Sequence record: MT799840.1 | Strand: one strand, 5' to 3' | Length of the DNA stretch: 64,000 nucleotides | Shown here: positions 1 through 64,000 of the stretch, in pieces | How positions within the stretch are numbered: the stretch's first letter is position 1 | How the letters are laid out: every line of letters starts with the position of its first letter | Notes under the pieces: model-generated | Databases searched by the model: none | The model's input: only the letters and a program-made list of their open reading frames with translations | Told to the model about the DNA's origin: nothing | Translations under genes and position numbers: made by a program

Positions 1-351
1 TATTAAGATCTTAAAACGCGTGCGGGCGCGCGCGTGATCCTTATTAAGAGATCGTGATCGGACGGAAGACCGAGATCGGGTACCCTGTGTATTTTTTACG
101 TGGTTTCCCTATCGTGTGTTCAGACCACCACTCGATGTCCAAAAACCCATAGCTTCGGTGGTCGCCTCCCTGGTCGGTAGACTCTGACAAGTCGACCCAC
201 AACACCAACCCGTCCGGGGACGGATTTTTATTCCAACGACAAGCTCCACGAAAATCCCCGCAGAGGGACTCACTGCTGTGTGACTCACCGGCTCCTGGAC
301 GCCTACGCCTCGAGCCGGTAATTTTTTGATTACGTGAGTTTGTTGTTATAT

Positions 352-935
352 GCGAATAGCGATTGACCGCGCCAATGGTCCAATCACTTTTAAACCCTGC
401 ACGCTAGGGCTCCAAGTCCTGGGATTGTTACCCAGGACGCTTTTTCGAAAATACCTGCCGTGGTGTCTTCGACAAAGCGCAATCTAACACTGCGTGATTT
501 ATTATGTTCTGGAAAACTTTCGCCGTGGAACAGAACCGGTGAGCGTCGGCGGGGAATCCGACAATCACCACCCATTCAGGTACTCGGTAGATAACCGACC
601 TGCCGACGGTGCTACGTCGGGCGTAGTTCGGTTTGCGAGAGTGTCGAGAAAGTCGACTGCGCACCCATGACAAAATCCGAGTTGACCGTGGCAGCGCCAG
701 AGGACTGGGCAGCGGAGAGACGTCGTTGAACTTACCTCCGATAGTTATCGCTGATTCCGCTCTGGCGTCGGGCCAAAACTGATTCGAATTCGGCGTTGCG
801 TCGAAAAGGGGTCTGCGTGTAGAACCGCAGACTTGGGGGATAACTCCAAAGTGGGGTGATCGGATCTTGACGGCTCGGAACAGACGAGAGGGGTGGGTAC
901 TCCCGTTGTGAAACGCCAGTACCTGGCTGATTAAA
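352..935 (+). ncRNA. Candidate large structured non-coding RNA (block A)
   Basis: No convincing ORF. At least 8 stems read by eye (416-423/431-438, 506-511/531-536, 538-542/565-569, 577-581/598-602, 695-702/760-767, 811-817/826-832, long-range 468-483/795-805). Preceded by TATG at 349-352. Confidence 0.45.
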
Positions 936-984
936 ATTTACAGATTCTGCGTGAGGTATGATAAACCAAACGGAGAATTAAATC

Positions 985-1560
985 ATGAACTTGTATCGCA
1001 TCGGGTTTTACCGGAACGAGGTACCAGAATCGGTTTTGGTTGTCTTAGCCGAAAACGAGGAGCATGCCAAATCCTTCTGGCCGGTTAGCGCAGAGCGTCC
1101 AGCGGTTGCGTGCTGCTACGACGGTCCAGTTGCCGCAACGGATGTCGCTGCAGGCGTAGTCCTGAAGATGGGCCGATGGGAAGATTACTCCCATCCCGGT
1201 TTGGAGTTTGTTTCCGAACCTGCCAGACATTCCTGGGAATTTCCCTCAGGCAACACCGAGACGTATTTCGGATTTCAGGTTAAACAACCTTCGACGCTCA
1301 AACTGTACCTGGTGTACAGCGACGCCGCTACCGAAGACTACGTCGATTCCGGAATCATCGTCGGGGCAACAACCCCTGCTGCGGCATTCGCACATTGGGA
1401 CGGTGATAAACCCGGAATCGTTTCGGTCTGTGAGCTACCACTTGAAGCCGGTTTGGTTACGAACATCAAGTGTGAGCAAGGCCAGGAGCTGACTTGGATC
1501 CGCCAGGATTACCTGACGGAAACGACATTCGAGTACACACCGAGGAAGGTGACCCAATGA
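985..1560 (+). CDS. Hypothetical protein with two tandem copies of a small phage domain
   Basis: 191-aa ORF with GGAG RBS. Halves begin MNLYRIGF..VLVVLAENEEHA and LKLYLVYS..SGIIVGATTPAAA. Confidence 0.75.
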   Translation: MNLYRIGFYRNEVPESVLVVLAENEEHAKSFWPVSAERPAVACCYDGPVAATDVAAGVVLKMGRWEDYSHPGLEFVSEPARHSWEFPSGNTETYFGFQVKQPSTLKLYLVYSDAATEDYVDSGIIVGATTPAAAFAHWDGDKPGIVSVCELPLEAGLVTNIKCEQGQELTWIRQDYLTETTFEYTPRKVTQ

Positions 1561-2048
1561 CGACGATAGCGTTCGACGGAAAAGTCTTAGCTGCTGACGG
1601 CCAGTTAACCCGTGGGTCGAATATCTGCAACCTGAATACCCAGAAGTTATTCGTCTGTCCTCCTGACGAGGAATGGTGGATTACTGGTGAACGGATTGTG
1701 GCGTTCGGAGTAAGTGGTGATATCACAGGACAGTTGGCCCTGCTGGAAACTGTCCGCTTGAGACCCGGCTACAAGGGGTTAACGCAAAGCTCGCAGTTAC
1801 CTGCGAAGATGGATTTTACTTTCCTGATGCTTCTGGCCTCAGGGAAAGCGATAGTCGGTGGGAAGCGTGAAGACGACGTGTCGTTGTGGTGGAGTGAAGC
1901 CACACCACCTCTGGCAACCGGAAGCGGTTACGAGTACGCGTTGGGTGCGATGAAGATGGGCGCGAATGCGGTTCGTGCTGTTGAGATTGCGTCCGAATGC
2001 GATATCTACACCGGTGGTGAGATTAGCACTTACGAACTACGGAGGTGA
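1557..2048 (+). CDS. HslV/proteasome-beta-like Ntn hydrolase
   Basis: True start is ATG 1557 (ATGA overlap, GAGGAAGG RBS), giving MTTIAFDGKVLAAD. Also TGSGYEYALGAM and DIYTGG motifs typical of the N-terminal Thr protease fold. Confidence 0.75.
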   Translation: MTTIAFDGKVLAADGQLTRGSNICNLNTQKLFVCPPDEEWWITGERIVAFGVSGDITGQLALLETVRLRPGYKGLTQSSQLPAKMDFTFLMLLASGKAIVGGKREDDVSLWWSEATPPLATGSGYEYALGAMKMGANAVRAVEIASECDIYTGGEISTYELRR

Positions 2049-2051
2049 ATC

Positions 2052-2102
2052 ATGCGGGAGTCAGAAGCACGCAAGCTTGACCCCATCAATCGCCTGCGAT
2101 AA
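2052..2102 (+). CDS. Possible 16-aa micropeptide MRESEARKLDPINRLR
   Basis: Strong SD GGAGGTG at 2041-2047, ATG 2052, TAA 2100-2102. Alternatively the segment is a structured RNA leader. Confidence 0.3.
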   Translation: MRESEARKLDPINRLR

Positions 2103-2141
2103 CGGGGTAGCGCATCCGTATAAACACGTTTAAAGAATTCT

Positions 2142-2217
2142 GGGGGTATGGCGCAATTGGTAGCGCACCGGTCTCCAAAACCGAAGGTTCGAGGTTCGAA
2201 ACCTCGTGCCCCCGCCA
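2142..2217 (+). tRNA. trnW: tRNA-Trp (CCA)
   Basis: Full cloverleaf: acceptor GGGGGTA/TGCCCCC, anticodon loop CTCCAAA, GGTTCGAAACC T-arm, encoded 3' CCA. Confidence 0.95.
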
Positions 2218-2281
2218 CATTTAGCCAACGAATTCAGGTTCAACACAGAAGACACAGATTTGTCAACTGTTGGAGAACAAC

Positions 2282-2524
2282 ATGAATTTGTACTTGCTAG
2301 AACGAACTGACGATATCGGGTATGATGAATTTGATTCCATAATCGTGGCGGCTCCTACGGAGCAAGCCGCGTGTGCAATTCCTCCCGACCGTGGTCATTG
2401 GATGGACTGCCGCTGGTTACCGAAAGAGCGCTGGGATGAAGGGCTTACCCTGACCGTTACTCTTATCGGTACTACGCACTATCCTGCTGGGACCGTCGTT
2501 CATGAATCGTTCAATGCTGGCTAA
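2282..2524 (+). CDS. Small hypothetical protein, same domain family as 985-1560
   Basis: GGAG RBS at 2272-2275. Sequence MNLYLLERTDDIGYDEFDSIIVAAPTEQAA. Confidence 0.75.
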   Translation: MNLYLLERTDDIGYDEFDSIIVAAPTEQAACAIPPDRGHWMDCRWLPKERWDEGLTLTVTLIGTTHYPAGTVVHESFNAG

Positions 2525-2526
2525 AC

Positions 2527-2544
2527 AGTGGGCTTCGGCCCACT
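2527..2544 (+). terminator. UUCG stem-loop after CDS (no U-tract)
   Basis: AGTGGGC-TTCG-GCCCACT. Confidence 0.45.
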
Positions 2545-2731
2545 AACCCTATTCGAGCCGTGATACTTACTCAGATTGTGCGGGTTGATGTCCCGCATGA
2601 GCCGGTAGTAGCTTAGACCTACGGTAGACCAATAAATCCGTAGCAGCCAGGTACACAAAGCACCAGGTCGCTTGTACAGGATGCTGGGTATCTGACCGGT
2701 CATAACCTCATTCGATACGAGACACGTTTAT

Positions 2732-3299
2732 GCATGAAATACTCCAGTACATCAGGATGTTGATTTCCAACATCCGGTTCTGGGTATTCAGTCATGTTTG
2801 GTTTACAGGCGATGGGTTTTCCCGCAAGGGCCCCACTTACAGACTGGCGTCTCCACGACAACCGTCCCTAGGGGACAGGCAAGCACCGGCCCATTAAGCC
2901 GCTACGCTACGCCTGTAAATCCACAATTTGATAACCGAATGGGATTGAGTTCCCAGTGTTAGGGTGACTGTGTGTCACCGTAGGCGCGGTACCTCATACG
3001 GCCGGTACGCCACGAATGTACGTGATAGCGGGTGGTGCTTGGAGGCGCTAAGACCTGACCTTGCGGCCAGGCTCAGAAGAAGAAGTCCATCACCTGCATT
3101 CAGGAATGAATTTAGGTTAATTATTGGAAGTGGCGAAATCACTTACGTGATAACTTAGTAGTATGCAACGAACAATACCAGAGTGACTTTACGAGGTTAC
3201 TGTGGTATATGTCGGTGCGCCGGGCAACGTGTTGCCGCAGATAGGCCCGAGGGAGCTGAGTGCATTAACACACGCCGGGATGCACCGGCACCTTACAAT
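2732..3299 (+). ncRNA. Candidate structured non-coding RNA(s) (block B)
   Basis: Stems 2755-2762/2768-2775, 2802-2811/2910-2919, 2864-2868/2872-2876, 2940-2944/2951-2955, 2963-2968/2974-2979, 3028-3037/3088-3097. GNRA loops (GCAA, GGAA). TATG at 2729-2732. Confidence 0.45.
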
Positions 3300-3300
3300 G

Positions 3301-3367
3301 GCTTTGTAGCTCAGGTAGGTAGAGCAGCCTCTTTGAGGAAGGTCGCCGGTTCGAGACCGGTCAAAGC
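3301..3367 (+). pseudogene. tRNA-like element with collapsed anticodon arm
   Basis: Canonical D-arm (GCTC..GAGC), T-arm (GCCGG TTCGAGA CCGGT) and a 6-bp acceptor. The anticodon arm is 13 nt with a 3-nt TTT loop, and no CCA is encoded. Confidence 0.7.
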
Positions 3368-3369
3368 AA

Positions 3370-3444
3370 GAGCAGCGAAGTTAGAGGAATTAACACCCGA
3401 CTCATAATCGGATATTTCGACGGTTCGAATCCGTCCGTTTGCTC
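3370..3444 (+). tRNA. Degenerate tRNA with CAT anticodon (Met or Ile2)
   Basis: Anticodon arm CCGA-CTCATAA-TCGG and T-arm GACGG-TTCGAAT-CCGTC. Acceptor stem has a bulge, position 8 is A, and no CCA follows directly. Confidence 0.6.
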
Positions 3445-3451
3445 GTCCCAT

Positions 3452-3785
3452 TTGTGTTATCCTTATCCCGAAGGCATTCGAAATAAGACGCGTATCCACA
3501 CACGGGTCAAGGGTAACACGAACCACTTCCGCGGTCACCGTGTCCATTGCCGCCTACCTGCATGGGCTGTCCTCCGACACGGTGACTTCGGGCCAACTTA
3601 CAGGCCAGGGCCGTTTGGGTTTTTCTTACGCATCCATCCAGAGCCACCTCGCGCCCTAGTCTGTATACCCCTTTTCTGTTCCTGGTTTGCCAACTAAATC
3701 AATTAAGCCTGGTGCGTTGCCCTGGGAACAGAAAAACTTATTCGGTTACACGCCGAACCCACCCACGAGGGATATGTCGTGGACT
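3452..3785 (+). ncRNA. Candidate structured non-coding RNA (block C)
   Basis: Stems 3454-3462/3511-3519, perfect 11-bp 3534-3544/3576-3586, perfect 11-bp 3672-3682/3725-3735, and 3763-3768/3777-3782. Confidence 0.4.
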
Positions 3786-3824
3786 ACCAATAGAAGCAGC
3801 AATAGTAGTAAGAAGGAAAGCAAC

Positions 3825-4646
3825 ATGTTTACAGTTAAACGTGTGATTGATGGTGACCGTATCATTACCGAACATGAAAAGGTTCGTATCGGTGACCGTA
3901 AGTCTCGTGTATTCCGCGAGGCATTAAAAATGCTCGAGAACGAGCGATTCGACATTGTTGTCGATGATGAAAAGTTAGCCCTTAATCCGGGGTTAAAACG
4001 CGTTGCCCCTGATGTGCCTGATCCGATTACAAAGCACCCGTCCGATTATTACAGTTGGGTGACTCGAATGCAAGAAGATCAAAAATCGGGTCATCTGTAT
4101 CTGAAACAGCTTTTCCCTAATCTTGTTATTCCCGACTTGGACGACATTGAGCTGTTTAACTGCAATGTGCGTGACTTTATCAGCTATGTGCTGGATGATA
4201 AAGGTAATGCTGTTCTGATACTGGAGACGGGTTCACGTATACCCGATGCTGTGGATAACATTTGTGGTGAAATCGTTGGTTACGGTACACCCCCAGAGAA
4301 ATTAGGTTGGTACAAACCGTCGCCTGATAGCGATATGGCGATTATTGTCTACACTCAGGAAGAACTGCAACAAGTCGAATTAGAGCCTGGTCCATCTATC
4401 GAGTTCACTGATGTCCAGGAACACTCACAATGGGTTAATGGTGAATGCGTTGTTACTGTTTTAAAAGGCGCTCGCCCTGGCGACCGGTCAGTCGATGAAC
4501 TGATTGGCGCAATGTGCATCGAAGAAGAATCTGGATACGATCCTGATAACCAGATCAGTGCCGGTGCGTTGTACGAACTGTTTTATAAAGGCGACGAAGT
4601 CTACGTGGTTAACTCTCACGGTAAGACTACCGACGCCCTTCGCTGA
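3825..4646 (+). CDS. Hypothetical protein
   Basis: Start reassigned to ATG 3825 (AAGGAAAG RBS; MFTVKRVIDG). The upstream in-frame extension overlaps the structured block. Confidence 0.8.
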   Translation: MFTVKRVIDGDRIITEHEKVRIGDRKSRVFREALKMLENERFDIVVDDEKLALNPGLKRVAPDVPDPITKHPSDYYSWVTRMQEDQKSGHLYLKQLFPNLVIPDLDDIELFNCNVRDFISYVLDDKGNAVLILETGSRIPDAVDNICGEIVGYGTPPEKLGWYKPSPDSDMAIIVYTQEELQQVELEPGPSIEFTDVQEHSQWVNGECVVTVLKGARPGDRSVDELIGAMCIEEESGYDPDNQISAGALYELFYKGDEVYVVNSHGKTTDALR

Positions 4647-4736
4647 ATTAGCTAACGCCCAGTAGCTATGTTCCTGACGATTAGCCCTCGTCTGACCTTG
4701 TAAGACCTTGTAGATTTACATGCCAACACCAGGGAA

Positions 4737-4778
4737 GTCCTCACTCTTCGGAGTGAGGACAACTCTTTTATTTTTTTT
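4737..4778 (+). terminator. Rho-independent terminator
   Basis: GTCCTCACTC-TTCG-GAGTGAGGAC followed by a T-rich tract. Confidence 0.8.
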
Positions 4779-4794
4779 GTATTCCAAATATACA

Positions 4795-4810
4795 CAGATA
4801 GATATTACCT
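4795..4810 (+). promoter_or_regulatory. Putative early (virion RNAP) promoter
   Basis: CAGATAGATATTACCT. The motif recurs 8 times in the window and resembles the phiKZ early promoter core TATATTAC. Confidence 0.65.
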
Positions 4811-4869
4811 AAGTGAGATGAGAAAGCCTCATCTGAATTCTCCCAACTCGACTATAAAAGGTATGCATC

Positions 4870-5817
4870 ATGTACAGACCAAGTAATCCTAGCGCTATTG
4901 AAGGATTAAACCAGGATGGCTTCAGCCTCGCAGAAGCAACCCGCATTCGACCTTTCTTACCTCGCAGATTCTTCCCTTTCGGTTCGTTATACAGAACGAA
5001 CTTCGACGCTTGGGAAGCGATACGTGCTGTAAAAGATGCACTACAGTACAAGAACTTCGAATTCCGATTTGTGTTCAAATGGGGCAACGGCGAATTGCTC
5101 CATCATTTTGGATTCCAACAGAATGAGTTCATTGAGTACACCTCACCTACGTACCACACCAAGTTCCTAAGCATTGAGTTTGTTCGCCACTTCGGCGATG
5201 CACTTTTTACGGAACGTGCGGCAGATGAAAACCATGGACGTAGGCTGGTGTTAACGAACGGTGCATTACGCATCAAGATGAATCGTTTACGGGAAGCGTA
5301 TAACCAGCTCATCAATCCTGAACCGGTAATGTTTCCAACAGTCGCAGATTTGAACGTTACACCACTCCAGCTACCTGTGGATATAGACAAACCAATCCTG
5401 GCAATCAGAGCACTGCAGGCAGGTTACGCAAACTGGTATAAAGGGCACAGTCTCCCGAACACCAGATTGAACATCGAACCGTATGAGTTGTGTTTATTCT
5501 TAACTCTACGCAAGCGGTTTGAGCCGAATAACTTAGACTTGCGTTATTTAGCGACTCCTGATGTTGGAACCTATTATCCTGCGAATTGGATGGTTGCGGC
5601 AGTCCTACCGGACGGCGAGATGGTCGGTAGCATCGTTTATGGGACTCAACAGTTACCTTCTCCGTTAGCACCACCGAAGGATTCTATATATCCGTACGCT
5701 TCCTGGTACGTTGGCAGTAACGGAGCTAGATGGTTGGTACTCCACGTCCCTGCGGAAGTTTATAATTTGTTTCCACGTGAGCAATGGCTTAGCGTGTACG
5801 ATTTTCAGTTTGGTTAG
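4870..5817 (+). CDS. Hypothetical protein (early)
   Basis: 315-aa ORF between an early promoter motif and a terminator. Confidence 0.8.
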   Translation: MYRPSNPSAIEGLNQDGFSLAEATRIRPFLPRRFFPFGSLYRTNFDAWEAIRAVKDALQYKNFEFRFVFKWGNGELLHHFGFQQNEFIEYTSPTYHTKFLSIEFVRHFGDALFTERAADENHGRRLVLTNGALRIKMNRLREAYNQLINPEPVMFPTVADLNVTPLQLPVDIDKPILAIRALQAGYANWYKGHSLPNTRLNIEPYELCLFLTLRKRFEPNNLDLRYLATPDVGTYYPANWMVAAVLPDGEMVGSIVYGTQQLPSPLAPPKDSIYPYASWYVGSNGARWLVLHVPAEVYNLFPREQWLSVYDFQFG

Positions 5818-5831
5818 TAGTCGATGCTTTT

Positions 5832-5860
5832 GAGGGAACTTCGGTTCCCTCTTTTTTTTT
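5832..5860 (+). terminator. Rho-independent terminator
   Basis: GAGGGAAC-TTCG-GTTCCCTC + T9. Confidence 0.85.
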
Positions 5861-5903
5861 CTTTTTTCACGACTGCCTCAGAATCTTATAGGAGGAAGTT
5901 ACC

Positions 5904-6320
5904 ATGATTACGCAGTGCTACTACCAGACGAAAGATTTATTTAAAGCATTGGAAGAAAATAAGCTACCCACGACTTTAAGACCGCAGTGCAGTTATTCAA
6001 GAATGCTTGCAAGTGAGGTCTTTCCAGTGCTAATGCAGTTGCCCCAATTCCAGCCGTGGCTCGACTCGCTAGATGTGGTAGAGGCTGTGGCTATCTACAC
6101 TGGGTCAGACACACCAACAATAAACACAAGCGAGTGTTTATCCCGTAGCGAATCGTCGGCGTTAAATGAAATGCCGCAATTAATGCCTTCTTTATTCGAT
6201 TCGTTGTGTGCTGCAGTTATGCAGAAACGACTACCTTATGAGGAAGTATTCGCCATTGTGTTAGACAGCATCCACGCAATGAATTATAAACACTATAAAA
6301 CCCTCGGAACCTTACACTGA
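5904..6320 (+). CDS. Hypothetical protein
   Basis: 138-aa ORF with AGGAGG RBS. Confidence 0.8.
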   Translation: MITQCYYQTKDLFKALEENKLPTTLRPQCSYSRMLASEVFPVLMQLPQFQPWLDSLDVVEAVAIYTGSDTPTINTSECLSRSESSALNEMPQLMPSLFDSLCAAVMQKRLPYEEVFAIVLDSIHAMNYKHYKTLGTLH

Positions 6321-6387
6321 CTTTTTTACGGCAGGCACCTATCTTGTAGGGAGTCTGTGCTGTAATAGATTCCAAAGGAGATGCTCG

Positions 6388-6777
6388 ATGAAAAACAAAC
6401 TGCGTCCGCTGGACGTGATTATGGCGCATCCGGATACCCTCAAGAAAATTAAAGTGGTCAACGAACTTGACCGTGGTCTCCTGGATACAATTCAATGGGG
6501 TTTTACTTTCCACCCCGATGAAGAGAACAACACGCGTCAATTAGATGTCTGCGACGGTGTAGAAATTGATTGGTCTTCTAACGAAGGCTTCAACGATGTC
6601 GTCGATTATGTCAAACAAGCCACCGTTCCACCTGTGTTTCCCGTAGCTGGTTTAGCAGAACACACAATTTCTCTCCGCCGACTGGTTAACGCTCAACCGG
6701 AAATTGTGCGTGAAGGTGAAGCGTGGACGTCAGGTATTACTCATCATCTTAAGGATGTGCTGGGTGTTGCCGGTTAA
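6388..6777 (+). CDS. Hypothetical protein
   Basis: 129-aa ORF with AAGGAG RBS. Confidence 0.8.
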   Translation: MKNKLRPLDVIMAHPDTLKKIKVVNELDRGLLDTIQWGFTFHPDEENNTRQLDVCDGVEIDWSSNEGFNDVVDYVKQATVPPVFPVAGLAEHTISLRRLVNAQPEIVREGEAWTSGITHHLKDVLGVAG

Positions 6778-6827
6778 AAAAGAAGAAGTACCTCTACGCA
6801 AGTAGAGGTACGGAATCTTTCTTTTTT
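6776..6827. terminator. Bidirectional terminator between convergent genes
   Basis: GTACCTCTAC-GCAA-GTAGAGGTAC flanked by A-rich and T-rich tracts. Confidence 0.8.
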
Positions 6828-6828
6828 G

Positions 6829-7641
6829 TTACGACTTGAAGCGTCCACCGTTCATGTAGTTCCAACGGTTTCCGATGTTGTCGTTGTGGACCAGACAACG
6901 TTGCATTTTCGGCAAGGTGTCTTCGAACATTTGACCTGCGTCCGAGTAACCTTCAATAACGTTTCTGAAGGCACCGAACTCCATACCATTTTCCAGTTTA
7001 CCAGAATCCATGTCGAAGATCATGGTGTTGTAGATATATTGCTTAACAGCCATAACTGCCAGCTCACCTACAACCGGATAGAAGGCCGGCTTGATTTCGT
7101 TCATCTCCTGGGACAGTTCGTACTTCACCACGAGTTTGGTAGAGTAAACGAACATGCCTGGGTCTTTGATACGGATGGTATTCGGGCCGAGCACTTCGAC
7201 CTCTGGAGAGGCGATACGCGGCATCGCCGACTGACTATCAACCACTTGTTGGGTGGATGCTAATACGCCAGAGGTGGCACCGTCCAGATATGAACCTGCG
7301 GGAGGCATGGTGTACGCCTGTCCGGCAACGGGTGTTACAGAAATGTGGGCATCCAGAATAGGTCTACCGCCTGTTTTGATGTCGTCGAGGTAATAGACAC
7401 GACTGAAATAATCTTGCGTGTCGTTATCCCAAGGGACACCTTGCAAATCTACTTCTTGATATTGCCCCATTCTGGAGATTTCAGGGACCAGAATCTCACG
7501 AATAACACGTTGTTGGATTTCGTTATCTACAGAGCTTGCGATTCCCAGTAACTTGAGGTTTTCTGGAACAAAAGCCGCCTGTAGAATCGGGGCAGGGATA
7601 TGCTGTCTGATTTTACGCAGACAGTAGTCGATAACATTCAT
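6829..7641 (-). CDS. Conserved phiKZ-like protein, probably virion structural
   Basis: Start at MNVIDYCL (AGGAG RBS; TATG late-type motif upstream on the minus strand). Position matches recalled SPN3US gp8. Confidence 0.7.
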   Translation of the reverse strand: MNVIDYCLRKIRQHIPAPILQAAFVPENLKLLGIASSVDNEIQQRVIREILVPEISRMGQYQEVDLQGVPWDNDTQDYFSRVYYLDDIKTGGRPILDAHISVTPVAGQAYTMPPAGSYLDGATSGVLASTQQVVDSQSAMPRIASPEVEVLGPNTIRIKDPGMFVYSTKLVVKYELSQEMNEIKPAFYPVVGELAVMAVKQYIYNTMIFDMDSGKLENGMEFGAFRNVIEGYSDAGQMFEDTLPKMQRCLVHNDNIGNRWNYMNGGRFKS

Positions 7642-7762
7642 TCTAAGGCTCCTATGAAGCTCGTAGGACAACTCATACCATCGGGTAATGCTATCCCATT
7701 ACCTGACATTAAAATACGTTTTACGACCTTTATGTGCGCACCATACTCGAAGAAATTTTGCA

Positions 7763-7774
7763 TAGATATTATCT
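7763..7774 (+). promoter_or_regulatory. Putative early promoter
   Basis: TAGATATTATCT upstream of the 7805-11823 gene cluster. Confidence 0.55.
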
Positions 7775-7804
7775 TCGTGAATTATCCTTAAGGAGCATTT
7801 CTCG

Positions 7805-8125
7805 ATGACGCGCATGTTCTTTAATTTCTCTCCAGGGACAAATGAACAGATTGTGCCTGCGGACATGTTACTGTGCGCGATACAAGAAGTCATTTATCCC
7901 GGCACGCATGAGTTTCCACGTGAGTGGACACGCATTGCCGAAAGTTATTTTGGCACGGAAGCGTGGTTTGTTATTTCGGCGTTGGGCCGAAACCATAGCT
8001 ATCCCTTTCATTACAAAAATGGAGTTGTGCAAACGTGGTCAGAATATACCTCGAACCAGCTGCGGTTCATTCTAGCTTCTGGGGGCCTGTCGATGCTTCC
8101 CAGTACGCTACCGCTCTGCGGATGA
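7805..8125 (+). CDS. Hypothetical protein
   Basis: 106-aa ORF with AAGGAG RBS. Confidence 0.75.
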   Translation: MTRMFFNFSPGTNEQIVPADMLLCAIQEVIYPGTHEFPREWTRIAESYFGTEAWFVISALGRNHSYPFHYKNGVVQTWSEYTSNQLRFILASGGLSMLPSTLPLCG

Positions 8126-8685
8126 GCCAAAAAGAACGCGAGATGTTAACTGTACAACTGTTACACACTGCGCTCGAAGATATCTTTTACTCCGTTCCGG
8201 AAATGCCTAATGCACGTATGGAACCTTTGCTGGAACCTTATACTGACGCTTTTAATCTTACGATGATGTTGGTGGCTGACCAGATCATACTCCCACCGAA
8301 AACAGTTCCTGTGGAACGTACATATGTTTCCAGTGGCGGTTTGGGTGCCCCGGTTAATAAGACGAAAGAGACCGTAGCGATTTTACGTTCTACCGAATAT
8401 CTTATCGGATTGGCATTCGAAGACTGTTACAACAGTTTCCTGGACAGTATCCATGCACTTGTGGAGAATGCTGTGAAGGCCACCAACCAGCCGTTTAATC
8501 GTTATGCGACGATTAAACTGGAACCACACATAACCCATCGTGGGCAGGTGCAATCTCTGGAGTTGCAAATTGGAGAAGACATCAGATTCATCCACTACCG
8601 CCAATGCTTCCCAAACAAACGATATCGTCCGTCTGGTACTGATCGATCACATCGCCTCGACGGCATACGTCAGGATATTGAATGA
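8122..8685 (+). CDS. Hypothetical protein
   Basis: Start reassigned to ATG 8122 (ATGA overlap with the previous stop). Confidence 0.7.
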   Translation: MSQKEREMLTVQLLHTALEDIFYSVPEMPNARMEPLLEPYTDAFNLTMMLVADQIILPPKTVPVERTYVSSGGLGAPVNKTKETVAILRSTEYLIGLAFEDCYNSFLDSIHALVENAVKATNQPFNRYATIKLEPHITHRGQVQSLELQIGEDIRFIHYRQCFPNKRYRPSGTDRSHRLDGIRQDIE

Positions 8686-8698
8686 CCCCAGCGACATC

Positions 8699-9007
8699 AT
8701 GTTCAGCATGTATGATGTTAATACGGGGTTGAAGCATATCATTCTCTGTATGCTCGAATACATGATTCCGACATTTACAGAACACGGTACGTGGGACGTA
8801 GAAACAGTCTCACTGATTGTTAGGTGCTATCGTCCCAGAAGTAATTCGCGGGAAATCCACACCATCGCGTCTCACGTTCATCGTGCTATCTGTGAGGAAA
8901 TGGGCATTCCTCCGAAAGGGTATCGGTATCATTATAATCAAGCAGACAGAATTCTCCGTTTCATTCCACGTAAGGTAACAGATGTCTATGATGACGGTTT
9001 ATACTGA
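8699..9007 (+). CDS. Hypothetical protein (start uncertain; ORF track extends the frame to 8540)
   Basis: Protein-like sequence begins before the first ATG. No clear RBS. Confidence 0.55.
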   Translation: MFSMYDVNTGLKHIILCMLEYMIPTFTEHGTWDVETVSLIVRCYRPRSNSREIHTIASHVHRAICEEMGIPPKGYRYHYNQADRILRFIPRKVTDVYDDGLY

Positions 9008-9389
9008 GTTCGTGCGTTTGACTTGCCGACTCACCGCACTCGTCAAAGAGAATCTCGGCATCGATTACCAGGATGCTGCGGTAGAGCTTGACGACTATAT
9101 CGAGCAAATTGTTCGGTTGCATGTTCTGCGGAAAAAATATGGCGTTATCGATAGCATGATACGCCAGTTCTTTATGGAGTATGTTCACGATAACCCAATC
9201 ATTACACCAACCACGTCGGCAAAATACTGGGCTCTTTGTCGATTTGAGTTGTTGATACGGGACACCGATTGCATCTGGCAAGCAATCGACGAGGACATGA
9301 CTTATTTACCACAATCCGACTTCCTCCTTTGGCATGTAGGAGATGGTGTCTGGAAAATGTTAACTACAGGGGTTACTTACAATGATTGA
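8982..9389 (+). CDS. Hypothetical protein
   Basis: 135-aa ORF in a tightly coupled operon. Confidence 0.7.
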   Translation: MSMMTVYTEFVRLTCRLTALVKENLGIDYQDAAVELDDYIEQIVRLHVLRKKYGVIDSMIRQFFMEYVHDNPIITPTTSAKYWALCRFELLIRDTDCIWQAIDEDMTYLPQSDFLLWHVGDGVWKMLTTGVTYND

Positions 9390-9891
9390 GCGATCTCATT
9401 TTTATATCCCCGGCTATCAGTTATTGGCTGGGCCGTTAACGGAGTTTTCGCCAAACGATGTGCTCCGCGAAGTGAATGACGATTTGAACTCGATAATCAA
9501 TACCGCCATGAGCTTCGTGGAACGTGGAACCATTGGTAGTGAGTTAAAGTTTATGATGAACAATACCTTTGGGTTTGTTTCTCGTACGCTGAATGCACAC
9601 GGCGTTGTGCTGGAAAATGAGCAAGTAATCACCTACGGCACTGCAATTCAAAACATCGGCCGAGCGTATATGACTGCTGTGTCACAGTCTCCTTATTGGT
9701 TTACTCACTACGGTCGTTGGGTCGGTGCGCAATACACAACGCGCAATCCATCGGATGTCGAATTCTTACTGGATTATAACGGTGGTGATAAGTTCCCACA
9801 GTTTGCCAGCCAAGAAGCGTACGAGCGCATCACTCCACAACTTCTGCCGGTTATCGATTTGCTTATCGGTAATCTCGGAGGTCGTGTATGA
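9382..9891 (+). CDS. Hypothetical protein
   Basis: 169-aa ORF with overlapping start/stop. Confidence 0.75.
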   Translation: MIERSHFYIPGYQLLAGPLTEFSPNDVLREVNDDLNSIINTAMSFVERGTIGSELKFMMNNTFGFVSRTLNAHGVVLENEQVITYGTAIQNIGRAYMTAVSQSPYWFTHYGRWVGAQYTTRNPSDVEFLLDYNGGDKFPQFASQEAYERITPQLLPVIDLLIGNLGGRV

Positions 9892-10376
9892 GCGTTCTGT
9901 TTGATGTGGCTGATATTGCGAACCAATATAGCGCGACTCGGTTTTACGAGCATGTTCGTGAAGCGGCATTGCGTGTACTGGAAGCCAGTAACCTGGAGAT
10001 TGATGAAACACAGATACGTGATTTTTATCAACGTTTTGCGTTTGCGTATATCATCGGTGTGAAAACTCGTGACCCTTCGACGATGGTTGATTTGTTACAG
10101 GAAGACACGCTTGAACCTCTGGGCAATTGGGAGCTGGTGACCGATGGCCTGTCCGTTGACCAGTTCGCTAAGGAAACGTCCGTCGATACGACGTTTCTGG
10201 CAGCACAAGGTTCGCCCGAACAACATCAAGCAGCCTTCGGCGCTGCGGTAAGTTTGCTGGTCGAAGAGTTAACAAACTTAACTGGTTTTGCTGGACTGAT
10301 AGAGTCGCTGTATCCGGGGCGATATCAAACGTATGTAGGTGATAGTTTTAACGATGTGGTGTTAATCTGCGAATGA
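9888..10376 (+). CDS. Hypothetical protein
   Basis: 162-aa ORF, GGAGG RBS, ATGA overlap. Confidence 0.75.
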   Translation: MSVLFDVADIANQYSATRFYEHVREAALRVLEASNLEIDETQIRDFYQRFAFAYIIGVKTRDPSTMVDLLQEDTLEPLGNWELVTDGLSVDQFAKETSVDTTFLAAQGSPEQHQAAFGAAVSLLVEELTNLTGFAGLIESLYPGRYQTYVGDSFNDVVLICE

Positions 10377-10804
10377 AACTGTACATGACCATAGGCGAAG
10401 TCTTCAAATATGAGTCGTTGTTGGCACGGGCCGAGATTGCTGATACTAGCGAGATCGAGCCCGCTGTCGCTTATTTGTTTCTGGCCAGTTACGCTGAATT
10501 AACGGTACGTTCTATTGTTAATGGGCTAGGTAAGGGTGAGAACTTTCTTACTTTTATTCCCCCAGACCCTGCGTTGATACTGGAACAGTTGCGCGGGATG
10601 TGGGGTACTGAAAAGGTACTGCCTCTAAACTGCTACAACATGAGCAGTGGGATTAAGGATGATGTTCGGTTCTATGAAATCCTTTCCGTGATAGAACGTG
10701 TGTGGGGCATGGCTGGCTTGACTCCAGAAGACGGAGCAAAAAAGACAAAGGTTTCACTCCTTATGAATGAAATTGGCAACGCACTCATCTGTGTTGAATG
10801 TTAA
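10373..10804 (+). CDS. Hypothetical protein
   Basis: 143-aa ORF, ATGA overlap. Confidence 0.75.
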   Translation: MKLYMTIGEVFKYESLLARAEIADTSEIEPAVAYLFLASYAELTVRSIVNGLGKGENFLTFIPPDPALILEQLRGMWGTEKVLPLNCYNMSSGIKDDVRFYEILSVIERVWGMAGLTPEDGAKKTKVSLLMNEIGNALICVEC

Positions 10805-10813
10805 GGAGTACGA

Positions 10814-11413
10814 ATGATCTACAAGGTGATCGCCAACCACTTGATTAATGTGGACTTGGGGGTCGTGGGGTATCTTCCGGACGGTATGCGGTTTTTGGAT
10901 TTGGTGGTTGACACCGTAGTCCGCCTACCGCGTATCACCGTGGAGATACCCGTAAAAGAATTGGACCAGGACGAGATGCACGAACTTATACGTGAAACGC
11001 TGACCAGCTACACGTACGAGTTTCGTTGCATGTTACCTCGCACCGACCTTACGTTCTTGCACGACTTCTTTACGTTACTGACTGACGAGTACCGTCGGTG
11101 GAAGTTTAATGTTGCAATGGAAGCCAGCACTGAATCACATTTTAACGGGCTGACACCATTGTTAGATTTAGCGTTGATGTACAAAGAGCAAGACAGTTCA
11201 CACTGGGCTACGCTCAAGCACTACACGCTGGATCTAATGGCGACCGCCGTAACGGAGGCAGTTATGGCGCATTATGTTGAGCCGGTGAAGATGTTCTTAG
11301 AGGCGCATAATGGCGCTATCCGTACGTTGGTTCTCAAGGTGGACTTCCCGAAAACACCAGTGACCAATGCTTTGGATATGAGGCTGCTTATTGATGTTCC
11401 TGAGGAGGAATAA
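10814..11413 (+). CDS. Hypothetical protein
   Basis: 199-aa ORF with AAGGAG RBS. Confidence 0.8.
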   Translation: MIYKVIANHLINVDLGVVGYLPDGMRFLDLVVDTVVRLPRITVEIPVKELDQDEMHELIRETLTSYTYEFRCMLPRTDLTFLHDFFTLLTDEYRRWKFNVAMEASTESHFNGLTPLLDLALMYKEQDSSHWATLKHYTLDLMATAVTEAVMAHYVEPVKMFLEAHNGAIRTLVLKVDFPKTPVTNALDMRLLIDVPEEE

Positions 11414-11823
11414 TGTTCGATTTACGCACACTGGTCGCTGGGCAAAAAGTTAACATTGTTTACGACACCCCTTTGAAAGGGCAAGAGACGCGTGTAATTA
11501 TTCTGGCAACCGGCGTTGGCTATGAAATGGCCAAAAGCTATATGGATGTGATGGCGGAACAGAAGAATATCTACTCATCCATCGTCTCTCAGCCAGAAGA
11601 TAACGTGAACAAATACACGTATCTGATTTTCAAAGGTGTTGACGGCAAACCCAAAGTCGCTGCCGATGCCTGGATTCGTGATGTTCAGATTATCGAAAAC
11701 ACGAAGGTGCGTTTCACCGTCACTCTGGATAACAAACAGGAGATTGACGACCTTAAACGCGCCCTGGCTGCCAATGGTTTCAATGATGTCGATTTTGAAA
11801 TCGTTGAGAGCATTGCCGGTTAA
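11413..11823 (+). CDS. Conserved phiKZ gp49-like (SH3-fold-like) protein
   Basis: 136 aa, GAGGAGG RBS, beta-rich. Sits directly upstream of DNA polymerase, as in phiKZ-like core synteny (recalled). Confidence 0.6.
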   Translation: MFDLRTLVAGQKVNIVYDTPLKGQETRVIILATGVGYEMAKSYMDVMAEQKNIYSSIVSQPEDNVNKYTYLIFKGVDGKPKVAADAWIRDVQIIENTKVRFTVTLDNKQEIDDLKRALAANGFNDVDFEIVESIAG

Positions 11824-11826
11824 AGT

Positions 11827-11859
11827 AATCCCACTCTTCGGAGTGGGTTATTTTTTTTT
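11827..11859 (+). terminator. Rho-independent terminator
   Basis: AATCCCACTC-TTCG-GAGTGGGTT + T-tract. Confidence 0.85.
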
Positions 11860-11914
11860 CTTTTTTCACGTATCCCGCAAGTCTTATAGCTGAGTAAAAA
11901 CCAAGGGGCCAGAC

Positions 11915-14194
11915 GTGGACTACAATTCACCATTTCGTCTTAGTCAAGACGAGTATCATCGCGACATTGACGTTATCGATGCGTACTACGAACAACTGGC
12001 GCTCTACATTCATACCGTCACCAACGGGAAATATTCTTTGGAGTTCTGTCGACAGCAGGTCGAAGAAATGTTCCAACCTGGTGGTGAGTTAGTACACGAA
12101 TTCCCCGTGTGTAAGATGTGGGTGCGCAATCAAAAGACCGGCGATCGCGAAGAAAAATACACCACGGTAGATAAACTGTTCCGTACAGTGATTGATAAGC
12201 AGATCATTTCTGCACCGTCGTTGACTTTCTATTTGCCGGAACACGTAAAGCGTTCTAAGCTTGCCGAATTTACCGCAGAGAACGTGCGTAAGCGTGCGGT
12301 GGTTAAGAAAGAGATGTATGCAGCCGGTGCTGCAGGCAACGAAGTTTTACGTATTAACAAAAAGAACGAACAGAATGCTGTTAAAACGCTGAACAACGGG
12401 ATGTCTGGTGCTTTCTCATCACCGTACACGGTAATCTTTAACCAGTCTTCGCACTCTGTATTGACGTCAACCTGCCGTACGGCTACATCGTTCGGTAACG
12501 CTGGCAACGAACGTCTACTGGGTGGTAATCGTCACTACGATACACCGTCCCGTGTTATCGATCACTTACTGTCTATTGGTACACTGACTAACTTTGCGGA
12601 GTTCAAGAAGTGTATGGAACTCTATAACCTCCACTACCCAACTGTGGACGAGGTTATGGAAGTGGTTACGTACTCTGCAGACTTCTATTTCCGCAATGAT
12701 GAAGGACTGGAGTTTATCCGCCACTACGTAGGTAACTGTAGCCCATTAGTGCGTGCTGCGTTTGTCTACATGGGCGACTTCTATCACTTGGCAAAATACA
12801 ACGATGAATTCATGCGTGGGTTTATCGGTGCGCTGATTGCTGAGGAGATGGAAGACGAGATCACAGATTGGGACGCCGCCGAGCGCTCCATCGACGGCGA
12901 TATGCAGATTATTATCTCGCAGTTCCGTACTGATATCGTACCGTTAGGTAAGTCTTTCTCTGACGTTAAACTCAAAGACGAAAATACGAATAAAGCGGAA
13001 CCGTGGGATAAGCAGGAAAAATACAAAGAGCTGATTCGCTCAGCTGTGTATCTGCAGAAAACCATCGGTAAGTACGCGTGCTTGATTCGTAACATCCTGA
13101 CCACCAAAAACCTGCCAATCAACATTGCCAGGATGCCCGACGTAGTTCGTCGTGTTGGTGTGGTATCTGATACCGACTCCACGATGATGACTGCACAGTG
13201 GTGGGCACAGTGGTATACCGGTCAACATTACGGTCGTGAAGCTACGCGCGTATCGGATGCGATGATTTATATCGCAACCCAACACTTACGTCATCTGATG
13301 GCGAGTATGTCGGCGAACATCGGTGTGGCGAAAGAGCGTCTGTTCTTGTACGCAATGAAGAACGAATTTAAGTTCGACTCCTTTGCGTTAACCACGAAAG
13401 CAAAACACTATTTCTCCATCATCACTGGCCAGGAAGGGCAGTTGAAGTCTGACCCTGAGTTAGAAGTTAAAGGTGTGTCTTTACGTACGTCGAACATACC
13501 GCCGGTGGTCATGAAAGAGTTCAAACGCACGATTAAAGAACTCTGTGAGATCGTGGCACGTGGTGACAAGATTAAGATTCTGCCTCTGCTGGAAAAGGTT
13601 GCTGCAATTGAGCACGTTGTGGTGGATTCTATTCGCGCTGGTAAAGCAGGCTACCTGAAAACAACCAACGTCAAAGACCGTAGTGCGTACTCTGAAGATG
13701 ATGAAAAGAGTTACCACTACCATCGCATGTACAACGCTATCTTTGGACCGAAGTACGGCTACCTGGACGAACCGCCTTATGACGCCGTGAAGCTTCCGGT
13801 AAACCTGGAGAACAAAACAGCCGTTAAAGAGTGGCTGGAAAACATTAAAGACCCGATGATTAAGACCACCGCAACACGGTGGTTCGAAGAAAACAACTAT
13901 CGTACCTATCGTACTCTGATACTGCCAGAGTTCCTGGTGGAAAACTTCGGTATTCCGCCGGAGCTGATTGATGCTGCAGACACACGTCGAAGCGCATTCT
14001 CCACAGTAGAACCTTACTATCACATTCTGGAATGTCTGGGTGTGTTCATGATGGACAAGAATAGAACTCGTCTGCTTTCGGATTACTACGGTGAGTCTGT
14101 AGATTCCGTCAAGGAAGAATTAGGTAGTGGTGAGTACGTTAAGAAATCTGAACGTGATGGAGAGGAAGAAGATGGGGAAGAAGCGGAGGAGTAA
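11915..14194 (+). CDS. Family B DNA polymerase, C-terminal catalytic subunit (phiKZ gp50-like)
   Basis: Motif B QNAVKTLNNGMSG, motif C VVSDTDST, FALTTKAKHY and LEVKGV. Lacks the exonuclease domain and motif A. Confidence 0.85.
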   Translation: MDYNSPFRLSQDEYHRDIDVIDAYYEQLALYIHTVTNGKYSLEFCRQQVEEMFQPGGELVHEFPVCKMWVRNQKTGDREEKYTTVDKLFRTVIDKQIISAPSLTFYLPEHVKRSKLAEFTAENVRKRAVVKKEMYAAGAAGNEVLRINKKNEQNAVKTLNNGMSGAFSSPYTVIFNQSSHSVLTSTCRTATSFGNAGNERLLGGNRHYDTPSRVIDHLLSIGTLTNFAEFKKCMELYNLHYPTVDEVMEVVTYSADFYFRNDEGLEFIRHYVGNCSPLVRAAFVYMGDFYHLAKYNDEFMRGFIGALIAEEMEDEITDWDAAERSIDGDMQIIISQFRTDIVPLGKSFSDVKLKDENTNKAEPWDKQEKYKELIRSAVYLQKTIGKYACLIRNILTTKNLPINIARMPDVVRRVGVVSDTDSTMMTAQWWAQWYTGQHYGREATRVSDAMIYIATQHLRHLMASMSANIGVAKERLFLYAMKNEFKFDSFALTTKAKHYFSIITGQEGQLKSDPELEVKGVSLRTSNIPPVVMKEFKRTIKELCEIVARGDKIKILPLLEKVAAIEHVVVDSIRAGKAGYLKTTNVKDRSAYSEDDEKSYHYHRMYNAIFGPKYGYLDEPPYDAVKLPVNLENKTAVKEWLENIKDPMIKTTATRWFEENNYRTYRTLILPEFLVENFGIPPELIDAADTRRSAFSTVEPYYHILECLGVFMMDKNRTRLLSDYYGESVDSVKEELGSGEYVKKSERDGEEEDGEEAEE

Positions 14195-14327
14195 GAATAA
14201 GTCACGATCGTGTGTACCACAAACAATAACCGTTACGTGGGTGGACCCAGCACCGGTACCGACGGCGCTACTCAATCTTTGGTTATCTTATCTAAAGGAT
14301 GAACATTGTGTCGAAACGAAACAGTAA
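14172..14327 (+). CDS. Possible small basic protein
   Basis: GAGGA RBS then MGKKRRSKNKSRS... Bridges the gap between the polymerase and the next ORF. Confidence 0.35.
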   Translation: MGKKRRSKNKSRSCVPQTITVTWVDPAPVPTALLNLWLSYLKDEHCVETKQ

Positions 14328-14580
14328 AGCAAATAACTGGGGCTGGCGACAGCTCTATTTGCACAGCCAGCCTAACCTGGTACGGCAGCATGTGTTGTCT
14401 TTGCCAACGCAGTTTCAAACACTGGCATCGTGTGAAGGTTCAGTATCGCCACGCGATGATCGTTGGAAAACCGTGAAACCGGTTGTGTCTATTGACAAGC
14501 AATTTGACAATCCTCTCGACGGTTGGTTTGCAGCAATAGGCGGTTTAAACGTACGGGTGGAAGGGTATGTATCGAAATAG
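14299..14580 (+). CDS. Hypothetical protein
   Basis: 93-aa ORF with AAGG RBS. Confidence 0.55.
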   Translation: MNIVSKRNSKANNWGWRQLYLHSQPNLVRQHVLSLPTQFQTLASCEGSVSPRDDRWKTVKPVVSIDKQFDNPLDGWFAAIGGLNVRVEGYVSK

Positions 14581-14764
14581 TGGGAAGTCCACAGAGATGA
14601 TAACCGCAATCCGTCGCGACCTCGAAGAACGAGGTTGTGTGGATATTGAGTTGCATCAGGCAGGCGAAACGGTGCATATCACGGCATTGGATGCCAAACG
14701 GAAACGTAGCATCACTGTGTGGGGTAAACCGTACGCAAGTGATCTCACGGAGACGATAAAATAG
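14567..14764 (+). CDS. Hypothetical protein
   Basis: 65-aa ORF ending before a bidirectional terminator. Confidence 0.6.
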   Translation: MYRNSGKSTEMITAIRRDLEERGCVDIELHQAGETVHITALDAKRKRSITVWGKPYASDLTETIK

Positions 14765-14773
14765 TAGACAGAC

Positions 14774-14818
14774 AAAAAAATAAAAAAAAAGAACTACACA
14801 CCGAAGTGTGTAGTTTTT
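14774..14818. terminator. Bidirectional terminator
   Basis: AACTACACAC-CGAA-GTGTGTAGTT (TTCG loop on the minus strand) with a long A-tract 5' and a T-tract 3'. Confidence 0.8.
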
Positions 14819-14867
14819 GTATATAGTATGAATACTCGAAAGAGTGTTCGCGAGGAGAGAGTAAGTC

Positions 14868-15935
14868 TTATTTTTCTTCTAGCTCTGTCGTCAACGGGAT
14901 AATCAAATCGCGTTGGATGAAGTTATAGAAGGATTTGGTCAAACGTGTGAGGACTTTAGAGTCCACATAACGCGCCAAATCAACCAACATCGTACGTTTG
15001 TGTTTCTCCATATTCCCCTGGTTGTATTGAAGACAAAACAGTGCCCAGTACCAGTTCACCATGTTCTGGTGCCAGGTGTTCTGCAGTGTTTGACCTGGTT
15101 CTCGAAAGACAATCAGTTCCAGTGCAGTGTGGCCTTCTTCATCAGGGTGTTGGAAGAACAATGGGATGTTGTTTAAGACTTGTCCCGGTAACGGGTTGGT
15201 AGCCAGTAGTTTACTACGGATGCCTTTTGCGTGCTTCACAGCTAAAGCTTGAAGCGGCGGAACAGGAATGACACGTAATGTTTCATCCGGTTCAATCTCT
15301 TTCCCGAAGGCTATCGCACGATGTATATTTACAAAGGCGATATCCATGTAGCTCGGCAACATGCGAGAGATCACATGTCGTTGGAGATACACAGGTGTGG
15401 CAATAGGTTCGGTGCCGCGACTGTAGTGCTGCTGACCTTTGACATATTGCCAAAGCAAAGCAACCAGGTTGATTTCGATCACCGTAACACCTCGGGGCCG
15501 TCCGTCACCGAACTTCCAATTGAGGTTGGTATACTCATGGTAGAGGTAACGGGCGGGGGTGTAGTCGCGGAACGAAAGGTCTGGATTTACTGGGCGGGCT
15601 ACGAGAGAGATTACCTCATCTTGGCCCTGGATAAACTTGCTATTAAAGATTTGACCGTACTCACCAACAGACGTCAAGCGTAAGGCGTTACCGATCTGAA
15701 CAAGCTTGCGACGGCAAGCCCATTCGATGTCTTCGTACTCTGGTTCACCGGCATAGCCGATGGCAGACAACACCTGTTGCAACAAATGGCCATTACCAGC
15801 ACTGCGATTAAGCTGTTCGTAGTAGTTGCGTATACGCTGGCTGTTGTTTTTTACGTGAGCCGCTAATGTTATAGCGGAGGGGTCCGTGCTGTGACCCTTT
15901 ATGGCCACTTGGTTTAACTCGGCTTGGCTGAACAT
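14868..15935 (-). CDS. Conserved phiKZ-like protein between polymerase and chmA, probably virion
   Basis: Start reassigned to MFSQAELN (TAAGGAG RBS). TATG late-type motif at 15956-15959 on the minus strand. Synteny with recalled SPN3US gp21/phiKZ gp52. Confidence 0.7.
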   Translation of the reverse strand: MFSQAELNQVAIKGHSTDPSAITLAAHVKNNSQRIRNYYEQLNRSAGNGHLLQQVLSAIGYAGEPEYEDIEWACRRKLVQIGNALRLTSVGEYGQIFNSKFIQGQDEVISLVARPVNPDLSFRDYTPARYLYHEYTNLNWKFGDGRPRGVTVIEINLVALLWQYVKGQQHYSRGTEPIATPVYLQRHVISRMLPSYMDIAFVNIHRAIAFGKEIEPDETLRVIPVPPLQALAVKHAKGIRSKLLATNPLPGQVLNNIPLFFQHPDEEGHTALELIVFREPGQTLQNTWHQNMVNWYWALFCLQYNQGNMEKHKRTMLVDLARYVDSKVLTRLTKSFYNFIQRDLIIPLTTELEEK

Positions 15936-15986
15936 GGCAGACTCCTTAGATTCCACATAGGAAGTCAGTCACAGTCAAAAATATCT

Positions 15987-16002
15987 CAGATTGATATTAT
16001 CT
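15987..16002 (+). promoter_or_regulatory. Putative early promoter 1 of chmA
   Basis: CAGATTGATATTATCT. Confidence 0.6.
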
Positions 16003-16079
16003 ATGTGACAGTTCCTGAGAAATGTCTGGACTATGTGCCTTGTAAGTAAGCGACGGCATACTTGCATTCCATGAAATTA

Positions 16080-16095
16080 CAGGCAGATATTATCT
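16080..16095 (+). promoter_or_regulatory. Putative early promoter 2 of chmA
   Basis: CAGGCAGATATTATCT. Confidence 0.6.
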
Positions 16096-16141
16096 CTGCG
16101 AACCGAACTATGATTGCAATCACTATTAAGGAATATTTAAA

Positions 16142-17995
16142 ATGGTAAAAATCGTTGACTCTAACAACAACGCTCAGCAGAACAACACTCAGACTCAAGA
16201 CACCGCACCACTGGGCGGTCTGGGCAACGAGACTGTAAAAGTGCAAACTGCTGTGCCGGGTACTTCTACTGTCAGCCAATTCGATAACGCATTTGGCATC
16301 CGCAACATCAGCACTTATGCAATGCACTTCACCAACCTCCTGGATGAGCTGAAGAAAAGCAACGAATACCTCAACGCATTCCGCTGGGGCACCATCGTCG
16401 GCGTGGGTAACGAAATGGGTTCCGCGGCGTACGTCGCAGGCCAATGGCAGGGCCACTGGCTGTACGGTATCATCTTCTTTGAACGCGGTCAGTCTCTGCG
16501 TCTGAAAGAAACTACCAACAACGGCCAGGAAGACTACTACACCATCACTGAACTGTTCAACAAAGACGTGCTGGCAGTAGTACAGAAAAACATCATGGAA
16601 GCGCATGGTCTGACCAATGCGAACTTCATGATCATCAACTCCGTACCAGACCTGGGTAAAGTTCTGGATGCTGAGTGGGCACGTACCCTGATGGGTCAGA
16701 TGATGATGGGTATCTTCGGTCGTATCGCAGGCTACCTGGGTACACTGAACCTGCGTAAGCATGACCGTTATCAGGCCTCAGTAATGCCGCTGGAAGATGG
16801 CGCGGTTGTGGATGCTAACGGCCACGCACAGCGTGCTGATTTCGCAATCACCGTTGAGCACAGCCCAAGCAACGTAACCGACGCCACTCCGACTCTGCTG
16901 GACACCAATCAGGTACAGGTGTATCCGCGTGTATCCGGTACTGGTTTCGTCAATATGCGTTTCACCGGTCAGAAGCCTGTCGTTAACGGCGTCTACGACC
17001 TGAAACAGCTGCAGGCTGAAATCGTAGTAAGTCTGATCGATTCTCAAACTGAAGGTGCAATGGCACCGTATGAACGTCAACTGCTGCTGCTGGCTGCATT
17101 TGCAGAAATCGCGGCAATCGGTGGCTGGCGTGACCTGTTTGTGAAACGTCTGAACAAACAAGATCGCAAGTTCTCCCGTGTGGCAGAATACCTGTCCTGG
17201 GGCGCTGACGCTCGTCCTGACGTATCCAAAATCGACGGTAGCCGTGAAGCTATCGAAGGTTGCCTGGATATGTTCGCACCGCGTGAAGCAGCACTGGTAG
17301 TTAGCCATCGTGCCGGTAACGGCCTGGGTGGTCTGTCTACTTTGCTGTCTGAAATTGCGGTCGGTTACGACAACTCTCTGAAACAGCTGCTCGCTATTCT
17401 GAATTCCATGTCCCCGCGTGATCAGAACGGCGAAGTTGTTGCAGCGACCAGCTTCACTGCAGTATTTGCTTCTGCACTGAAAGCACAGCTGGGCGATGCC
17501 TTCAATGGTACCATCCATTGCAGCCACATCGTGAAAGCAGCCGTACCGACTGTTTCCGGTGTTTACACCGGTACTGCACAGAAACGTAGCTTCCAGGATA
17601 TGGACCTGATTTCCGTTGTTACCAAACTGGGTGATAACGCGAACGACGTCTATAGCTACCTGAACGCACAGTCCTACAGCCACCGTGAACTGAACGAGCG
17701 TCAACAGCGTATCTACATGCTGAAACTGGCCGCTTCTCTGTTCGCATCCAAAGCACCGCAAGCTACCGGTGAATCTCTGGATATGGCTATCAACCCGATC
17801 TTCGGTAAATGCCTGCTGGACTTCGTCCGTAACAACTGCACCTGGTCTATGACTGGTGTAAATGCCTACAACACGATGGCGACCTCTCTGTTCTTCAACA
17901 ACGGTGGGGAAGACTTCACGCTGTCTGGCAACGGCCTGTCTGCAAGCGGTTCCGATTTCGGTCTGGGCGTGACTCTGAGCAACTTCAAACTGTAA
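16142..17995 (+). CDS. chmA: Chimallin / phage nuclear shell protein
   Basis: 617 aa with very strong high-expression codon bias, tandem early promoters, its own terminator and a low-complexity N-terminus. Sits immediately upstream of the nvRNAP beta-prime N gene, the conserved chmA locus. Assigned by size and synteny. Confidence 0.8.
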   Translation: MVKIVDSNNNAQQNNTQTQDTAPLGGLGNETVKVQTAVPGTSTVSQFDNAFGIRNISTYAMHFTNLLDELKKSNEYLNAFRWGTIVGVGNEMGSAAYVAGQWQGHWLYGIIFFERGQSLRLKETTNNGQEDYYTITELFNKDVLAVVQKNIMEAHGLTNANFMIINSVPDLGKVLDAEWARTLMGQMMMGIFGRIAGYLGTLNLRKHDRYQASVMPLEDGAVVDANGHAQRADFAITVEHSPSNVTDATPTLLDTNQVQVYPRVSGTGFVNMRFTGQKPVVNGVYDLKQLQAEIVVSLIDSQTEGAMAPYERQLLLLAAFAEIAAIGGWRDLFVKRLNKQDRKFSRVAEYLSWGADARPDVSKIDGSREAIEGCLDMFAPREAALVVSHRAGNGLGGLSTLLSEIAVGYDNSLKQLLAILNSMSPRDQNGEVVAATSFTAVFASALKAQLGDAFNGTIHCSHIVKAAVPTVSGVYTGTAQKRSFQDMDLISVVTKLGDNANDVYSYLNAQSYSHRELNERQQRIYMLKLAASLFASKAPQATGESLDMAINPIFGKCLLDFVRNNCTWSMTGVNAYNTMATSLFFNNGGEDFTLSGNGLSASGSDFGLGVTLSNFKL

Positions 17996-18024
17996 TCGAA
18001 TCGGTTACTGAGTAGTTAGGAAAC

Positions 18025-18062
18025 GGACGGGGGCTAACGCCTCCGTCCTTCCCTCTTTTTTT
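18025..18062 (+). terminator. Rho-independent terminator after chmA
   Basis: GGACGGGGGC-TAAC-GCCTCCGTCC + pyrimidine/T tract. Confidence 0.8.
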
Positions 18063-18077
18063 GTTGAGGTTGACAGA

Positions 18078-20029
18078 GTGAGAAAGGTACCAAAATTCTA
18101 CGGAATATCCGGCCGGTTGGTTAGTCAGGATAACTATTTGTCCGATTTGCAAATAGAAGCTGCTGCCAAAGGTATTAAACCACCCACTATTATTAACGAT
18201 GTCGCCGTTAACGGGGATGCGATCGAGGTTGCTGAACTTATCGATCGCATGGTACAGAACAGAATCGTTGACGAAGAACTGAACTCTGCACCGATTTGTA
18301 GTTTGGATTGTCCGGCACCGATCGCGCATCGTTACAATCTCGGTTGTAAGTGTCCGACGTGTGGCTATGTTGTAACTGAACATCGAATTGAATCCGATGT
18401 CTGGTTACGTGCACCCGATGAAATGGGTAACTTCGTCAACCCACGATTCTGGGCAATGTTCAATGCTTTCTTTAATAGCAAGTTGAAGAAGTTTGAACGT
18501 AACAAGGTCACTATCGAACGCGGTAATGACTTGATGATGTGGATGATTGACCCGTATTACCGTATAGAAGAACCAGACGGTAAACGCGCACATGCTGTGA
18601 AACGTGTATTGGAAGAACATGGTTTCGTTCGTGGCTTGCGCAATCTGGTTGATAACCACGTTAGTATCTTTAACATCCTTACCACGCCAGAAGCCTGGAA
18701 GGAAATCTTCGCACCTAATCGGCATAACGCCGCTGAAGGTGAACGCTTACGTTTACAATGGAAGGAGCTATTCGAAACGCAACGTCACGCATTCTTCCCA
18801 AGACACTTACCGCTAATCTCCTCTAAACTTATCGTTACTGAGGAAGGTCGTCGTGGTGTCATGGTAGACCCAGTGTTCACGGGTGCTATTGACGCGGTGA
18901 AAAATATCGCGTTGCTCTATACGCGGCGTAAAGCGATCGAACCACGTTTTCTGATTAGTCGTGCTTTGAAAGCGAACCGTCAGTTAACGTACTTCCACAT
19001 GGACTTCCGTCGTGAGTCTATGGAAGGTAAACCGGGTGACTATCGCGCGAAATTGGGTTCCACCCATATTCCGTTCGGTGGTCGTGCAACCATCTCACCT
19101 ATCTCAGAACCACACGATGCCTGGAAGTTAAAAGCACCATGGCGTTGGATGGTTGGGTTGATGTCGACCCACATCGAGAACAAACTGCTACGACGGGGTT
19201 ATTCGTCACGGCAGTGTGAACGTATCGTTGCAAAAGCGGCAATGCAGTATGACCCGCTTGTAGATGAAATCTTTAAAGAGCTAATTCGTGAATCCCCAGG
19301 CGGTCTTGGGATCATGGTCATACCGCTACGTAACCCAACGCTGGTACAGTTGTCTATTCAGACGCTGTTCATCGACGAAGTTGTTACCGATGTTAACCAG
19401 TGTTCGCTGCGTATCTCTGACCGTGTGATCAAGATGGCTAACGGTTCGAAAAGAGCCCCATCGGACGGGAAACCTCTGATGCGTATTCTCCTGAAATGCT
19501 GGGAAACCCTAAAGCGTGTCTACCAGAAATGGGGACGAAAGTCTGAAACAACAGATACGATGGCCTACGCTAAACAATACTGCTAACGGTTGTGATAATG
19601 GGTAATCAGCAGCGAAGCCTCGTGAGAGGAACGTTCAACGACTATCGCTGAAATGCGAGTAGGGGTCCCAGTGGACTTCGAAGTGGGAGAACACCTAAGG
19701 CGATAGCTATGGTGAAGATATAGTCTGTGCCTTATCGAGAGATAAGGAGGGTGTCTTAGCACACCTGCTGTATACGGAAACGGTATACGGTGGACAAACA
19801 GGATTTCGATGGCGACCAGTTCCAGGTACGTTTGCCAGTCGATGAAACTGAGATGAAGTTGGCGCTCCAATTCCGTCCAGATAACGGCTTTATGTCTTCT
19901 ACTGATGTGGACCGCGTAGAACACGGCATGGTTTTACATAACGAGCTAATCAGTATGCAGAACCAGTTCCTTATTGAAGCAGATGAGGATGATGAAGAAG
20001 GCATTCCGTTGGAAGCGGTGATGGGCTAA
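18078..20029 (+). CDS. Non-virion RNAP beta-prime N-terminal subunit (phiKZ gp55-like), two exons 18078-19445 + 19802-20029, ~531 aa
   Basis: Zn-ribbon CSLDC..CKCPTC, MEGKPGDYRAKLG, GGRATISP and LRNPTL motifs. Splicing restores the catalytic NGDFDGD. Confidence 0.9.
19446..19801 (+). mobile_element. Group I self-splicing intron, ORF-less (356 nt)
   Basis: P AAATGCTGGGAAA 19494, Q AATCAGCAG 19604, R GTTCAACGACTA 19633, S AAGATATAGTC 19715. P1 hairpin has the U.G pair at the 5' splice site (U19445.G19455). Terminal G19801. Confidence 0.93.
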
Positions 20030-20042
20030 TAGGAGTATTGTA

Positions 20043-20624
20043 ATGTGGCTACAAGGTAGCACGGTGTGGACGAAACAGACCGAAGGTAGCGGGGCACTCA
20101 GCGTATTCAAAGAATCGTTTTCGCTGTCTAGCCTGGCACCCGATCTCGTTGACCGTGTAAAAGAACATTGTCAGGACTTAATCTCACTGGAGCGTTTCCG
20201 TGAAACATTCAGTACCGCACGTAAATTACGTTATAGCGATGCGGTAGAGATGGTAAGACAGATCGAAGAGTTGGGTGAATTCCAGTTCGCCAATGCTGCT
20301 TTACAGCCATTCCTCGTTGCCATGCCGGAATATCGTAAGTTGTATAATGACGGTATGGCGACTGGTTATGAGAATGGCTTTTCGCGGTTGGATGTGTTCA
20401 AAGGGAATGCGTATATGCGTACTGATGACCACTTCCGCGAAGCAACATCGGGCATTTCGACGAAGTACGACGAAGATAAGATTTGGCAATGGGCTACCAA
20501 TGAAGATCGTGCAGTACGACTGAGTCGAATCGATAAAGTGGATATTCAACTTAACTGGGCACGCATGTCAGCTTTCGACTGGGAAGATGGTGATCCCTGT
20601 TCGGAACTTGGCGCGACGTGTTAA
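20043..20624 (+). CDS. Conserved phiKZ gp59-like core protein
   Basis: 193-aa ORF, AGGAG RBS, core synteny after nvRNAP beta-prime N. Confidence 0.7.
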   Translation: MWLQGSTVWTKQTEGSGALSVFKESFSLSSLAPDLVDRVKEHCQDLISLERFRETFSTARKLRYSDAVEMVRQIEELGEFQFANAALQPFLVAMPEYRKLYNDGMATGYENGFSRLDVFKGNAYMRTDDHFREATSGISTKYDEDKIWQWATNEDRAVRLSRIDKVDIQLNWARMSAFDWEDGDPCSELGATC

Positions 20625-20631
20625 AAAAGAT

Positions 20632-20654
20632 GGGGCTTCGGCCCCTCTTTTTTT
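20632..20654 (+). terminator. Rho-independent terminator
   Basis: GGGGC-TTCG-GCCCC + T-tract. Confidence 0.8.
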
Positions 20655-20706
20655 CTTCACTGGGGGCTGTATGCAGCATCCTACCTTGAATTTGACAGGA
20701 GCTAAC

Positions 20707-21093
20707 ATGATTGCGGTAGGAACCTTATCCACACGTGGCTGGGCACGTACACCCCAGGAAAAGGCGCGTGAGTTGATGAACCATTACACCGAGTCTGGCT
20801 ATAGCCAATCGGTGGTTTATCGTGGGAACATTAAATCACTTGCGTATACGCAAGCTGTGTTTGCACAAGATCCCGATGGGATGGTTGCCCAGATTAAAAT
20901 GGATTTGGAGAACCTCTACGGGAACGTATTTCCTGCTGGCGTTGAAGTTGAAACCAGCTGGGAGTTTTTAAAAGATTCAGATGTGCGTTACCGCATCTTC
21001 ATTAGTGTCCGTGTGCAAGAAGTTGTAGACGGTGAATGGTACGATGTTGAGCGGTACGTGGATACCGAGTCGAGTGCGATTGAGGATATGTAA
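20707..21093 (+). CDS. Conserved hypothetical protein (possibly T4 gp25-like fold)
   Basis: Start reassigned to MIAVGTL (AGGA RBS; TATG motif at 20670). The fold is a guess from the C-terminal helix + two strands. Confidence 0.65.
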   Translation: MIAVGTLSTRGWARTPQEKARELMNHYTESGYSQSVVYRGNIKSLAYTQAVFAQDPDGMVAQIKMDLENLYGNVFPAGVEVETSWEFLKDSDVRYRIFISVRVQEVVDGEWYDVERYVDTESSAIEDM

Positions 21094-21767
21094 TGAGCCA
21101 GGAACCTACATTTAACGGTGTACCGTTAAGTCAGATGAATGAGCAGATGCGCTTTGAGTATAACAAACTCAAAGAGATTGAAAACGATTTGGCGGAAAGC
21201 CAGAACGTCTGTAGTGTCTTCACCGAAGCACAGTTCCGTCGTCAGGGCTTACCACTGTTGTCCGGGATGCTTGATGGTACTTTTAACGAAGAGACCTGGA
21301 CAGCTTACGTAGGAAGTCCATTTGTACCCCTGCAGATTGTGGACGATGCTGATAATAGCAAACTGCTATTTACCATCCCTGCTCTGCTGAACACCGGCCG
21401 CTCGTTAATTACCGTTGACGGCGAACCTTCACTCTCCGATGAGACTGAGTACATCCGTCGTCAGGTTGATGTGATTGCAACCGTCGGTGAAACCCAGATG
21501 TACAAGATGATCGATTACACCCTAACCGGGATCGAAAATATGTCTCTGGCTGAAAATTCAGTTCGTGCGAAGTACATTATTGACTTGCTGAACTGGATTT
21601 TCCGACGCTACGGTGTGGGTGGTCAATTGCCATATCCGGAAGGGTTGGTTGAATACGTCGATAAAATTACCGGCGGTAAAAACACGGCGACAGCTGCAGA
21701 GACTTCGGTGCAAGCCCCAGCTCAAACGCAGCCAATCGTAGGGATCGGTGATGGAGAAGATTACTAA
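21093..21767 (+). CDS. Conserved hypothetical protein
   Basis: 224-aa ORF, TAATG overlap. Confidence 0.75.
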   Translation: MSQEPTFNGVPLSQMNEQMRFEYNKLKEIENDLAESQNVCSVFTEAQFRRQGLPLLSGMLDGTFNEETWTAYVGSPFVPLQIVDDADNSKLLFTIPALLNTGRSLITVDGEPSLSDETEYIRRQVDVIATVGETQMYKMIDYTLTGIENMSLAENSVRAKYIIDLLNWIFRRYGVGGQLPYPEGLVEYVDKITGGKNTATAAETSVQAPAQTQPIVGIGDGEDY

Positions 21768-22899
21768 ACCTCCTAAGAAACCAGAAGGCGTTAAGCGCCT
21801 TTTGAACACTAACGATATCCATTTGTTGCATAAACGTGTGCCCACGTGGCACATCGTGGATGTGATACGTGAGATACTCATTAGCTGCGAAAATACGCTT
21901 GACGCCTTTTATATAGCAGGGGATTTATTTGATGATTCCCGACATCTTCGCCAGGAAGATTCTCAAGAAGCTGTGGGCTTCTTGACGTGGTTGCTCCAGT
22001 GGTCTAAGGCCACTAATACCGCAGTTCGCATCGTTGAGGGAACACCGTCCCATGACCACGGCCAGTCCAAAATAGTTGAGTCGCTGAACATCAGTATAGG
22101 CGCAGACTGTTTGTATTTGGCAGGGATCGGGATATTTTACGATCCGGCTCTCGATGCGATGGTAGGTTGGGTGCAGGACGAATATAAAGCTGCTGGCGTC
22201 GATGAAATTAATGCCGCTGCCACTGAGGCAGAAATGGCAGAACTGATGGCGACACGAGGCTTGGAGAAGTTAGACTTTATCTTCATGCACGGCTGCTTCC
22301 AGTTTCAACTCCCTGTCGAGTCCCCTCGTTCTTTCCACGAGGAGTTCTGGTTGCCGAGAGTCAAGCACCTGATATTTATCGGGCACGACCATCGACCTAA
22401 AGAATTAGACAAGATAAGAGTTGTAGGTAGTCCTGAGCGACTATCTCAAGGTGAAGAGGAGGACAAAGGCGTAGCTCTTGTCGATTTCACCGATACGGTT
22501 GCCAGGGATTATTTCCTGGTTAACCCACGCGCGTGCCCGCAGAAAAAGATTCGGGCACAGGAAGACTTTGATGCGCAGTTAGCAGCTTGTCTTTCTGCAT
22601 TAGAATACATCGACAATCATCCTTCGTCCGCTATTGGACGATTTGAAGTCGAGTATTACGCAGGTTCACCGATGGCCGAATACGTCAGTCGGTGGAAAAA
22701 AGAATACACGTTCCATATTTCTGGAGAGCGTGTGCGCTCCTCTGAAGAAGAGGAGTTGTTAGTGAAGAGTTTTTCGAACGAAGCCCCAGTGTACGAAAAA
22801 CCTACTCCTGAGAACTTCGAACGGTTGGTTCTCGAAGAGCTAACATCAGTGAAGTACGACCCTGATGTTGTTACTGCAATCATTAGGAAAATAGAATGA
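21748..22899 (+). CDS. sbcD: SbcD/Mre11-like metallophosphoesterase nuclease
   Basis: Motifs NDIH, AGDLFD, GTPSHD, FMHG and IGHDH. Confidence 0.85.
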   Translation: MMEKITKPPKKPEGVKRLLNTNDIHLLHKRVPTWHIVDVIREILISCENTLDAFYIAGDLFDDSRHLRQEDSQEAVGFLTWLLQWSKATNTAVRIVEGTPSHDHGQSKIVESLNISIGADCLYLAGIGIFYDPALDAMVGWVQDEYKAAGVDEINAAATEAEMAELMATRGLEKLDFIFMHGCFQFQLPVESPRSFHEEFWLPRVKHLIFIGHDHRPKELDKIRVVGSPERLSQGEEEDKGVALVDFTDTVARDYFLVNPRACPQKKIRAQEDFDAQLAACLSALEYIDNHPSSAIGRFEVEYYAGSPMAEYVSRWKKEYTFHISGERVRSSEEEELLVKSFSNEAPVYEKPTPENFERLVLEELTSVKYDPDVVTAIIRKIE

Positions 22900-23732
22900 A
22901 TCCAATCAGTGTTGATCGCACTTTCGGGTTCTATTCAGTGTCAATCGCCAGTTCGCTGGCGTTTGAAGGTCTGCTGCATACCGGCGAATACGCCGACTGG
23001 AAAGGCGAATTGCCTATCCATTCCTATCAGGAAATATACCTGAATCTCCGGACATTGTTCCGTAACGCCTTCTATGCGTTTGAAGAGAATAGAGAACGGT
23101 TAACACCCGACGTGATGCTAACATCGATTGAAGAAGATATTAATAATCTTACGGCTACCGCGAGAGCGGTAGCCCCTTCGGTGTTATGCGTTCCGTACCT
23201 TTGTAGCTATCGTAGCGCTAACAAAGTGTTTCCCGAAGCCTCGTTCAAAAACATTGCAGGCGGTCAGGATAAGATGACGCCAAACCAGCTGCACTATAAT
23301 GCACTGGAACACGACACCTTAAAAATGTACGGTGAGAAACACGAAAATGACTTCCGTCAATTCGATGTTTTCCCAGAGGGTAGCCGCGACACACTGTTAC
23401 TGACCCACATGCCAGCTGATCTCCTGGCACGTAAAGATTTCCCTAAACTAGGTTTGTTGGAATCGCACACCGGTAAAGTGAAAACACAACTGGAGTGGTA
23501 CACCAAACTTAACGGGAAACCCCAACATATTCCGTTTAACAAAGCGTTCCTGACGTTGTTTGGCGACGGGATAATGTTTTCACCCCTCGATCGCAAAACG
23601 CGTGGAGTGGTGTTAAAAACCGCAGAGAAGTACAGCTGGAAACAGGATACCACAATGGACCGTATTTATAACTGTCTAAAACTGGTGAATGAGCCATTTG
23701 TAATTGAACTGCTCCGCAGGCTTATGAAGTAA
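22896..23732 (+). CDS. Conserved protein, possibly divergent 5'-3' exonuclease/flap nuclease fold
   Basis: IYLNLRTLFRNAF, LLLTHMPADLL and FLTLFGD loosely echo PolI 5'-nuclease blocks. Follows sbcD. Confidence 0.5.
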   Translation: MNPISVDRTFGFYSVSIASSLAFEGLLHTGEYADWKGELPIHSYQEIYLNLRTLFRNAFYAFEENRERLTPDVMLTSIEEDINNLTATARAVAPSVLCVPYLCSYRSANKVFPEASFKNIAGGQDKMTPNQLHYNALEHDTLKMYGEKHENDFRQFDVFPEGSRDTLLLTHMPADLLARKDFPKLGLLESHTGKVKTQLEWYTKLNGKPQHIPFNKAFLTLFGDGIMFSPLDRKTRGVVLKTAEKYSWKQDTTMDRIYNCLKLVNEPFVIELLRRLMK

Positions 23733-23797
23733 GTTAAAATTTACGTTAGTGGGACATCATGTGTGAACCACTAGACTGCTTTTCCGAAAAGGATGAA

Positions 23798-24457
23798 ATG
23801 ATGATTAACCAAGAAATTTTCAAAGACAAATGGCTTTACCCGCAGACCGAACCGGATCAGCAAAACCGTACGCGTAAACTCAACATCGAACCGAATGATT
23901 TCAACGGTGACGTTGAAACTTTGAAGTTTAGCTACTCCTTTGGTAAGGGCGAAGGTCTCTATTTCTCTGCGCCGATTACGGTTTGCCGTACCATTATCGA
24001 AGCTCTGCAGGATTGTCTGCGTAAGAGCGAAAAGAGTATGCTGAAGTTTACTAACGAAAACGGCAACAAACCGCCCGTTAGTCTGATTGTTGGCCGTGAA
24101 GACAACCTGGTACCGTTCATCGCTATTGCCGGTGAAATCCAGGGCGTTGGTGCCCGCCAGAAGAAGTTCTACTTCTCCTATCCGAAAGGTTTCCGTATTT
24201 TCCGCGACGGCCAGCAGGTTTCTGATTTAGAACTTGCCGAGCGCTGCGCACGTGCGTTTATCACTAACTTCGAGAAGTTCTTACAGAACCTGGAAGAGAA
24301 ATATAAGCCGCGTGAATTCCAGCAAGGTGGTGGTAGCTTCGGTCGTGGTGGATACGGCGGTGGCCAGGGTGGTGGTCAGCGTAGCGGCGGCGGTTATCAA
24401 CAGCAGCAACAATCTGCACCTCCAGCAACCACTGATTCTTACGACGAATTCCTCTAA
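23798..24457 (+). CDS. chmC: ChmC-like nucleic-acid-binding protein
   Basis: Lies two genes upstream of the picA-like gene, as recalled for nucleus-forming phages. Has a Gly/Gln/Tyr-rich tail and acidic end SYDEFL. Assigned by synteny. Confidence 0.6.
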   Translation: MMINQEIFKDKWLYPQTEPDQQNRTRKLNIEPNDFNGDVETLKFSYSFGKGEGLYFSAPITVCRTIIEALQDCLRKSEKSMLKFTNENGNKPPVSLIVGREDNLVPFIAIAGEIQGVGARQKKFYFSYPKGFRIFRDGQQVSDLELAERCARAFITNFEKFLQNLEEKYKPREFQQGGGSFGRGGYGGGQGGGQRSGGGYQQQQQSAPPATTDSYDEFL

Positions 24458-24477
24458 GAAACAAAATAAAAAAATAC

Positions 24478-24497
24478 GCCCAAGGGAAACCTTGGGC
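24478..24497. terminator. Stem-loop, terminator-like
   Basis: GCCCAAGG-GAAA-CCTTGGGC preceded by an A-tract. Confidence 0.55.
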
Positions 24498-24543
24498 TAT
24501 TAACGCTTATGCGTGGTCCTGCAACACACACTGTAAGAAGATT

Positions 24544-24559
24544 GAGATAGATATTATCT
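24544..24559 (+). promoter_or_regulatory. Putative early promoter
   Basis: GAGATAGATATTATCT upstream of the sigma-like subunit. Confidence 0.65.
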
Positions 24560-24593
24560 CAGTGCAATCGACTATTCGCGGAGTTCAACTATA

Positions 24594-26228
24594 ATGAAAA
24601 TTATGAAGATTAAAGACCGGATGACAATCGAGCATCGTGGTCAAGAGGTCTCATTTATTGGCTTACGTTATCGGAAGGATAACAACGCACCCGACTACAT
24701 CACTGTTAAAGGTAAACAGATTGCACGCGACAACATTCTCTTCATGGAATTACAACGCGTGTGGGATTATTTAACGCCTGACGAACAAGATGAACTGTTC
24801 ATGGCGTATCTGATGCTGGACGAGCTGGCAAACGAATCGACGGAAACGCAGCGTAAGCACATGCCGAAGATTGTGCAGACGATTGCGAAGTTCCACAAGG
24901 CCGAAGTGTATCGTAAGCTGTATCCCATCGATAAGCTGTGGATTCCGCAGAACATGGAAGATACGCACGATGAAATGAACAGTAATTATCCGGAAGCGAT
25001 GACGTACATTCGTCCAGACTATTACGAGTTGTTGATACTGGTCCTGATGATTAAACCGTATATTCCGGTGTTCCTTACCATGGGGACGTTCCCGATAGGT
25101 AAAAACTTGCCAATCGAAACACATCGGAAAATGGTGTACAATCTGACATACTGTCTGGAGATGCTTCAAGACACAGAAGTCATGTCTTTACCTGCTATTC
25201 CGAAACTGCGTGGGTTCCTACAGACAGTGATGGAAAAGGTAGAAAAAGAACTGGCAAACAAAGGTACGAACAGCACCAGTTTGTCGGTACTGGCTACGGT
25301 GCGGGGCTATGGCACGGATATGATGGAAGATTATATCCTGGCGTATGCTATTATTAAATTGTTGGCTGTCCGTGAAGTCGGTGGTGAATTACCGGTTGAA
25401 ATCATGGTTAACAACAATATCGTCACCGGCATGTATTTTCTGGTTAAACAAGAGATTGAAACAGGTTTTGCAAACAAAATCTCTAACCAGCCGGTGCTGT
25501 TAAAAGCGCATCCGGAAAGTGTGGTATTCAATGGCGAAAAGGGTAAGATAAACGCCATGGATTTGGTGCAGGCACGTTCTCCTGCACAGATGAAAGAATA
25601 CGTCCGTACCGAGTACGTATTTAAAGAATACCGCTCTTTCTTGAAAACAATGCGTCTGGATAATGCCGCTCCAGCAGATGTTAAATTATTGATTGATTCG
25701 CAACTGGCAACACACGACGGTCCTGTCTATACGTTGCACGAATGGTTAGTCGCGTTAGCACTCCATCGTAGCGTGCATTATAAGACGTATACTGAATGTG
25801 GACCAGAAGCGTTTCGCTACGGTATGGCATTGGCACAGGCAACTTATCTCAATTATGGAATGTATGACGTTGCGCAACTGTTAAGTTGCAATATGGTGCG
25901 TTCTGAGATGTCTGCCGGTTATGCAGCCGACCCAATTCGATCTGAACTCAAAGCAGATTTAGATAGATATTATCTTCAGGAGTATCGCAACCCGCGTAAT
26001 CTCGAACCGCAATCTACACCACGGGAATCACTGACCTTGTTACACAAGGATCACATCAACCCGTATCTGTTCCATCTCAGGGCTACACCAGAAGCAGCTG
26101 CGCTGCTGAAGTGTGAGACGGATCAGCCAAACTATATACCTCACTTGTCACTGCACAATAGCCTGGCGGAGTTTATGGTGTTGAATGCACGTCGCAAGTT
26201 AGAAGAAGTTGAATGGTTTAATTCTTAA
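24594..26228 (+). CDS. nvRNAP promoter-specificity (sigma-like) subunit, phiKZ gp68-like
   Basis: 544 aa, all-helical character, early promoter. Occupies the gp68 position before gp69, gp70 and beta. Confidence 0.65.
   Translation: MKIMKIKDRMTIEHRGQEVSFIGLRYRKDNNAPDYITVKGKQIARDNILFMELQRVWDYLTPDEQDELFMAYLMLDELANESTETQRKHMPKIVQTIAKFHKAEVYRKLYPIDKLWIPQNMEDTHDEMNSNYPEAMTYIRPDYYELLILVLMIKPYIPVFLTMGTFPIGKNLPIETHRKMVYNLTYCLEMLQDTEVMSLPAIPKLRGFLQTVMEKVEKELANKGTNSTSLSVLATVRGYGTDMMEDYILAYAIIKLLAVREVGGELPVEIMVNNNIVTGMYFLVKQEIETGFANKISNQPVLLKAHPESVVFNGEKGKINAMDLVQARSPAQMKEYVRTEYVFKEYRSFLKTMRLDNAAPADVKLLIDSQLATHDGPVYTLHEWLVALALHRSVHYKTYTECGPEAFRYGMALAQATYLNYGMYDVAQLLSCNMVRSEMSAGYAADPIRSELKADLDRYYLQEYRNPRNLEPQSTPRESLTLLHKDHINPYLFHLRATPEAAALLKCETDQPNYIPHLSLHNSLAEFMVLNARRKLEEVEWFNS
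25960..25975 (+). promoter_or_regulatory. Intragenic copy of the early promoter motif
   Basis: TAGATAGATATTATCT, ~265 nt upstream of the picA-like start. Confidence 0.45.
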
Positions 26229-26240
26229 GGAGTATTTAAA

Positions 26241-27941
26241 ATGCAGCTTGTAAATCTACTGATGTATCCGGTCTACGATGTTCCAGAGCAAGTTCGTCGC
26301 CGCATCGGCTTTAACGCATCGACGGGTGCACTGGATGACTTAGCAGCAGCGGTTGAACTGGGCGGGGAAAAAGCTGTGGGAACACAGCAGTATCAAGAAG
26401 CATTATCTGCCATCGTGGGCTTCGATGGCACCCAGAATGGTTTTGAGCGTCCATTCATCAACGTGTCCGATGATGACAATCGTCCTGTACAGTTCCAATG
26501 GGAATCACGTGATACCGGTATCTTTAACTTCGTGGCGGTGTTTATTGCTAAACCTCTGAATGCAACACGCACTCAGGAAACGCAATACATCGTCTCCGGT
26601 TATACCAGTCAGGCAGAAACCAGCCTGGGTAGCCTGCTGCCGGACGATATGGTGTTGTACATTAACGACATCTACGGCTTACAGGCAACGTATACACACG
26701 ATGCCCTGGGTGGCAAAACATTGAACCCAGACTCATTCCGTCTACTGGATAACTACGTTTTATCGAAAGCGCTGTCTGTTGAAGGTCAAACAGAAAGTAC
26801 GGTAGATATCATTTCGATCGCGAAAGCAGCGGATATGGTAAAACGTATTGAAATGAATAGCGGTGAGAAGTTCGTTCCAACGAGCGACTCTGTGCTATCC
26901 GCAACCAGTAGCTCTGCACCACAGTTGATGGTATCCCAACTCCAGCGTCCAGAAAACTACGTATCTGCCATCAGTAATGCGTATCTGGCAAGCTCTGGGG
27001 TAGATACCGAACTCGGTAGCGTGGAAAGCTTCTTTGCAGGTAATAACTCCATCGGCGTTGAATCTGAATTGAAGCAGCGTGGTGTTATCCGTAACTACAG
27101 CAACCACGAACTGATTGCTGCGATGCGTCAAGCACTCCAGAACGGAATGTCTGATGTATCTGGCGGTTGGAAAGCAACCAGTAAGGCGACGTTCCGTTTG
27201 GCTGATTTGCGTAATGCGATTGTCAACCCAATGCGGTTGGATGAATGTATCCGTGAATCGCTGGCGCTGGCAAGTCGCCGTGGGTTGGGTGCAGGGCTGG
27301 TTAACCAAACCGACCACTGGATTGGACGTAACGGCTTTTCTACTCAGGGTAGTCTAGTTGCGTATGATCTGGCTATGTCTATCGGGCCGATTATGTCACG
27401 TAACCTGATTGGTGAAGTGAGCTTTGTCTTTGATAACCGCAACACGGATATCATGATAGAGCCTACGCTGGAAGTTATTCCTAACTCAGTCAGCAGCATC
27501 ACACACCATCAGTTACCTGCTGCATTAGGTCGTCGTTTCTTGCAGAACATGAAAGAAGCGATGGTTCAGGTTACTAAACATAACCATATTCGCTGTCACA
27601 TGCTGGTCACCGCATTGTTGGGGACCGTTACTCGTATTGAAATCCGTGTCGACGACGAACCGCTGGAATATTACACCTACGCGTCGTTTATGCAATTCCG
27701 TCTCCATACCGGCAACACCACCGATCTCAAATACGTTGGTGAGCTGGCACAGAACACCGCAACGCTGTTGAAAGCCGTGGAAGAAGGTTATACAGAATTC
27801 GAGAAAGGCCAAGGCCGGGGTCGAATGCTATCTAACATTCCAACTAACACAGGTGGCTTAGATCCTCTTGGAGGTCTTGACCTGGGTGGTGGCTTAGGCG
27901 GTATAGGCGGAAACGGACTCGGCAACGGTCTCATTGATTAA
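26241..27941 (+). CDS. picA: PicA/Imp1-like nuclear-shell protein import factor (phiKZ gp69-like)
   Basis: 566 aa, AAGGAG RBS, directly follows the gp68-like gene. Assigned by synteny and size. Confidence 0.65.
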   Translation: MQLVNLLMYPVYDVPEQVRRRIGFNASTGALDDLAAAVELGGEKAVGTQQYQEALSAIVGFDGTQNGFERPFINVSDDDNRPVQFQWESRDTGIFNFVAVFIAKPLNATRTQETQYIVSGYTSQAETSLGSLLPDDMVLYINDIYGLQATYTHDALGGKTLNPDSFRLLDNYVLSKALSVEGQTESTVDIISIAKAADMVKRIEMNSGEKFVPTSDSVLSATSSSAPQLMVSQLQRPENYVSAISNAYLASSGVDTELGSVESFFAGNNSIGVESELKQRGVIRNYSNHELIAAMRQALQNGMSDVSGGWKATSKATFRLADLRNAIVNPMRLDECIRESLALASRRGLGAGLVNQTDHWIGRNGFSTQGSLVAYDLAMSIGPIMSRNLIGEVSFVFDNRNTDIMIEPTLEVIPNSVSSITHHQLPAALGRRFLQNMKEAMVQVTKHNHIRCHMLVTALLGTVTRIEIRVDDEPLEYYTYASFMQFRLHTGNTTDLKYVGELAQNTATLLKAVEEGYTEFEKGQGRGRMLSNIPTNTGGLDPLGGLDLGGGLGGIGGNGLGNGLID

Positions 27942-27953
27942 GGATTATTAACC

Positions 27954-29321
27954 ATGAAATTGATTGAATTCTACCGTTCGTTTCTGACCTCGCTCGGATA
28001 CGGATTCGAAGGTGACATGCTGACCATCGATGATGGTCATCCGGCAATGTTCACCTACAACAAAGTGAAGCGCCGCTTGGTGCTTCCAACTGCAGCGATG
28101 ATTAAGCGTGGGTTGGAAGATGACGAAGGTAGTGAATGTCATGCGTTCCACCCACTGTGTGAGTCGGTACTGGCTGGCGAATCTGGAACGATTCGTTTCC
28201 TGAAGAAAGCCATCAGCGCGAACCTCTTCCTGAAAAGCTTCGAGTTAATCGATGCGATTTTGGAAACAGCAGCCGAAGGAAAAAATATCCGTCTGGCATC
28301 GTACAAGAAGTTTTTAAGCGATGTGGTTTGCGCTGACCTGAAAGATCCAACGATGGATAAGAAACTGGTTCAGAGCTGGCACGCGGTGAAGAACTACGTT
28401 TACGGTTTGCTGGAAGAAGATAAAAAGACAAAGATCACCAGTATCTTCATCTCCAGCGATATGACCATTGAAGGTATCAAATATATCCGTGTGGCGAACT
28501 ACAAACACATGTTTGAAGAAGAGTCACTGGATGGTACAGCAACATTCTTCGGTGCCAAGCTCCAGCGTAAGCAGGATAAGGTCATTATCTTTAACCTGCT
28601 AACCGCAGTGTTTGGTTGGTATCCTTCGGTTACGGGTTCTAACGATCCGCGTCCGTACTTCGGTTCTTTGGCACGCGGTTGGGCACAATACGTGACCAAC
28701 TACAATCAAGTGGTTCGTGGTCTGCGTGACCACACTCCACTGCGTCCGTTAGAAGAAGAATGGATTGGCCAACTGGATAACATGAGCGTTTATGATAACG
28801 TTATCCAAACTCTGCCGTATAATACCGGCCCACGTAACGATCAGGCAACAGACACCACCGCAACGGATTTCCGTATCGGGCGTACACCTGCCGGTACAAA
28901 GCCGGTCGTTGCTTTAGCTTCTCAACAAGCTCCGCAGGAAAATCTTGATCTCAACGATCCGGTAAACTATTTCCGTGCGAAGAAAGCGCAACAGGCGTCT
29001 TCGGCTAATAGCTTCAATGCGTTAGCACCGAAGATTCAGGAAGCGCTGCGTGAGAACAACGGCCATTTACCGAAAGGGACAATTAAAGAACTGTCTCTCG
29101 GTGAAGCGCTGCGTGGTAATGCGGTGACGAAAGAAAGTGGTCTGGGTTCTGGTTTGCTGGGAAGTAGTAATAATCTCTTGGGGGGTAGCACGCAGTTGGG
29201 CGGCGGTAGCACCAACCTCTTAGGAGGGAGCAGTGACGTGTTAGGTGGTCTGGGTGGTTTAGGTGGCGGAAGTAGCAGCATTTTAGGCAACCTACCATTC
29301 TCATCAGCTAATTTACGTTAA
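27954..29321 (+). CDS. Conserved core protein (phiKZ gp70-like) with Leu-Gly-rich tail
   Basis: 455 aa. Contains FHPLCESVLAGES and a C-terminal LGG repeat region. Confidence 0.75.
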   Translation: MKLIEFYRSFLTSLGYGFEGDMLTIDDGHPAMFTYNKVKRRLVLPTAAMIKRGLEDDEGSECHAFHPLCESVLAGESGTIRFLKKAISANLFLKSFELIDAILETAAEGKNIRLASYKKFLSDVVCADLKDPTMDKKLVQSWHAVKNYVYGLLEEDKKTKITSIFISSDMTIEGIKYIRVANYKHMFEEESLDGTATFFGAKLQRKQDKVIIFNLLTAVFGWYPSVTGSNDPRPYFGSLARGWAQYVTNYNQVVRGLRDHTPLRPLEEEWIGQLDNMSVYDNVIQTLPYNTGPRNDQATDTTATDFRIGRTPAGTKPVVALASQQAPQENLDLNDPVNYFRAKKAQQASSANSFNALAPKIQEALRENNGHLPKGTIKELSLGEALRGNAVTKESGLGSGLLGSSNNLLGGSTQLGGGSTNLLGGSSDVLGGLGGLGGGSSSILGNLPFSSANLR

Positions 29322-29330
29322 GCGTTAGAA

Positions 29331-29360
29331 AGAAGGGACTGGGCGTCCCTTCTTTTTTTT
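29331..29360. terminator. Terminator between convergent genes
   Basis: AGAAGGGAC-TGGGC-GTCCCTTCT + T-tract. Confidence 0.8.
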
Positions 29361-29683
29361 CAAGATTCTACGATAGTCGATAAGATGTTACTTACCACAC
29401 CGACACTAGGAACCAATAAGGTTCTTATCTCTGGCGTGAAATCAAACGGAGTAGAAATTCCGTTCATTAACATCATCGGATAAATAATACTATTATCGTA
29501 CTGTTTGAGACGACAGTACGCGTAGAAACTGTGTACCTCTGGGTAGGCATATTTTGGGTCAACAACTTCTTCTGTAGTATCTGGGTGTTTGCGAAGGAAG
29601 TCTGTATAGTCATGCAACACCTTATACTTGGTCGAATCAGGCGAAGGTATTATTTCGGATAAGGTAGCAAATTTATCTAGCAT
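29360..29683 (-). CDS. Small protein, possibly LysM/gpX/T4 gp53-like baseplate component
   Basis: 107 aa, AAGGAG RBS. The segment MMLMNGISTPFDF..RTLLVP resembles tail-X/gp53 signatures. Confidence 0.55.
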   Translation of the reverse strand: MLDKFATLSEIIPSPDSTKYKVLHDYTDFLRKHPDTTEEVVDPKYAYPEVHSFYAYCRLKQYDNSIIYPMMLMNGISTPFDFTPEIRTLLVPSVGVVSNILSTIVES

Positions 29684-29703
29684 CGTCTCTCCTTAAAATA
29701 AAA

Positions 29704-29719
29704 CAGATAGATATTATCT
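29704..29719 (+). promoter_or_regulatory. Putative early promoter
   Basis: CAGATAGATATTATCT upstream of nvRNAP beta. Confidence 0.65.
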
Positions 29720-29749
29720 TACCGAGGTAACCAAAAGGAGCATTTACGA

Positions 29750-31987
29750 ATGAAAACACCAGTCGAACTCATGTCAAGCGTTGCTGACCGTGAGGTGAAT
29801 ATCACTGGCGTATCTGGGGCACGTGCCTCAATGGTGGGTGGACATATGAAGTCGGCGGTACCACTGGACAATCCAGACCCGACTATCCATTTTACCGGCG
29901 CTGATGTGAACTACCACGATTATTGTTTTAACGATATCGTGGAAGATAGTGGTACTGTGTGCAGTTACACAACCAAAGAAGGTGTTACTCGTGCAGCTGT
30001 TTTTGCACGCTATGGTCGTGAAGGGGATCACGAACCGCTCCAGCATGTTATCTTCTTCACGCGCGCAGATTTAACCAACCAGCGCAAAGTGATGATTGAT
30101 GTAATCGATATTAAGTATTACACCAACCACGATAACATTTTCTCGTCTAAGAAAGAGGCTACTGGGAAACTTCAGGCGTTGCTGCGCGGGCAGACGCAGC
30201 ACCTGGAAAAAGATGAAATGCTTACCGTACTGCCGGCACAGAAAGACGGTGAGTTTGTCGATGGGGTCAACCTGCACACCGTGACAATGTCGCACCCGGA
30301 CATTATCGAGGACTCGTACACCATCTCCGAAACTGCAGCGAAGGCGATGCACGCTTATGGTTTGCGTGCAATTGACTTTACCTTGCGCGACGACGAGTAC
30401 CTGCTTGACACGTATGGGACAACGGGTATTGATGGCGTTCGTCGACCACAGTACCTGCCCAATAAAGGACAGGCAATTCGTGATGATGGGTTGGTTATTG
30501 CCGCGCGCCGTTTCGATAAGCTATGGGCAGCCATTGACTCGCACGTAGGTGAAACACAACATATCTCTCCGCACTTCGACCGTTGTGAGTATGTTGACGC
30601 TGACCCTGAGCATTACAAAGCGCGTCAGGCCGGCGACTTTGAAAAGATGGAACGTACCGGTTCTCGTGTCGTTGATATTCAGGTATGGCGGGACGAAACC
30701 AAATGCGATCGTGGTGTTAACAATATCGCATGTACCGAAGAGAACAAACGCGAGTTAGATCACTACGCGAACGCTTTGAAACGTTTTTACAATGATATCG
30801 TGCGATTCTATTTTGCGATGTCCAAGGACAAGAATATTGTCTGGTCACCGAAAGCGTTTGAGATTCTTGACAAGGCGTTCTGTTCTGAGACGTATGAAGT
30901 CTATAACGACTTCCGTGAAGAGATTGGTCGTGAATATGATGAAGCCATGCGCAAAGGCGAGTATAACCGTTCTGCTGATAAGAACGTGTTAAACAAACTG
31001 GCGCAGCCGGTTCAGCGTGGTCTCTGGGACCCAATTGGTAGTTACACGATACGCATCGTGGTACGTTATCCAATCCCAGTTACCGTCTCATCGAAAATCA
31101 CCGACCGTTCAGGTACAAAAGGTATCGTGGGTGCAGTGCGGCCTGATGAAGAAATGCCGATTAACGAGTTCGGAGAACGTGTGCATGTCATTCGTTCCAT
31201 GAACGCCGTAATTCGTCGTTCGACTTATGCTGCGCTGTTCCACATGTATTGGTCTGCTGCATCCGAGCAGTTGAAGATGCGGTTGAAACCATTACTTGCC
31301 GCCAACCAGGTTAATGAAGCCTGGGAAATCCTGATGGACTATATCGATCGCTATAACCCACGCTGGACATTCTATCTCAATGCCAGTCACCCGGATACTG
31401 GGTCACGTCTGGAACTCTTTAAAGAGATTTACGACTTCACGATTCGTATCTGGCTTCCCCACGAATTGAATGCTACCCAGGTAGAAATCTGCCGTGCTCT
31501 AGGCGAGTATGCACCACGCAAGTCTAAGCTACTGATTACTAACTATCAGGGTGAGAAAGAGTGGACGAAGAACCAGTTCTACGTCGGCATGGTAGAGACT
31601 CTGCGCCTGGATAAAACCGGTCGTGAGTTCTCCAGTATCTCGTCGATGTACACGAACTATTTGGGTTGTATTGATGCATCCAACCAAGGACGTGGTTCAT
31701 ATCCGATTAACCTGAAAGGGTTGAAGTGGGGTGGTCCTTCCGAGCAGCGTCTTACCGACGGCTTTGGTCCGGGCAACTTCCCCGAAACTCATGACCGCGC
31801 TAATAACCCTGCGGTACACCGTGCGATCGTAACGGGGCTGTATAACTCACCAACACCAACCAATCCAGGGGTGCTGGTCGATCGTAAGAAACTGCCAATG
31901 GGAGATTCGCAGATTGACAGGATGATACGTAACATCCATCGCTGTGAAGGTTTTGAATTAGTGCGTCCAATTCGGGAGGATAAATAA
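29750..31987 (+). CDS. Non-virion RNAP beta C-terminal subunit (phiKZ gp71-73-like), uninterrupted
   Basis: RASMVGGHMKSAVP, IEDSYTISE, SKITDRSGTKGIVG and GLKWGGPSEQR correspond to RpoB conserved blocks. Confidence 0.9.
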   Translation: MKTPVELMSSVADREVNITGVSGARASMVGGHMKSAVPLDNPDPTIHFTGADVNYHDYCFNDIVEDSGTVCSYTTKEGVTRAAVFARYGREGDHEPLQHVIFFTRADLTNQRKVMIDVIDIKYYTNHDNIFSSKKEATGKLQALLRGQTQHLEKDEMLTVLPAQKDGEFVDGVNLHTVTMSHPDIIEDSYTISETAAKAMHAYGLRAIDFTLRDDEYLLDTYGTTGIDGVRRPQYLPNKGQAIRDDGLVIAARRFDKLWAAIDSHVGETQHISPHFDRCEYVDADPEHYKARQAGDFEKMERTGSRVVDIQVWRDETKCDRGVNNIACTEENKRELDHYANALKRFYNDIVRFYFAMSKDKNIVWSPKAFEILDKAFCSETYEVYNDFREEIGREYDEAMRKGEYNRSADKNVLNKLAQPVQRGLWDPIGSYTIRIVVRYPIPVTVSSKITDRSGTKGIVGAVRPDEEMPINEFGERVHVIRSMNAVIRRSTYAALFHMYWSAASEQLKMRLKPLLAANQVNEAWEILMDYIDRYNPRWTFYLNASHPDTGSRLELFKEIYDFTIRIWLPHELNATQVEICRALGEYAPRKSKLLITNYQGEKEWTKNQFYVGMVETLRLDKTGREFSSISSMYTNYLGCIDASNQGRGSYPINLKGLKWGGPSEQRLTDGFGPGNFPETHDRANNPAVHRAIVTGLYNSPTPTNPGVLVDRKKLPMGDSQIDRMIRNIHRCEGFELVRPIREDK

Positions 31988-34092
31988 TGGCGGGCCGTTC
32001 TGTACACGTACGTGATTTGCGTATGCTTAACTCTGATCAGGTGTGGAAACTACGCGGGCGTTATTACGTGACGTTTGACGATGGTAAGTCGTTGGAAATG
32101 TCTAGTCGCCACATCAAACTCAGCTGGCCGTATTGGGGTGTGTCGCGTCTGTATCCGCAGGTGCCCACTCCATCGACCATGGCGTATCGTCCAGGTCAGG
32201 TAGCAACAGATGACCTGCATCTGGACTTTATGTCGGAAGCAGCGGTACTGGCCCGTAAAGCAGGTGTCGACCTTGCTGAAACGCGTTATATCTTGAGTCA
32301 ACATGTCTACGCCGATGCGTTCAACATGACAGTGAAGAACCTGCTGTCCTATTGCACGACAATCGACTTTGATACGATGATGGAGATCTACGACCATCCG
32401 AACTTCGAACTCATCCGTCAGTGGGAAGTGCAATACCCTACTGGCTACGATGAAGATGGTCGGGATATGGTTGAAGAAGCGTACAAGCTTATCGAGAAAA
32501 TCTTCAAAGACCCTGCGCTACGGTATAACCCGGTCGTGATGTCGGTACTGGACGGTACTGTGAAGATGAACCAGGTACTGCAAGCCTTCGTGCGTGGTAA
32601 AACGTCAGAAATTGACTCACGTGTATACACCAATCAGGTGTGGGAAGGCTTCTTTACCGGAATGCATTCGGTTATTTCGCGTTTGAAAGAATCTGGTGCA
32701 ACTTCACGTTCCCACTTGTACAACACTGACAAGATTGCCGAAGCAGAATACGCCTCACGTAAACTGCAGCTGGCAGCAAACGTACTGATGTATTTCACGT
32801 ACGACGACTGCGGTACAACTCACGCACACCGCTACACGTTTAAGGATACGCAGCTGGATGAGCGTGCCTATAAAGCGATGGTGGGGATGCGTTATCGTTT
32901 AGAAGGCGATAATGGTCCGTGGTTGAGATTTGAGAAAGGCGGATACGCAGACCTGGTTGGTAAACCGCTGGTCTTCCGTAGTGCCATGACTTGTAAAGAG
33001 ATGGCGAATCAGTCCATCTGTGCGACCTGTATGGGGGATTTGATTTATAATCTCTCCGAAGGTACGTCGCCGGGTCATCTGGCATCCACGTCCATCTCGG
33101 AAAAGGGTACACAGGGAATTCTCTCTACCAAGCACCTTGACTTCTTGCGTTATCTGCTCAACCTGGTACTCACCCCACGTATGCGTGAGTATATGACCGA
33201 ATACAAACATAACTCTCTGAAAGGGTTGTGCTTGCTGCCAAAACCACAGCGTGGGAATTGGTCAGAATACGAGTTGGTTGTTACCGACAAAGTTTATTCG
33301 GAGCTGAGCCAGATTGCGTACCATGAAGATCTCGATGCAATTGATGAAACGGCATTGCCGGAAATCACCGACTTGACATTCCAGCGTCGTTTAGAAGATG
33401 GGCAGATAATCGCTGCGGATTCTATCGATGTGCGAATGGGTGTTTGTGGGAACTTCTCTAAACCGTTCCTGCACTACTTCTTGAAACAACGAGCGAACAT
33501 TCGTATCGAGAAGAAGACGGTAGAAATCCCCTTAAAAGGATGGAACCCGAAACACCCGGTCCTGGTCTACACCAACCGTTCTGAATCGATGGCGGAGTTC
33601 GTAGCCGGCTTAGAAACCAAGCTCCGTTCGATTGCTGCCGATAAGAACGAAGACATTGTGGAAATCATCAACACAGCCTCGACTGTGAAGCTGAACAAGA
33701 AACAAGGTCGTGTGAAACCGGTGACGTTGGTTGAAATGGGTGGTGCTACAGAGAAACAGTGTACTTATGCGTTGATGGACACGTTTAAGTATATCCAGCG
33801 TAAGCTGAGTGGTATACCGATGACGCACATTGCGATTATGTTGGCGATATCTCGTGTAGAGTCGCCAACCAATCCGTTCCCGGCAGTAGGATTTGACAGT
33901 GAGGATTCTACTAATGCCACCGGGAAACGGTTTGTCGATCACAACACGCTCATTAGTTTGCGCTCGGCAATTCCGATGTTGTTGTTTGAAGGACAGCAGG
34001 GGAATATCGATCGCGTTGGTTTTTATACCGAGTACAAAATCCCGGCATCGTTGTACGATGACCTAGGAGCCGCTGTGGTAATTGAGTTGTAA
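31987..34092 (+). CDS. Non-virion RNAP beta-prime C-terminal subunit (phiKZ gp74-like)
   Basis: DDCGT, RSAMTC..SICATCMG (Zn site) and STSISEKGTQGILSTKH (trigger-loop region). Confidence 0.9.
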   Translation: MAGRSVHVRDLRMLNSDQVWKLRGRYYVTFDDGKSLEMSSRHIKLSWPYWGVSRLYPQVPTPSTMAYRPGQVATDDLHLDFMSEAAVLARKAGVDLAETRYILSQHVYADAFNMTVKNLLSYCTTIDFDTMMEIYDHPNFELIRQWEVQYPTGYDEDGRDMVEEAYKLIEKIFKDPALRYNPVVMSVLDGTVKMNQVLQAFVRGKTSEIDSRVYTNQVWEGFFTGMHSVISRLKESGATSRSHLYNTDKIAEAEYASRKLQLAANVLMYFTYDDCGTTHAHRYTFKDTQLDERAYKAMVGMRYRLEGDNGPWLRFEKGGYADLVGKPLVFRSAMTCKEMANQSICATCMGDLIYNLSEGTSPGHLASTSISEKGTQGILSTKHLDFLRYLLNLVLTPRMREYMTEYKHNSLKGLCLLPKPQRGNWSEYELVVTDKVYSELSQIAYHEDLDAIDETALPEITDLTFQRRLEDGQIIAADSIDVRMGVCGNFSKPFLHYFLKQRANIRIEKKTVEIPLKGWNPKHPVLVYTNRSESMAEFVAGLETKLRSIAADKNEDIVEIINTASTVKLNKKQGRVKPVTLVEMGGATEKQCTYALMDTFKYIQRKLSGIPMTHIAIMLAISRVESPTNPFPAVGFDSEDSTNATGKRFVDHNTLISLRSAIPMLLFEGQQGNIDRVGFYTEYKIPASLYDDLGAAVVIEL

Positions 34093-34095
34093 ACC

Positions 34096-34121
34096 GAGGG
34101 GCCTTGCGCCCCTCTTTTTTT
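34096..34121 (+). terminator. Rho-independent terminator
   Basis: GAGGGGC-CTTGC-GCCCCTC + T7. Confidence 0.8.
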
Positions 34122-34138
34122 GTGCGAAGAGGGGCAGC

Positions 34139-36883
34139 ATGGTAGAAATTCAAATGACTTACACGAGTATGGGGGTACGGGTTGAAGTCCCTATCCGCCA
34201 GGCTGAAAGGGCCATACTCGCGTGGGCCGAAGAGAATATGCACGCCCCAAAGATGGGCAAGCAACATGGACGAATAACTACGGAACGCGGTGACGCGTAC
34301 TACGCCCACATTCCGTCTTTAAGGACATTCATTTTCCATAAAGTGTTCGCTGAGAAGATTAAACATATCCTCCAACGCGCAGCAATTGAATATGCTTTTC
34401 AGTACAAGCTTACAGAGCACCATCCCGAACGTGCAGAACCTTATAAGTGCACGTTTGATAATTACGGATTCAAGATGGAAGAGACAGACCCAGAGTCGCG
34501 TTTCTATTATCAGAATGAAGTCGTAGCCGCCGCAACAGATCCATCGCGTTCACAAACGGTTTTCGCGATACAAACAGGAAGAGGAAAAGCTCTCGCGCAG
34601 GGTACGCGTGTGCGTGTACCGGGTGGTTGGAAGAACATTGAGGATATACAGCTAGGTGATTACGTTACGGGGCGTGACGGAAAACCAGCAATGGTCTCTG
34701 GAGTGTTCCCACAGGGTGTGGTTGACCTGTATCAGGTGACGTTTTGGGATGGTAGGAGTGTTGACGTATGTGGCGAGCACTTGTGGCAATCTTTTTACGT
34801 CAACACCACCGAAAAACGCCGTTGGGGTGTTCGTGATACTCTGGAAATGAAGCGTTTAATTTCGATGCCTAATCCACGGGTATACATCCCATTACCAGAA
34901 CCAGAGGAAATGCCAGCTAAGGATTTTGTCATTCATCCGTATTTGCTCGGTATCCTCTTGGGTGATGGCTCCCTATCGATGCCGGGCGTTTTATACACCA
35001 AAGGCGATGTGGAGATTCGTGACCGTGTTGCTGAGGTCATGCCCGCTGGACATGCAATCCATGATTCATCGTACAGCGATGGGATAACGAAGTGCATCTC
35101 TTGTCCCGGTGGTGTTAACCTTGTCCGCAGAGAGCTTGAGCGGTTAGGGTTAATCGGCTGCAGGTCTTGGGAAAAGTTCATACCTGGAGATTACTTCGAA
35201 ACGTCCATCGAACAACGGTGGGAATTGTTGCGCGGATTGATGGATACTGACGGTACTGTGGATAAGGATGGTGGTACGCCTTCTTTCTGTTCCACCAGTA
35301 AAGAATTGGCTTTAGGTGTTCAGGAACTTGTGCGGTCTTTAGGAGGGATTGCAACACTACGCGAGAAACGTCCGTTCTTCACACACAACGGCGAACGTCG
35401 TGAAGGTCGTTTGGCTTATAACGTCTTCATCCGTCACAAAACACCATCGAAACTGTTCCATCTTCCAAGGAAGAAAGAACTGTGTCGTGATAACGGACAA
35501 TACACCGATATACTGAAACTCCGTGTTAAGTCTATCGAACCCATTGGTCGTGATCTTGCCACGTGTATTCGTGTCGAGAACGACGATGCGTTGTTTGTGG
35601 TGGACAAGTGGATTGTTACGCACAACACCAAGACCTGTATGAAGTCGATGGTTAAACGGGGAACCCGTACCGCATTGATTCACCGTCCGTCGTACGTTCC
35701 CAAATGGCTGTTTGACGTCTGTGATGATGAAACAGGACTTCGTATACTTCGTGACGAGGTGTTAGTTTGTACAGGCGTACAGGCGATTTACGACGCACTG
35801 GAGATGGGTAAGTCGGGAGAGCTAGATAGTCGTGGTATTAAGGTAATAATCCTCCCCACGGTCTCTCTACAGCGTTTCCTGAAGGAGTACATTAACACTG
35901 CTGCGACTAACCCTGTGGACCTGGATACGTTTTATGATGTTCTGGGTGTGGGTCTGGTGGCGATGGATGAGGTGCACGAGCATTTTCACCTCGTTTACAT
36001 GGCTGGTATAATGTTGAACCCGCCTGCATCGATAGAAATGTCTGCAACTCTTAAACCGGGTAGCAGCAAAGCGTTTATCGCGGAGCGGTATTTAGAACGG
36101 TTCCCAATGGAGTACCGAATCAGTATTCCAATCATTCCGGTGGTTGACGTGAAAGCGTTGTACTATCGACTGGATGATAAGAAGTTTGCGTGGTGGGCAT
36201 CGAAGATGACGCCGTATAACCACAAACTCTTCGAAGGGAAGCTGATTAAAGAGAACTTGCATTTAGAATACGCAAACATGATCTGGGATGTGGTTGAGAA
36301 ATCGTTCCTTAAACGGTATCAACCTGGCCAAAAATGTTTGATACTCTTTGCTACGGTAGCGATGTGTGAGTTCTTTACCGAGTATGTGAAAGATAAGTTA
36401 TCGCGTGACCCTGTATTCCATCCACTGATGGTGGCGAAATATAATGCAGGCGATTCGTATGACGACTTTATCCAAGCAGACTTCTCTATCTCCACACCGG
36501 GGAAAGCGGGGACTGCGGTCGATAAACCTGGGTTGGTACACATGTACATTTCAACCCCGGTAGAAGACCAGCAACTGAACGAACAGATGGCCGGTCGTCC
36601 ACGTAAGATTCTCCACAACGAGTGGGGTGAAATAGACCCAACGGTGTGGTTATTCCATGCGTATAACGTACCGAAGCATTGCAATTACCTGAATGCCCGC
36701 CAGAAATCACTCAAGGATGTCGTATTGTCGTTCCGTATCGCGACATCCCCCTACGTTGTAAGGAAATCACATGCTCACTCCGCCGCGTCCAGCAGAGCCA
36801 CTGCCACCCTACATCGGAATGACTTTAGCAAGTTTTCTCGAAAACGTTCTAAAGGCGTATCCCGGCGTAGAAGACGTCGCTAA
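34139..36883 (+). CDS. SF2 (DExH) helicase with intein (phiKZ gp75-like)
   Basis: Walker A QTGRGK|T is split by the intein. Also DEVH Walker B, MSAT motif III and QMAGRPR motif VI. Start at ATG 34139. Confidence 0.9.
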   Translation: MVEIQMTYTSMGVRVEVPIRQAERAILAWAEENMHAPKMGKQHGRITTERGDAYYAHIPSLRTFIFHKVFAEKIKHILQRAAIEYAFQYKLTEHHPERAEPYKCTFDNYGFKMEETDPESRFYYQNEVVAAATDPSRSQTVFAIQTGRGKALAQGTRVRVPGGWKNIEDIQLGDYVTGRDGKPAMVSGVFPQGVVDLYQVTFWDGRSVDVCGEHLWQSFYVNTTEKRRWGVRDTLEMKRLISMPNPRVYIPLPEPEEMPAKDFVIHPYLLGILLGDGSLSMPGVLYTKGDVEIRDRVAEVMPAGHAIHDSSYSDGITKCISCPGGVNLVRRELERLGLIGCRSWEKFIPGDYFETSIEQRWELLRGLMDTDGTVDKDGGTPSFCSTSKELALGVQELVRSLGGIATLREKRPFFTHNGERREGRLAYNVFIRHKTPSKLFHLPRKKELCRDNGQYTDILKLRVKSIEPIGRDLATCIRVENDDALFVVDKWIVTHNTKTCMKSMVKRGTRTALIHRPSYVPKWLFDVCDDETGLRILRDEVLVCTGVQAIYDALEMGKSGELDSRGIKVIILPTVSLQRFLKEYINTAATNPVDLDTFYDVLGVGLVAMDEVHEHFHLVYMAGIMLNPPASIEMSATLKPGSSKAFIAERYLERFPMEYRISIPIIPVVDVKALYYRLDDKKFAWWASKMTPYNHKLFEGKLIKENLHLEYANMIWDVVEKSFLKRYQPGQKCLILFATVAMCEFFTEYVKDKLSRDPVFHPLMVAKYNAGDSYDDFIQADFSISTPGKAGTAVDKPGLVHMYISTPVEDQQLNEQMAGRPRKILHNEWGEIDPTVWLFHAYNVPKHCNYLNARQKSLKDVVLSFRIATSPYVVRKSHAHSAASSRATATLHRNDFSKFSRKRSKGVSRRRRRR
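34589..35626 (+). mobile_element. Class 3 intein with LAGLIDADG homing endonuclease (346 aa)
   Basis: Begins ALAQGTRV and ends WIVTHN|T. Block B CGEHLW, block F ATCIRV, and LLGILLGDGS / LLRGLMDTDG endonuclease motifs. Confidence 0.92.
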
Positions 36884-37154
36884 GAAACTCTGCACCGACG
36901 CCACTATCAACCAGGCGTTTCACTACTACATGGTCACTGAACATTACAGCGGCCTGTTCCTTAACCAACGCGGGTTGACGTATTACGTCACCCGCACGTC
37001 AAGTATCCGTAACACTTCGTCGTACGAGTTATATACGTACGTGTTGTGGAATGAGAACCCGGCCGGTAGTGTCGATCAGAATCCAAAGATGGCTTATCGT
37101 CTTTACTCTGAAAAATGGCATGATTGGGTGACTGTTCCACACGATGCAAGTTAA
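36771..37154 (+). CDS. Hypothetical protein overlapping the helicase 3' end
   Basis: AAGGA RBS, 127 aa, 113-nt overlap. Confidence 0.7.
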   Translation: MLTPPRPAEPLPPYIGMTLASFLENVLKAYPGVEDVAKKLCTDATINQAFHYYMVTEHYSGLFLNQRGLTYYVTRTSSIRNTSSYELYTYVLWNENPAGSVDQNPKMAYRLYSEKWHDWVTVPHDAS

Positions 37155-37214
37155 TCACGTTTTGGGTGTATATTGTGTATACACCCAACCCCTAATTTCA
37201 AAAGGATTATTACG

Positions 37215-37835
37215 ATGAGTCGTCGCAAAAAGAAACCCGCTTATAACCCACGTAAAGACGCCCGCGATTTCGTCAAGGCGATGATGCAGTCTGTGTTGAA
37301 AAAACAAGCTGTGTTTATCGAAAGTACCGAATTCCTGTCAGGCAGAATTGATCGGGAGCGTGAAGTAACTGAAGCCATTACGCACGAAGAGCTGAAAGCC
37401 TTTACGTTGAAAGCGCTGGATGAAGCACAGGCGGCTTTCCTTGGCATGTGTCAGCAAGGCAAAGAGCTGTTCGGTAAACTGATTGTTGAGGCAGATGCTA
37501 AGGCTGTGCCGGTGTTTGACATGCTGAACGATAACAGCAAAACGTGGAAAGAAATCAAAGACCAGTTCCACGTCGACCACACCGAACTGTCTTTGATTGA
37601 CCAGCGGGCGAATATGCTCGCGATGGATATCCAGGGCACCAGTATCGAAATCTTCTCTACGTATAACGCGAAAGTGAAGTTCGTGAAGCAGGCGCTGAAT
37701 AACGGGCATACCGTGGAACAAGCCGAAGTTCTGTTGGCCGAAGCTCTGGCTAATAATTCGAAAGAACTCCCTAAAAATGCCATCGTCGATCACAACGACG
37801 TTGTAGTAGAAACCGAGGAAGCGGCACATGTCTGA
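37215..37835 (+). CDS. Conserved helical hypothetical protein
   Basis: Start at MSRRKKKP (AAGGA RBS). Confidence 0.75.
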   Translation: MSRRKKKPAYNPRKDARDFVKAMMQSVLKKQAVFIESTEFLSGRIDREREVTEAITHEELKAFTLKALDEAQAAFLGMCQQGKELFGKLIVEADAKAVPVFDMLNDNSKTWKEIKDQFHVDHTELSLIDQRANMLAMDIQGTSIEIFSTYNAKVKFVKQALNNGHTVEQAEVLLAEALANNSKELPKNAIVDHNDVVVETEEAAHV

Positions 37836-39798
37836 GATCCAAGATCAGCGCCCGGGTAATGCCCGTCGCCCTAATCCCGACCAGCCAGCCCCTGTGGCGG
37901 CTGCTACCCAACAAGAGATGATTCTTCCGACCGTGTCCGATGACGCGAATCCGGATGCAATCATCATGGCTATTAAACAAGCCAACCCCGATTTTTCTTT
38001 TGCCCGTGCAGAGGAAGTTTATCACCAACACTATCATCGTCCGGAGCCTAAGCTTGAGCGTCCGACGTTTGTAGAAGAGGCGTTGCCTGAACCTGCTGCG
38101 CCTGTACCACCGGCACCTCAGACTTTTGCTGAACAGGTGCAGGAGCACCTACATCGTGCCCCGGAACCGGTGGTAGAGAAAGCGCCTGCGGTAGAACCTG
38201 CTCCGCAGCCAAAAGCTCCGGAAGCGGTTGCACCGGCACAGCCGGCTGTAAAAGAAATGGAAGACGCAGCACCGAAGGTTCCGGAACAACAACAGATGCG
38301 TGAGATTGACTTCGGTAATACCCATTTAGCTGAAACCGCCGAAATGGGTGAAGATGAAGCCGATCGAATTCTGACACAGTCGAAGATGTTGATTGGTCTG
38401 AAACAAGACCCTAACATCATTGCAGACTCCCTGCAAAAGTTCCTCGGTAATATTAAACGTTCACCGAAAGACGGCCGGCTGCTATTCGAAAGCCCTGAAC
38501 AGCAACAGGTTTACGACGACATCTATCGTGCTTTGAACATGACCCCGCCACGTCTACAGGACGGCGTACCGGCATTCGCGGGTGCACTGGACCGTGGTGA
38601 TACCGCTTGGGAACAGCGCGTGATGTTGCCGGACGGCAAGGCATCTGGTGCTATTGCACCGCGTGACAATATGCACACTGGCGCGCTGGCTGCTTTGCGT
38701 CGTGTACGTAAGTCGGGTATTCCGAACATGGTTTGGTTGCCGGCCACAGGTATCTACGTGGGCTTCCGCGCACCGCATGAACGTGACCTTTGTGACTTCG
38801 ACATGCGTCTAACGCTGGAAACTGCGACCATCGGTATGCAGACCTACGGATTGATGCTGTCGTCGTCTTCTGGCGTGTACATGCGCCACATGGTTGAATT
38901 CGCACTTCAGTTTGTTACCGAAGCAACCATCGATTGTGCGGGTAACGATCTGCGTACGGTGCTGTTGGATACCATTGATCTGGCTGACTACTGGCTGGTT
39001 ATTCTGGGTCCGTTGCAGGCGAAGTGGCCGTCTGGTATTCCATGGACGCTGATGTGTGGCGAAGACGGCTGCAACCAGCAGGAAGATGTGAAGCTGAATA
39101 TCGCACGCTGTATCCGTTTCGGTTCCGGTCTGTTTAGCGACCTGCAGAAACAACTGTGGGCACGTCAACGCGGTACTGAGCGTCCAGTGATTTCTATTGC
39201 AGAACAGCGCGAATATATCGCGGCGCATCAGGTTGACCCATCCTCGGTATTTGAATACCACGACGTGCGTGTTGAATTTGGCCGTTCTACCCTGGGTAGC
39301 TTCTTTGACTCCACTGAGAAGTGGATTGAAGACGTTAACGCGTCAACTACGGCAGCGCTGTCTGAATTTGCTACCGAGCGTGAACGTGAATCCCATATGC
39401 GTTTAACTGCAGAAGCCCGTCGCTTAACGCGCTACGCTCACATGGTGAAATCTATCACCGTTAATGAGCAACGTGAAGTAAACGGTGAAATGCAGGTTAT
39501 CCCACAAACTGAAACCGACACAGCGAAAATCGTTGAGATGCTGGAAGAGCTGTCTTCCGACCGCATCTACGTTGGTCAGTTTGAAAACGCGATTGCTGAA
39601 TACAACGAACGTACACGTTTAGCGGTATTCGGTTACATGGGTAAACGCTGCCCGGCGTGTGGTAAAACACACGGCGAGAAAGACGGTCTGTATCGCGGTA
39701 TTGTTACCATCAGTCCGGACAGGGTTTTTTTCGTGCTCTCTCGAGTGGTGTCCGAGATTCAGAAATTCTTGCTGGATCAATACGCCGATATTGGCTAG
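37828..39798 (+). CDS. Zn-finger protein, candidate tail/baseplate assembly chaperone
   Basis: Pro/Ala/Glu-rich N-terminus, then WLPATGIYVGFRAP, LMCGEDGC and KRCPACG, resembling T4 gp26/gp51-type chaperones. Ends just after a T7 run. Confidence 0.7.
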   Translation: MSEIQDQRPGNARRPNPDQPAPVAAATQQEMILPTVSDDANPDAIIMAIKQANPDFSFARAEEVYHQHYHRPEPKLERPTFVEEALPEPAAPVPPAPQTFAEQVQEHLHRAPEPVVEKAPAVEPAPQPKAPEAVAPAQPAVKEMEDAAPKVPEQQQMREIDFGNTHLAETAEMGEDEADRILTQSKMLIGLKQDPNIIADSLQKFLGNIKRSPKDGRLLFESPEQQQVYDDIYRALNMTPPRLQDGVPAFAGALDRGDTAWEQRVMLPDGKASGAIAPRDNMHTGALAALRRVRKSGIPNMVWLPATGIYVGFRAPHERDLCDFDMRLTLETATIGMQTYGLMLSSSSGVYMRHMVEFALQFVTEATIDCAGNDLRTVLLDTIDLADYWLVILGPLQAKWPSGIPWTLMCGEDGCNQQEDVKLNIARCIRFGSGLFSDLQKQLWARQRGTERPVISIAEQREYIAAHQVDPSSVFEYHDVRVEFGRSTLGSFFDSTEKWIEDVNASTTAALSEFATERERESHMRLTAEARRLTRYAHMVKSITVNEQREVNGEMQVIPQTETDTAKIVEMLEELSSDRIYVGQFENAIAEYNERTRLAVFGYMGKRCPACGKTHGEKDGLYRGIVTISPDRVFFVLSRVVSEIQKFLLDQYADIG

Positions 39799-39842
39799 AC
39801 CAGGAAGACGTTCCGTCCGAGCAAATCATTACAACGCTCAAG

Positions 39843-40214
39843 ATGGATACCACCTCTCTCTTCAAGCAGCGTAGCACACGTCCTATTACGTATCAGGAAG
39901 CCCATAACGAGCTTCTGGAAGCGTATGACCGTACACTGGCTCTTAATACCGGCGATCATCAGGTAGGGTTGTCGGATTTTGAAAACCCGGTATACGGTAG
40001 TCTTTACGATATCTGGTACGCCACTTACTTACGTGAAGAGGTCGGTGAAAACTACCGGATGTCGATAGACGAGTTCCTCGACCGCCCCCGCTGGCAGATA
40101 CTGCTGATGCTCGACAATATCCGTCGTCGCAAAGCGATTATCGCCAAAGCCGGCGAGCAGGTGGCAGGTGAACGTGCGTTAAAGGAGCTGGAGAAAGATC
40201 TGACGGGACATTAA
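39843..40214 (+). CDS. Small protein or -1 frameshift extension of the upstream ORF
   Basis: Frame is open from 39666, with no SD before ATG 39843. YRMSIDEFLDRPRWQ resembles the GT/gp51-type C-terminal chaperone motif. Confidence 0.7.
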   Translation: MDTTSLFKQRSTRPITYQEAHNELLEAYDRTLALNTGDHQVGLSDFENPVYGSLYDIWYATYLREEVGENYRMSIDEFLDRPRWQILLMLDNIRRRKAIIAKAGEQVAGERALKELEKDLTGH

Positions 40215-40222
40215 TAGAAATT

Positions 40223-40251
40223 CGGGGCTTCGGCCCCGTTTTCTTTTTTTT
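40223..40251 (+). terminator. Rho-independent terminator
   Basis: CGGGGC-TTCG-GCCCCG + T-tract. Confidence 0.85.
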
Positions 40252-40294
40252 ATTCGCCTTGGTATGAATGCCCTTTTCACTATGGAACAGAGCC

Positions 40295-41152
40295 ATGATT
40301 GATATTTATACCGACTATGCGGCTGTATTGACAGTCAACCGTCACGAAGGTCGTGCAGCACCGATGCTAGATTTAGTGACGCTCGGTATGGATTACGGTT
40401 ACGATGTGGCGTTATCCGATGTTTATAGCAACCCGTTGTCTGACCCCGCGGACGAAACTGTCCGTTTGGAATCCATTATCGTGAAGGTAGCGGTTGGATT
40501 AGGCAACCGCCTCGGTATCGGACTTAATCCACAAATCGTCTTCCAGAAACCGAAAGAAACCGTACGTATCCTTCACGGTGTGTTGGAAGCCTTCGAAGAG
40601 TTCGAAGACAGTGATGCCCTTTACGGGATTGTCTCCTCTGGTGAGACACCAGAGTATATCCTGGAGAACATGTGTCGTTATGTTTACGGTGACGAAAACC
40701 TGCACTTCGAAGACCTGATTACTGTTGTCAGCCCACGCGTGCTTACCGTGATGGAAAACTTCTTAGCGGCAGAGTCGTTGGAAAGCCAGAAACGAAACGG
40801 CGACGACGAGCGTCAACAGCGTATCGTCGCTTACTTGCGGTTGTTCCCTGAGAACCCGTCAGCGTTTGTCTTTATGAATCTGCCTGCTGAGCCAGACTTA
40901 ACGGTGGTGCAACAATCGTTAGAATTTCGCGTAGAGGACATTAGCGAAATTGATTTGCTGACGATGTATGCGGTAGGTTTATCGATTATTCCTCATGCGG
41001 AGTTTGACGGGGCTTACGGTGACTTAGAAAAGAACCTTGCCTTGTTGAATGTCGACAACGTCCCGCCTGGAGAAATCTTGCGGAAAGGATTGGAAGCGTT
41101 GAAAGTCATATACGCTAGTGGGGACGCGGAGGTAGATGATGAACAAGATTGA
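40295..41152 (+). CDS. Conserved protein preceding the virion RNAP subunit (probably virion)
   Basis: Start likely MIDIYTD. TATG motif at 40263. Confidence 0.7.
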   Translation: MIDIYTDYAAVLTVNRHEGRAAPMLDLVTLGMDYGYDVALSDVYSNPLSDPADETVRLESIIVKVAVGLGNRLGIGLNPQIVFQKPKETVRILHGVLEAFEEFEDSDALYGIVSSGETPEYILENMCRYVYGDENLHFEDLITVVSPRVLTVMENFLAAESLESQKRNGDDERQQRIVAYLRLFPENPSAFVFMNLPAEPDLTVVQQSLEFRVEDISEIDLLTMYAVGLSIIPHAEFDGAYGDLEKNLALLNVDNVPPGEILRKGLEALKVIYASGDAEVDDEQD

Positions 41153-42434
41153 TTATCTGGTTGCTGCGTGTAAAGCAGAAGCTTGGCGTAGACTGGTGTG
41201 GCGTATTGCGGTTTTCAACGTGGCCATCTTTAATGAAAAAGGTGAGCCACCTGAGCAATATGACCTGAACTATATTGACGGCTTGGCCCACTATTGGGAA
41301 AACGAAGAAACCAAGTGGGTGCCGATTGAAGGGTGCAAAAAAGATGAAGAGCTGTTCGTGCCGGAAGAGCAGTTTGAATTGCGTCCTGAGATGTACCCAG
41401 GTTTAGCTGGTCCCATTCCGACTACCGTGGGTCGCTATGTCTTTAACTGGATTGCCATCTATTACGCTTTCGGTACCCGTCTCCCGTATCTGGCAGAGTC
41501 TCGTGACCCACTAGCCTACCGTAAAGAGATGTATGAGCGTTGTGTGGAATATGATGACAGCGATCCAGACAACGAAGACGCGATTCGACCGTACATGATA
41601 GGACGCTTTGTAGGGGGTCTACACGAGCTTGCTCCGTTGTGTCGTGGGATTGCCCCAACAGGAACTATTAGAAGCCTTACAACGCATCCTGATGCGTATA
41701 AGGTGCGTGATGCGTTGCTGTTGAAGCACAAAGACGAACTGGATAATCCTGCGGTTATCGTTATGATTGAAAAAGCTCTCGACGAACTTGATAAAGAGTG
41801 GTTGAGTGGCGACCAGTCCGTTGAGTTCTACAGCTCTCCTAAAGCGCGTATGCGTCGCCGTAAGCTGATGCTGATGTATGGTATTCAGACCGCTTTTAAA
41901 GAAGGTGCAGATTTTACCTTAATCCCAACGAGCCTGATGGAAGTTGATCAGACCGGGATGAAGTATCTGGTAGAGAAATTCAATGATACGCGAGAAGGTT
42001 CCTTCATGCGTGGTGCAGAAACTGCCAAGGGCGGGGAGCAAGTACGTATCATCCAGATGATCTTCCAGAACCACAAAATCGTGCCTGGTGATTGCGGGAC
42101 AAAACTGACACATGCAGTTGTAATTAACCAGTATAACTACAAGCGTTATGTTGGCATGAACGCGATGGTTAACGGTAAAGTTACCCAACTCACCGAAGAG
42201 TATTTGAAAACACAATTTGGTAAAGTTGTTCGACTCCGCCGACCCATCTTATGTCAGCAAGGTCACGTAGACTGTTGTGCGGCGTGCTCCTCTGCACACA
42301 AAGCAGAAGAGCCACGGGCAATCGCTGCGGATATCTCTTCCGGCTTCTCGAACGTTATGACCACTGCAATGGGTGCGATGCACGGTCGTGAAACCGTGGT
42401 TAAAGAGTACATCCCTAAATTCCACATCACCTAA
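41136..42434 (+). CDS. Virion RNAP beta-prime middle subunit (phiKZ gp80-like)
   Basis: TREGSFMRGAETAKGG (bridge-helix region), GDCGT, and LRRPILC..DCCAAC Zn site. Confidence 0.85.
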   Translation: MMNKIDYLVAACKAEAWRRLVWRIAVFNVAIFNEKGEPPEQYDLNYIDGLAHYWENEETKWVPIEGCKKDEELFVPEEQFELRPEMYPGLAGPIPTTVGRYVFNWIAIYYAFGTRLPYLAESRDPLAYRKEMYERCVEYDDSDPDNEDAIRPYMIGRFVGGLHELAPLCRGIAPTGTIRSLTTHPDAYKVRDALLLKHKDELDNPAVIVMIEKALDELDKEWLSGDQSVEFYSSPKARMRRRKLMLMYGIQTAFKEGADFTLIPTSLMEVDQTGMKYLVEKFNDTREGSFMRGAETAKGGEQVRIIQMIFQNHKIVPGDCGTKLTHAVVINQYNYKRYVGMNAMVNGKVTQLTEEYLKTQFGKVVRLRRPILCQQGHVDCCAACSSAHKAEEPRAIAADISSGFSNVMTTAMGAMHGRETVVKEYIPKFHIT

Positions 42435-42447
42435 GGATTGTTTCCTC

Positions 42448-42948
42448 ATGACTAAGAAAGACACTACTACCCTTGACCCGCGTACAGAAGGCGTGGTCCG
42501 TGATAGCGCTTCTTACAGCAACGACGACCAATATCGTGTTAAACTGATCACCACGATGCTCGATGAAGCAGGTAACAATGCCGGTCCACGCAAAGCATCT
42601 GGTACCCAGGCTGAGAAAGATGCGTATAATAAGCTGCATCACTCTTTCCGTGAGCTGTTTAAACTGCGCGGTCAGGCCTTCCTGGACGGTTTCTACGCCT
42701 TCGTAGAAGCGGCTAATAAGCATCGTAACGGTATTTTCTACGCACCGGCTGCTAATAACCGTATCAGTGAGAACTTCCCGAATCGTGACGAGCGTGAAGT
42801 CTTCGTTATCTTTATTAACATGCTGATTCGTTACGCACGTTGCGCCGATAAAGGCCGTTTCCGTGATACCAACGATGTTGACCGTCTGGCTCGTCGCCTG
42901 AACGACCCGGACCTGCGTTCGCTGGTTATGCACGCCTTTGGCGGTTAA
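42448..42948 (+). CDS. Conserved hypothetical protein
   Basis: Start at MTKKDTT (AAGGA RBS); strong codon bias. Confidence 0.75.
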   Translation: MTKKDTTTLDPRTEGVVRDSASYSNDDQYRVKLITTMLDEAGNNAGPRKASGTQAEKDAYNKLHHSFRELFKLRGQAFLDGFYAFVEAANKHRNGIFYAPAANNRISENFPNRDEREVFVIFINMLIRYARCADKGRFRDTNDVDRLARRLNDPDLRSLVMHAFGG

Positions 42949-42957
42949 ATAAAAGTA

Positions 42958-42996
42958 CCTCTCTACCCTAGGGTAGAGAGGCCTTTCTTTTTTTTT
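42958..42996. terminator. Terminator between convergent genes
   Basis: CCTCTCTACCC-TA-GGGTAGAGAGG + T-tract. Confidence 0.8.
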
Positions 42997-42999
42997 GTT

Positions 43000-44784
43000 T
43001 TAGAACCCGCAGATGTACTCCATAGGCTCTGTCACTACTTCCCCTTGCTTACGTAAGAACGTAGACAGGACAGTGTCTTTGTCCGGTAAGCAGAAGAAGT
43101 CTGTCGCTATTTCCATGGCATTAACTCGCCCAGCAGTTAAGTTGACGCCCGTGCGACGTCGAATCTCTTCACTAACCCCATTGATGGACAGCAGTTCAAT
43201 GAGTGTGGTCTCACGAGACTGGTTCATCATGTTTGTGGCCGAAGGGTAGGCCTGGGTTAAGTCCGCATCCGCAGTTTGACCACGGAACGCAGAGTAATAT
43301 TCGTCAATCTCCTCCAGAATGTTATTCAGACCGTTCTCAGCATTCATACATGCTGTCAGGGTAACAATCCAACCGTCAGTACCGATAACTTCTTCATCGT
43401 AATCGTTACGCATTGCAGACCCTACGGAACCGATGACGTATCCTTTGTCATACAGATAATAGGTAAAGGCCACGCAGATACGTTTTGGTAGCGACGGGAA
43501 GATATCGTACATCGAGAAACCTGCCAGTATGGATATTGCCGAAGACAAATCGTTCGTCTTCTTATCCAACAACACGATTAACAAGTTATCCATCATGTTG
43601 TATACGGCATATTCGGCAGGGTAGTCCCGTTGCGCTTTTATGTGCCATTGCAGGTTATCTTCATACGGCAGTCCAGGAATGTCGAGTTTGTGTAAACCGA
43701 GTTCGGTGTACAGTATGGCAGATAACTTGTACGAAGGACGTTGGCCTTCGTGGACACGCAACGAACGGAATAACACCATGGCATCCACACAGTAGAAAGA
43801 CGCAGTACAGTAGAGTACGTGCCACTGTTGTGACGGTGCTTTGGTGAGTGACTTGGATTCTGTCTTTTTGTTCGCCTGGTCTTCTTTAAACCACAGACGA
43901 CGGTATTTCTCCGGCACATCCGGATGGTTAAAGACGCCCAGTGGATCGATGCCTTCTTTCTGCAAGGTTTCTAACATGCGTGAAATATCGAACTGGTGGT
44001 TCCATGCGACCAGTAAATCAGGAAGACGCGGATGTATTTCTTCGAACATCCTGACGATGCACTGCCCTGCTGTAGCGCAGGTATAGGTGAAGATTTTATA
44101 ACCACTGATAATGTCTTTGGTCTTTGTCACCTTTTCGCCAGTCTTTTTGTCTTTCTCATCGAATTCGATTTTGCTTAAGAGTTCCTGCGCTTTTTTGAGA
44201 ATGACTTCTTCCGCGTTTTTACCGATGCGGTCCATGTAGTTCTTAGCACCAAAGAAATGGATTTCGTCGTCTAAGATAAATGACACGATCCACGGTTCCT
44301 TCGTGCCGTCCATTTCGTTGGTCTCTACGTCGTATACACAAAGACGGTTAGGACTGATGTTGTTTGGCCAACGCTTTAAGTATTTCTGTTTAATCCAGCT
44401 GGTAATCGGTAAGTCGGCCCAATAAACGTACGGGCTAGTACAAACACGCCTCAGGTTCTTTTTCGGGTCAGGGAAACGTGCACCTAAACCCATCTGCAAC
44501 GTCTTCGCCATCTGCGCATCAGTAGTCCAGAGTTCTTGACATTTTCCTTTTTCTTCGAACTCTTTTTTCTCCTGGTGGTTACGATATTCTTCACGGGTAA
44601 CGTACACCGGACGCTTTAAATTCTCACGCATTACCAAGCGCGGGATAAGCCTGCCATCCTTAGTATGGATGACCTCTTTGATGAGGACAAAGTCATTTTC
44701 TTTTTCTTCGTCCGTCGCATAAGCGACGTGCTTGCACTCTTTAGCGATGACATCCTCGGGTGCGTAATAGGTATTGATTTCCAT
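43000..44784 (-). CDS. Family B DNA polymerase, N-terminal subunit (3'-5' exonuclease + motif A; phiKZ gp82-like)
   Basis: ExoI VYDVET, ExoII AWNHQFD, ExoIII YNMMD, and motif A DADLTQAYPS. Confidence 0.85.
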   Translation of the reverse strand: MEINTYYAPEDVIAKECKHVAYATDEEKENDFVLIKEVIHTKDGRLIPRLVMRENLKRPVYVTREEYRNHQEKKEFEEKGKCQELWTTDAQMAKTLQMGLGARFPDPKKNLRRVCTSPYVYWADLPITSWIKQKYLKRWPNNISPNRLCVYDVETNEMDGTKEPWIVSFILDDEIHFFGAKNYMDRIGKNAEEVILKKAQELLSKIEFDEKDKKTGEKVTKTKDIISGYKIFTYTCATAGQCIVRMFEEIHPRLPDLLVAWNHQFDISRMLETLQKEGIDPLGVFNHPDVPEKYRRLWFKEDQANKKTESKSLTKAPSQQWHVLYCTASFYCVDAMVLFRSLRVHEGQRPSYKLSAILYTELGLHKLDIPGLPYEDNLQWHIKAQRDYPAEYAVYNMMDNLLIVLLDKKTNDLSSAISILAGFSMYDIFPSLPKRICVAFTYYLYDKGYVIGSVGSAMRNDYDEEVIGTDGWIVTLTACMNAENGLNNILEEIDEYYSAFRGQTADADLTQAYPSATNMMNQSRETTLIELLSINGVSEEIRRRTGVNLTAGRVNAMEIATDFFCLPDKDTVLSTFLRKQGEVVTEPMEYICGF

Positions 44785-44854
44785 GGTCTACTCTCAAATA
44801 TGGTGTCTGCTATACTGATTTGTGGGTAACGTATTTTCTAAAAGGAACGTCTAA

Positions 44855-46207
44855 ATGGGACACTGGCAAAAGCACATAACCTCGTTGGCCGACGCGAAAG
44901 CCGTGGCCTCGGAGTCCATCGGATTCCAAGATAAAAAGAAACTCGCCTCTTTGGCGGAAGTGGTACGTAAGTTCCGTGATGCGGGCGACTTCTCGCCAGC
45001 GGGTTATCAGAGTTCTGGTATTGCTGCCTGGGTCTTTGACAACAACGGTATTACAGTCCTGCCTCGTAACGGGTCCGACTTAGGTGTGGCGGACGTTGTG
45101 TTTGCGGGTGTGGAGCCACCGAAGCTCGACGCGAACAACCCAATCATCTCCGACCTGCAACGCAAGATGGTGCAGGGTAACACCGACCTGGATGCCTACA
45201 GTAAGTTCTTAAAAGAGAACGAGCTGAACGGCGAGTTCGACGATAAAAATGCGAAGCTTTCAGGCGAACTCAGCAAGGTGCCGTCCCCACTTTGGCTGAC
45301 CCCGAAACTACTGACCGGTATCGAGTTAACGGATTTAGAAGTTGCGGCGATTATTCTACATGAAGTCGGCCACGTCTATTACTATTTCCGTACCTTGATG
45401 CGTACGGTGGTAACGAACCTGATTGCGGATGCTGCAGCGAACCGCATGATGCAAACAGAAGACCCGACAGTGCGTTTAAAAGTCGTAAAAGACGTTGAAC
45501 GTATGCTGAACACCAAAGTGAATCAGCCGGAAACTATCTGCAAAGAGATGTCTAAAGAGAACATCTACATGCATCTGGTGACAGACATTCTGCTTGAGCG
45601 TCCGTTTGTTACCGGTTCGGAAGGGTTCGCTAACCGTACCTGGGAACGTGCTGCAGATGACTTCGCAGCTCGCTTTGGTGCAGCCCCGTACCTGGCGTCA
45701 GCCTTGTACAAAATCGAAACGTCCCAATTCTATCTCTGCCGGAACGCGTCGTACATGAACTACGGTGTGCATCTGATGCTGGAGATGCTTAACGTCTCGC
45801 TGCTGATTGTGGCTTCGACTAACCCAATTGGTCTGTTCTTCACGACTATCTCCGTGGCGTTCGGTCTGATTGTGAACGACCCACGCAACACCATATACGA
45901 TCCGCCGCAGGAACGTTTTGAGACGATGCGTCGTAACTTAGTGGAGGAGCTGAACACCTTAAAAGGCAGTACCACGAAAGAAGCGAACGAACATCGTAAA
46001 CGTATTCTGCAGGGCATTGCGTCTATCGACGAATTGCTGAAAACCGTGAAAGACAAAGACAATGTCTTTAGCTTCATCATGAAAACGCTGACCCCTGGTG
46101 GTCGCCGTGAGCGTGCTGGGGTGGATTATCAGCGTACGATGGAGCGCTATCTTTCTAATGACCTGCGTGTGGCTTCTGCGAAGCTTAGTCAGGCGACTTC
46201 TTCCTAA
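44855..46207 (+). CDS. Virion (head) protein with HExxH zincin motif
   Basis: ILHEVGH, ERAADDFA, a hydrophobic hairpin and an ASE prohead-protease-type site. Matches the recalled SPN3US gp45 position. Confidence 0.75.
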   Translation: MGHWQKHITSLADAKAVASESIGFQDKKKLASLAEVVRKFRDAGDFSPAGYQSSGIAAWVFDNNGITVLPRNGSDLGVADVVFAGVEPPKLDANNPIISDLQRKMVQGNTDLDAYSKFLKENELNGEFDDKNAKLSGELSKVPSPLWLTPKLLTGIELTDLEVAAIILHEVGHVYYYFRTLMRTVVTNLIADAAANRMMQTEDPTVRLKVVKDVERMLNTKVNQPETICKEMSKENIYMHLVTDILLERPFVTGSEGFANRTWERAADDFAARFGAAPYLASALYKIETSQFYLCRNASYMNYGVHLMLEMLNVSLLIVASTNPIGLFFTTISVAFGLIVNDPRNTIYDPPQERFETMRRNLVEELNTLKGSTTKEANEHRKRILQGIASIDELLKTVKDKDNVFSFIMKTLTPGGRRERAGVDYQRTMERYLSNDLRVASAKLSQATSS

Positions 46208-46222
46208 GTAAGGGTACTTAAC

Positions 46223-46666
46223 ATGACGCATAAAGTTTCTTTAAATAACCTGGTACTGGATTTCAAACGTACCAACGAAGGGAAAGGTGTACACGCCCAG
46301 CGTGCTTTGACCGGCCTGGTTGCTTTCTCACTGGCGTATAACGCGGTACTGGCTGATAATGGTCAATATGGCGCTGCAGAGGCCGCTGGGACGTTTTTAC
46401 GTCCGGTAATGCGTAATATCGTCTCTGACGTTAACGAGCTGTACTGTGTTGATTTGGGCGTGATTGAGGACATGACCGTGGGTCTGTACTGCAATCGTTA
46501 CTGCAACGTGTATGGCGGCGCTAAAGCCCTGGAAAGTTTCTCAGTTCGTGAGATTTTCAACCAGGCGCTCGGGGAAGATATCTGGGAAACCGTCGGTCTG
46601 TGGATTAGCCGCTTTATGGAAGTGGTTGGTTTCTACATGGCAGAACTGAAAGGGCAGATTTCATGA
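46223..46666 (+). CDS. Probable virion protein
   Basis: 147-aa ORF in the head-protein operon. Confidence 0.7.
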   Translation: MTHKVSLNNLVLDFKRTNEGKGVHAQRALTGLVAFSLAYNAVLADNGQYGAAEAAGTFLRPVMRNIVSDVNELYCVDLGVIEDMTVGLYCNRYCNVYGGAKALESFSVREIFNQALGEDIWETVGLWISRFMEVVGFYMAELKGQIS

Positions 46667-48396
46667 GCATGGAAATGACAGGTAACGCCACCCACCCCAA
46701 ATGGCGTTTGGGGGAGATCGGTGAAGTCCTGCGTTCACGTATGGCCGAGCGTATTGATTCTGTCAACCAGCTCAATCTGTACATGCAACGCAACGAAGCC
46801 GACTTAATCTACGGCTCTCGACTGATTCTGCAAATTGACGCGATTCTTGATGAGGTGCGACGCGCTGGCCTGTCGAAAGATGTCGCTGTCGCTGTTGAAT
46901 CTTCTCGCCCAGGCACAATTCCCGAAGCTGTCCGCAAAATCCTGACTTCGAACTATACCCGCACGCACCAGAAAGAGACTATTGTTGCGCTCGAATCCTG
47001 GGCAAATGCAGGTAAAGTGGGATTGGTTGTGCTGATCATGACCGCGATTATCAAAATCATCGGTTGGATTATCAGCAACGGTAACGGGTTTGCTGGTAAT
47101 GGCGAATTCGATGGCGAAGGTTACGCTGAGAAAGTCGGCGAAAAAGCAGAGAGTTTCTCCCAGACCGAAAATACTATCATCGGTCAGCTGAAAATCAGCG
47201 CAGTGAAAGATGCATACATCGAAGCCTCTAAGGGTCTGAAAGGTCGTGACCTGGAAAACCTGAACTTGGCTATCGCGATGGCCGACGAAGTGTTTACGAA
47301 CATGAACGCGGAAGAGTATCTGAACGACTTGAGCAGCGCGTTGGGTCGTTCGCCATTCACTGAGTTGTTCAAAGGTTACACTAAGAAACGTCAGTCAAGC
47401 CAGCAGGTTATTCATGACCTGTTAGATACCCTGTTACAACACAACGTAACTTACGGTATCTATCCGATTGAGGTGGGCAAAAAAGCCTGGCAGGCGTTAC
47501 CGAAGTCTGCTCGCGAAGCCGGTGTACGTATCCCGAACCTGTTGAACTTCCATCAGATGTCGAATGTTGCCAGCGAACTTATCGGCTACTTTGGCTCCCT
47601 CCAAAGTGCCTTTAAAGCAATGATTGACCCAAGCGTTGCCGAAGGTTTTAAGAATCAGCAAGGTTCAACCACCACCCATAACGGTAAGCAGGTTAACAAA
47701 GCAGCACACGACACCGCGCTTATTTTCGGTCAGGCGTTAGCGCAGCTGAACACCACGATGAACTTCATCATCAGTGACGTTTCCCGCAAAGGATTCGAAT
47801 ACGCTACCGCACCTTTGGTCGTTATCCCAGAAAACAAAGTTCGTGGTTTAGTGGGTCATGACGATGGTGTAGATTTCTTACCTGGTAAAGTGTTGGTTAA
47901 TGCACAAGCATCTGCGTTCTTGGGACGCGAGTGCTTAGAGCAAATGCGCCAAGCGGGCACGTTATCAGTTGGTGACGAACGTGAGTTGCTGGCTGTAGTG
48001 GTAACGTTAGGTAAACAAGGCTTTACCAACGACACCGCTGCGACTAACCTGAATCGTTACAGTGCGCTGGATAAGGCGGTTAACAACACGATTAAAGTGT
48101 TGGAGCAGTTCCAGAAAGCAACCAAGGATAACGTTGAATACGTTAACCTGATTAGCGAAGTCATCATGAATGAGCTTAATCAGCCTTCTGGCCTGCGTAC
48201 CGATGGTCGTGAACTCTCGATGGTGTTATTCTCCCCAGACGGTGACGAAGACCTCTTCGTCGGCTTGCGTCGTAACCTGTCGTTGGTGCGTCGTTGTTGC
48301 AGTGCTGCCGCTACATTGCAGACGATACTGAACCTGGCCAAACGTAACCCGTTGGTGAAAGGCAATAACCGCAAAAACATGCTTGACGGCGAATAA
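46663..48396 (+). CDS. Probable head (ejection/inner) protein with a hydrophobic segment
   Basis: AVE-S and ALE-S sites followed by VGLVVLIMTAIIKIIGWII. Confidence 0.75.
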   Translation: MSMEMTGNATHPKWRLGEIGEVLRSRMAERIDSVNQLNLYMQRNEADLIYGSRLILQIDAILDEVRRAGLSKDVAVAVESSRPGTIPEAVRKILTSNYTRTHQKETIVALESWANAGKVGLVVLIMTAIIKIIGWIISNGNGFAGNGEFDGEGYAEKVGEKAESFSQTENTIIGQLKISAVKDAYIEASKGLKGRDLENLNLAIAMADEVFTNMNAEEYLNDLSSALGRSPFTELFKGYTKKRQSSQQVIHDLLDTLLQHNVTYGIYPIEVGKKAWQALPKSAREAGVRIPNLLNFHQMSNVASELIGYFGSLQSAFKAMIDPSVAEGFKNQQGSTTTHNGKQVNKAAHDTALIFGQALAQLNTTMNFIISDVSRKGFEYATAPLVVIPENKVRGLVGHDDGVDFLPGKVLVNAQASAFLGRECLEQMRQAGTLSVGDERELLAVVVTLGKQGFTNDTAATNLNRYSALDKAVNNTIKVLEQFQKATKDNVEYVNLISEVIMNELNQPSGLRTDGRELSMVLFSPDGDEDLFVGLRRNLSLVRRCCSAAATLQTILNLAKRNPLVKGNNRKNMLDGE

Positions 48397-48405
48397 AATA
48401 AAAGG

Positions 48406-48440
48406 CTACCCTCTCCTTCGGGAGAGGGTAGTGCTTTTTT
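48406..48440. terminator. Bidirectional terminator
   Basis: CTACCCTCTCC-TTCG-GGAGAGGGTAG flanked by A and T tracts. Confidence 0.85.
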
Positions 48441-51399
48441 ATTCTTTTTCGGTATCGTGACGGTTGTACGACAGTACGATGTCATCTTTCAAACCGATGT
48501 CGCCATTGGCTTCGATATCGAGCTTCTTACCAATCGTGGCACGCGCCGCTTCGGTAATGACAGTGAACAATCGCAGGTCTTTATCTGGCCCCATGTCGTC
48601 GAGTTCAACACCGATAATGGCATCGTTAAGCGTAGTGCGTAACGCATTACCAATCTCGGTTGCTGAAACGGTCAGATGTGTTGACAGATAATCGTTAATG
48701 ACTTGCGAAGTCCGTTTCCGGATTTGTGCCAGAAGCTCGCTGTTTGCGCGGTTCGCTGCCGTGAGGTAATATTTGACAGTGAACTGGTTTTCAGCAGGCA
48801 GTGGTGACACAACCCCGTCTTCGGTACGTACGTCGATATAACCCATCGTGGTGATAGGAACAAAGAAGCCTTCAGTTTGCTCCAACAGCAGTGGTTTCAA
48901 ATTAGGCAGTACCACCGTAACGTAGTTGATGATATTGTCAATTACGCTATTAAGGTACGTCTTAACCGCTTTCGAGGTTGCGAACTTATAACGGGCATCA
49001 AAGACAGCCATTTCACTACGGAACTTAATACTGCGCGGTTTCGCAATAATAGGCTGACCGTTCCCGTCGAAGATTTGCTCCCCAACGTGGTGTGCGATTT
49101 CTTGCTCACCGGTGACCGGGTCTATTTTCGGATCGCCTTTACGATGCAGGTACGTGATTTGCAACGGTGGAACAGCATTAGGGTCGTACGTATACTCAGG
49201 CGTTACACCGTCGTCTTTGGTTTTAATAACATCCTTTTCCCAATACGCCAGAACGTCCTTCTGGTAGTATTCGTAGTTGATGCTGTCCGTTACTGCACGT
49301 GCTTTTCGCCAGTAATAGGACATGGCTTTACCCAGCTCGATTTTGAAAATCTCATGAGTAATCCCAATACCATCGCGCGCAGGCGGTACAATCATTGTAT
49401 CCATTTCAGCACGTTCGTAATTACCGGGGTAGTAACCCGTACAGCCGTAGAACACGTTATACTCGGTTAACAACGGTACCGGAGTATCCACGTCCACTTC
49501 GGTGGTGATTCTCGTGTTGTTGATAATCAATTCATCATTGCGGTCAACGTCGAGGTTGGTTTTCAACAAGAATTCCCATACACGCTCCGAACCTTGACGA
49601 CCCACTAAGGTGCCGTTGATGTACGCCAACTTACCGTCTGCGTTGCGTGGCGAGAAGGAAATCTGTGCAAAGACTTGGTCATCACTTAACGCCTGGTATG
49701 GCGGTTCTGACTTAGTCACAGTGCGCAGGATATAACCTTCGCTCGTTTTCTCAATCTGATAATCTGCAGTGACAACACTCAGCTCCGTTGACACGTTGGT
49801 GCTAACGAAACGTTTTGAGTTCAACTGCGGTTTATCGAGTTGGTAAATACGAACATCGCAAGATTTGTTGTTAATGTCCACCACGTAATGGAACGGCGTG
49901 AACAGGTAACGGTTGGTGTTACCCGCGTTAACCAAATCTTCTTTACGCATGGTCTTCGCAAGGATGGTCATCTCCGCATCGATTTGCAGACTGGTATCCG
50001 TGAAGCGATACAGCGTATCCGGCTCAATCGTCAAACGGTTGCCGTTAATACGGACCGTCGGCAGTTTCACCAGTTCATCCCAGCTAAAGTACAGCGGGGC
50101 GGTGATGGTCCCGATAGGGGAACTCACTTTAGATAACGTGGACTCCGGCATCGGCGCAGTCAGGAAGTAAGTACGCCCAGTTACGTAATCGTTCGGCTTG
50201 GACAAGGTCAGGCCGTAATCCGATACTGTGGCTTCTAACTGTTTCTCTGTTACTGGCAGTTTGCGAATCCCCACTGCATTGTTTACCACACGGTCACGCA
50301 ACTCATCAAATGAAAGTTGTGTACGCCCCCCGGTGGCGTAACTGCCTTCTTCCGCAACCAACATTTTGATGGAGAATGATTTCAACGGGTTGATGTATCC
50401 CGCATCGTATTCACCGTTCAAGTCGCGCAATGAGAAGGTGTACTCGTCCGCCGGGAATGCAGAAACGTCGAGGTCGAGTGGCCCGATGGTCGTATATACG
50501 TCCATGCGGATTTCACCACTTACCAGGTTCTTCGCCATGTAGATAGACGGTATCGTACAACGAATGGACTGGTTAACGACTTGAATCAGCGCCGTAGGCG
50601 TGTTTGGATCGTAAACGTCACGACTGTGCGTGTGGTGGATTTCTGTCCAGGTGTTTGAATTGGACGGTTTATTCCACACCCGTGCGTAGAAGAACTTGTT
50701 GGTGAACGTGCGCGTCATCACAAACGTGTTCTGCCCCAACAACGTATCGTTCTCGTCCTTTACACTGTACTGCATCACCGGAATACGGATAGCCAGTATC
50801 TGCGACGGTGTGCTAGGAACACTTGTCAGTTCCCAGTCCAACGCGTTAGTGGTTACGGGCGATATCGGTGACTGGGTTTCGGTAATCCACAAGACCTGGA
50901 AGGCTGGATTATCAACAGTACCATACGGCAGCACTCGAATTTCGATGGGATACTGAATGGCAAAGTTGTAACCCGAAACAGTAAAGACGGTATCCCGCGG
51001 AATCACTACTTTACGAATACCTGCCACGTTTAACGGCATCGCCTTCGCTAATAGAGAGTCGACATCTAGAAGCAGCAGTAAGGTCGCTTGTGATGGCTGG
51101 GCAAAAACATCGACATAATCCACGTCAGACATGTGGCGGAACAGATCATCGTGAGTTTGTGCCATAGAGGGGAACATTTTCGGAATGGTGTCCCGATCGC
51201 CCTGGATAATCGTGTGGCCCATCGTAATTCCGACCTCGGTCATGTAGACCACCGGGTCGGTCGGGTCACGTAGCAGGATTTGCCCGTCGGCGTCCTGCAC
51301 GTCTTGGAGCTGGTTCAGCATTAATGACTGCATTGCTGATGGGTTATGTGCCATCAGTAGCAAGTCTTTCGATAATGCGTCGTACGTTTTCGTAGTCAT
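48439..51399 (-). CDS. Baseplate wedge protein (T4 gp6/baseplate J-like; phiKZ gp87-like)
   Basis: 986 aa. ATGGRTQLSFDELRDRV matches the baseplate-J GG.D.E..E.LR.R signature. Confidence 0.7.
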   Translation of the reverse strand: MTTKTYDALSKDLLLMAHNPSAMQSLMLNQLQDVQDADGQILLRDPTDPVVYMTEVGITMGHTIIQGDRDTIPKMFPSMAQTHDDLFRHMSDVDYVDVFAQPSQATLLLLLDVDSLLAKAMPLNVAGIRKVVIPRDTVFTVSGYNFAIQYPIEIRVLPYGTVDNPAFQVLWITETQSPISPVTTNALDWELTSVPSTPSQILAIRIPVMQYSVKDENDTLLGQNTFVMTRTFTNKFFYARVWNKPSNSNTWTEIHHTHSRDVYDPNTPTALIQVVNQSIRCTIPSIYMAKNLVSGEIRMDVYTTIGPLDLDVSAFPADEYTFSLRDLNGEYDAGYINPLKSFSIKMLVAEEGSYATGGRTQLSFDELRDRVVNNAVGIRKLPVTEKQLEATVSDYGLTLSKPNDYVTGRTYFLTAPMPESTLSKVSSPIGTITAPLYFSWDELVKLPTVRINGNRLTIEPDTLYRFTDTSLQIDAEMTILAKTMRKEDLVNAGNTNRYLFTPFHYVVDINNKSCDVRIYQLDKPQLNSKRFVSTNVSTELSVVTADYQIEKTSEGYILRTVTKSEPPYQALSDDQVFAQISFSPRNADGKLAYINGTLVGRQGSERVWEFLLKTNLDVDRNDELIINNTRITTEVDVDTPVPLLTEYNVFYGCTGYYPGNYERAEMDTMIVPPARDGIGITHEIFKIELGKAMSYYWRKARAVTDSINYEYYQKDVLAYWEKDVIKTKDDGVTPEYTYDPNAVPPLQITYLHRKGDPKIDPVTGEQEIAHHVGEQIFDGNGQPIIAKPRSIKFRSEMAVFDARYKFATSKAVKTYLNSVIDNIINYVTVVLPNLKPLLLEQTEGFFVPITTMGYIDVRTEDGVVSPLPAENQFTVKYYLTAANRANSELLAQIRKRTSQVINDYLSTHLTVSATEIGNALRTTLNDAIIGVELDDMGPDKDLRLFTVITEAARATIGKKLDIEANGDIGLKDDIVLSYNRHDTEKE

Positions 51400-52661
51400 T
51401 ACAGTAAGCCCGCTCGTTTAAGGATGAATTGGTAATCTGCCTGATAAACATACCAGGTCAGTTTACGACGCAGGGAGTCGATGTGCGGATAGCCGTAGTA
51501 GTTGAACAGCGGTAGTAGCTGTGGTGCAATCGGCACAAGCTGGTCTTCAGCAATCGGGATAAAGTTACCCGCTGCAACACTCCCTGGTTGCGGCATCATA
51601 TCCGGGTTAAACATAGACACCGTCAAGTTGAACATCTCCATGTACAATGGGTCATCGAAGCGCGCCCCGATGCATTGCCAGTTGAGGTTAATTGTGGTGT
51701 CGTCATTTAATTGAGGCTTGGTGTTATCGACATTCGCCATTTGACCGGCGTTATCGTTCATCGGCCAACAAACACACGCTGTCCAGAAACGAGTGATGTT
51801 TCCGAGCGCGTCGTATTTAAACCCGTACATCCTCGACTGGTAGTCAATGCGACGCTGGATGGAATTACGCATCTTCGGTTTGAACTTACCCATCTTAATG
51901 CCGGACATATATTCCAGCCACACGCCCATCATTCGCATGATAGGGTTGCCGTATGGGTTGTTCAGCGACATTGACATGCTGTACTGGTTATTGATTTCAT
52001 GTGTGGAGTCAACCATACCCCACTGTTCGCGCATTAAACCTTCTTCAGACATCCAGTTATCGACAGACTGGTCAGGCATCCCCGAGAGGCTCAGCATCTG
52101 CGTACTCAGCAATGGTATGAATGCCTGAAGATTGTCAAACATAATGTCCTTCATGAATGGCGTGCCCAAACGGTTCTTTCTTCGCCCGTCTTCCATCGGT
52201 GAATCAGAGAACCCCAATTCAAAATCTGGGTCTAACGCTGCCAGAATGGAATAGTCGAGTGACGATTTCGGCTGAGAAGCCATGTTCGACATCTTGCGCG
52301 AGTTGGCAATGTTGTCAAAGCACAAGTTGAAGTCAGGGCGGGTAATGAAGGTTAGGCCACCGTACTCACGGTTAACAGGCGTCGGGTTCGACGCCATCAT
52401 ATGGTTGAACCCCATGTAGGGGTTGGTCACACGCTGCGCAGCCAGACCCAAACCTAACGTAAGACGGATACGGTCATTCCAACCCGATAACTCATCATTA
52501 ACGTTGTACGCCGTGGTGGGTTTCGCATCGGACAGTCGACGGTCAAAGTAGTCGGCGACCGATGGTACTGCATCGATATTATTCGGGTTTTGATACGAAT
52601 TGTCGTAGTCGGTATTCGGGTCATACCCCGGATCGTTCTTATCGGTCTCGTTACTCATCAT
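51399..52661 (-). CDS. Tail-tube-fold baseplate hub protein (phiKZ gp88-like)
   Basis: 420 aa. WLEYMSGI..P and RFWTACVCWP blocks resemble T4 gp19/gp48/gp54-type proteins. Coupled to the wedge gene. Confidence 0.55.
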   Translation of the reverse strand: MMSNETDKNDPGYDPNTDYDNSYQNPNNIDAVPSVADYFDRRLSDAKPTTAYNVNDELSGWNDRIRLTLGLGLAAQRVTNPYMGFNHMMASNPTPVNREYGGLTFITRPDFNLCFDNIANSRKMSNMASQPKSSLDYSILAALDPDFELGFSDSPMEDGRRKNRLGTPFMKDIMFDNLQAFIPLLSTQMLSLSGMPDQSVDNWMSEEGLMREQWGMVDSTHEINNQYSMSMSLNNPYGNPIMRMMGVWLEYMSGIKMGKFKPKMRNSIQRRIDYQSRMYGFKYDALGNITRFWTACVCWPMNDNAGQMANVDNTKPQLNDDTTINLNWQCIGARFDDPLYMEMFNLTVSMFNPDMMPQPGSVAAGNFIPIAEDQLVPIAPQLLPLFNYYGYPHIDSLRRKLTWYVYQADYQFILKRAGLL

Positions 52662-52683
52662 TAACTCCGGAGTTTAGTTAAAA

Positions 52684-53802
52684 ATGGCAGAAAAAACATT
52701 TGAGACATCGCTCGTCTCCTTTCTTTCTAAGTTTCCCATGCTGCTTCGCCAGCGGGCGGAATCGACGGAAGAATTCAACTCTGTGCTGTACAACGAGCAC
52801 ACCACGCTGGTTGAACAAAGTCTGTTGGGCTTAGATTACCTGCCAGGTATTCTGGAGAAAATCCAAATCCTGCTCGCGGGCAACCAACTTACCGCCATCT
52901 CAATTCTGGTAGGTGTTCCTGAGGTTGATATCCTTGGTACGCTTGACCAGGTTAGCACCCGTCGTAATGCCCTCGATGCGGCTGCACGTTCGGGTTCTCG
53001 CTTAGCGTCTTTCGCAATCGGCGAGTCCTCCCGTCACACGCTGCCGTCATACGATAAAATCGGGCTTGCGGTCGGTGAATCCCGTCGCCAGAAATCCGAT
53101 AACAAAGTAGCGACTGAATCATCCGCAGGTTCTGTGCTGCCGAACAACACGCTGAAGCTCCTGCACGATCAGGAAGGTCTGTCCAACGGTAAAGTGTTCT
53201 CTGTTACCTTCGAACGCGACGGTAATAAAGTCGAGCTGCCGATGCGTCTGCGTCTTGATGTGAAGTCTCTGCCAACCGATGAAATGAAGACGCTGATTGC
53301 GTTCAGCGATCAAACCAAAACCTTCTGGGAACGTGTGCTGCGGGCGAAGGTCGGTTCTCTCAGCTACGCGAAAGATATCGCGCTGTGTAATGACCTCATT
53401 GAAGAATACCGTAAGAACCGCTTCCGTGATAAGTCCGGTTATTACCGTAAGATGATGGAAAAGAAAAACGCCAACTGGCTGTCTGGCCTGCTGACGCTGA
53501 GCCCATCCATCAACAACGCGTCTTCGGTTATGGTGGTTTCTCAAGAAACTATCGACGATCTGACTGCTCAGCTGGGCGGTGACTTCGATGATTATAATAT
53601 CCGCCAGCGTGTGTTCAAAGACACCCTGACTGTTTACTACGTGGTTGTCGACCAGACCTGGAACCGTGTAACCATTTATACGCGTGGTCAGACCGGGTCT
53701 CAAGAACTCGACAAATCAGACTTTAGCAAGGCGAAGTCCGGTAGCGGCGATGTAAACAAAATCATCGATGCCTATCGCGCTGGCGCGAATCCGGTACTGT
53801 AA
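52684..53802 (+). CDS. Probable head/inner-body protein
   Basis: 372 aa with IGE-S, VGE-S and ATE-S processing-type sites. Confidence 0.7.
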   Translation: MAEKTFETSLVSFLSKFPMLLRQRAESTEEFNSVLYNEHTTLVEQSLLGLDYLPGILEKIQILLAGNQLTAISILVGVPEVDILGTLDQVSTRRNALDAAARSGSRLASFAIGESSRHTLPSYDKIGLAVGESRRQKSDNKVATESSAGSVLPNNTLKLLHDQEGLSNGKVFSVTFERDGNKVELPMRLRLDVKSLPTDEMKTLIAFSDQTKTFWERVLRAKVGSLSYAKDIALCNDLIEEYRKNRFRDKSGYYRKMMEKKNANWLSGLLTLSPSINNASSVMVVSQETIDDLTAQLGGDFDDYNIRQRVFKDTLTVYYVVVDQTWNRVTIYTRGQTGSQELDKSDFSKAKSGSGDVNKIIDAYRAGANPVL

Positions 53803-53812
53803 GGGGAAAAGA

Positions 53813-54745
53813 ATGCCGATTCCGAATATGTTGGCGATGTTGCTGCCGAGCTTCGAAGCCACCAACTTAAAAAACCAACTGTCATCTAACTGCGACTCGA
53901 TTGCTGCATTAGAGCCACAGTTCCAGAACCTCCAGGAACTGGTGGGAAGTGTCCAGGGTAAGCCATTTAAAGCGAAGCCTGTTGCTGACCTTTCTACTGA
54001 AATCGTTAAGTACCTGCATAGCTCCGGTTTGGAAGTTAAAGGGTTACGTAACGCAAGTATGCTGGAGTACGTCATCGCGTCTATGCAGAACGTACAGGCG
54101 CTGCGACCTTTCCTGGAGCAGTGTATCGACCGCGACATCGGGAAGACGTTGGTGACATCATCTCTAACGTTCAACAAACAAACCGTGTTGCAGTTGCTGG
54201 ATATGATCGAATTCTTCGTCGGTTACGCTAGCACCCTGATTAACTACATCACGGCCGAAGAGATTGCCGCTGTACAAGACTCGAACATTGCAGTGAAGGG
54301 AATCGGTCCGAAAGACCTTCAGTATCTGCAAACCCGTAAGACGTCTTTCTGTATTGCGGTGCGCGTCCTGGCAACCCCCATTACCAAACTGAAAGCAGAC
54401 TACGCTGAGATACCTGAAGCGGTGTTTGACGAAGAGACATATAGCCAATTGGTTCAGCAGTTCGGTTCGAACACCACTGACCCGCTGGGTATGTCCTCCG
54501 TCCCGTTCCCGCTGTCGATCGTCTACCGCGTGCGTCTGAATATTGCAGAATGGCAAATGGATCGTTATGACGAGTGCGTGGAAGCCGCGAAAGCGACTGA
54601 GCTGCGTATTCTGTTGTACAAGAAACAACAGGCTGCCGGTGAAGGGGACGTGCACATTGAGAAACTCATCGAAGCACACGAAAAGCGCTTGATGGAACTC
54701 AAGTACAAACGTGAACGTCTGGAGAAAAAATACGGTCTGGTCTAA
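53813..54745 (+). CDS. Probable head/inner-body protein
   Basis: Start at MPIPNML (AAGGGG RBS). Confidence 0.7.
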   Translation: MPIPNMLAMLLPSFEATNLKNQLSSNCDSIAALEPQFQNLQELVGSVQGKPFKAKPVADLSTEIVKYLHSSGLEVKGLRNASMLEYVIASMQNVQALRPFLEQCIDRDIGKTLVTSSLTFNKQTVLQLLDMIEFFVGYASTLINYITAEEIAAVQDSNIAVKGIGPKDLQYLQTRKTSFCIAVRVLATPITKLKADYAEIPEAVFDEETYSQLVQQFGSNTTDPLGMSSVPFPLSIVYRVRLNIAEWQMDRYDECVEAAKATELRILLYKKQQAAGEGDVHIEKLIEAHEKRLMELKYKRERLEKKYGLV

Positions 54746-54768
54746 GACCGTATTATCAGGAGAGTCTC

Positions 54769-55326
54769 ATGTTTGACAATGACCAGAATTTTAACCTCGC
54801 CGAGAAGTTGATTAAAAACTACATGGCGAAACTGACCCAAAACCCCGTGCTGGTTCATGACGACGAACTGATACATGAAACCCTGGAAGCTGCAGCCGTC
54901 GTGCTGCCGTATTTCCGCATGATGGGCGCTGACTCTGTCCAACAAGTATTATATGACGAATATCCGCAGGTCGGTTTTACGTTTAATACGTTCTATAACG
55001 AAACTGCATCGTTCATACTTGACGGTAAACGCCGTACAGTGTCAACAGGACAGTGGTCCGTTCTTCTGGTATCGTACATGAACGATATCCACTCTACTAA
55101 GCAAGTAGAGCGAACCGGTTCCCTGGGCTCGAGACTTCTTGCTGCGGCTTACGGTCGTAGTGGGCAGGTTCGCCGTATGGGAGCTGCGCATCAGACATAC
55201 ACGCCTGACCGGCGTCTATTATCTTATGCAGACCACGAACTGCTGGCACGTTGGTTGACACGTCCGAACGGGTTATCCGATATGATCTCGTCGTTAGCAG
55301 TGTTTTTAAAAATCGCACGTCCCTAA
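54769..55326 (+). CDS. Probable virion protein
   Basis: 185 aa, AGGAG RBS. Confidence 0.7.
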   Translation: MFDNDQNFNLAEKLIKNYMAKLTQNPVLVHDDELIHETLEAAAVVLPYFRMMGADSVQQVLYDEYPQVGFTFNTFYNETASFILDGKRRTVSTGQWSVLLVSYMNDIHSTKQVERTGSLGSRLLAAAYGRSGQVRRMGAAHQTYTPDRRLLSYADHELLARWLTRPNGLSDMISSLAVFLKIARP

Positions 55327-55382
55327 GGGGGCCCCTTATCTAGGGGCGTGTAATTGGGTTATAACCAAAGGAACCGAAACAA

Positions 55383-56660
55383 ATGGCAAACTTTGTAAAA
55401 AGTAAACTCGCCCGCGAGTCCGTTGAAGCTACCGGCGATGTAATCGACGGTCTGAGCAACGTTGAACCGGCAGAAGAGAACATCGACGTTCAGCTGGCAG
55501 AAGTTGCGTCTATCGACGGTCAGCTGGAACAGCTCGATGGTGACCAGGAAACCCTGGCTGCTGATACCGAGCGTACCGAAGCTGCTATCGACGCTGCTGA
55601 CGAAAAAATCGAAAACGGTGAAGAGATGCCTGAAGAAGCCATCGCTCACACCGAAGTGGCGCAGGAATCTATCCGTAAACGTTGGGCTATCGATCGTACC
55701 AAACTGGCACGCGAATCTTATCGCCGTGGCCGTGGCATGACCAAAGCAGCTCAGGAAGGCTGGAAAGAAACCCTGAAAGATCTGTTCAAGCGCTTCGTTG
55801 AACTGTGTAAAGCAGTTATCGCGAAAGCGAAAGAGCTGAAGCTGAAATACATCAACGTTGGTAAGTCTGCACAGAAACGTGCGAAAGCTTACCAAGAGAT
55901 GCTGCGTAAGCTCGGTAAGCAGAAGAAAGAAAACATCTCTGGCGGCTTTATTAGCAAACTGTCTATCGAAGGCGACTTCGATGTGGCCAACTCCATCGCT
56001 ATCGCGAAAGAGCTGACCGGCGGTAAAGCGAAAGACGCTATCAACAAGCTGTCCTCTCAGGCGGCTGACTCTGCCGTAGCGATCACCAAAACTGCAGAAG
56101 GTACTGCAACGGCTGCTAAAGGCGCTGTTGATGTTGCCCTGTTCGGTACCGCTGCTAAGAAACTGCGCACCCTGCCGCAGTTCGAAGATGGCGAAGGCGG
56201 TCAGAAAGTTCTGGCACTGCCAGGCAACGCCTATGTGCAGATCGGTAGCAAAACTCTGGCCGGCGGCCAGGAGTACACTGCGGTGGCGTTCCTGTCAACT
56301 GGCGACTCTACCGACACGAAAGAGATTGCTACCCCGGCAATTACCGCACTGGCGTCTGCAGCAACCGCTCTTGATGCGATCGGTAAAGGTTTCGAGAAAG
56401 TGCTGCAGGACTTCCGCTCCTATGACGCCGAAGTTGAGAAACTGGAGCAGGCTGCTAGCAAAGCTGCTGCTGCCCTGGATAAATCCAACGACGAAGGCGA
56501 GTGGGAAGCACTGCGTAATGCACGTACTGCAGCCGACCAGGCTGTGCGTAACTACCAGACTCTGAACCGTGCCGTGGCGCATGTTGGTAACACTGTTATC
56601 AGCGGCCTGAACGGTTACATCGGTGCTGGTATCGGCGCGTACGAAAAGTCTAAAGCTTAA
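55383..56660 (+). CDS. Abundant head protein, paralog 1 (SPN3US gp53/phiKZ gp93-like)
   Basis: Acidic propeptide with ARE/AQE sites; extreme codon bias. Confidence 0.8.
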   Translation: MANFVKSKLARESVEATGDVIDGLSNVEPAEENIDVQLAEVASIDGQLEQLDGDQETLAADTERTEAAIDAADEKIENGEEMPEEAIAHTEVAQESIRKRWAIDRTKLARESYRRGRGMTKAAQEGWKETLKDLFKRFVELCKAVIAKAKELKLKYINVGKSAQKRAKAYQEMLRKLGKQKKENISGGFISKLSIEGDFDVANSIAIAKELTGGKAKDAINKLSSQAADSAVAITKTAEGTATAAKGAVDVALFGTAAKKLRTLPQFEDGEGGQKVLALPGNAYVQIGSKTLAGGQEYTAVAFLSTGDSTDTKEIATPAITALASAATALDAIGKGFEKVLQDFRSYDAEVEKLEQAASKAAAALDKSNDEGEWEALRNARTAADQAVRNYQTLNRAVAHVGNTVISGLNGYIGAGIGAYEKSKA

Positions 56661-57078
56661 TCCGCTTTACGTACCAAACGTCGGTTGACAAATCATTAAT
56701 GGCGGTACACGGCGTACCGCCTAGAGGATAGAAAAAGATGGCTAACTTTGTAAAAAGTAAACTCGCGCGTGAATCTGTCGAAGGTACAGGTACTGTCGTT
56801 CCGGACGGTATCGAGCTGCCGGCTGAGTCCGTAGAAGGTACTCTGGCTGACATCGAGCACGACACCAAACCGATCGACCAGCTGGATGCTGAAGCAGATG
56901 TGCTGGCAGAAGACGGCGACGAAACCGACGCGCAGCTGGAAGCAGTCGATGCTGCTGAAGCTGCCGCTGACGGTGAAGGCGAAGATGGCGAAGAGCCAAT
57001 GGAAGTGGAAGAAGATATGCCTGACGATGCTGCTGAGCAGCTGGACGTTGCGCAGGAATCTATCCGTAAACGTTGGGC
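55659..57078 (+). repeat. Identical nucleotide patches shared by two paralogs
   Basis: 29-nt GCGCAGGAATCTATCCGTAAACGTTGGGC at 55659-55687 and 57050-57078. 23-nt AACTTTGTAAAAAGTAAACTCGC at 55389 and 56744. Confidence 0.9.
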
Positions 57079-57997
57079 ATTCGACCACCGCGTAAGCGTC
57101 GCGCAGGAATCTTACGGTGCGCGTAAGCGCCGCCAGGTTGCTCGTGAAAGCCTGTGGGACGACATCAAAGCGTTCCTGCAGCGCATCTACGACTGGCTGA
57201 AAGAACAAGGCCGTAAGGTTAAAGACCGTTGGCTGAAGTTCAGCAACCAGGGTAAATCCATTCAGGCGCGTGCTAAGAAATATGACGCTGCTCTGCGTGG
57301 CCTGGGCAAGCAGAAGAAAGACACCGTTAGCGGTGGGTTCATTAAGAACCTGACCACCGGTGGTAAGTTCGTCGGTGACGACATCAACACCCTGAAAGGC
57401 GTTATGTCTTCTATCGGCAGCATTTACGCTGAGCAGGATGCAGTTGTTGCAGCCGCTACCGCTATGGTTGGCGCAGTTGAAGGCGGCAAACTGGGCTCTG
57501 GCTTTGCAGCAGCGGTTAACAAAGCAACCGCAGGTAAAGCGGGCGAAGTTCAGCTGCTGGGCAACCAGATCGGTAAAGCCGAAGTGAAAGTGAATGGGGA
57601 TGACCTGGAAGCTTCCTTCACTGTTATCGACGCCGAAGGTAGCGTAGAGCAGTCTGTTTCTACTCCGTCTGCTCAGACTCTGTCTTCCCTGGTTGCGTTC
57701 TTCAACCAGCTGGGTAAAGCAGTCGAAGAGAACGTGAAAGCATACCACAAAAATAACCAGGCTCAAGAGCGTTACGAGCAGGCTATTGAGAAACTGCTGA
57801 AACGTATCGACGGCGTGAAGATCGACGATAACGCTGAACTGACTTCCAACGTCCGTGTTGCACGTCGTGCAATCACCGTTGCGAACCAGTACATCTCCTG
57901 GACCGAACGTTGCGTTGCAACTGGCCAGAAAAACCTGATCGCCGGCGTTAACGGCTACATCAGCGCTGGTATCGGTGCGTATGAAAAGTCTAAGTAA
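56738..57997 (+). CDS. Abundant head protein, paralog 2 (SPN3US gp54-like)
   Basis: Same MANFVKSKLARES start and GIGAYEKSK end as paralog 1. Confidence 0.8.
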   Translation: MANFVKSKLARESVEGTGTVVPDGIELPAESVEGTLADIEHDTKPIDQLDAEADVLAEDGDETDAQLEAVDAAEAAADGEGEDGEEPMEVEEDMPDDAAEQLDVAQESIRKRWAFDHRVSVAQESYGARKRRQVARESLWDDIKAFLQRIYDWLKEQGRKVKDRWLKFSNQGKSIQARAKKYDAALRGLGKQKKDTVSGGFIKNLTTGGKFVGDDINTLKGVMSSIGSIYAEQDAVVAAATAMVGAVEGGKLGSGFAAAVNKATAGKAGEVQLLGNQIGKAEVKVNGDDLEASFTVIDAEGSVEQSVSTPSAQTLSSLVAFFNQLGKAVEENVKAYHKNNQAQERYEQAIEKLLKRIDGVKIDDNAELTSNVRVARRAITVANQYISWTERCVATGQKNLIAGVNGYISAGIGAYEKSK

Positions 57998-58008
57998 TTA
58001 GACTGGCG

Positions 58009-58048
58009 AATCCCCCACTTCGGTGGGGGATTTACCCTTTCTTTTTTT
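58009..58048 (+). terminator. Rho-independent terminator
   Basis: AATCCCCCAC-TTCG-GTGGGGGATT + T-tract. Confidence 0.85.
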
Positions 58049-58069
58049 GTCTCGGATTAGAAAAGATTT

Positions 58070-58085
58070 CAGATATATATTACCT
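58070..58085 (+). promoter_or_regulatory. Putative early promoter
   Basis: CAGATATATATTACCT; contains the phiKZ-type TATATTAC core. Confidence 0.7.
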
Positions 58086-58133
58086 AGGTGAGATTGCATT
58101 GGTAATCTTTTAACCGACTATCACTTAAGGAAT

Positions 58134-58895
58134 ATGAAAATGAAAACTATCAATCTGCTCACTCTGGCTAATGGCTCTATCGAACGTAACGAAGACGACG
58201 GTGCTATCCTGCAAGCAACCAACGGCTTTAAAATTATACTGTCCCCAATTCAATTCACAGGCTTACAAGTCTGGCTGCGCGAAATCAACAAACGCAAACT
58301 GCCGCGTCGTATGGCGGTTGGCGACCTGCTCTTTACACTGGATAACGTTGACGGTGTTAAACCGGAACTGTACGAAGTTCAGTACAAAGCCGCAGTCGAT
58401 ACACTGCGACTGAAGAAAGGGGAAGAAATCAAATTCATTCCGGTGACCTATAATGGTAACACTTACCTGCAGATGGAAGACACCCCGTTCGCTGTGCACG
58501 TCACTGACACTGTTGTTGAACTGGTCATTGCCATTGGTCTGGTTGCGACTCCGGCGGTACTGGAAGTCAGCGAAGATCCACTGCAGGATTTCGGTACGCT
58601 GTTCGAAACCGTGCTGGGTGGCATGAAGCTCGGGAACATCACCAAGGTCATCCGCCGTATTCCGATTCGGAATGCGCAGCCGAAAGTGATGACGCTGGCA
58701 GAAAGCATGACGGAACACCCGGAGCTGACTGCTGAAGAAATTCAGGCGCAAGAAGTCGCAGCTGAAGAAGAACGTCAGAACGCCCAGCGTGAAGCCATGA
58801 AGCCGTTCCGTGGTTTCCTGGATGCTATCTTCGACTGTGCGAACTCGCTGATGAAACCGGTTGAAGTGAAAACCGCTGAAGAACCAGCAGCGTAA
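58134..58895 (+). CDS. Hypothetical protein (early)
   Basis: 253 aa, AAGGA RBS, strong codon bias. Confidence 0.8.
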   Translation: MKMKTINLLTLANGSIERNEDDGAILQATNGFKIILSPIQFTGLQVWLREINKRKLPRRMAVGDLLFTLDNVDGVKPELYEVQYKAAVDTLRLKKGEEIKFIPVTYNGNTYLQMEDTPFAVHVTDTVVELVIAIGLVATPAVLEVSEDPLQDFGTLFETVLGGMKLGNITKVIRRIPIRNAQPKVMTLAESMTEHPELTAEEIQAQEVAAEEERQNAQREAMKPFRGFLDAIFDCANSLMKPVEVKTAEEPAA

Positions 58896-58952
58896 ATATT
58901 ACGTTAGCCCGAAACCGTATGTAATCGACCATTAATCTTAAGGAGTATTATC

Positions 58953-59522
58953 GTGAAACGTATCAACCTGCTGAATGTTAAAGAAGTAAAGTGCCAAGCA
59001 TCCTCTCCGCTGTGGGCACCCATCAGTACACTCATCACCTCTACCGACATGGTGACGGTACCGCGTCCAGTTATGATAGGCTTGGCGGTATTCGTCCTTT
59101 GTGCTGACAAACATGTGGCTAAGAAGAAGTCACTGGTCTACGGTAATTGCGAGTTCTACATCAACGCAGAATTTAACAAGAACGATCACCCGCAGTTGGA
59201 AGGGTTGTGGAAGTACCTGCTTGATGCAGGACTGGAACCGATGAGTAAGGTTTGTAGCCACGATTATACCAAAGTGGAGCACTTCGCCCGTCGGAAGAAT
59301 GAACGCTTACCGATGGAAATCGAAGGGTTCCAATCGAAGGTGGTGGTCGACCCTGGCGCGATTGGTGAACTGAAATCCTCTTTGTGGATACGTCAGACAT
59401 TGGTGCGTGAAGACCTTATGTTTATTGCAGAGAACAATCCTGCGGGCGATGTAGTGAATCTGAATGCGCCTAACTGGGTAATGCCGACTGAAAGCGTTCC
59501 TGGCAAGCGCATGGTGATTTGA
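58953..59522 (+). CDS. Hypothetical protein
   Basis: 189 aa, AAGGAG RBS, GTG start. Confidence 0.75.
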   Translation: MKRINLLNVKEVKCQASSPLWAPISTLITSTDMVTVPRPVMIGLAVFVLCADKHVAKKKSLVYGNCEFYINAEFNKNDHPQLEGLWKYLLDAGLEPMSKVCSHDYTKVEHFARRKNERLPMEIEGFQSKVVVDPGAIGELKSSLWIRQTLVREDLMFIAENNPAGDVVNLNAPNWVMPTESVPGKRMVI

Positions 59523-59529
59523 AATAAAT

Positions 59530-59558
59530 AGGTAGCCTCCGGGCTACCTTTATTTTTT
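59530..59558 (+). terminator. Rho-independent terminator
   Basis: AGGTAGCC-TCCG-GGCTACCT + T-tract. Confidence 0.8.
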
Positions 59559-59568
59559 GGAGAGGGTT

Positions 59569-59949
59569 ATGCCTGAAGAATTAAAGTTCCAGTTTAAAAT
59601 GGAAGCGGCTGTTTCTGTACAACCGATTCTACGTATTAAAACCGCTGCCGGTGCTGAACACACGCTTGCTGTGGTGGAGGAAGACATTGCGGGTGCGCTG
59701 CTGCAGCTTGGTGACCGTGAGTACCTCGGTCCTATCACCATGCGTTTACGTCAACCCGTTTTCGGTCAAGGCAAAATCTCTTCCTGGCGGATGGATTCAC
59801 TCCTTCTCGAAGCTGAACCACGAACGGTGTCACTGATGTTTATCGGTGAAGAACCACTGACAATTACGCTGGACCGGCAGAAGCTATGCCGTTACTTGCG
59901 TGAAACCATGAAAGAGATTGCACGAATTAAAGAGAAGGGAATTAAATGA
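59569..59949 (+). CDS. Hypothetical protein
   Basis: Start at MPEELKF (GGAGAGG RBS). Confidence 0.75.
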   Translation: MPEELKFQFKMEAAVSVQPILRIKTAAGAEHTLAVVEEDIAGALLQLGDREYLGPITMRLRQPVFGQGKISSWRMDSLLLEAEPRTVSLMFIGEEPLTITLDRQKLCRYLRETMKEIARIKEKGIK

Positions 59950-60467
59950 TATCTTCAGTGTTGACAGGTGTGCGATTAGCATACGCGGGCCGTTATCCTG
60001 GCCGTGCCCTTGAGATGATCAATAGGCTGGGGTACGTAAAAGAAGAACACGGTAACGGGGAGTGGACAAGGACCACGATGGATGACACCGGAATCTGCTT
60101 CGGCATCGCAATGATGGTTAAAGATGTTTTGAAGAATAACTTTAACACCCCGTGTGAAATTGTCTATATTTATCGTCGATATAACGCGGAAGAAGGAGAT
60201 GGTTTCGAGGACATTCTTGTCCACGCCGTGTTGTGGTACGATGGTAAGTTTTACGACAGTGATGATTTTACTGGCGTCAATAAGTTTGAGGACCTTTCCT
60301 ATATTCGTGGGTTTGAAGGGTTGGGAGCGCGGATGCACTATCCATCCTATCCTGAGAGAGGGGACACCGGCTCCCGTGATACGATACCTAACAAAATCAC
60401 TCCAGAGCTACATGAGATTATCGAAAAAACAATAGGCTTTAGAATACCCAGAAGGAATGTATTTTGA
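59946..60467 (+). CDS. Hypothetical protein with papain/transglutaminase-like Cys-His-Asp signature
   Basis: GICFGIA ... LVHAVLWYDGKFYD. Confidence 0.6.
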   Translation: MISSVLTGVRLAYAGRYPGRALEMINRLGYVKEEHGNGEWTRTTMDDTGICFGIAMMVKDVLKNNFNTPCEIVYIYRRYNAEEGDGFEDILVHAVLWYDGKFYDSDDFTGVNKFEDLSYIRGFEGLGARMHYPSYPERGDTGSRDTIPNKITPELHEIIEKTIGFRIPRRNVF

Positions 60468-61015
60468 AACTCTCTATCATCGTCGCGATGGACCGTAACA
60501 ATGCCATCGGTAAGGATAACATGCTCCCGTGGCGTTTACCCGCCGACCTGGCCAACTTTAAGGCAATCACCACGGGGAAGAATGTTATCATGGGCAGTAA
60601 GACCTGGGAATCGTTAGGCTGTCGTCCTTTGCCTAATCGCGGTAACTTAATTGTTACTCGTAACCCAGAAGGGTATATCAGTGGCCGGGAAGAACACACG
60701 GACATGCGTCTGGTGACGTACCACACGAGTATTGATTTAGCCATCGAAGCTCTGGAACGTATCGAGAAAGATACCGGAAAAGAGCAAGAGGTGATGATTA
60801 TTGGTGGCGCATCAGTTTATCAACAAACCCTCGCTCGTGCGGATCGTATTTATCTATCGCGTATTGACATTGGTGTTGAAGGTGCAGATGCTTTCTTCCC
60901 AGAAATCGACAGAGATGTTTTTCAAGTCGACTACACCATGACCCATTTACCCGACGGCCAGAAACACACGCACCGTTGGACGTATCAAATTTTAAATCGT
61001 ATCGCTGGAGTTTAA
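60464..61015 (+). CDS. folA: Dihydrofolate reductase
   Basis: IIVAMDRNNAIGKDNMLPWRLPADLANFK, VIMGSKTWESL, PLPNR, IIGGASVY and DAFFP. Confidence 0.95.
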   Translation: MKLSIIVAMDRNNAIGKDNMLPWRLPADLANFKAITTGKNVIMGSKTWESLGCRPLPNRGNLIVTRNPEGYISGREEHTDMRLVTYHTSIDLAIEALERIEKDTGKEQEVMIIGGASVYQQTLARADRIYLSRIDIGVEGADAFFPEIDRDVFQVDYTMTHLPDGQKHTHRWTYQILNRIAGV

Positions 61016-61016
61016 A

Positions 61017-61346
61017 GTGGAAAAGAAATCTGTTAAGGGTTACGTGATGGAAGTAACCCCAAAAGCGGCTGAACTGGCGAGAGAATATACCGGATGTATC
61101 GTGCCACTGACCTCAATCGTGGTGTGTGAGGGTTCCTTCTATCTCATCTTCGGCAGTAATGAGCCGGTCTATGCGTACATCGATGACCCTGATCGGGTTA
61201 CAGCCCTCTCTATTGCGATGGGTAAAATGGTATCAGACAAGATGATTGAATTCGTTGTCGGGAAAACGATGGACATTATCCGCAATCCGGTTGGACACAG
61301 CGGAATAAAATGTAAGAAGTGGCAGCTAGCTTGGCTGGCACACTAA
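61017..61346 (+). CDS. Hypothetical protein
   Basis: 109 aa, GGAG RBS, GTG start. Confidence 0.7.
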   Translation: MEKKSVKGYVMEVTPKAAELAREYTGCIVPLTSIVVCEGSFYLIFGSNEPVYAYIDDPDRVTALSIAMGKMVSDKMIEFVVGKTMDIIRNPVGHSGIKCKKWQLAWLAH

Positions 61347-61373
61347 ACGGTTATCTTCTTAAGGAGTATTAAA

Positions 61374-61964
61374 ATGCTTAGTGAACGTGCGCCCCGTTTA
61401 GAAGCGGCGGTATTGAAAATTGAACGTGTGAATATCAAATTGTTATCGAACGATGTTGGTCGGGCATCGTACAGTGACTTATGGAGTATCCCCGCACCAC
61501 CGCGTACGTTGGTGGTGAACTGGTTAACGAATCGTTTGGGCTCATGCGATGTTAAAGCCAAGGATGTCGTACTAACGCTACCTGACGGCAAAACAACTAC
61601 CGGCGATGTGTTGATTGCCAGTGGTTCTAAATTGCGTATGGGTGATATTCGTTTGGGTGAGTCCTATCGTCCGGACGGTATGCGACCTATGCCGATTGGC
61701 GAGGTAGAAAACCGAATTCTGGAAAAAGAAAGAGTGCTGGCGTTCATACGCCGCCCGCCGGATAGCACGGTGTCGTTTAAGCAACGTAAACCGGCTGCAG
61801 ACAACACACCCGTTGTCGAGTGGCTCGAAAAGTATTTTGGCGAATATGGCATCAGTCCTGATGAGGTCATTCTCATCAACGGCCACGCCATGATGCCGTT
61901 TAAGCCCAGCCCGTATTACACGATGGGACAACTGCGCGCTTCCTTCAAAGGGAAAGCACGCTAA
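61374..61964 (+). CDS. Hypothetical protein
   Basis: 196 aa, AAGGAG RBS. Confidence 0.75.
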   Translation: MLSERAPRLEAAVLKIERVNIKLLSNDVGRASYSDLWSIPAPPRTLVVNWLTNRLGSCDVKAKDVVLTLPDGKTTTGDVLIASGSKLRMGDIRLGESYRPDGMRPMPIGEVENRILEKERVLAFIRRPPDSTVSFKQRKPAADNTPVVEWLEKYFGEYGISPDEVILINGHAMMPFKPSPYYTMGQLRASFKGKAR

Positions 61965-61970
61965 AGTGTG

Positions 61971-61999
61971 GGGGACTTCGGTCCCCTTTCTTTTTTTTT
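61971..61999 (+). terminator. Rho-independent terminator
   Basis: GGGGAC-TTCG-GTCCCC + T-tract. Confidence 0.85.
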
Positions 62000-62040
62000 G
62001 CGTTTTAGGCCAGTGATATGACTACAACGAGGGACAGCTA

Positions 62041-63543
62041 ATGCAACAGTATTTTGAAATTCCATCGTTGGACAAGACCATGCGCAAAGCTGTGGTCGAC
62101 GGCGTCGTAGAACGTGTGCTAAACGAATCTGGTATTGAACGTGCCAGTGTTGTTTTCACGGATAGCTTCAACACCGCCCATCAGCCAGGCTCTACGCTCG
62201 GCGATGAGACACCGGTGGACTATTCAGCACCGAACCGTGTCTACGTCGAAGTGGAAGAAGAACGTGATGAACGCGCACGCATTAACCGTCAAGTTGGGTT
62301 AGCGGCAGAGATTCCATTCTTCCATAACCCCGAAGACCAAGTACGCGCCGCTCCTGTCCGCGTAATGTATAACGTGACTATCACGCTCCGGCGTGTCGGC
62401 CCATCACGCGACGAATTGTTACGTTGGGCGAACCGCCTGGATTCACTTATCGACATGGGTCGCTATTCAACCATGACGGAATCCGAAGCGTACTACTTGA
62501 TTCCAAAACCTGCGCTTAAGCTATTGAACGAATGCTATATCGCCGCAGGGACCCGTGTGCCGAAATACGATGACTTTAAAGATTATCTAAAGGCGCACTT
62601 CACACCCGACGTTTTCACCACAGGTAATGTTGCCGGTGGTCAGAATGTCTTAGCGGTACGCTACGCACCAACCCGTATCGAGACGGTTTACGATGTTATC
62701 TCTCCTACCTGGGATAACGACGAAAACCATTACGAGACCAGCTTCGTTATACGCTTCTCATATCAGCGACCCGAAGAGGTGGTGATTACCTACCCGTACA
62801 TCATCAACCAGACACCGTTGCCTGATGAATGGTGGCCTGAGATAGACCCACCGTTTGTGAGTAATGAAGAGGGCGTGCAACGTCACCAACAGCAAAAGAA
62901 CCTTGACGGCACTTGGTGGATTAATGAATCTCGCCAGTTCTTACGCCTACCGTATCTGCTGTCACCGACAGAACAGTTCGAACGTACACACTCGCCGCTA
63001 AAAGCAAAGCTTCTGCATGTGTTCGGCACCGATGTAGCCTTCGGTGAAGAAAACATGATCGACCCTGAGGTTTGTAGTATCGATGATTTACCGTATGTCT
63101 GGAATGCCGACGTGGTTCCTTATATCGAACACTGTCGCACGATAGACCCGACAGGTCAGACTGGCATTATCCGTATGGAATTGTTCGAGAATGGTCAAAT
63201 CATTGAACCACGTTTCTACCATTGGGAAAACGGCGTCTTCTCGCTACGTAACCGTGAAGTTCATGTCGAGAAAGCGTACTACTTAACAGAGTCGGCAATA
63301 CACGACTGGCGTAATCTGGACTTATGGCCACTGCATCTTTATCCAAAAGCGGCAAAAGTGCTTATTGAGTGGTTATTCCCAGATTGGGATTGCCCGGATT
63401 GGTGGTGGGATAAACCTGTGTTACCACCAAGTGTGATTGATGAAATCACGAAGTTCTATCGCCGTGTCCTGTTGACGCAATTTAATACCACGATTATAGC
63501 CATCAGAGGAGCCGATAATGCTCAAGGCGAACAAGAGGGGTGA
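62041..63543 (+). CDS. Virion structural protein, possibly tail-completion/neck (T4 gp15-like)
   Basis: 500 aa. VMYNVTITLRRVGPSRDELLRWANRL resembles the gp15-type block. TATG upstream. Confidence 0.6.
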   Translation: MQQYFEIPSLDKTMRKAVVDGVVERVLNESGIERASVVFTDSFNTAHQPGSTLGDETPVDYSAPNRVYVEVEEERDERARINRQVGLAAEIPFFHNPEDQVRAAPVRVMYNVTITLRRVGPSRDELLRWANRLDSLIDMGRYSTMTESEAYYLIPKPALKLLNECYIAAGTRVPKYDDFKDYLKAHFTPDVFTTGNVAGGQNVLAVRYAPTRIETVYDVISPTWDNDENHYETSFVIRFSYQRPEEVVITYPYIINQTPLPDEWWPEIDPPFVSNEEGVQRHQQQKNLDGTWWINESRQFLRLPYLLSPTEQFERTHSPLKAKLLHVFGTDVAFGEENMIDPEVCSIDDLPYVWNADVVPYIEHCRTIDPTGQTGIIRMELFENGQIIEPRFYHWENGVFSLRNREVHVEKAYYLTESAIHDWRNLDLWPLHLYPKAAKVLIEWLFPDWDCPDWWWDKPVLPPSVIDEITKFYRRVLLTQFNTTIIAIRGADNAQGEQEG

Positions 63544-64000
63544 TACTAAATTCGTTCCTGTTGAACCTGAGATTCCGATTATCAATAAACCGCAGGACGG
63601 GGTAAAAGAAGCCAGCAACTTGGTAACGATTCCAACCCGCACCACGGTAACGGACTTCGACAGGATTCCGAAACAGTATCTCCTGCAATACAACGAAGGT
63701 TCTGAATGGCCGGTTGATTTTTATCACGCGTTGTCGGGTCGCAACGATCCGAAGACGATGTTCGATACTCAGAATGACAGCCCTACGCAACAGCTGCTTA
63801 AGATTGTTAATTTGTCGCTGCGTGTTAATGCGCCGCTTGACCGTACGCAGGACGAGCAACGTAAGACTTTCGAACTGACCGGGACGTCGACCCTGGTAGC
63901 ATCGATTACACCGAACGAAGGCGACTTCTTCGTTGCCCCAATAGGTGATCATCGACACGGTCTGTTTAACATCACCGCCGTTACCCGAATGTCGAACAAC
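63518..64000 (+). CDS. Virion protein, 3'-truncated by the window (possibly T4 gp14-like neck protein)
   Basis: Not in the ORF track. AGAGGA RBS, ATG 63518, open to the window end. Contains TPNEGDFFVAPIGD..GLFNITAV. Confidence 0.7.
   Translation, partial: MLKANKRGDTKFVPVEPEIPIINKPQDGVKEASNLVTIPTRTTVTDFDRIPKQYLLQYNEGSEWPVDFYHALSGRNDPKTMFDTQNDSPTQQLLKIVNLSLRVNAPLDRTQDEQRKTFELTGTSTLVASITPNEGDFFVAPIGDHRHGLFNITAVTRMSNN

Follow-up and report, generated by a model that had tools for sequence, protein, structure and literature searches.

A candidate gene for a large structured non-coding RNA of an undescribed family in nucleus-forming jumbo phages of enterobacteria

What might be specified by a block of some 580 nucleotides in a phage genome that, according to an earlier note on the sequence, has no credible ORF and is dense in nested stems? 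We studied this block, positions 352-935, in a window of 64,000 nucleotides that is identical to positions 1-64000 of Salmonella phage JN03 (MT799840.1), a nucleus-forming, SPN3US-like jumbo phage of 241 kb belonging to the genus Seoulvirus. The block is part of an island of 1,770 bases devoid of ORFs, which in the linear JN03 record is divided between the two ends (240262-241047 plus window positions 1-984); hence, the window cuts the island, and 352-935 represents its last third. In phage 1252 the same island is uninterrupted (L006:2714-4483). Upstream it is flanked by a virion structural gene and two conserved genes, while downstream there follow a variable small gene, a gene for an HslV-family peptidase, a tRNA-Trp gene (1.2 kb downstream of the RNA, found by ARAGORN in the window) and another non-coding stretch, in which degenerate tRNA-like sequences occur; relatives of JN03 carry more tRNAs. 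All neighboring genes are on the plus strand, the same strand as the RNA described below. At a distance of 350 bases upstream of the RNA there is a strongly conserved AT-rich block of 120-200 bp with alternating GC repeats on either side, and many genome records begin inside this block.

The absence of a credible ORF is borne out: no reading frame in 352-935 exceeds 81 aa, the five longest ones recover no match in Pfam or PHROGs, and the small ORFs of JN03 are not conserved because relatives carry many indels that are not multiples of three. The small hypothetical ORFs annotated here in some GenBank records vary in position and orientation even when phiEaH2 is compared with Stratton, two phages with RNA regions that are 99.7% identical, and are best read as spurious calls. 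Searches with the 4227 families of Rfam 15 (cmscan) returned nothing in positions 1-1000 at the gathering score, no match in the RNA region at E<=10 when positions 1-4000 were scanned, and zero matches at E<=10 when 340-945 was scanned alone with the laxest filters; the whole island (L006) likewise gave no credible match. Rfam does find a group I intron (RF00028, 19426-19747, 68.6 bits) and tRNAs in the same window, and therefore the search works. Thus, the earlier suspicion that no family can be assigned, and that the block may represent a new class, holds at the gathering score and at E<=10. More specifically, the Rfam 15 covariance models of ROOL, GOLLD, HEARO, OLE and raiA do not match 352-932, RF00028 does not match in 340-945, and RNase P RNA, tmRNA, 6S, SRP RNA and tRNA have no Rfam match at the RNA; nor did ARAGORN report a tmRNA or tRNA there, its output being limited to the tRNA-Trp. 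No interrupted gene was seen around 352-932, a direct-repeat search found neither iterons nor repeat arrays inside it, and the 64-kb window shows no enrichment of the reverse complements of the invariant loops, giving no sign of antisense targets there. In the literature on SPN3US, on structured RNAs of jumbo phages and on ncRNAs of the Chimalliviridae we found no description of this RNA. The segment ACAGAACCGG (528-537), which we take to resemble the CR-V motif of RNase P, was also considered in this light and dismissed, the segment being missing in Machinavirus and the Rfam RNase P models being silent.

The whole island is 67-72% identical in Salmonella phage SPAsTU and Erwinia phage pEa_SNUABM_29 (pEa29) by blastn and profile searches, and large parts of it are present in Erskinevirus (Asesino, phiEaH2, Stratton), Machinavirus (Caitlin, ChrisDB, Huxley, pEa_SNUABM_4, pEa_SNUABM_9) and Wellingtonvirus (Kwan, Wellington). 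Motif scans of IMG/VR and metagenomes added further distinct relatives (L018, L021, L029, L051 and L068), and a search of E. coli genomes uncovered a fifth lineage, represented by a circular replicon of 222 kb that is listed as a plasmid (NZ_CP173450.1), with which four IMG/VR contigs of 151-225 kb group. Exact-pattern scans of metagenome and genome collections yielded mostly chance matches in unrelated GC-rich contexts, as checked by eye and with the model, and a looser two-anchor pattern recovered 69 loci, among which the real ones were contigs of known lineages only. The covariance model R1 (see below) finds exactly one copy in the window. At the nucleotide level the RNA of JN03 is 75% identical to that of SPAsTU and 72% to that of pEa29. 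Between JN03 and SPAsTU the tRNA-Trp is 74% identical, the conserved upstream genes 75-85%, and the adjacent HslV gene ~55% (38% at the protein level); the RNA is as conserved as tRNA-Trp and the core upstream genes, and more so than HslV. Its length ranges from ~581 nt in JN03 and 548 nt in Asesino to ~416 nt in Huxley-type phages, following a modular pattern in which invariant blocks alternate with hairpins of varying sequence and length, with some lineages adding whole hairpins.

In terms of folding energy, 352-935 has an MFE z-score of -3.4 on the plus strand and -3.1 on the minus strand relative to dinucleotide shuffles, with none of 100 shuffles being as stable; the homologues from a Huxley-type phage and Asesino score -4.0 and -2.9. 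For the whole RNA we used an anchored alignment of 16 sequences with an RNAalifold consensus of 106 pairs, along with slid controls in which the 3' partners were shifted by 1-3 columns. The consensus pairs are canonical in 91.6% of the cells (35-46% when slid), and 46 of the 106 show changes on both sides (11-15 when slid). The model R1 of the 3' domain, built from 18 sequences, aligns 22 distinct ones; here 97.1% of the cells are paired against 36-49% in slid controls, 14 of 38 pairs have both-side changes against 1-6, and the covariation score is 0.380 against <=0.089, values that none of 500 shuffles reach. Double-sided changes in helices 2 and 3 of this domain are seen in model R1 and in alignments A2 and A3. 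Two of the points raised in the earlier note, covariation across relatives and a folding energy better than that of shuffled sequences, are thus borne out. Further, G-U cells outnumber A-C cells by 253:25, as opposed to ~1.5-2.2 to 1 in the slid controls, and therefore the functional molecule resides on the plus strand; the GNRA and GAAA loops also read correctly on this strand only.

The best-supported helices are: 1) in the 5' part, 416-423/431-438, 439-455/462-478, 506-511/531-536, 538-542/565-569 with 545-549/558-562, and 582-588/676-682; and 2) in the 3' part, 689-692/772-775, 694-702/760-768, the hairpin around the loop 728-736, 789-795/799-805, 810-820/824-833 and 894-907/912-925. The invariant unpaired elements comprise CCUAACAC (483-490), UUCAGGU (575-581), GAACUUACC (728-736), GUGUAGAACC (817-826), the 3' core 864-893 and GCUGA 926-930. 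All complementarities listed in the earlier note are present in the JN03 sequence, and the phylogenetic comparison supports 416-423/431-438, 506-511/531-536, 538-542/565-569 with 545-549/558-562, 695-702/760-767 and 811-817/826-832. The stem 577-581/598-602 is not kept in relatives, its 3' arm lying in a variable insert, and the conserved closing helix at this place is 582-588/676-682. Similarly, the long-range helix 468-483/795-805, thought to close ~320 nt, has to be given up, as both of its arms belong to covarying local helices, 439-455/462-478 and 789-795/799-805. On these comparative grounds we show that 352-932 specifies a plus-strand structured RNA, evidently under strong purifying selection, with modular expansions and invariant loops and junctions. 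The earlier observation of a non-coding, densely structured RNA is thereby confirmed, and its interpretation is likewise upheld, with the exception of one helix and the promoter class. The elements of the locus are collected in Table 1.

Table 1. Features of the RNA locus and its flanks, in window coordinates
Feature	Position	Strand	Basis or remark
Terminator-like hairpin CACCGGCTC...GAGCCGGT followed by AATTTTTT	286-327	+	Sequence; would close an upstream small transcription unit just before P1
Predicted promoter P1: GATTAC 328-333, 15-base spacer, TATG 349-352	328-352	+	Probable start G352
Structured non-coding RNA (proposed gene)	352-932	+	Covariation, G-U:A-C ratio, MFE z-scores, no Rfam family, single copy
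Lineage-specific 5' leader: hairpins ~359-385 and 395-409; GCUCC 409-413	352-415	+	
Conserved hairpin 416-438, then long helix 439-455/462-478 (GCUUUUUCGA...UCGACAAAGC)	416-478	+	
Conserved loop (C/U)CUAACAC on a stem of variable length and sequence	483-490	+	
Conserved UAUGUUC, then hairpins 506-536 and 538-569	499-569	+	
Conserved single-stranded AUUCAGGUAC, with UUCAGGU invariant	574-583	+	
Helix 582-588/676-682 around a hypervariable insert; JN03 insert has a GAAA-capped hairpin 643-657	582-682	+	
3' domain, closed by CCG 686-688 / CGG 871-873	685-873	+	Model R1, alignments A2 and A3
Contents of 3' domain: helix 689-702/760-775; hairpin with invariant loop GAACUUACC (728-736); hairpin 789-805 (GAAUUCGGCGUUGCGUCGAA); hairpin 810-833 (loop GUGUAGAACC); hairpin 833-851			
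Near-invariant 3' core: AUCUUGNCGGCUCGG-AA(C)-AGACGAGAGGGG, 13-14 bp hairpin 894-925, GCUGA 926-930	864-930	+	
Predicted promoter P2: AAAATTTAC 933-941, 15 bases, TATG 957-960, start G960	933-960	+	For the downstream gene; marks the 3' limit of the RNA unit

Comparison across the lineages reveals how these elements differ in constancy. Ahead of P1, the helix 287-294/312-319 of the terminator-like hairpin has two covarying pairs in Seoulvirus, and an equivalent hairpin with a T-run is present in Erskinevirus. The 5' leader is shared by Seoulvirus and Erskinevirus, which keep its hairpins with differing sequence, including the hairpin 361-385 that the earlier note had recorded as the stem 361-368/377-385; in Machinavirus and the E. 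coli lineage it is absent or replaced. Of the 16 pairs in the segment 416-478, 8 are changed on both sides among the 16 aligned sequences; in the E. coli lineage, UGUUUUUU.../...GAAAAACA takes the place of the outer stem. The CTAACAC of the next loop is invariant in 16/16 main sequences with flanking stems that differ; bases 482-485 can pair with 578-581, and every one-sided change there preserves the pairing. The two hairpins 506-536 and 538-569 constitute an expansion limited to Seoulvirus and Erskinevirus, both covarying between these genera, and are missing in Machinavirus. Compensatory changes in the helix 582-588/676-682 take the form of CUCGG/CCGAG, CUCAG/CUGAG and CUGGC/GCCGG, and the insert that it encloses varies in length and sequence even inside Seoulvirus, e.g. 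in SPFM4. The 3' core is invariant over four genera, with two bases changed in the E. coli lineage; its hairpin 894-925 bears a GNRA cap (GUGA, 908-911), has 99% of its cells paired and displays both-side changes in 8 of 13 pairs. A potential switch pairing of 576-582 with the 3' hairpin strand 919-925 was rejected, as it fails in Machinavirus.

In Pseudomonas phage phiKZ, the non-virion RNA polymerase starts transcription at the G that ends a TATG, and the middle promoters add an AAanTTACc element centered near -24 (PMC4666361). The sequences of P1 and P2 fit this middle-promoter motif, a consensus from phiKZ that we infer SPN3US-like phages to use as well. The earlier note had the RNA begin at the TATG of 349-352, which it took for a late-type signal; the TATG start stands, and the class is that of a phiKZ middle-type promoter, with TTAC ~20 bases upstream, rather than a bare late TATG. 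The same combination, a TATG with a G start and a TTAC element ~20-24 bases upstream, as in the middle and late promoters of phiKZ, recurs at 330-352, 938-960 and three other nearby non-coding sites. Expressed as TTAC-N15-T[AG]TG, the pattern occurs 5 times on the plus strand in the first 3.2 kb of the window, always in non-coding sequence (predicted starts 118, 352, 960, 3165 and 3211), against 6 times on both strands of the other 60 kb. The spacing of P1 is identical in Seoulvirus, Erskinevirus and the Huxley group, whereas P1 is absent from the equivalent place in Caitlin-type Machinavirus and in the E. coli lineage. P2 is kept in this form in Erskinevirus, Caitlin-type phages, Kwan and the E. 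coli lineage, and is absent where a gene directly follows (SPAsTU, pEa29, pEa4, pEa9, Huxley); some relatives have TGTG in place of TATG. Based on these signals, the RNA probably extends from G352 to about 930. Contigs from public RNA runs (Logan), which carry neither strand nor true ends and show presence in RNA libraries, cover 128-984 and continue into HslV and the tRNA, with DNA carry-over being possible; they yield no primary 5' end at 352. One metatranscriptome has a break between 405 and 467, and its contig depth is 6-fold higher downstream of 467 than at 130-405.

We propose, with a probability of roughly 60%, that 352-932 is the gene for a stand-alone, trans-acting structured non-coding RNA of a previously undescribed family. 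Transcription by the phage's own RNA polymerase would start at G352 from the phiKZ middle-type promoter, and the unit is predicted to end near 930, ahead of the second promoter of the same type that would serve the next gene. The comparative analysis resolves two domains in the plus-strand RNA, one on the 5' side (416-583, to which variable inserts are added) and one on the 3' side (685-930), with helices kept by compensatory changes, and its invariant unpaired elements might form tertiary contacts or a partner-binding or catalytic surface. Such an RNA is likely to act in trans during the middle or late stage of infection, whether as a ribozyme, as a scaffold for an RNP or as a self-assembling architectural RNA, and would not be a leader dedicated to a single gene. 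That the downstream gene varies in identity and has a predicted promoter of its own (P2) favors an independent function over that of a gene-specific leader. An independent unit is further supported by the conserved spacing of P1 and P2 and by the clustering of such motifs in the non-coding island. The HNH homing-endonuclease cassette inserted in Kwan and Wellington also counts for an RNA gene, and insertion of homing endonucleases is typical of highly conserved targets. Against a neat unit speak the lack of a canonical intrinsic terminator after 930, the lineages that are missing P1 or P2 and the RNA-run contigs that run on past 930, and the split gene of Kwan and Wellington means that the RNA may be dispensable or work in pieces.

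The alternative that survives best is a long structured 5' leader, i.e. a riboswitch-like element or protein-binding operator acting in cis, which would control the transcription or translation of the immediate downstream genes (the variable small gene, the HslV-like peptidase and tRNA-Trp). As expected of a leader, the 3' core stops ~25-30 bases before a ribosome-binding site in six lineages (SPAsTU, pEa29, pEa4, pEa9, Huxley and L051), no canonical intrinsic terminator was found after 930, RNA-run contigs join the RNA to the downstream genes, and an HslV-family gene always lies within ~1 kb downstream. However, in most lineages the separate promoter P2 stands between the RNA and the next gene, and the first downstream gene comes from at least four unrelated families (a 191-aa ORF, HslV itself, a 129-aa family or a 126/245-aa family, depending on the lineage). 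Moreover, HslV-family genes of 80 other viral contigs have the RNA alongside only in SPN3US itself, a non-systematic look identified no conserved alternative pairing of the ribosome-binding-site sequestration or terminator kind, and no Rfam riboswitch or leader matches an RNA that, at 410-580 nt and with multiple domains, is far larger than known leaders. We thus regard a leader as unlikely, while granting it an appreciable minority share of the probability because six lineages lack P2; in these lineages, with their near ribosome-binding site, the RNA is at least co-transcribed as a leader.

A less probable alternative is that 352-932 forms one segment of a longer precursor spanning the whole 1.77-kb island, and perhaps tRNAs; such a precursor would be transcribed from promoters further upstream and cleaved into several stable RNAs. 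Additional parts of the island on the upstream side are conserved and apparently structured (34 covarying pairs versus 9-13 when slid), its upstream half, which lies beyond the window, showing plus-strand covariation as well, and there is a promoter-like site with its predicted start at 118. Three RNA-run assemblies start at 128-142, near this site, and one contig starts at 18, preceded by letters which we take to be template-switch oligo sequence, and passes through 352. Caitlin-type phages, too, have the upstream promoter only, followed by leaky-looking hairpin/T-run sites before the conserved core. These points are outweighed by the conservation of P1 with exact spacing in three genera, by the two terminator-like hairpins with T-runs that precede it, and by the Huxley-type phages, in which P1 comes directly after the AT-rich block with no upstream unit. 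In any case, a precursor alters how the RNA is made and not what it is.

A function at the level of DNA, such as a replication origin, packaging site or protein-binding array, or an R-loop primer transcript, is very improbable. It would draw on the conserved AT-rich block with its alternating GC repeats 350 bases upstream, on the many genome records that start inside this block, and on the size and dedicated promoter of the RNA. ColE1 RNA II and the T4 origin transcripts are primer RNAs, and the RNA resembles them as a structured transcript of ~550 nt with a promoter of its own near an AT-rich region. However, a primer RNA would need the AT-rich block downstream of its promoter, whereas here the block precedes the promoter, and conserved loops and covarying helices reach the 3' end. 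Further, helices are kept by compensatory double changes, iterons and repeat arrays are lacking inside 352-932, and a DNA-level role is unlikely in view of the roughly 10:1 excess of G-U over A-C cells: this excess is strand-specific, and a function of double-stranded DNA would not be expected to produce it. Finally, a decayed gene or neutral spacer with chance stems, to which the small hypothetical ORFs annotated in some records might point, is already effectively refuted by the inconsistent place and strand of these ORFs, the lack of family matches for those of JN03, conservation equal to that of core genes, and covariation far above the controls.

Returning to the proposed stand-alone RNA, its closest counterparts are large structured phage RNAs of unknown function, among which it represents a new family that shows no detectable homology with those described so far. 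ROOL and GOLLD are large ornate RNAs of phages and prophages, ~400-800 nt in length, which are encoded near tRNA genes, have no known biochemical function and assemble into homo-oligomeric cages as seen by cryo-EM. The likeness to these drawn in the earlier note holds as an analogy only: the RNA shares with them the size class, phage origin, proximity to tRNA genes and many helices with conserved loops and junctions, a likeness of context and not evidence of homology. Unlike them, it matches neither model at E<=10 and has no motifs in common with either; its hosts are enterobacterial nucleus-forming jumbo phages, and it has its own predicted promoter of the phage-polymerase type. The stable RNAs of the phage T4 tRNA cluster (species 1 and 2) are ~120-140 nt long, processed from a tRNA precursor and of unknown function; they are comparable as phage-encoded non-coding RNAs in an island of tRNAs and non-coding sequence, but the RNA of JN03 is four times larger, multi-domain and apparently under its own promoter. 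A group I intron would likewise be a large structured phage RNA, and the Kwan and Wellington copies harbor a homing-endonuclease gene, but RF00028 is silent in 340-945, and the HNH cassette has its own terminator and ribosome-binding site, leaving no room for a ribozyme.

Large multi-domain ncRNAs with strong covariation are rare, and the few known classes are ribozymes, RNP cores or self-assembling particles. Phages of the Chimalliviridae type construct a nucleus of protein and possess a transcription machinery of their own, and to our knowledge almost nothing has been reported on their ncRNAs; the present RNA equals core genes in its degree of conservation in at least five lineages of these jumbo phages. 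As a tentative further step, possible but short of probable, we suggest that it is the founding member of a new class of large RNAs needed by nucleus-forming enterobacterial jumbo phages: a ribozyme, or the core of an RNP or self-assembling RNA particle, in which the invariant loops and 3' core would serve as active or binding site and which the phage polymerase might make inside the phage nucleus. In practical terms, the RNA is a defined and testable object: it has a probable start (G352) and a probable end (near 930), and both a covariance model and a list of its invariant loops have been drawn up. It also bears on annotation, as several GenBank records call spurious small ORFs in the RNA region and the cut point of many lies within the same non-coding island.

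In Kwan and Wellington, the RNA gene is interrupted by a cassette of ~600 bases, which separates the body of the 3' domain from the invariant core and contains its own hairpin/T-run, a ribosome-binding site and the HNH endonuclease ORF; L029 and L021 are relatives without this HNH interruption.

In Kwan and Wellington the gene for the large RNA is interrupted by a cassette of ~600 bases, which separates the invariant 3' core from the body of the 3' domain and carries its own hairpin and T-run, a ribosome-binding site and an ORF for an HNH endonuclease; the RNA sequence on either side is otherwise intact. This arrangement looks like a free-standing homing endonuclease that has the conserved RNA gene as its target, and in these two phages the large RNA is either split or else disabled.

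Within the ORF-free island that spans the ends of the JN03 record, the piece with the widest conservation is an AT-rich block, which comprises 120 bp of nearly pure A+T (~200 bp in the E. coli lineage), has direct repeats of alternating GCGTGCGCG on both flanks and contains the start point of many GenBank records of these phages. One contig assembled from public RNA libraries has its first base at window 18, preceded by extra letters that resemble a template-switch oligo sequence. An early promoter region is one possible role for the block, an origin another. Downstream of it, a promoter-like site precedes a conserved segment of ~110-210 nt that contains GACUCUGACAAGUCGACC; contigs from three RNA runs start at window 128-142. 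Window 92-232, or the stretch extending to 327, may be a small RNA unit; in Caitlin-type phages its counterpart is fused to the large RNA. The upstream half of the island, which lies outside the window (L006:2790-3330 in phage 1252, equivalent to JN03 240340-240880), is also conserved in four genera. On the + strand it displays 34 covarying pairs, as against 9-13 in slid controls, and a G-U:A-C ratio of 150:22. This half of the island has a terminator-like hairpin at its end and may represent a second large structured RNA.

Features of the window and of related loci
Feature	Location	Details
AT-rich block	L006:3360-3545 (window about -140..45)	right edge at window 1-45
Promoter-like site	TTAC 96-99, TGTG 115-118	predicted start 118; sequence motif
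Two hairpin/T-run sites	210-232 and 286-327	follow the promoter-like site, as does the conserved GACUCUGACAAGUCGACC segment
191-aa ORF	985-1560	between predicted middle-type promoter P2 and HslV gene
Second ORF-free stretch	2525-3690	
Group I intron	19426-19747	RF00028, 68.6 bits, E 2.6e-15
HNH cassette locus in RNA gene, Kwan	L010:3403-3912	
HNH cassette locus in RNA gene, Wellington	L028:12373-12990	
Uninterrupted relatives	L029:3805-4240(-), L021:1686-2120(-)	
E. coli replicon locus (L153)	NZ_CP173450.1 148804-155055	222-kb circular replicon, plasmid entry, urinary isolate

The 191-aa ORF, which has no match in PHROG, is an insertion/deletion polymorphism: it is missing from SPN3US and MET_P1_082_240, and in three RNA runs from strains without it the contigs connect 984 straight to 1557. 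The second ORF-free stretch includes two further TTAC-N15-TATG sites (predicted starts 3165 and 3211) and weak tRNA-like matches at 3300-3369 (37 bits) and 3372-3443 (31 bits), at which ARAGORN called no tRNA; the corresponding region of SPAsTU encodes six intact tRNAs. Contig depth in one RNA run peaks at window 2282-2951.

Around the island, the gene order of the E. coli replicon is that of these jumbo phages, namely a structural gene, a conserved gene, a 2-kb non-coding island with the RNA, an HslV-like gene and a tRNA. The replicon is probably a jumbo phage genome borne in or with the culture. Further downstream in JN03, one peripheral loop of the group I intron carries a long insertion.

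Follow-up and report, generated by a model that had tools for sequence, protein, structure and literature searches.

Comparative sequence evidence for a conserved structured RNA with an embedded small ORF upstream of the tRNA array in SPN3US-like and related jumbo phages

A ~ 525-nt stretch of the Salmonella phage JN03 genome (2579-3101, + strand) forms a conserved unit in which a 5′ domain is followed by a small ORF and then by a 3′ domain, and comparison with relatives makes it very probable that this unit is a structured RNA with a coding ORF embedded within it. JN03 is a Seoulvirus near SPN3US and an SPN3US-like nucleus-forming jumbo phage; the window, that is, the whole stretch of DNA analysed here, is the first 64 kb of its genome (MT799840.1; 100% identity over 12 kb). 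A preliminary description of the window had flagged positions 2729-3299 as a structured non-coding block leading into tRNA-like elements. This interval is the larger part of the conserved + strand unit of SPN3US-, Machina-, Erskine- and Wellington-type jumbo phages. Moreover, the structured block upstream of it (2579-2699), which the preliminary description had been inclined to join to the flagged one as a single large RNA or a processed operon, is part of the same conserved unit and so fits that idea. The JN03 record carries no annotation at all between 2049 and 3773, and its ORF listing is devoid of long ORFs over the stretch between 2525 and roughly 3774-3826. In the RefSeq record of SPN3US the equivalent of 2525-3299 is blank, with a small upstream CDS as the sole annotation in the matching region, and the equivalent of 3300-3369 is labelled ‘tRNA-OTHER’.

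A blastn search of 50,697 phage records with 2525-3299 matched 66 records. SPN3US-like genomes matched at > 95%, SPAsTU (79%) and Erwinia phage pEa_SNUABM_29 (76%) matched over almost the full length, and members of the genera Machinavirus, Erskinevirus and Wellingtonvirus had a core of about 2864-3101 in common at 70-79%; outside the SPN3US-like/Machina/Erskine/Wellington clade this search found no unit. Pattern scans added contigs from IMG/VR and metagenomes, all of jumbo-phage type. The blastn and pattern searches together gave 25 distinct sequences with one copy of the unit per genome or locus. The small protein alone led to five additional loci, which add three sequence types, and all five carry the 3′ hairpin. 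In all, the unit is known from 28 distinct loci in four phage genera, IMG/VR and metagenomes. A scan for the conserved motifs in one genome each for 185,579 bacterial and archaeal species returned no match. A covariance model of the 3′ hairpin H7 (R1; significance set at E ≤ 0.01) detects a single copy in the 64-kb window, at 91.7 bits, and has no significant match in 116 extra IMG/VR loci recovered with loose patterns of 14-15 specified bases (best E values 0.46 and 0.8), which were therefore treated as chance matches. Taken together, the single copy in the window and the absence of significant hits among these 116 loci suggest that the family is confined to this clade, and it thus appears restricted to one clade of Enterobacterales jumbo phages. 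Sequencing runs containing the sequence are from wastewater or are unlabelled; the wastewater contigs span genes and spacers alike, and their breaks arise from strain differences in the tRNA array.

Table 1. Features of the conserved unit and its surroundings in the JN03 window.
Feature	Position	Strand	Remarks
Ha: TGCGGG / 7-nt loop TTGATGT / CCCGCA	2579-2597	+	GGG...CCC invariant in 22 distinct loci
Closing helix of multi-branch	2602-2606/2695-2699	+	Encloses Hb, Hc and Hd
Hb	2619-2624/2638-2643	+	13-nt loop with ACC..TAA
Hc	2648-2654/2688-2694	+	
Junction ACAAAGCA(C)	2654-2662	+	Within multi-branch
Hd	2663-2666/2684-2687	+	
TATG	2729-2732	+	Start-codon context of small ORF
Small ORF, 55 aa (MHEILQYIRMLISNIRFWVFSHVWFTGDGF...DRQAPAH*)	2730-2897	+	Unannotated in JN03 and SPN3US RefSeq
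8-bp hairpin GGATGTTG / CAACATCC	2755-2762/2768-2775	+	Inside ORF, codons 9-16
Long-range helix TTTACAGGCG / CGCCTGTAAA	2802-2811/2910-2919	+	10 Watson-Crick pairs
CCC-GCAA-GGG hairpin	2821-2830	+	GNRA-capped, inside ORF, codons S-R-K-G
H1	2864-2868/2872-2876	+	Start of 3′ domain, overlaps ORF end
H2	2875-2880/2911-2916	+	Compensatory changes between lineages
H3	2882-2884/2906-2908 plus 2887-2890/2898-2901	+	7-nt loop 2891-2897, stop TAA 2895-2897
Single-stranded linker CACAAT(C/T)TGA	2922-2931	+	Nearly invariant in 25 sequences
H4, GGGA TTGAGT TCCC	2940-2955	+	Near-invariant, 25 sequences
H5	2963-2968/2974-2979	+	3/5 pairs compensatory
H6, variable arm	about 2983-3011	+	Self-complementary by eye
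H7 outer helix	3024-3040/3083-3101	+	Contains 3028-3037/3088-3097; 2-nt TC bulge
GCGGGTGGTG / CATCACCTGC	3028-3037/3088-3097	+	10 pairs, 2 of them G-U
H7 inner helix	3048-3059/3066-3076	+	Beyond purine-rich internal loop GGAGGCG / AAGAAG
ATTCA-GGAA-TGAAT hairpin	3098-3111	+	Overlaps base of H7
Block D	3112-3299	+	Seoulvirus-only extension; predicted hairpins 3175-3208, 3211-3289
tRNA-like element 1	3300-3369	+	Rfam tRNA 37.1 bits; 3 nt where anticodon loop expected
tRNA-like element 2	3372-3443	+	Rfam tRNA 30.6 bits; CAT anticodon, mismatched acceptor stem

The covariation analysis that the preliminary description had named as a check bears out structure in both domains. In the 5′ domain (2579-2699) helices Ha, Hb, Hc and Hd jointly have 90.2% of alignment cells paired, compared with 35-45% when the partners are slid, and 16/23 pairs show compensatory changes, three outer pairs of Ha included; the covariation score is 0.589 vs about 0.09. 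The helix that closes the multi-branch covaries by eye (CCGGT/ACCGG, ACGGT/ACCGT and GACGGA/TCCGTC), and stands outside the formal count because of shifts in alignment register. The 190 nt upstream of the ATG are conserved in all lineages.

In the 3′ domain (2864-3101) H7 is paired in 95.3% of cells (34-46% with slid partners), 11 of its 26 pairs are compensatory and none of 500 shuffles attains the observed covariation score. A G-U pair present in 21 of the 22 rows assigns H7 to the + strand, and G-U pairs in the 5′ domain point the same way. H7 is a single hairpin of 80 nt, bulged and interrupted by a purine-rich internal loop. The helix 3028-3037/3088-3097 had been taken to close a three-way junction; it is present, and conserved, but closes this one long hairpin, and the branch is absent. 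Elsewhere in the domain H2 is written as ACAGGC/GCCTGT, GAAGGT/ACCTTC or ATAGGT/GCCTGT according to lineage, H3 is almost invariant outside the L191/L193 lineage, and H6 varies between lineages in length and sequence with its self-complementarity persisting. H4 never varies, and so covariation speaks neither for nor against it. Between the compensating helices lie near-invariant single strands, namely CACAATCTGA, ATGGGATTGAGTTCCCAG, GGTGCTTGGAG and GAAGAAGAAGTCCATC in the alignment of 25 sequences, and the unpaired GAAGAAGAAGTCC, TTGGAG and CACAATCTGA are better conserved than the small protein.

Every helix named in the preliminary description can be read from the sequence; as conserved RNA, the GCAA-capped hairpin stands together with the H7 helix above, and two others are judged lineage-specific from their distribution. 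The 8-bp hairpin at 2755-2775 is confined to JN03 and SPN3US-like genomes, its codons being unpaired in SPAsTU and pEa_SNUABM_29. The GGAA hairpin (3098-3111) has a GGAA or GAAA loop in SPN3US-like genomes, is weakened in SPAsTU and is deleted in pEa_SNUABM_29. A promoter role for the TATG at 2729 found no support, the motif being the context of the ORF's own ATG. Two further pairings seen by eye, TCAGATTGTG (2571-2580) with CACAATTTGA (2922-2931) and AAGCAC (2657-2662) with GTGCTT (3035-3040), were dropped, as neither covaries. The flagged interval is more stable than 100 of 100 dinucleotide shuffles (z = −3.74). The minus strand of the interval also folds better than its shuffles (z = −4.0), so that energy alone cannot choose the strand, and the 3′ domain by itself is no better than shuffles (z = −0.77); the case for this core therefore rests on comparison with relatives.

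The presumption that the block is non-coding does not hold for 2730-2897. Every locus has an intact counterpart of 55-69 aa ending in the same TAA, and the ORF frame is the only one free of stops in 21/21 distinct nucleotide versions, each of the other five frames containing stops in all 21. Within-group dN/dS is 0.19-0.68, a ratio that is biased where the ORF overlaps RNA structure. Between JN03 and SPAsTU seven of the first 24 codons differ synonymously, CGG to AGA among them, and in the alignment of SPAsTU with pEa_SNUABM_29 a codon-like substitution pattern starts at 2730. This pattern of change indicates that the embedded ORF is under purifying selection. All versions of the product match phrog_26199, a family of unknown function, and W18, G27, R32, A52 and P53 are invariant. 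The protein has no match in Pfam or a protein atlas, and a large protein database holds only eight relatives, all in this phage clade; identity among the four genera is only 27-44%. AlphaFold2 places a helix at residues 2-26 (pLDDT 83-90) and a disordered tail at 29-55, which suggests that the product would be one amphipathic helix with a disordered tail. The protein is basic, and its helix is charged and amphipathic in most lineages, unlike a membrane span.

The same nucleotides are also constrained as RNA. The GNRA hairpin at 2821-2830 occurs in the same codon phase in 22 of 24 distinct ORFs, with GCAA, GTAA, GTGA or GAGA loops on CCC/GGG, CTC/GAG, AGGAC/GTCCT or AGGGC/GCCCT stems; the GCAA-loop hairpin of the preliminary description is conserved, with compensatory changes in its stem. 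Helices H1-H3 cover the last 11 codons of the ORF, and the in-frame TAA, invariant in all loci, makes up the last three nucleotides of the 7-nt loop of H3. In the L191/L193 lineage the C-terminus of the protein differs (GPASDS*), yet H2, H3 and the looped TAA are retained, and therefore the constraint at the end of the ORF acts on the RNA. On this comparative evidence the 3′ half of the ORF doubles as RNA structure, in the form of the GNRA hairpin and H1-H3. A conserved short ORF accompanied by stems that are not conserved would have spoken against the RNA that was first proposed; in fact the ORF is conserved, and the stems are conserved too.

An unlikely reading of these data, but the one that survives best after that of a dual-function RNA, is that of an ordinary small-protein gene, the UTRs of which are structured in cis and set the translation rate or mRNA stability, for example as an autoregulatory site of the kind found in ribosomal-protein leaders. 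The ORF is real, most lineages have a weak Shine-Dalgarno-like motif in a small hairpin 8-14 nt 5′ of the ATG, and the product is basic and half disordered, all of which such a gene would accommodate. However, an RNA of ~ 360 nt with several domains, in which unpaired motifs outconserve the protein, exceeds what known operators need, and the placement ahead of tRNA arrays would be left unexplained.

In all relatives the unit lies upstream of the tRNA array on the same strand. The preliminary description had the block running straight into two degenerate tRNAs, and indeed both elements score above the Rfam tRNA gathering score of 29 (Table 1), and ARAGORN rejects both, accepting only tRNA-Trp, which Rfam places at 2142-2214. 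Where JN03 has these elements its relatives carry 3-14 ordinary tRNAs. Upstream of 3300, where the tRNA matches begin, neither Rfam (E ≤ 10) nor ARAGORN finds a tRNA in 2525-3299. Block D, which intervenes, is highly conserved among JN03, SPAsTU and pEa_SNUABM_29 and absent from the other genera that carry the unit; its predicted hairpins hardly vary, with only 2 of 56 predicted pairs compensatory, which lends them little support, and a structured RNA is no more than plausible here. In Erskineviruses the first tRNA begins ~ 3-4 nt 3′ of the last helix. Machina-type phages and SPAsTU have an annotated CDS between the RNA and the first tRNA, so the tie to the tRNAs is positional and not obligatory. 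No sigma-70-like promoter or intrinsic terminator was found on the + strand of JN03 from 2525 to 4737. In phiKZ the tRNAs depend on the non-virion RNA polymerase (PMC12571901).

It is distinctly improbable that the ORF serves as the leader of a translation-gated riboregulator, in which termination in the H3 loop would switch the fold and so govern how the tRNA array is expressed or processed. A candidate switch can be pointed to: GCCTGT at 2911-2916 could pair either with 2875-2880 (H2, which covaries) or with part of 2802-2811 as the long-range helix, the two being mutually exclusive, and the sequence of the latter is kept in Seoul-, Machina- and Caitlin-type phages and in the L191 lineage. 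Moreover, the stop lies invariantly in a hairpin loop and the ORFs are open right up to it despite the disordered tail. Against this, the long-range pairing is absent in Erskine and Wellington types, its duplex energy exceeds that of codon-shuffled controls only in JN03, and RNAalifold on a codon-aware joint alignment supports no long-range pairing of ORF codons with the 3′ domain. The + strand downstream has no terminator-like site as far as 4737, and the CDS that separates the RNA from the tRNAs in some genomes is hard to reconcile with such control. Chimalliviridae transcribe their DNA inside a protein shell, away from ribosomes, and coupled transcription attenuation is therefore unlikely.

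GOLLD and ROOL are large ornate RNAs, represented in Rfam, that are often found in phages or prophages and near tRNAs, and the preliminary description proposed an RNA of GOLLD type or one not yet described. The second part of this held up: cmscan with Rfam 15, over the window at gathering thresholds and over 1-5000 at E ≤ 10, placed no family in 2525-3299 beyond chance (the chance-level scores were L17 leader, E = 8.5, and CRISPR-DR56, E = 9.8), five relatives' loci gave tRNA matches only, and a description of the unit was not found in the searchable literature. The first part did not, as neither GOLLD nor ROOL, nor any other family in Rfam, resembles the unit even at E ≤ 10. Neither a group I intron nor an RNase P RNA is found at the unit at E ≤ 10; a group I intron, unrelated, is detected by Rfam at 19426-19747, which demonstrates that the search works on the JN03 genome. 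ARAGORN finds no tmRNA in the window and the Rfam tmRNA models are silent. Resemblances noted by eye to the RNase P P4 helix, SRP RNA, group II intron domain V, T-loops and the 16S rRNA 790 loop had no model match. A purely non-coding RNA of GOLLD/ROOL type, in which the open frame would be incidental, is accordingly very unlikely: the unit is large, multi-domain, phage-borne and adjoins tRNAs, and RNA hairpins do lie inside the ORF, but the ORF frame alone is open in every version, with a within-group dN/dS below 1 and double changes that are synonymous, and the product has a PHROG match and a confidently predicted helix.

The unit can be set beside several known systems. With GOLLD and ROOL it has in common its size, its several domains, its phage encoding, its place beside tRNAs and its recognition via covariation; it differs from them in matching no Rfam model and in carrying a conserved, probably translated ORF. 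Dual-function small RNAs such as Staphylococcus aureus RNAIII/hld, SgrS/SgrT and SR1/SR1P have a small ORF between structured domains, and the unit is similarly a folded RNA with an embedded small ORF. Covarying structure and an embedded ORF under protein-level selection, the operational marks of a dual-function RNA, are both found here. However, those RNAs are chromosomal base-pairing regulators with known targets, whereas in the unit conserved hairpins are built from the codons of the ORF itself and the stop sits in a conserved loop. T4 rnaC and rnaD (species 1 and 2) lie in the tRNA cluster and are released by tRNA-processing enzymes; by description they too are phage RNAs of unknown function at a tRNA array, but they are about 120-140 nt long and have no ORF, and processing of the unit is inferred only. 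A tmRNA is likewise structured, with an internal reading frame, a stop in a hairpin and tRNA-like elements nearby; the unit differs in having its own ATG and 55-69 codons, and no tRNA-like domain is formed from its two ends. By analogy, the unit may work most like a dual-function RNA and is placed like GOLLD, ROOL and T4 rnaC/rnaD.

A type I toxin-antitoxin-like cassette, in which a tightly folded mRNA like that of hok would code for a small helical peptide and be silenced by structure or an antisense RNA, is suggested by a peptide of ~ 55-69 aa, its N-terminal helix hydrophobic or amphipathic, whose message is highly structured; in hok-type mRNAs, too, a peptide of ~ 50 aa is encoded in an extensive fold that flanks the ORF at either end. 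This is nevertheless highly improbable: the helix is mostly charged and amphipathic with no clear membrane span, no antisense promoter or terminator pattern is seen within 2525-3300 and an antisense partner is not evident, and the flanks, with their invariant single strands, are larger than in hok-type mRNAs, the 3′ domain being far bigger than in known cassettes. That the region consists of decayed tRNA genes, or of neutral spacer left after the loss of most of the tRNA array in the SPN3US lineage, has a negligible probability, for although JN03 retains only tRNA-Trp and two degenerate elements against 3-14 tRNAs in relatives, the unit also occurs in genomes whose tRNA arrays are full and shows compensatory changes there, covariation contradicts decay and no tRNA model matches 2525-3299 at E ≤ 10.

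The preferred explanation is that of a dual-function transcript, both mRNA and folded RNA, made and processed with the tRNA array and acting as a binding platform; as a whole its probability is about evenly balanced. One transcript would serve as mRNA and as folded RNA and would be shared with the tRNAs, from which host tRNA-processing enzymes would cut the unit free. That co-transcription and processing of the unit together with the tRNAs take place is, on the arrangement of the genes, an even matter; promoter, RNA ends and processing are all deduced from sequence. In Erskineviruses, where the first tRNA follows the last helix so closely, RNase P would make the 3′ end of the unit. A ribosome on the ORF would have to melt H1-H3 and would terminate inside the H3 loop, and translation would therefore be linked to the fold of the 3′ domain. 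Because the unpaired motifs are more conserved than the protein, the folded RNA may be a binding platform, in which the invariant single strands and the purine-rich loop would hold a conserved partner; candidates are the small basic protein encoded by the unit itself or a factor, from host or phage, that takes part in tRNA or translation metabolism. A scaffold or ribonucleoprotein role of this sort, taken by itself, is tentative and somewhat doubtful. Equally tentative, and a conjecture leaning towards the unlikely, is an undescribed class of ornate bifunctional RNA of ~ 525 nt with a ribosome-gated fold, which as a particle, alone or with its own peptide, would act on tRNA or translation metabolism during infection.

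Overall, the unit appears to represent a new family of large RNAs in phages, set apart by a probably translated ORF, the codons of which double as conserved hairpins. It is among the most conserved non-protein features of the clade, yet it is unannotated in JN03, and its unpaired motifs are nearly identical over four genera, set against the low identity of the protein. There is also a gap in annotation, a gene for a 55-69 aa protein having been missed in both JN03 and the SPN3US RefSeq record, and an unusual overlap of codes, in which the same nucleotides specify the protein tail and conserved RNA hairpins. Among nucleus-forming jumbo phages, SPN3US serves as a model that is amenable to genetics. 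Little is known of RNA biology in these phages, be it the exit of RNA from the nucleus, the maturation of phage tRNA precursors or regulatory RNAs, and the unit offers a concrete object for its study.

A perfect hairpin with a TTCG loop lies ahead of the conserved RNA unit, starting 6 nt past the stop codon of an 84-aa ORF (window 2270-2524), and is kept in the Seoulvirus-type relatives SPAsTU and pEa_SNUABM_29. It is not followed by a T-run. This hairpin could act as a terminator or stabiliser of the upstream gene, or it could mark the RNA unit's 5′ limit. Within the 3′ domain of the unit, the first bases of the invariant H4 hairpin are ATG (TTG in locus L013), which opens a mini-frame beginning MGLSSQ (window 2940-2963, and in relatives). 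The length of this frame varies, being 7 aa in JN03 and longer in Wellington, and the conservation of H4 is probably owed to the hairpin itself and not to coding.

Coordinates of the features described, with the evidence or annotation for each
Feature	Location	Positions	Description
Hairpin before RNA unit	Window	2530-2545	Perfect, GTGGGC-TTCG-GCCCAC
tRNA-like element	Window	3300-3369	Good acceptor, D and T arms
tRNA-like element	Proteus phage 7 (L001)	1664-1734	Good acceptor, D and T arms
CDS of 108-110 aa between structured RNA and tRNA-Tyr	Machina-type phage (L006)	1783-2109
CDS of 108-110 aa between structured RNA and tRNA-Tyr	Machina-type phage (L009)	1776-2108
CDS of 108-110 aa between structured RNA and tRNA-Tyr	Machina-type phages (L191-L194)	~1943-2272
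Group I intron	Window	19426-19747	Rfam, 68.6 bits, full-length model

Two further regions of the window deserve mention. A second long stretch lacking a convincing ORF is found at the genome start (window 1-984) and is presumably the first block of the preliminary description. It contains several GC-rich hairpins, each followed by a T-run (16-36, 210-225 and 416-438); no copy of the 3′ hairpin was found there by its covariance model, R1. Elsewhere, the annotated CDS for RNA polymerase beta subunit 1 (18249-19586) has its 3′ end inside a group I intron. A self-splicing intron probably interrupts this gene, and the CDS end given in the annotation, 19586, may be wrong.

In the first tRNA-like element a 3-nt loop, TTT in JN03 and ATC in Proteus phage 7, takes the place of the 7-nt anticodon loop. 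Since this short loop is found in both phages, the element may have a role other than that of a decoder, for example as a processing signal.

Between block D, the Seoulvirus-only extension, and the first tRNA-like element, Proteus phage 7 carries an extra stretch of 257 nt (L001 1403-1659), the SPFM and SPLA1a/5c genomes carry one of ~265-270 nt at the same site, and the insertion in phage 1252 is longer still; JN03 and SPN3US have none. The extra stretch matched no Rfam family. The CDS of the Machina-type phages is annotated as ParB-like in pSal-SNUABM-04 and Machina, and HNH endonuclease genes lie close by in other lineages. The spacer that separates the tRNAs from the structured RNA appears to be an insertion hot spot. 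Three wastewater sequencing runs (X11, X13 and X3) yield contigs whose breaks fall exactly on the borders of the tRNA-like elements (window 3295-3450) and whose loose ends bear other tRNA sequences; the content of the tRNA array at this site therefore varies among related wastewater phages.

Follow-up and report, generated by a model that had tools for sequence, protein, structure and literature searches.

The closest described counterpart of the intron considered here lies in phage phiKZ, where the gene encoding subunit beta'-N of the non-virion RNA polymerase (nvRNAP), directly downstream of the shell gene, is interrupted at its catalytic motif by a 1372-nt group I intron. This intron encodes the HNH/NUMOD endonuclease gp56, which sits between gp55 and gp56.1. 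Long-read transcriptomics reported no spliced reads of the phiKZ counterpart in the conditions used (PMC10914365), so documentation of in vivo splicing for this phage family is poorer than is usually assumed. In PhiPA3, a group I intron is located beside the catalytic aspartates of a chimallivirus multisubunit RNA polymerase in gp210, the gene for the beta subunit of the virion polymerase (vRNAP), and its HNH endonuclease has been shown to serve as a weapon when phiKZ infects the same cell (Birkholz et al. 2024, Science; PMC11620839). A 450-nt ORF-less intron is also present in PhiPA3 gp65-66, another chimallivirus nvRNAP gene (PMC10643120). The T4 td, nrdB and sunY introns and the SPO1-type group IA2 introns are of IA type, interrupt conserved parts of essential enzyme genes, and have relatives with I-HmuI-type HNH nickases (PMC12908238). 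Transcription and translation are coupled in T4 and physically separated in nucleus-forming phages (PMC12908238), so the context in which a pre-mRNA folds differs from that in T4.

The DNA analyzed here (the window) comes from JN03, an SPN3US-like jumbo phage of Salmonella (Seoulvirus), and covers its first 64 kb. Its interrupted gene encodes the nvRNAP beta'-N subunit, a homologue of phiKZ gp55/56.1, and lies directly downstream of the chimallin gene. The main features of the locus are as follows.

16142..17995, forward strand: chimallin (ChmA, the phage-nucleus shell protein), ortholog of SPN3US YP_009153316.1; context only
18078..19445, forward strand: exon 1 of nvRNAP beta'-N, 456 codons with the end ...RVIKMANG; PHROG 2987 match, collinear with the intron-less SPN3US gene
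19446..19801, forward strand: group I intron of 356 nt without an endonuclease ORF; RF00028 match, SPN3US exactly 356 nt shorter
19801, forward strand: omega-G, the final intron base, read from the sequence; a G also ends every related intron examined
19802..20029, forward strand: exon 2 of nvRNAP beta'-N, DFDGDQFQVR..., 75 codons plus stop, holding the catalytic Asp triad

We conclude with high confidence that a genuine group I intron of IA type occupies positions 19446-19801 in the nvRNAP beta'-N gene, and we infer that it is able to self-splice. Introns of this kind were already known in phiKZ-like phages, and the one in JN03 is an ordinary further example. The JN03 and phiKZ introns occupy the same gene and interrupt the same catalytic motif, belong to the same ribozyme family (RF00028, 75.6 bits for phiKZ), and share core sequences, but the JN03 intron is far shorter than its counterpart and has no ORF. 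Their insertion points also differ by one codon. The phiKZ junction (CCT AAT / ... ACG / GCT GAT) divides the motif as N/ADFDGD, one codon upstream of the NG/DFDGD junction of JN03. Compared with PhiPA3 gp210, the JN03 intron lies in a different polymerase and subunit and lacks an endonuclease. It resembles the T4 and SPO1-type introns in its IA type and its location in a conserved part of an essential enzyme gene, although the host genes are different.

The order of shell gene followed by polymerase gene is also found in phiKZ, EL, and Vibrio phages. In SPN3US, YP_009153316.1 is encoded directly upstream of the polymerase gene and is listed as the ChmA of that phage (PMC10643120). The JN03 ORF at 16142..17995 is identified as chimallin because it is orthologous to this named protein. 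By sequence it matches nothing among PDB sequences, and BLAST comparisons give only E = 0.57 against phiKZ gp54 and E = 0.11 against the VP4B shell protein.

The ends of the intron are fixed by an intron-less allele. Rfam detects a group I intron (RF00028) on the forward strand at 19426-19747 with a score of 68.6 bits (gathering score 50; E = 2.6e-15) that spans full model positions 1-253, and this is the only Rfam intron match within the 64-kb window. In SPN3US, the nvRNAP beta'-N allele is shorter by exactly 356 nt, and the encoded protein reads ...KMANGDFDGDQFQVR... / ...RVIKMANGDFDGDQFQVR..., which together place the intron at 19446-19801, with U19445 as the last exon base and G19801 as the last base of the intron. 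Removing this segment yields the same protein as the natural SPN3US allele, including MANGDFDGDQFQVR. The frame up to 19445 is ATG GCT AAC GGT (M A N G) and continues past this point as TCG AAA AGA GCC (S K R A) inside the intron until a stop codon at 19584-19586. From 19802 onward, another frame reads GAT TTC GAT GGC GAC CAG (D F D G D Q). Exon 2 is in a different frame from exon 1 because 356 is not a multiple of 3. The minimum free energy (MFE) z-score of the intron is -3.9. An initial sequence-only reading of this DNA had placed a group I intron at exactly these positions, with an ORF track that runs through MANG|SKRA into the intron, exon 2 beginning at 19802, and an NG|DFDGD junction. 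Each of these assignments agrees with the Rfam match, the reading frames, and the peptide encoded by the SPN3US allele, and it was also correct that the phiKZ locus differs in having an endonuclease.

The two exons together encode one continuous subunit. They match contiguous positions of the PHROG 2987 profile ('RNA polymerase beta subunit'), with exon 1 covering 1-417 (E = 5e-155) and exon 2 covering 418-477. The exon pieces were searched separately, and the natural intron-less SPN3US protein was used as the full-length query. No Pfam domain is found in either of the two exon pieces. The best match of the SPN3US protein among structure sequences is the phiKZ nvRNAP (7OGP; 7ogp_A, gp55/56.1) with E = 5e-39 and the DFDGD residues aligned, and it also matches E. 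coli beta' residues 329-480 (E about 8e-5). Within this alignment, which includes E. coli beta', SPN3US MANGDFDGDQ corresponds to APNADFDGDQ of phiKZ gp55. The DxDGD Mg-binding motif is present as DFDGD, with which exon 2 opens (codons 1-5, 19802-19816), and the equivalent 417-DFDGD-421 of phiKZ has been assigned to catalytic Mg binding (PMC8287921).

The structure of the intron was built by hand as a P1-P10 model and checked by MFE and sub-domain folding and by covariation across ten related introns. Its elements are listed below.

19443..19457, forward strand: P1 hairpin, GGU/UC with GAGCC and loop GAAAA; 5/5 pairs canonical, MFE-recovered
19459..19481, forward strand: P2 hairpin, 9 bp with a bulged C and a GAAA loop; MFE-recovered, compensatory changes in 5/9 pairs
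19486..19492 (5' strand) and 19685..19691 (3' strand), forward strand: P3, 7 canonical pairs, compensatory changes in 4
19494-19506, 19604-19613, 19633-19644 and 19715-19726, forward strand: P, Q, R and S elements, respectively, from sequence
19497..19634, forward strand: P4-P5-P6 domain, from the Rfam alignment and sub-domain folds
19497-19502 with 19606-19611, forward strand: P4, invariant
19507-09 with 19600-02, forward strand: P5, with an extension bearing two GAAA-capped hairpins
19612-19634, forward strand: P6/P6a, GUGA loop; P6 invariant
19640..19644 (5' strand, R element) and 19721-19725 (3' strand, S element), forward strand: P7, 5 canonical pairs, pseudoknotted with P3
19645-19658 and 19662-19679, forward strand: P7.1 and P7.2, MFE-recovered; compensatory changes in 3/4 and 6/7 pairs
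19692..19714, forward strand: P8 hairpin, CACC/GGUG, changed to AGCC/GGCU, GACC/GGUU and CUCC/GGAG in relatives
19715..19726, forward strand: J8/7 and P7 3' strand (S element, AAGAUAUAGUCU), aligned to the most conserved RF00028 stretch
19730-19747, 19750-19765 and 19768-19790, forward strand: P9 (GAGA loop), P9.1 and P9.2 (GAAA loop), MFE-recovered
19804..19809, forward strand: proposed P10 partner in exon 2, UUUCGA, predicted to pair with intron UCGAAA 19446-19451

Every helix in the model consists of canonical pairs, and all of them reappear when the sub-domains are folded. Compensatory double changes occur in 46 of the 94 pairs when the ten related introns are compared, including 6/7 pairs of P9 and 4/9 pairs of P9.2. 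The P3 and P7 helices that form the pseudoknot covary, as does P8, and P4 and P6 are invariant across the ten relatives. For example, the P7 pairing GACUA/UAGUC becomes GACCG/UGGUC in Proteus phage 7 and SaP7. Covariation also extends to P5a2, P5c, and P6a, whereas it does not support the outer P5a and P5d helices of the model. The P7.1 and P7.2 hairpins fall between P7 and the P3 3' strand, as is characteristic of subgroup IA, and the JN03 intron may belong to IA2 specifically. The P, Q, R, and S elements, the P1 U.G pair, and the omega-G recognized in the sequence-only reading are all found. Its GAAA-capped 'P9' hairpin exists at 19768-19790 but is P9.2 in our model, with P9 proper being the GAGA-capped hairpin upstream. 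Its description of the intron as 'minimal' does not hold because the 356 nt include large peripheral extensions: about 90 nt in P5, together with P7.1, P7.2, P9.1, and P9.2.

The 5' splice site lies at the U19445-G19455 wobble of the five-pair P1 hairpin, which is short in that the exon contributes only three pairs. Three other ORF-less relatives, VB_ZK_P1 and two IMG/VR contigs, form P1 with changed bases (GCU/AA : UUGGC), and P1 covaries among the four ORF-less variants. Two other P1 pairings were considered. The Rfam P1 (19430-19438 with 19456-19464) would place the splice site after U19435, ten bases upstream, but it contains non-canonical pairs and contradicts the intron-less allele. An extension of P1 that pairs GAUGG 19433-37 with CCAUC 19458-62 was rejected since those bases form the strongly covarying P2. 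The putative P10 could form six canonical pairs with three unpaired bases between it and P1, and its equivalents in relatives are shorter (3-5 bp; AAAA/UUUU, AAAU/AUUU).

This model suggests the following course of splicing. The nvRNAP beta'-N pre-mRNA would be made early in infection, and the last three exon bases (GGU) would pair with GCC 19455-19457 so that the U19445-G19455 wobble marks the cleavage site. Exogenous guanosine would attack after U19445, and the freed exon would then attack after G19801, probably guided by P10 (19446-19451 with 19804-19809). The ligated mRNA would read AAC GGU GAU UUC and encode ...MANG-DFDGDQ.... If the mRNA were not spliced, translation would continue 46 codons into the intron and then stop. 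This product would not include the Mg-binding DFDGD, so active nvRNAP would require splicing.

It is highly improbable that the gene is instead truly split and unspliced, with exon 1 plus its 46-codon tail and a second polypeptide beginning at GTG 19790 assembling like other split pieces of beta and beta'. Jumbo-phage RNA polymerase subunits are already divided into several polypeptides (PMC7598289), some records annotate two CDSs as 'beta subunit 1' and 'beta subunit 2', and the GTG at 19790 is in frame. However, this codon lies within the P9.2 hairpin with no Shine-Dalgarno-like sequence upstream, and the start of exon 2 differs between annotators. The break would also separate NG from DFDGD, within the Mg-binding loop of what is one uninterrupted protein in relatives that are 98-99% identical. 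Finally, a spacer would not be expected to score as a group I ribozyme with extensive compensatory covariation.

The intron is polymorphic among close relatives. In Seoulviruses that are 98-99% identical, the site may be intron-less or contain either an ORF-less intron or an HNH intron. The SPN3US-like records listed comprise six with the 356-nt intron, two or three with an HNH intron of ~1.4 kb, and at least 15 that are intron-less. The latter include SPN3US, SEGD1, the SPFM series, SPLA1a, and MET_P1_082_240, and their flanking exons are 98-99% identical. Exon position -1 is a T in all intron-plus Seoulvirus alleles and an A in all intron-less ones. It is one of three linked silent differences, at -1, -4 and -7, that distinguish GCT AAC GGT from GCA AAT GGA. 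Presence or absence at one site among close relatives is the pattern of a mobile intron, but the JN03 intron does not have a homing endonuclease of its own.

A decayed and inactive relic, or an assembly artefact, would leave the nvRNAP gene in this record broken, which we regard as exceedingly improbable. The lack of an endonuclease and the poor annotation of the JN03 locus might be read in this way. However, the same 356-nt insert is present with 98-100% identity in six phages that were independently isolated from different sources and independently sequenced, and all of its core helices are intact. These phages are propagated as viable isolates, and tblastn finds a single locus for the nvRNAP beta'-N protein in the JN03-type phages listed, which means that no spare copy of the gene is seen.

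A functional intron could also be kept because the efficiency of its splicing times the start of late transcription. The sequence-only reading had proposed such a timing switch. Splicing is logically required for active nvRNAP, and the splicing of T4 group I introns depends on growth state and translation according to the account of Sandegren and Sjoberg (2007) that is cited in PMC10914365. The distribution of the JN03 intron makes this role very unlikely. The intron is missing from the intron-less Seoulviruses named above despite their nearly identical exons, and SaP7 and Proteus phage 7 have a different intron in its place. If such a timer were required, phages this closely related could not do without it. 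The JN03 intron therefore behaves as a dispensable element, either mobile or relic, which argues against an obligatory switch. The accompanying statement that all middle and late transcription would depend on splicing was too broad, since the phiKZ nvRNAP has been shown to act on late genes, and the enzyme that transcribes the middle class in phiKZ is called unknown (PMC10612078).

The nearest relatives with an endonuclease are the introns of the Seoulviruses Proteus phage 7 and SaP7. Their insertion point and the 9 nt of upstream exon (GCT AAC GGT) are identical to those of JN03, and they have the same P2 to P9.2 architecture. In contrast to JN03, these introns are 1404 nt long and carry an I-HmuI-like HNH/NUMOD1 ORF of 286-332 codons in the P1 loop; in relatives, the HNH/NUMOD ORFs follow the 5' splice site and precede the guide sequence. 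The ribozyme cores are only ~78% identical to that of JN03 even though the exons are ~98% identical, which indicates that they represent a separate intron lineage and not the immediate parent of the JN03 intron. The absence of an endonuclease, which had been noted from the sequence, is borne out by searches of JN03. ORFs inside 19446-19801 have no Pfam match, and searching JN03 with the HNH ORF of the relatives gives no homologue at E <= 1e-8. The JN03 intron is an orphan whose P1-loop HNH gene was lost or never received. It may persist by vertical descent, or recombination may spread it, in which case a relative infecting the same cell could supply an endonuclease in trans.

Rfam-positive introns at the JN03 insertion site are found in Proteus phage 7, SaP7, EL, phiKp_32, and VB_ZK_P1. 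A degenerate-pattern scan adds 350-nt inserts at this site in two IMG/VR jumbo-phage contigs that share the conserved 3' end and helices, and a scan of IMG/VR with an exact 34-nt JN03-specific pattern gives 0 matches. ORF-less nvRNAP beta'-N introns like that of JN03 are known from other hosts and lineages. They include intron 1 of VB_ZK_P1 (365 nt), the two IMG/VR inserts, and the introns of Vibrio phage 2 TSL-2019 (392 nt) and VP4B (386 nt), although the last two are inserted at NAD/F and NADFDG/D, unlike JN03. Altogether, introns of chimalliviruses enter the seven-codon NADFDGD motif at four different points. The Klebsiella/Raoultella phages phiKp_32 and VB_ZK_P1 have a second, structured insert of 311 nt, and this tandem occupancy leaves a micro-exon of 12 nt. 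The second insert of VB_ZK_P1 has no Rfam family at E <= 1 and no significant blastn match to any of the other introns.

We tentatively raise the idea, which we consider more doubtful than likely, that several independent intron lineages compete for the 21 nt encoding NADFDGD as a landing pad, where ORF-less introns like that of JN03 persist as an 'immunity intron' and not as a mere relic. The occupied site and the three linked silent exon changes might then shield this essential gene from HNH endonucleases that relatives such as SaP7 or Proteus phage 7 bring into a shared host cell. The Seoulviruses have all three states of the site (empty, ORF-less intron, and HNH intron) in near-identical genomes that can be grown on laboratory strains of Salmonella or E. 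coli, the latter being infected by the siblings EC001 and Lh1B. They could extend the 'weaponised intron' work on PhiPA3 and phiKZ to the question of whether an intron without an endonuclease protects, is mobilised in trans, or stays neutral. Direct RNA evidence that the homologous phiKZ introns are spliced is thin in the papers examined, and evidence of splicing from JN03 would inform the whole family.

The intron also affects how this gene is recorded. The JN03 GenBank CDS is wrong in that its start is set at 18249 and its end at 19586, inside the intron, and exon 2 is left without any CDS. Five sibling records list the nvRNAP beta'-N gene as two proteins. Core-gene counts or polymerase models that draw on those records would contain a truncated, inactive subunit.

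A group I intron of 356 nt splits the gene for the beta'-N subunit of the JN03 non-virion RNA polymerase (nvRNAP) at its Mg-binding motif. An Rfam scan of the whole 64-kb window gave one match to RF00028 (group I intron) at 19426-19747 on the + strand (68.6 bits, gathering score 50, E = 2.6e-15) and otherwise nothing but three + strand tRNA genes, at 2142-2214 (65.6 bits) and, adjoining each other, at 3300-3369 (37.1 bits) and 3372-3443 (30.6 bits). The DNA reads ATG GCT AAC GGT | TCG AAA AGA GCC at 19434-19457 and AAA CAG | GAT TTC GAT GGC GAC CAG at 19796-19819. The long ORF 18078-19586 continues for 46 codons beyond 19445 to a stop, and DFDGDQ lies in another frame.

The exact boundaries follow from phage SPN3US, where the site is naturally empty. 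Its homologue of the gene (L001 1501-3096) is a single uninterrupted CDS that lacks exactly 356 nt of the window and differs at 32 of 1596 aligned bases, and its protein reads ...CSLRISDRVIKMANGDFDGDQFQVRLPVDE... across the junction. From this alignment alone the gap could be placed at 19445-19800 or 19446-19801. We chose 19446-19801 because only this placement gives the canonical group I ends, with U closing the 5' exon and G closing the intron, and fits P1. Exon 1 and exon 2 also match contiguous positions of PHROG 2987 ('RNA polymerase beta subunit'), 1-417 and 418-477. Together, the empty site, the U and G ends, the P1 fit and these profile positions show that the NG|DFDGD junction of the sequence-only reading and its predicted peptide are correct; the junction peptide MANGDFDGDQFQVR is a clean tryptic peptide. 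The P, Q, R and S elements listed in that reading are likewise present, and its structural interpretation is supported.

Elements of the JN03 locus (window positions, all + strand)
18078-19445, exon 1
19446-19801, intron
19802-20029, exon 2
19494-19506, P block
19604-19613, Q block
19633-19644, R block
19715-19726, S block
19443-47 / 19453-57, P1, including the U19445-G19455 wobble
19459-81, P2, GAAA loop
19486-92 / 19685-91, P3
19497-502 / 19606-11, P4
19507-09 / 19600-02, P5, with a ~90-nt extension bearing GAAA-capped hairpins
19612-34, P6/P6a
19640-44 / 19721-25, P7
19645-58, P7.1
19662-79, P7.2
19692-714, P8
19730-47, P9, GAGA loop
19750-65, P9.1
19768-90, P9.2, GAAA loop
19446-51 / 19804-09, possible P10

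The full model was built by hand on the Rfam alignment and contains standard pairs only. P1, P2, P4-P6, P7.1, P7.2, P8, P9, P9.1 and P9.2 were recovered when sub-domains were folded separately, and the fold of the complete intron is 3.9 standard deviations better than those of shuffled sequences. The presence of P7.1 and P7.2 places the intron in subgroup IA. Rfam's own P1, which lies ten bases upstream and contains mismatches, was rejected as incompatible with the empty-site allele.

Covariation was assessed in ten aligned introns (JN03, SPLA3, Proteus phage 7, SaP7, two IMG/VR contigs, phiKp_32, VB_ZK_P1, EL and Vibrio phage 2 TSL-2019). Measured against JN03, 46 of the 94 modelled pairs have one or more compensatory double changes (148 cells). 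P7.2 varies from GGGGUCC/GGACUUC in JN03 to GGUGCU/AGCACC and GGAUCC/GGAUCC in relatives, P8 from CACC/GGUG to AGCC/GGCU, GACC/GGUU and CUCC/GGAG, and P9 from CCUUAUC/GAUAAGG to CCCUAAU/GUUAGGG and CCCAUGU/ACAUGGG. The P1 hairpin covaries among the four ORF-less variants: GGU|UC pairs with GAGCC in JN03, GCU|AA with UUGGC in VB_ZK_P1 and one IMG/VR contig, and GCU|A with UGGC in the other contig. Most non-standard cells belong to the two remotest sequences or to the outer helices P5a and P5d, and we regard these helices of the model as unsupported.

Identification of the host gene rests on the intron-less SPN3US protein, whose top solved-structure match (E = 5e-39) is 7OGP chain A ('PHIKZ055 / PHIKZ056.1'), the beta'-N-like subunit of the phiKZ non-virion RNA polymerase; E. 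coli beta' residues 329-480 are matched more weakly. In the 7OGP alignment, SPN3US MANGDFDGDQ pairs with phiKZ APNADFDGDQ, and the universally conserved DxDGD motif, by which the catalytic Mg is coordinated, is 417-DFDGD-421 in phiKZ gp55 (PMC8287921). The ORF upstream of the polymerase gene (16142-17995) is orthologous to SPN3US YP_009153316.1, given as the chimallin ChmA (PMC10643120), and the same annotated order of shell gene then polymerase gene occurs in phiKZ, EL, Vibrio phage 2 TSL-2019 and VP4B. By megablast, 18078-20029 matches Salmonella phage JN03 (MT799840.1, genus Seoulvirus), an SPN3US-like jumbo phage, at 100% with identical coordinates, and 37 more related records.

The sequence-only reading found no endonuclease ORF in the intron, and this stands. 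Besides the exon-1 read-through and short frames, it is overlapped by two antisense ORFs, of 113 and 82 codons; translations of the read-through and the 113-codon antisense ORF, the two tested, have no Pfam match, and tblastn with the HNH protein of relatives gave no JN03 match at E <= 1e-8. In contrast, Proteus phage 7 and SaP7, of the same genus, carry a 1404-nt intron at the same site with a 286-332-codon ORF (NUMOD1, I-HmuI-like and HNH_3 matches) in the P1 loop, between the 5' splice site and the guide sequence. Their exons are ~98% identical to those of JN03 but the ribozyme core only ~78%, so the two Seoulvirus introns are separate lineages. With tblastn, the HNH protein occurs at high identity only in these two phages, and the ORFs carried by the introns of EL and phiKZ-like phages rank next.

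Among SPN3US-like phages the site is polymorphic. Six records (JN03, EC001, 1252, Lh1B, SPLA3 and SPLA5c) have the 356-nt intron at 98-100% identity, SaP7, Proteus phage 7 and apparently SPFM1 have the long HNH type, and the intron is missing from at least 15 of the records listed, among them SPN3US, SEGD1, most of the SPFM series, SPLA1a and MET_P1_082_240. Directly upstream of the site (19437-19445), GCT AAC GGT stands in each of the seven intron-plus alleles examined, of both types, and GCA AAT GGA in each of the five intron-less ones examined. Among these alleles the three synonymous differences (-7, -4 and -1) go with the intron without exception. The U-G wobble requires the T at -1; linkage of -7 and -4 could reflect either co-conversion of flanking exon during intron transfer or endonuclease-target selection. 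In several SPFM records (among LR535901, LR535903, LR535904, LR535907, LR535908, LR535912 and LR535913), megablast matches to the gene are split into 26-27 pieces, which suggests many small indels or low-quality sequence.

Beyond this genus, the seven codons of NADFDGD contain at least four distinct insertion points: N|A, NA|D, NAD|F and NADFDG|D. The phiKZ gene is annotated as gp55, gp56 (HNH endonuclease) and gp56.1; its intron core scores 75.6 bits with Rfam, and the junction DNA (CCT AAT | GGA CAA... and ...AAT ACG | GCT GAT TTT) places the site at N|ADFDGD, one codon upstream of that in JN03. NA|D is used by JN03, Proteus phage 7, SaP7, EL and phiKp_32, the last two each with an HNH ORF, by Raoultella phage VB_ZK_P1 with an ORF-less 365-nt intron, and by two uncultivated IMG/VR jumbo-phage contigs of 221-225 kb with ORF-less 350-nt introns (L019 676-1025, - strand, and L020 10388-10737; UViG_3300045988_078609 and _113438). 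The beta'-N proteins of these contigs are 67-69% identical to that of JN03, and their introns carry many compensatory changes. Introns of 392 nt and 386 nt lie at NAD|F in Vibrio phage 2 TSL-2019 and at NADFDG|D in VP4B. ORF-less introns in the nvRNAP beta' gene are thus not confined to JN03.

Splicing of the JN03 intron is predicted from DNA sequence. Logically, an active enzyme would depend on it, since the Asp triad is missing from exon 1. The earlier proposal that all middle and late transcription depends on splicing is too strong, given that the polymerase making the phiKZ middle class is unknown (PMC10612078), and a role as a timer is not supported, since nearly identical phages can dispense with the intron. 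It is more economical to read the intron as a selfish or relic element sited where imprecise loss would be lethal, a general logic reviewed in PMC12908238. Intron occupancy may also protect against the HNH enzymes of relatives, by analogy with PhiPA3 gp210 acting against phiKZ (PMC11620839). Long-read transcriptomics of phiKZ found zero spliced reads for predicted introns under the conditions used (PMC10914365). According to a figure legend, phiKZ Gp55 runs as two bands (PMC10612078); we speculate that these may be the products of unspliced and spliced mRNA.

The JN03 intron was previously unannotated and belongs to a known kind, group I introns that interrupt chimallivirus RNA polymerase genes at the catalytic site. 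The CDS in MT799840.1 (18249-19586) is wrong, with a late start and an end within the intron, and no CDS covers exon 2; in EC001, Lh1B, 1252, SPLA3 and SPLA5c the gene is entered as two proteins with differing exon-2 starts. The ORF 3' of the polymerase gene (20043-20624, 193 aa, PHROG 3254, unknown function) overlaps the next ORF, 20587-21093, by 38 nt; the next gene in SPN3US starts later than in JN03, at record position 19976.

Klebsiella phage phiKp_32 (L006 3348-3670) and VB_ZK_P1 (L010 3348-3670) have a 12-nt micro-exon, GATTTTGACGGT, encoding DFDG, after the JN03-type intron. It is followed by a second insert of 311 nt that starts after U and ends in G. This insert folds well (z = -3.3). 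An Rfam search extended to E <= 1 gave no family for it, and blastn showed no similarity to the other introns. The homologous protein picks up again 3' of it (DTMYCYVLSDLKGKAKAYG). Alternatively, an ATG shortly before the end of the insert could begin a polypeptide of its own.

What the first reader, a model, noticed from the sequence alone, without database searches (positions are those of the whole stretch)
34589..35626. Class 3 (non-canonical) intein with homing endonuclease in the helicase P-loop
It starts with Ala rather than Cys/Ser and carries the class 3 WCT triad (W in CGEHLW, C in ATCIRV, T in VTHN), with Thr as the +1 nucleophile. Excision restores GRGKT. Both LAGLIDADG motifs look intact, so it may still home and interfere with co-infecting relatives. 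Together with the intron, two essential genes within 17 kb need post-transcriptional or post-translational splicing.
Basis: partly seen in the sequence, partly recalled or inferred. Interest (0 to 1): 0.65.

Follow-up and report, generated by a model that had tools for sequence, protein, structure and literature searches.

The report
Class 3 intein in phage helicase
A giant Salmonella phage's helicase gene is interrupted, inside its ATP-binding loop, by a self-removing protein insert (a class 3 intein with an apparently working homing nuclease); it is real and unannotated, but it belongs to a very large and well-described family.

Summary
The window is Salmonella jumbo phage JN03 (Seoulvirus). 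Bases 34589-35626 encode a 346-residue intein between Lys and Thr of the helicase Walker A motif (GRGK|T). Seven intein-less relatives lack exactly these 1038 bases and read GRGKT or GAGKS.

The intein starts with Ala. It aligns end to end with the experimentally proven class 3 intein of mycobacteriophage Bethlehem. Its W66, C326 and T344 fall on that intein's Trp-Cys-Thr triplet, and the +1 residue is Thr.

In 114 related inteins at the same site, residue 1 takes 12 different values. His, Trp, Cys, His and Asn of the splicing blocks are invariant, and the block G Thr is kept in 113.

The model (pLDDT 94.7) matches PI-SceI and two solved class 3 inteins. Both LAGLIDADG aspartates are present, and differences between copies are mostly synonymous.

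New here:
- In near-identical phages the same intein starts Ala-Leu or Cys-Cys.
- A second intein lineage, 59% identical and starting with Val, sits at the same site.
- The flanks are mosaic, which fits ongoing homing.

Splicing chemistry and nuclease activity are inferred, not shown. This scan has noted the same kind of intein on other phage DNA. Verdict: an ordinary new member of a known kind.

The parts
34139..36883 (+). Helicase precursor CDS (914 aa): N-extein + intein + C-extein
   Evidence: Open frame and GenBank annotation. Both exteins hit phrog_16 'DNA helicase'.
34139..34588 (+). N-extein (150 aa), ending in the first part of Walker A (QTGRGK, 34571-34588)
   Evidence: phrog_16 E 1.2e-27; alignment to intein-less alleles.
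34589..35626 (+). Class 3 intein, 346 aa (HINT splicing domain with an inserted LAGLIDADG endonuclease domain)
   Evidence: Exact indel against seven intein-less alleles. Pfam. End-to-end match to the Bethlehem class 3 intein. AF2 model pLDDT 94.7 and PI-SceI / DnaBi1 fold matches.
34589..34591 (+). Ala1 (GCT), a non-nucleophilic first residue; Cys in EC001/Lh1B and Val in the second intein lineage
34763..34789 (+). Block B: C61 (B:7), H64 (B:10), W66 (B:12, Trp of the triplet)
   Evidence: Aligned to H65/W67 of the Bethlehem and M. smegmatis DnaBi1 inteins. His and Trp are 114/114 in the family.
34940..34972 (+). LAGLIDADG motif 1 (block C) with D126 (34964-34966)
   Evidence: (Asp in 100 of 114, Asn in 14).
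35225..35257 (+). LAGLIDADG motif 2 (block E) with D221 (35249-35251)
   Evidence: Pfam LAGLIDADG_3; Asp in 114/114.
35555..35602 (+). Block F with C326 (F:4; 35564-35566), the predicted initiating nucleophile
   Evidence: Aligned to C320 of the Bethlehem intein and C118 of DnaBi1; 114/114.
35606..35626 (+). Block G: T344 (G:5), H345, N346 (cyclising Asn)
   Evidence: Thr 113/114; His and Asn 114/114.
35627..36883 (+). C-extein (418 aa): Thr+1 (35627-35629) completes GRGK-T; DEVH (35966-35977) and SAT (36041-36049) helicase motifs
   Evidence: phrog_16 E 1.3e-28; motifs located; +1 is Thr in 109 and Ser in 4 family members.
34426..34588 (+). Mosaic upstream extein tract, 17-32% divergent from most Seoulvirus alleles; in this sample found only in intein-bearing genomes
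34790..34852 (+). Patch private to JN03 inside the intein (codons 68-88): 14 codons differ from the four other copies, 2 of them non-synonymous

Best explanation
34589-35626 is a mobile class 3 intein with a LAGLIDADG homing endonuclease. It sits between the invariant Lys and Thr of the Walker A loop of a core SF2-type helicase of the nucleus-forming Salmonella phage JN03. The 914-residue precursor cannot form its ATP site until the intein removes itself. Splicing most likely runs in four steps. First, C326 (block F, position 4), helped by H64 and W66, attacks the Lys(-1)-Ala1 peptide bond and forms a thioester branch. Second, the N-extein is passed to the hydroxyl of Thr+1. Third, N346 cyclises and frees the 346-residue intein. 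Fourth, an O-to-N shift gives the 568-residue helicase with GRGKT. The freed intein probably cuts intein-less helicase alleles of co-infecting Seoulvirus phages, and repair copies the intein in together with short flanks. Shown here: the anatomy, the exact indel, the residue correspondence to proven class 3 inteins, the fold, the family-wide conservation pattern, the purifying selection and the mosaic flanks. Inferred: the chemistry and the cleavage activity.
For: Exact 1038-nt presence/absence in genomes about 96-98% identical across the shared helicase sequence, 5 of 40 phage records bearing the intein. The class 3 definition is taken from PMC2807308 and PMC5050341: no nucleophile at residue 1, plus Trp B:12, Cys F:4 and Thr G:5. 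All are met. BLASTP to the Bethlehem gp11 intein (the characterised 'MP-Be DnaB' intein) gives E 6e-29 end to end, with W66, C326, T344, H345 and N346 on W67, C320, T339, H340 and N341. phmmer hits the solved class 3 DnaBi1 intein 6bs8. The AF2 model has pLDDT 94.7 and pTM 0.92. Foldseek finds PI-SceI (TM 0.74), 6bs8 (TM 0.79) and 6rix (TM 0.83). In 114 family representatives residue 1 is A62, C13, S11, M10, V5 and seven others, whereas His, Trp, Cys, His and Asn are 114/114 and Thr is 113/114. At least 20 switches between a nucleophilic and a non-nucleophilic residue 1 are needed on the tree. The plaque-forming isolates JN03, SPLA3 and SPLA5c carry Ala1, while EC001 and Lh1B carry Cys1 in an otherwise ~99% identical intein. 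Differences between copies are 18-23 synonymous against 4-6 non-synonymous codons. Seven of seven intein-bearing alleles share the flank codons AGA GGA ... ACC AAG ACC, and none of seven intein-less alleles has them.
Against: No experiment: neither splicing, nor the block F branched intermediate, nor DNA cleavage has been observed for this intein. Extein haplotypes and intein variants occur in nearly all combinations, so some of the mosaic may come from ordinary recombination rather than homing. The flank-marker association is not phylogenetically independent. Composition gives no sign of recent foreign origin (GC 0.49 against 0.47-0.48).
Confidence: 0.88

Rival explanations
1. The intein splices, but its endonuclease is no longer active. 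The intein is now inherited only vertically or moved passively by general phage recombination.
For: Extein haplotypes and intein forms are shuffled in nearly all combinations. Seoulvirus genomes are mosaic elsewhere in the region too. D126 is Asn in 14 of 114 relatives, so decay does occur in the family.
Against: Both catalytic Asp residues are present. Many endonuclease-domain residues are invariant down to 34% identity. In codons 100-300, JN03 and EC001 differ by 10 synonymous and 1 non-synonymous codon. Immediate flank markers are perfectly associated with intein presence.
Confidence: 0.25
2. It splices by the class 2 (KlbA-type) route, in which Thr+1 attacks the N-terminal junction directly and C326 plays no covalent role.
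For: Ala1, as in KlbA inteins.
Against: KlbA inteins lack the Trp-Cys-Thr triplet (PMC2807308). Here the triplet is present and essentially invariant in the family, and the intein is homologous to proven class 3 inteins.
Confidence: 0.05
3. It is a dead insert: the precursor is never processed, and the helicase is dispensable or works with the insert in place.
For: No direct evidence of processing. The precise role of this helicase is unknown (bioRxiv 10.1101/2023.02.24.529968).
Against: The insert splits the Walker A loop of a conserved core gene. Splicing residues are invariant across more than 100 sequence clusters. Purifying selection acts on the intein. Five isolated phages carry it.
Confidence: 0.03

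Closest known systems
Mycobacteriophage Bethlehem 'DnaB' intein (MP-Be DnaB; in gp11), the founding class 3 intein (Tori et al. 2010, PMC2807308)
   Same: Full-length intein of nearly the same size (341 against 346 aa) with a LAGLIDADG domain. No nucleophile at residue 1. His B:10, Trp B:12, Cys F:4 and Thr-His-Asn at the C-terminus, with Thr+1. Phage-borne. Aligns end to end (29% identity, E 6e-29).
   Different: Starts with Pro, not Ala. Block B position 7 is Ser there and Cys (C61) here. The host protein and site differ: Gln(-1) there, against the Walker A Lys of an SF2 helicase here.
Mycobacterium smegmatis DnaBi1 (PDB 6bs8) and M. chimaera DnaB1 (6rix) class 3 inteins
   Same: Start Ala-Leu-Ala, inserted in a helicase P-loop, carry the Trp-Cys-Thr triplet, and the splicing domain superposes (TM 0.79-0.83 over the target).
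   Different: They are mini-inteins without an endonuclease, cellular rather than phage-borne, sit in a DnaB (RecA-type) helicase, have Asp at block B position 7, and have Ser+1.
PI-SceI (yeast VMA1 intein) and other intein-borne LAGLIDADG endonucleases
   Same: Two-domain architecture, two LAGLIDADG motifs in one chain, best whole-model fold match (TM 0.68-0.74, E 1e-17).
   Different: PI-SceI is a class 1 intein (Cys1, Cys+1), is larger (454 aa) and has an extra DNA-recognition region.
Homologous inteins at the same GK|T site in other jumbo-phage helicases (Erwinia Kwan gp48 and Rebecca gp251, Xanthomonas RTH11, Pseudomonas PhiPA3 gp233 and EL ORF039)
   Same: Same insertion point, same length class (342-366 aa), same VTHN end, 41-58% identity.
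   Different: Different first residues (Val or Ala). Some sit in a different helicase paralogue (PhiPA3 gp233, the SNF2-domain helicase related to phiKZ gp203).

Membership tests
Class 3 intein | No Cys/Ser/Thr nucleophile at intein residue 1 | tested here: met
   Ala1, GCT at 34589-34591. Definition from PMC5050341 and PMC2807308.
Class 3 intein | Trp at block B position 12, two residues after His B:10 | tested here: met
   H64 and W66 align with H65/W67 of the Bethlehem and DnaBi1 inteins; 114/114 in the family.
Class 3 intein | Cys at block F position 4 | tested here: met
   C326 aligns with C320 (Bethlehem) and C118 (DnaBi1); 114/114.
Class 3 intein | Thr at block G position 5, a C-terminal Asn, and a Ser/Thr (rarely Cys) +1 residue | tested here: met
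   T344-H345-N346 followed by Thr+1.
Class 3 intein | Splicing starts with attack by the block F Cys (block F branched intermediate; obligate Cys) | not testable with these tools
   Needs C326 mutants and detection of the intermediate. Indirect support comes from free variation of residue 1 beside an invariant C326.
Class 3 intein | HINT fold of the splicing domain | tested here: met
   AF2 pLDDT 94.7. Foldseek matches 6bs8 (TM 0.79) and 6rix (TM 0.83) over the target.
LAGLIDADG homing endonuclease (single-chain, two motifs) | Two LAGLIDADG helices, each with its catalytic acidic residue | tested here: met
   D126 and D221. Pfam LAGLIDADG_3 at 42 bits against a 22.5 cut-off, and Hom_end at 22.1 against 21.1.
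LAGLIDADG homing endonuclease (single-chain, two motifs) | Endonuclease fold | tested here: met
   Foldseek matches PI-SceI, PI-PfuI, the TliVMA intein and I-DmoI.
LAGLIDADG homing endonuclease (single-chain, two motifs) | Site-specific cleavage of the intein-less allele, and homing | not testable with these tools
   Indirect only: sporadic presence, flank markers linked to presence, purifying selection.
SF2 helicase (host protein; phrog_16) | Motif I (Walker A), motif II (DExH) and motif III (SAT), plus a family profile match | tested here: met
   QTGRGK|T, DEVH and SAT. The intein-less orthologue hits phrog_16 at E 3.8e-58.
SF2 helicase (host protein; phrog_16) | Pfam helicase domain above the gathering score | tested here: inconclusive
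   ResIII 13.4 bits (cut-off 22.5) and DEAD 12.5-14.1 bits (cut-off 26).
Class 2 (KlbA-type) intein | Ala1 without the Trp-Cys-Thr triplet | tested here: not met
   The triplet is present.
Class 1 intein | Cys/Ser/Thr at residue 1 | tested here: not met
   Ala1 in JN03. The near-identical copy in EC001/Lh1B does have Cys1.

The most novel reading that the evidence does not exclude
One homing site in the Seoulvirus population holds at least four co-circulating states: empty; intein lineage alpha starting Ala-Leu; alpha starting Cys-Cys; and lineage beta starting Val-Cys, only 59% identical. The flanks are shuffled among them. This would be a live homing cycle with intein-by-intein replacement inside nucleus-forming phages. 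In that reading the endonuclease acts as an interference weapon during co-infection, as reported for an intron endonuclease of PhiPA3-like phages. The near-isogenic Ala1/Cys1 pair would also be a natural test of whether class 1 and class 3 chemistry can interconvert in one step. A further untested idea is that C61 (block B position 7; Cys in 78 of 114 relatives) forms a redox-sensitive disulfide with C326 that gates helicase maturation.
Probability: 0.25. Interest if true: 0.55.

Novelty: new member of a known kind. Interest (0 to 1): 0.33.

Why it matters
It corrects the annotation. The gene encodes a helicase plus a mobile intein, and in related records the intein has led automatic pipelines to label the gene 'terminase large subunit', 'DarB-like antirestriction' or 'RNA polymerase beta subunit'.

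For intein biology, the Seoulvirus population offers a convenient natural series in plaque-forming phages of laboratory hosts. The same intein occurs with Ala1 or Cys1, a second lineage has Val1, and there are empty sites. With these, the class 3 mechanism, homing and phage-phage interference could be tested directly.

It does not reveal a new mechanism. Class 3 inteins in phage and helicase P-loops have been described since 2010.

Tried and rejected
1. I first took Bethlehem gp52 (phosphoesterase) for the reference class 3 intein. Its intein starts with Cys and ends GN|S, so it is a different one. The characterised intein lies in gp11.

2. Tori & Perler 2011 (PMC3133030) and Brace et al. 2010 (PMC2923505) are not held. 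What I say about them rests on citations in other papers.

3. I first read 34426-34588 as one simple co-conversion tract brought in with the intein. I rejected that strict form because database members show extein haplotypes and intein forms in nearly all combinations. What remains is an association of that haplotype, and of the immediate flank codons, with intein presence.

4. Base composition shows no foreign signature.

5. Papers on JN03 relatives (Lh1B; the EC001 announcement) and on jumbo phages do not mention this intein.

6. The search of earlier findings by whole genome returned unrelated phage notes.

The exteins were searched separately by reference, and natural intein-less orthologues (SEGD1, SPN3US) served as the uninterrupted form.

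8. Not run, because the question did not need them: the large representative-protein search, sequencing-run and read tools, and complex prediction.

9. The structure tool returns no coordinates, so distances from C326 to the splice junctions and to C61 could not be measured.
Full report
IDENTITY OF THE WINDOW. The helicase region matches Salmonella phage JN03 (MT799840.1, genus Seoulvirus, an SPN3US-like jumbo phage of 241 kb) at 100% identity, with the same coordinates as the window. The finding lies in one annotated CDS, 34139-36883 (+), 'putative ATP-dependent DNA helicase'. That CDS directly follows a subunit of the phage's multi-subunit RNA polymerase.

THE OBSERVATION. Translation of 34589-35626 gives 346 residues. 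They start Ala-Leu-Ala-Gln and end Val-Thr-His-Asn, followed by Thr.
- The residue before the insert is the Lys of QTGRGK.
- Pfam finds LAGLIDADG_3 (42 bits; cut-off 22.5), Hom_end (22.1; cut-off 21.1) and, below threshold, the N-terminus of Hom_end_hint.
- Neither extein hits Pfam on its own. Both hit PHROG 16, 'DNA helicase': the N-extein at profile positions 66-215 and the C-extein at 322-629.
- The natural intein-less orthologue of phage SEGD1 hits the same profile continuously (E 3.8e-58). It has only sub-threshold Pfam ResIII and DEAD matches.
- The C-extein carries DEVH and SAT motifs. The host is therefore an SF2-type helicase.

THE INSERT IS A DISCRETE ELEMENT. Of 40 phage records that match the gene, five cover it fully: JN03, SPLA3, SPLA5c, EC001 and Lh1B. 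The others match over a span exactly 1038 nt shorter. MAFFT alignments with seven intein-less alleles place a single gap at 34589-35626 in every case. The uninterrupted genes read GRGK-TKS (SEGD1 type) or GAGK-SKS (SPN3US type).

CLASS 3 MEMBERSHIP. Two papers define class 3 inteins: no nucleophile at residue 1, plus a Trp-Cys-Thr triplet at block B position 12, block F position 4 and block G position 5. The +1 residue is usually Ser or Thr, and the location is typically an ATPase P-loop of helicases or phage terminases (PMC2807308; PMC5050341). The insertion between the invariant Lys and Thr is called the 'classic' P-loop site.
- I located the experimentally characterised Bethlehem intein in gp11 of that phage. 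It is 341 residues long and ends LTHN|TKNTFSLFPI, as in the paper.
- It aligns with the JN03 intein from residue 2 to the last residue (29% identity, E 6e-29).
- JN03 H64, W66, C326, T344, H345 and N346 fall on Bethlehem H65, W67, C320, T339, H340 and N341.
- The solved class 3 M. smegmatis DnaBi1 intein (6bs8) is also hit. It has the same Ala-Leu-Ala start and matching His-x-Trp, Cys and Thr-His-Asn positions.
- An AlphaFold2 model built on 55 sequences is confident (pLDDT 94.7, pTM 0.92).
- Foldseek ranks PI-SceI first for the whole model (TM 0.68-0.74). It matches the splicing domain to 6bs8 and 6rix (TM 0.79 and 0.83 over the target) and the inserted domain to I-DmoI-type LAGLIDADG enzymes.

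FAMILY-WIDE TEST OF THE MECHANISM. A word-index search restricted to the intein found at least 1429 proteins with E <= 1e-10. Most are 850-915-residue jumbo-phage helicases. A few are PhoH, AAA-protease or SNF2 hosts. I analysed 114 cluster representatives with the intein directly after Gly-Lys.
- Residue 1 is Ala 62, Cys 13, Ser 11, Met 10, Val 5, plus Arg, Gly, Gln, Leu, Glu, Phe and Pro. Only 21% are nucleophilic.
- His B:10, Trp B:12, Cys F:4, His G:6 and Asn G:7 are 114/114, and Thr G:5 is 113/114.
- The +1 residue is Thr in 109 and Ser in 4.
- On a tree built without the first three residues, the 24 nucleophile-bearing tips need at least 20 changes of state.
- Residue 1 is thus free to vary while C326 is fixed. 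That pattern is expected if C326, not residue 1, starts the reaction. It is comparative support, not proof.

THE ENDONUCLEASE. Both LAGLIDADG motifs keep their acidic residue, D126 and D221. D221 is invariant in the family, and D126 is Asp in 100 of 114. Many endonuclease-domain positions are invariant down to 34% identity, among them K196, R210, D219, D221 and G222. Among the five Seoulvirus copies, 18-23 codons differ synonymously and only 4-6 non-synonymously. In codons 100-300 the split between JN03 and EC001 is 10 to 1. The domain is therefore under purifying selection. Cleavage itself is untested.

SIGNS OF MOBILITY, AND WHAT IS NEW.
1. The intein body is about 99% identical in the five phages, but its first two codons are dimorphic. 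JN03, SPLA3 and SPLA5c have GCT CTC (Ala-Leu). EC001 and Lh1B have TGC TGT (Cys-Cys). Both forms are common among 14 further database members: 5 Ala-Leu and 9 Cys-Cys.
2. A second intein lineage of the same length starts Val-Cys and is only 59% identical. It occupies the same site in helicases whose exteins are 98-99% identical to JN03. This is cluster P0028 with 56 member sequences, mostly ~240 kb contigs in Salmonella assemblies.
3. All seven intein-bearing alleles examined share the flank codons AGA GGA upstream and ACC AAG ACC downstream. All seven empty alleles differ at these positions.
4. JN03, SPLA3 and SPLA5c carry a 163-nt upstream tract (34426-34588) that is 17-32% divergent from most alleles. 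In my sample it occurs only in intein-bearing genomes of either lineage. It is shuffled with the other haplotype in database members.
5. JN03's intein has a private patch, codons 68-88, that is almost wholly synonymous. This suggests gene conversion from another intein copy.
6. The intein-less SPN3US and SPLA1a alleles form a third haplotype that is divergent on both sides of the site.

Together these findings fit repeated homing with variable co-conversion, followed by ordinary recombination. They do not prove it, and the flank association is not phylogenetically independent.

THE HOST GENE. Its position directly after a subunit gene of the phage's own RNA polymerase, and its homology to Rebecca gp251 (species Agricanvirus ray), make it the counterpart of Erwinia phage RAY gp250. 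That protein is described as a core, nucleus-localised SWI/SNF-family (SF2) helicase of unknown role (bioRxiv 10.1101/2023.02.24.529968). 'Essential' is therefore an inference from conservation. The companion intron is real: Rfam group I intron, 19426-19747, 68.6 bits.

PRIOR KNOWLEDGE AND NOVELTY. Class 3 inteins in P-loops of helicases and phage terminases, and triplet-bearing inteins that still have Ser1 or Cys1, were described in 2010. No paper I could search mentions this intein in Seoulvirus phages or in jumbo-phage helicases. The GenBank record does not annotate it. Earlier notes of this scan report the same kind of intein in helicase P-loops of other jumbo phages and judged them ordinary. 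I agree for this one. It is a new, intact member of a known kind, with a population-level twist (Ala1/Cys1/Val1 variants, two lineages and empty sites) that makes it a handy experimental system.

LIMITS. I did not build the joined extein sequence. Natural intein-less orthologues were used instead. No coordinates of the model were available, so active-site distances were not measured. No read-level or expression data were used.

Noticed in passing
window 19426-19747 (+): Group I intron (Rfam RF00028, 68.6 bits, full model), about 15 kb upstream of the intein.
   Followed up: partly
L021 3001-5745; L022 311-3055: A second intein lineage (346 aa, starts Val-Cys, 59% identical to JN03's) sits at the identical site of a Seoulvirus helicase whose exteins are 98-99% identical to JN03. 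Its cluster has 56 member sequences.
   Followed up: partly
L014 and L015 (EC001, Lh1B), intein codons 1-2: The same intein (~99% identical) begins Cys-Cys instead of Ala-Leu: six base changes within six bases.
   Followed up: yes
L002 and L020 (SPN3US, SPLA1a), equivalent to window 34470-34588 and 35627-36180: These intein-less alleles carry a third haplotype, 15-39% divergent on both sides of the empty site (GAGK-SKSF). It may be an old import or a cleavage-resistant target.
   Followed up: no
Protein clusters P0002, P0028 and P0150-P0165: Dozens of ~240 kb Seoulvirus contigs sit inside public Salmonella enterica and E. coli isolate assemblies. This suggests a carrier state or carried-over phage in sequenced cultures.
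   Followed up: no
L012, L013 and several RefSeq records: The intein misleads automatic annotation. The helicase is labelled 'terminase large subunit', 'DarB-like antirestriction', 'RNA polymerase beta subunit' or 'gyrA'. Several PHROG profiles (e.g. 19299, 15, 510) contain intein sequence.
   Followed up: partly
window 36771-37154 (+): An annotated hypothetical ORF overlaps the last 113 nt of the helicase gene in another frame. It is annotated in some relatives and not in others.
   Followed up: no
window 2142-2214, 3300-3369, 3372-3443 (+): Three tRNA matches (Rfam RF00005), two of them weak (37 and 31 bits).
   Followed up: no
window 34769-34771 (C61): Block B position 7 is Cys (CxxH instead of the usual TxxH) here and in 78 of 114 relatives. 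It should lie next to the catalytic C326, so it is a possible disulfide partner.
   Followed up: no
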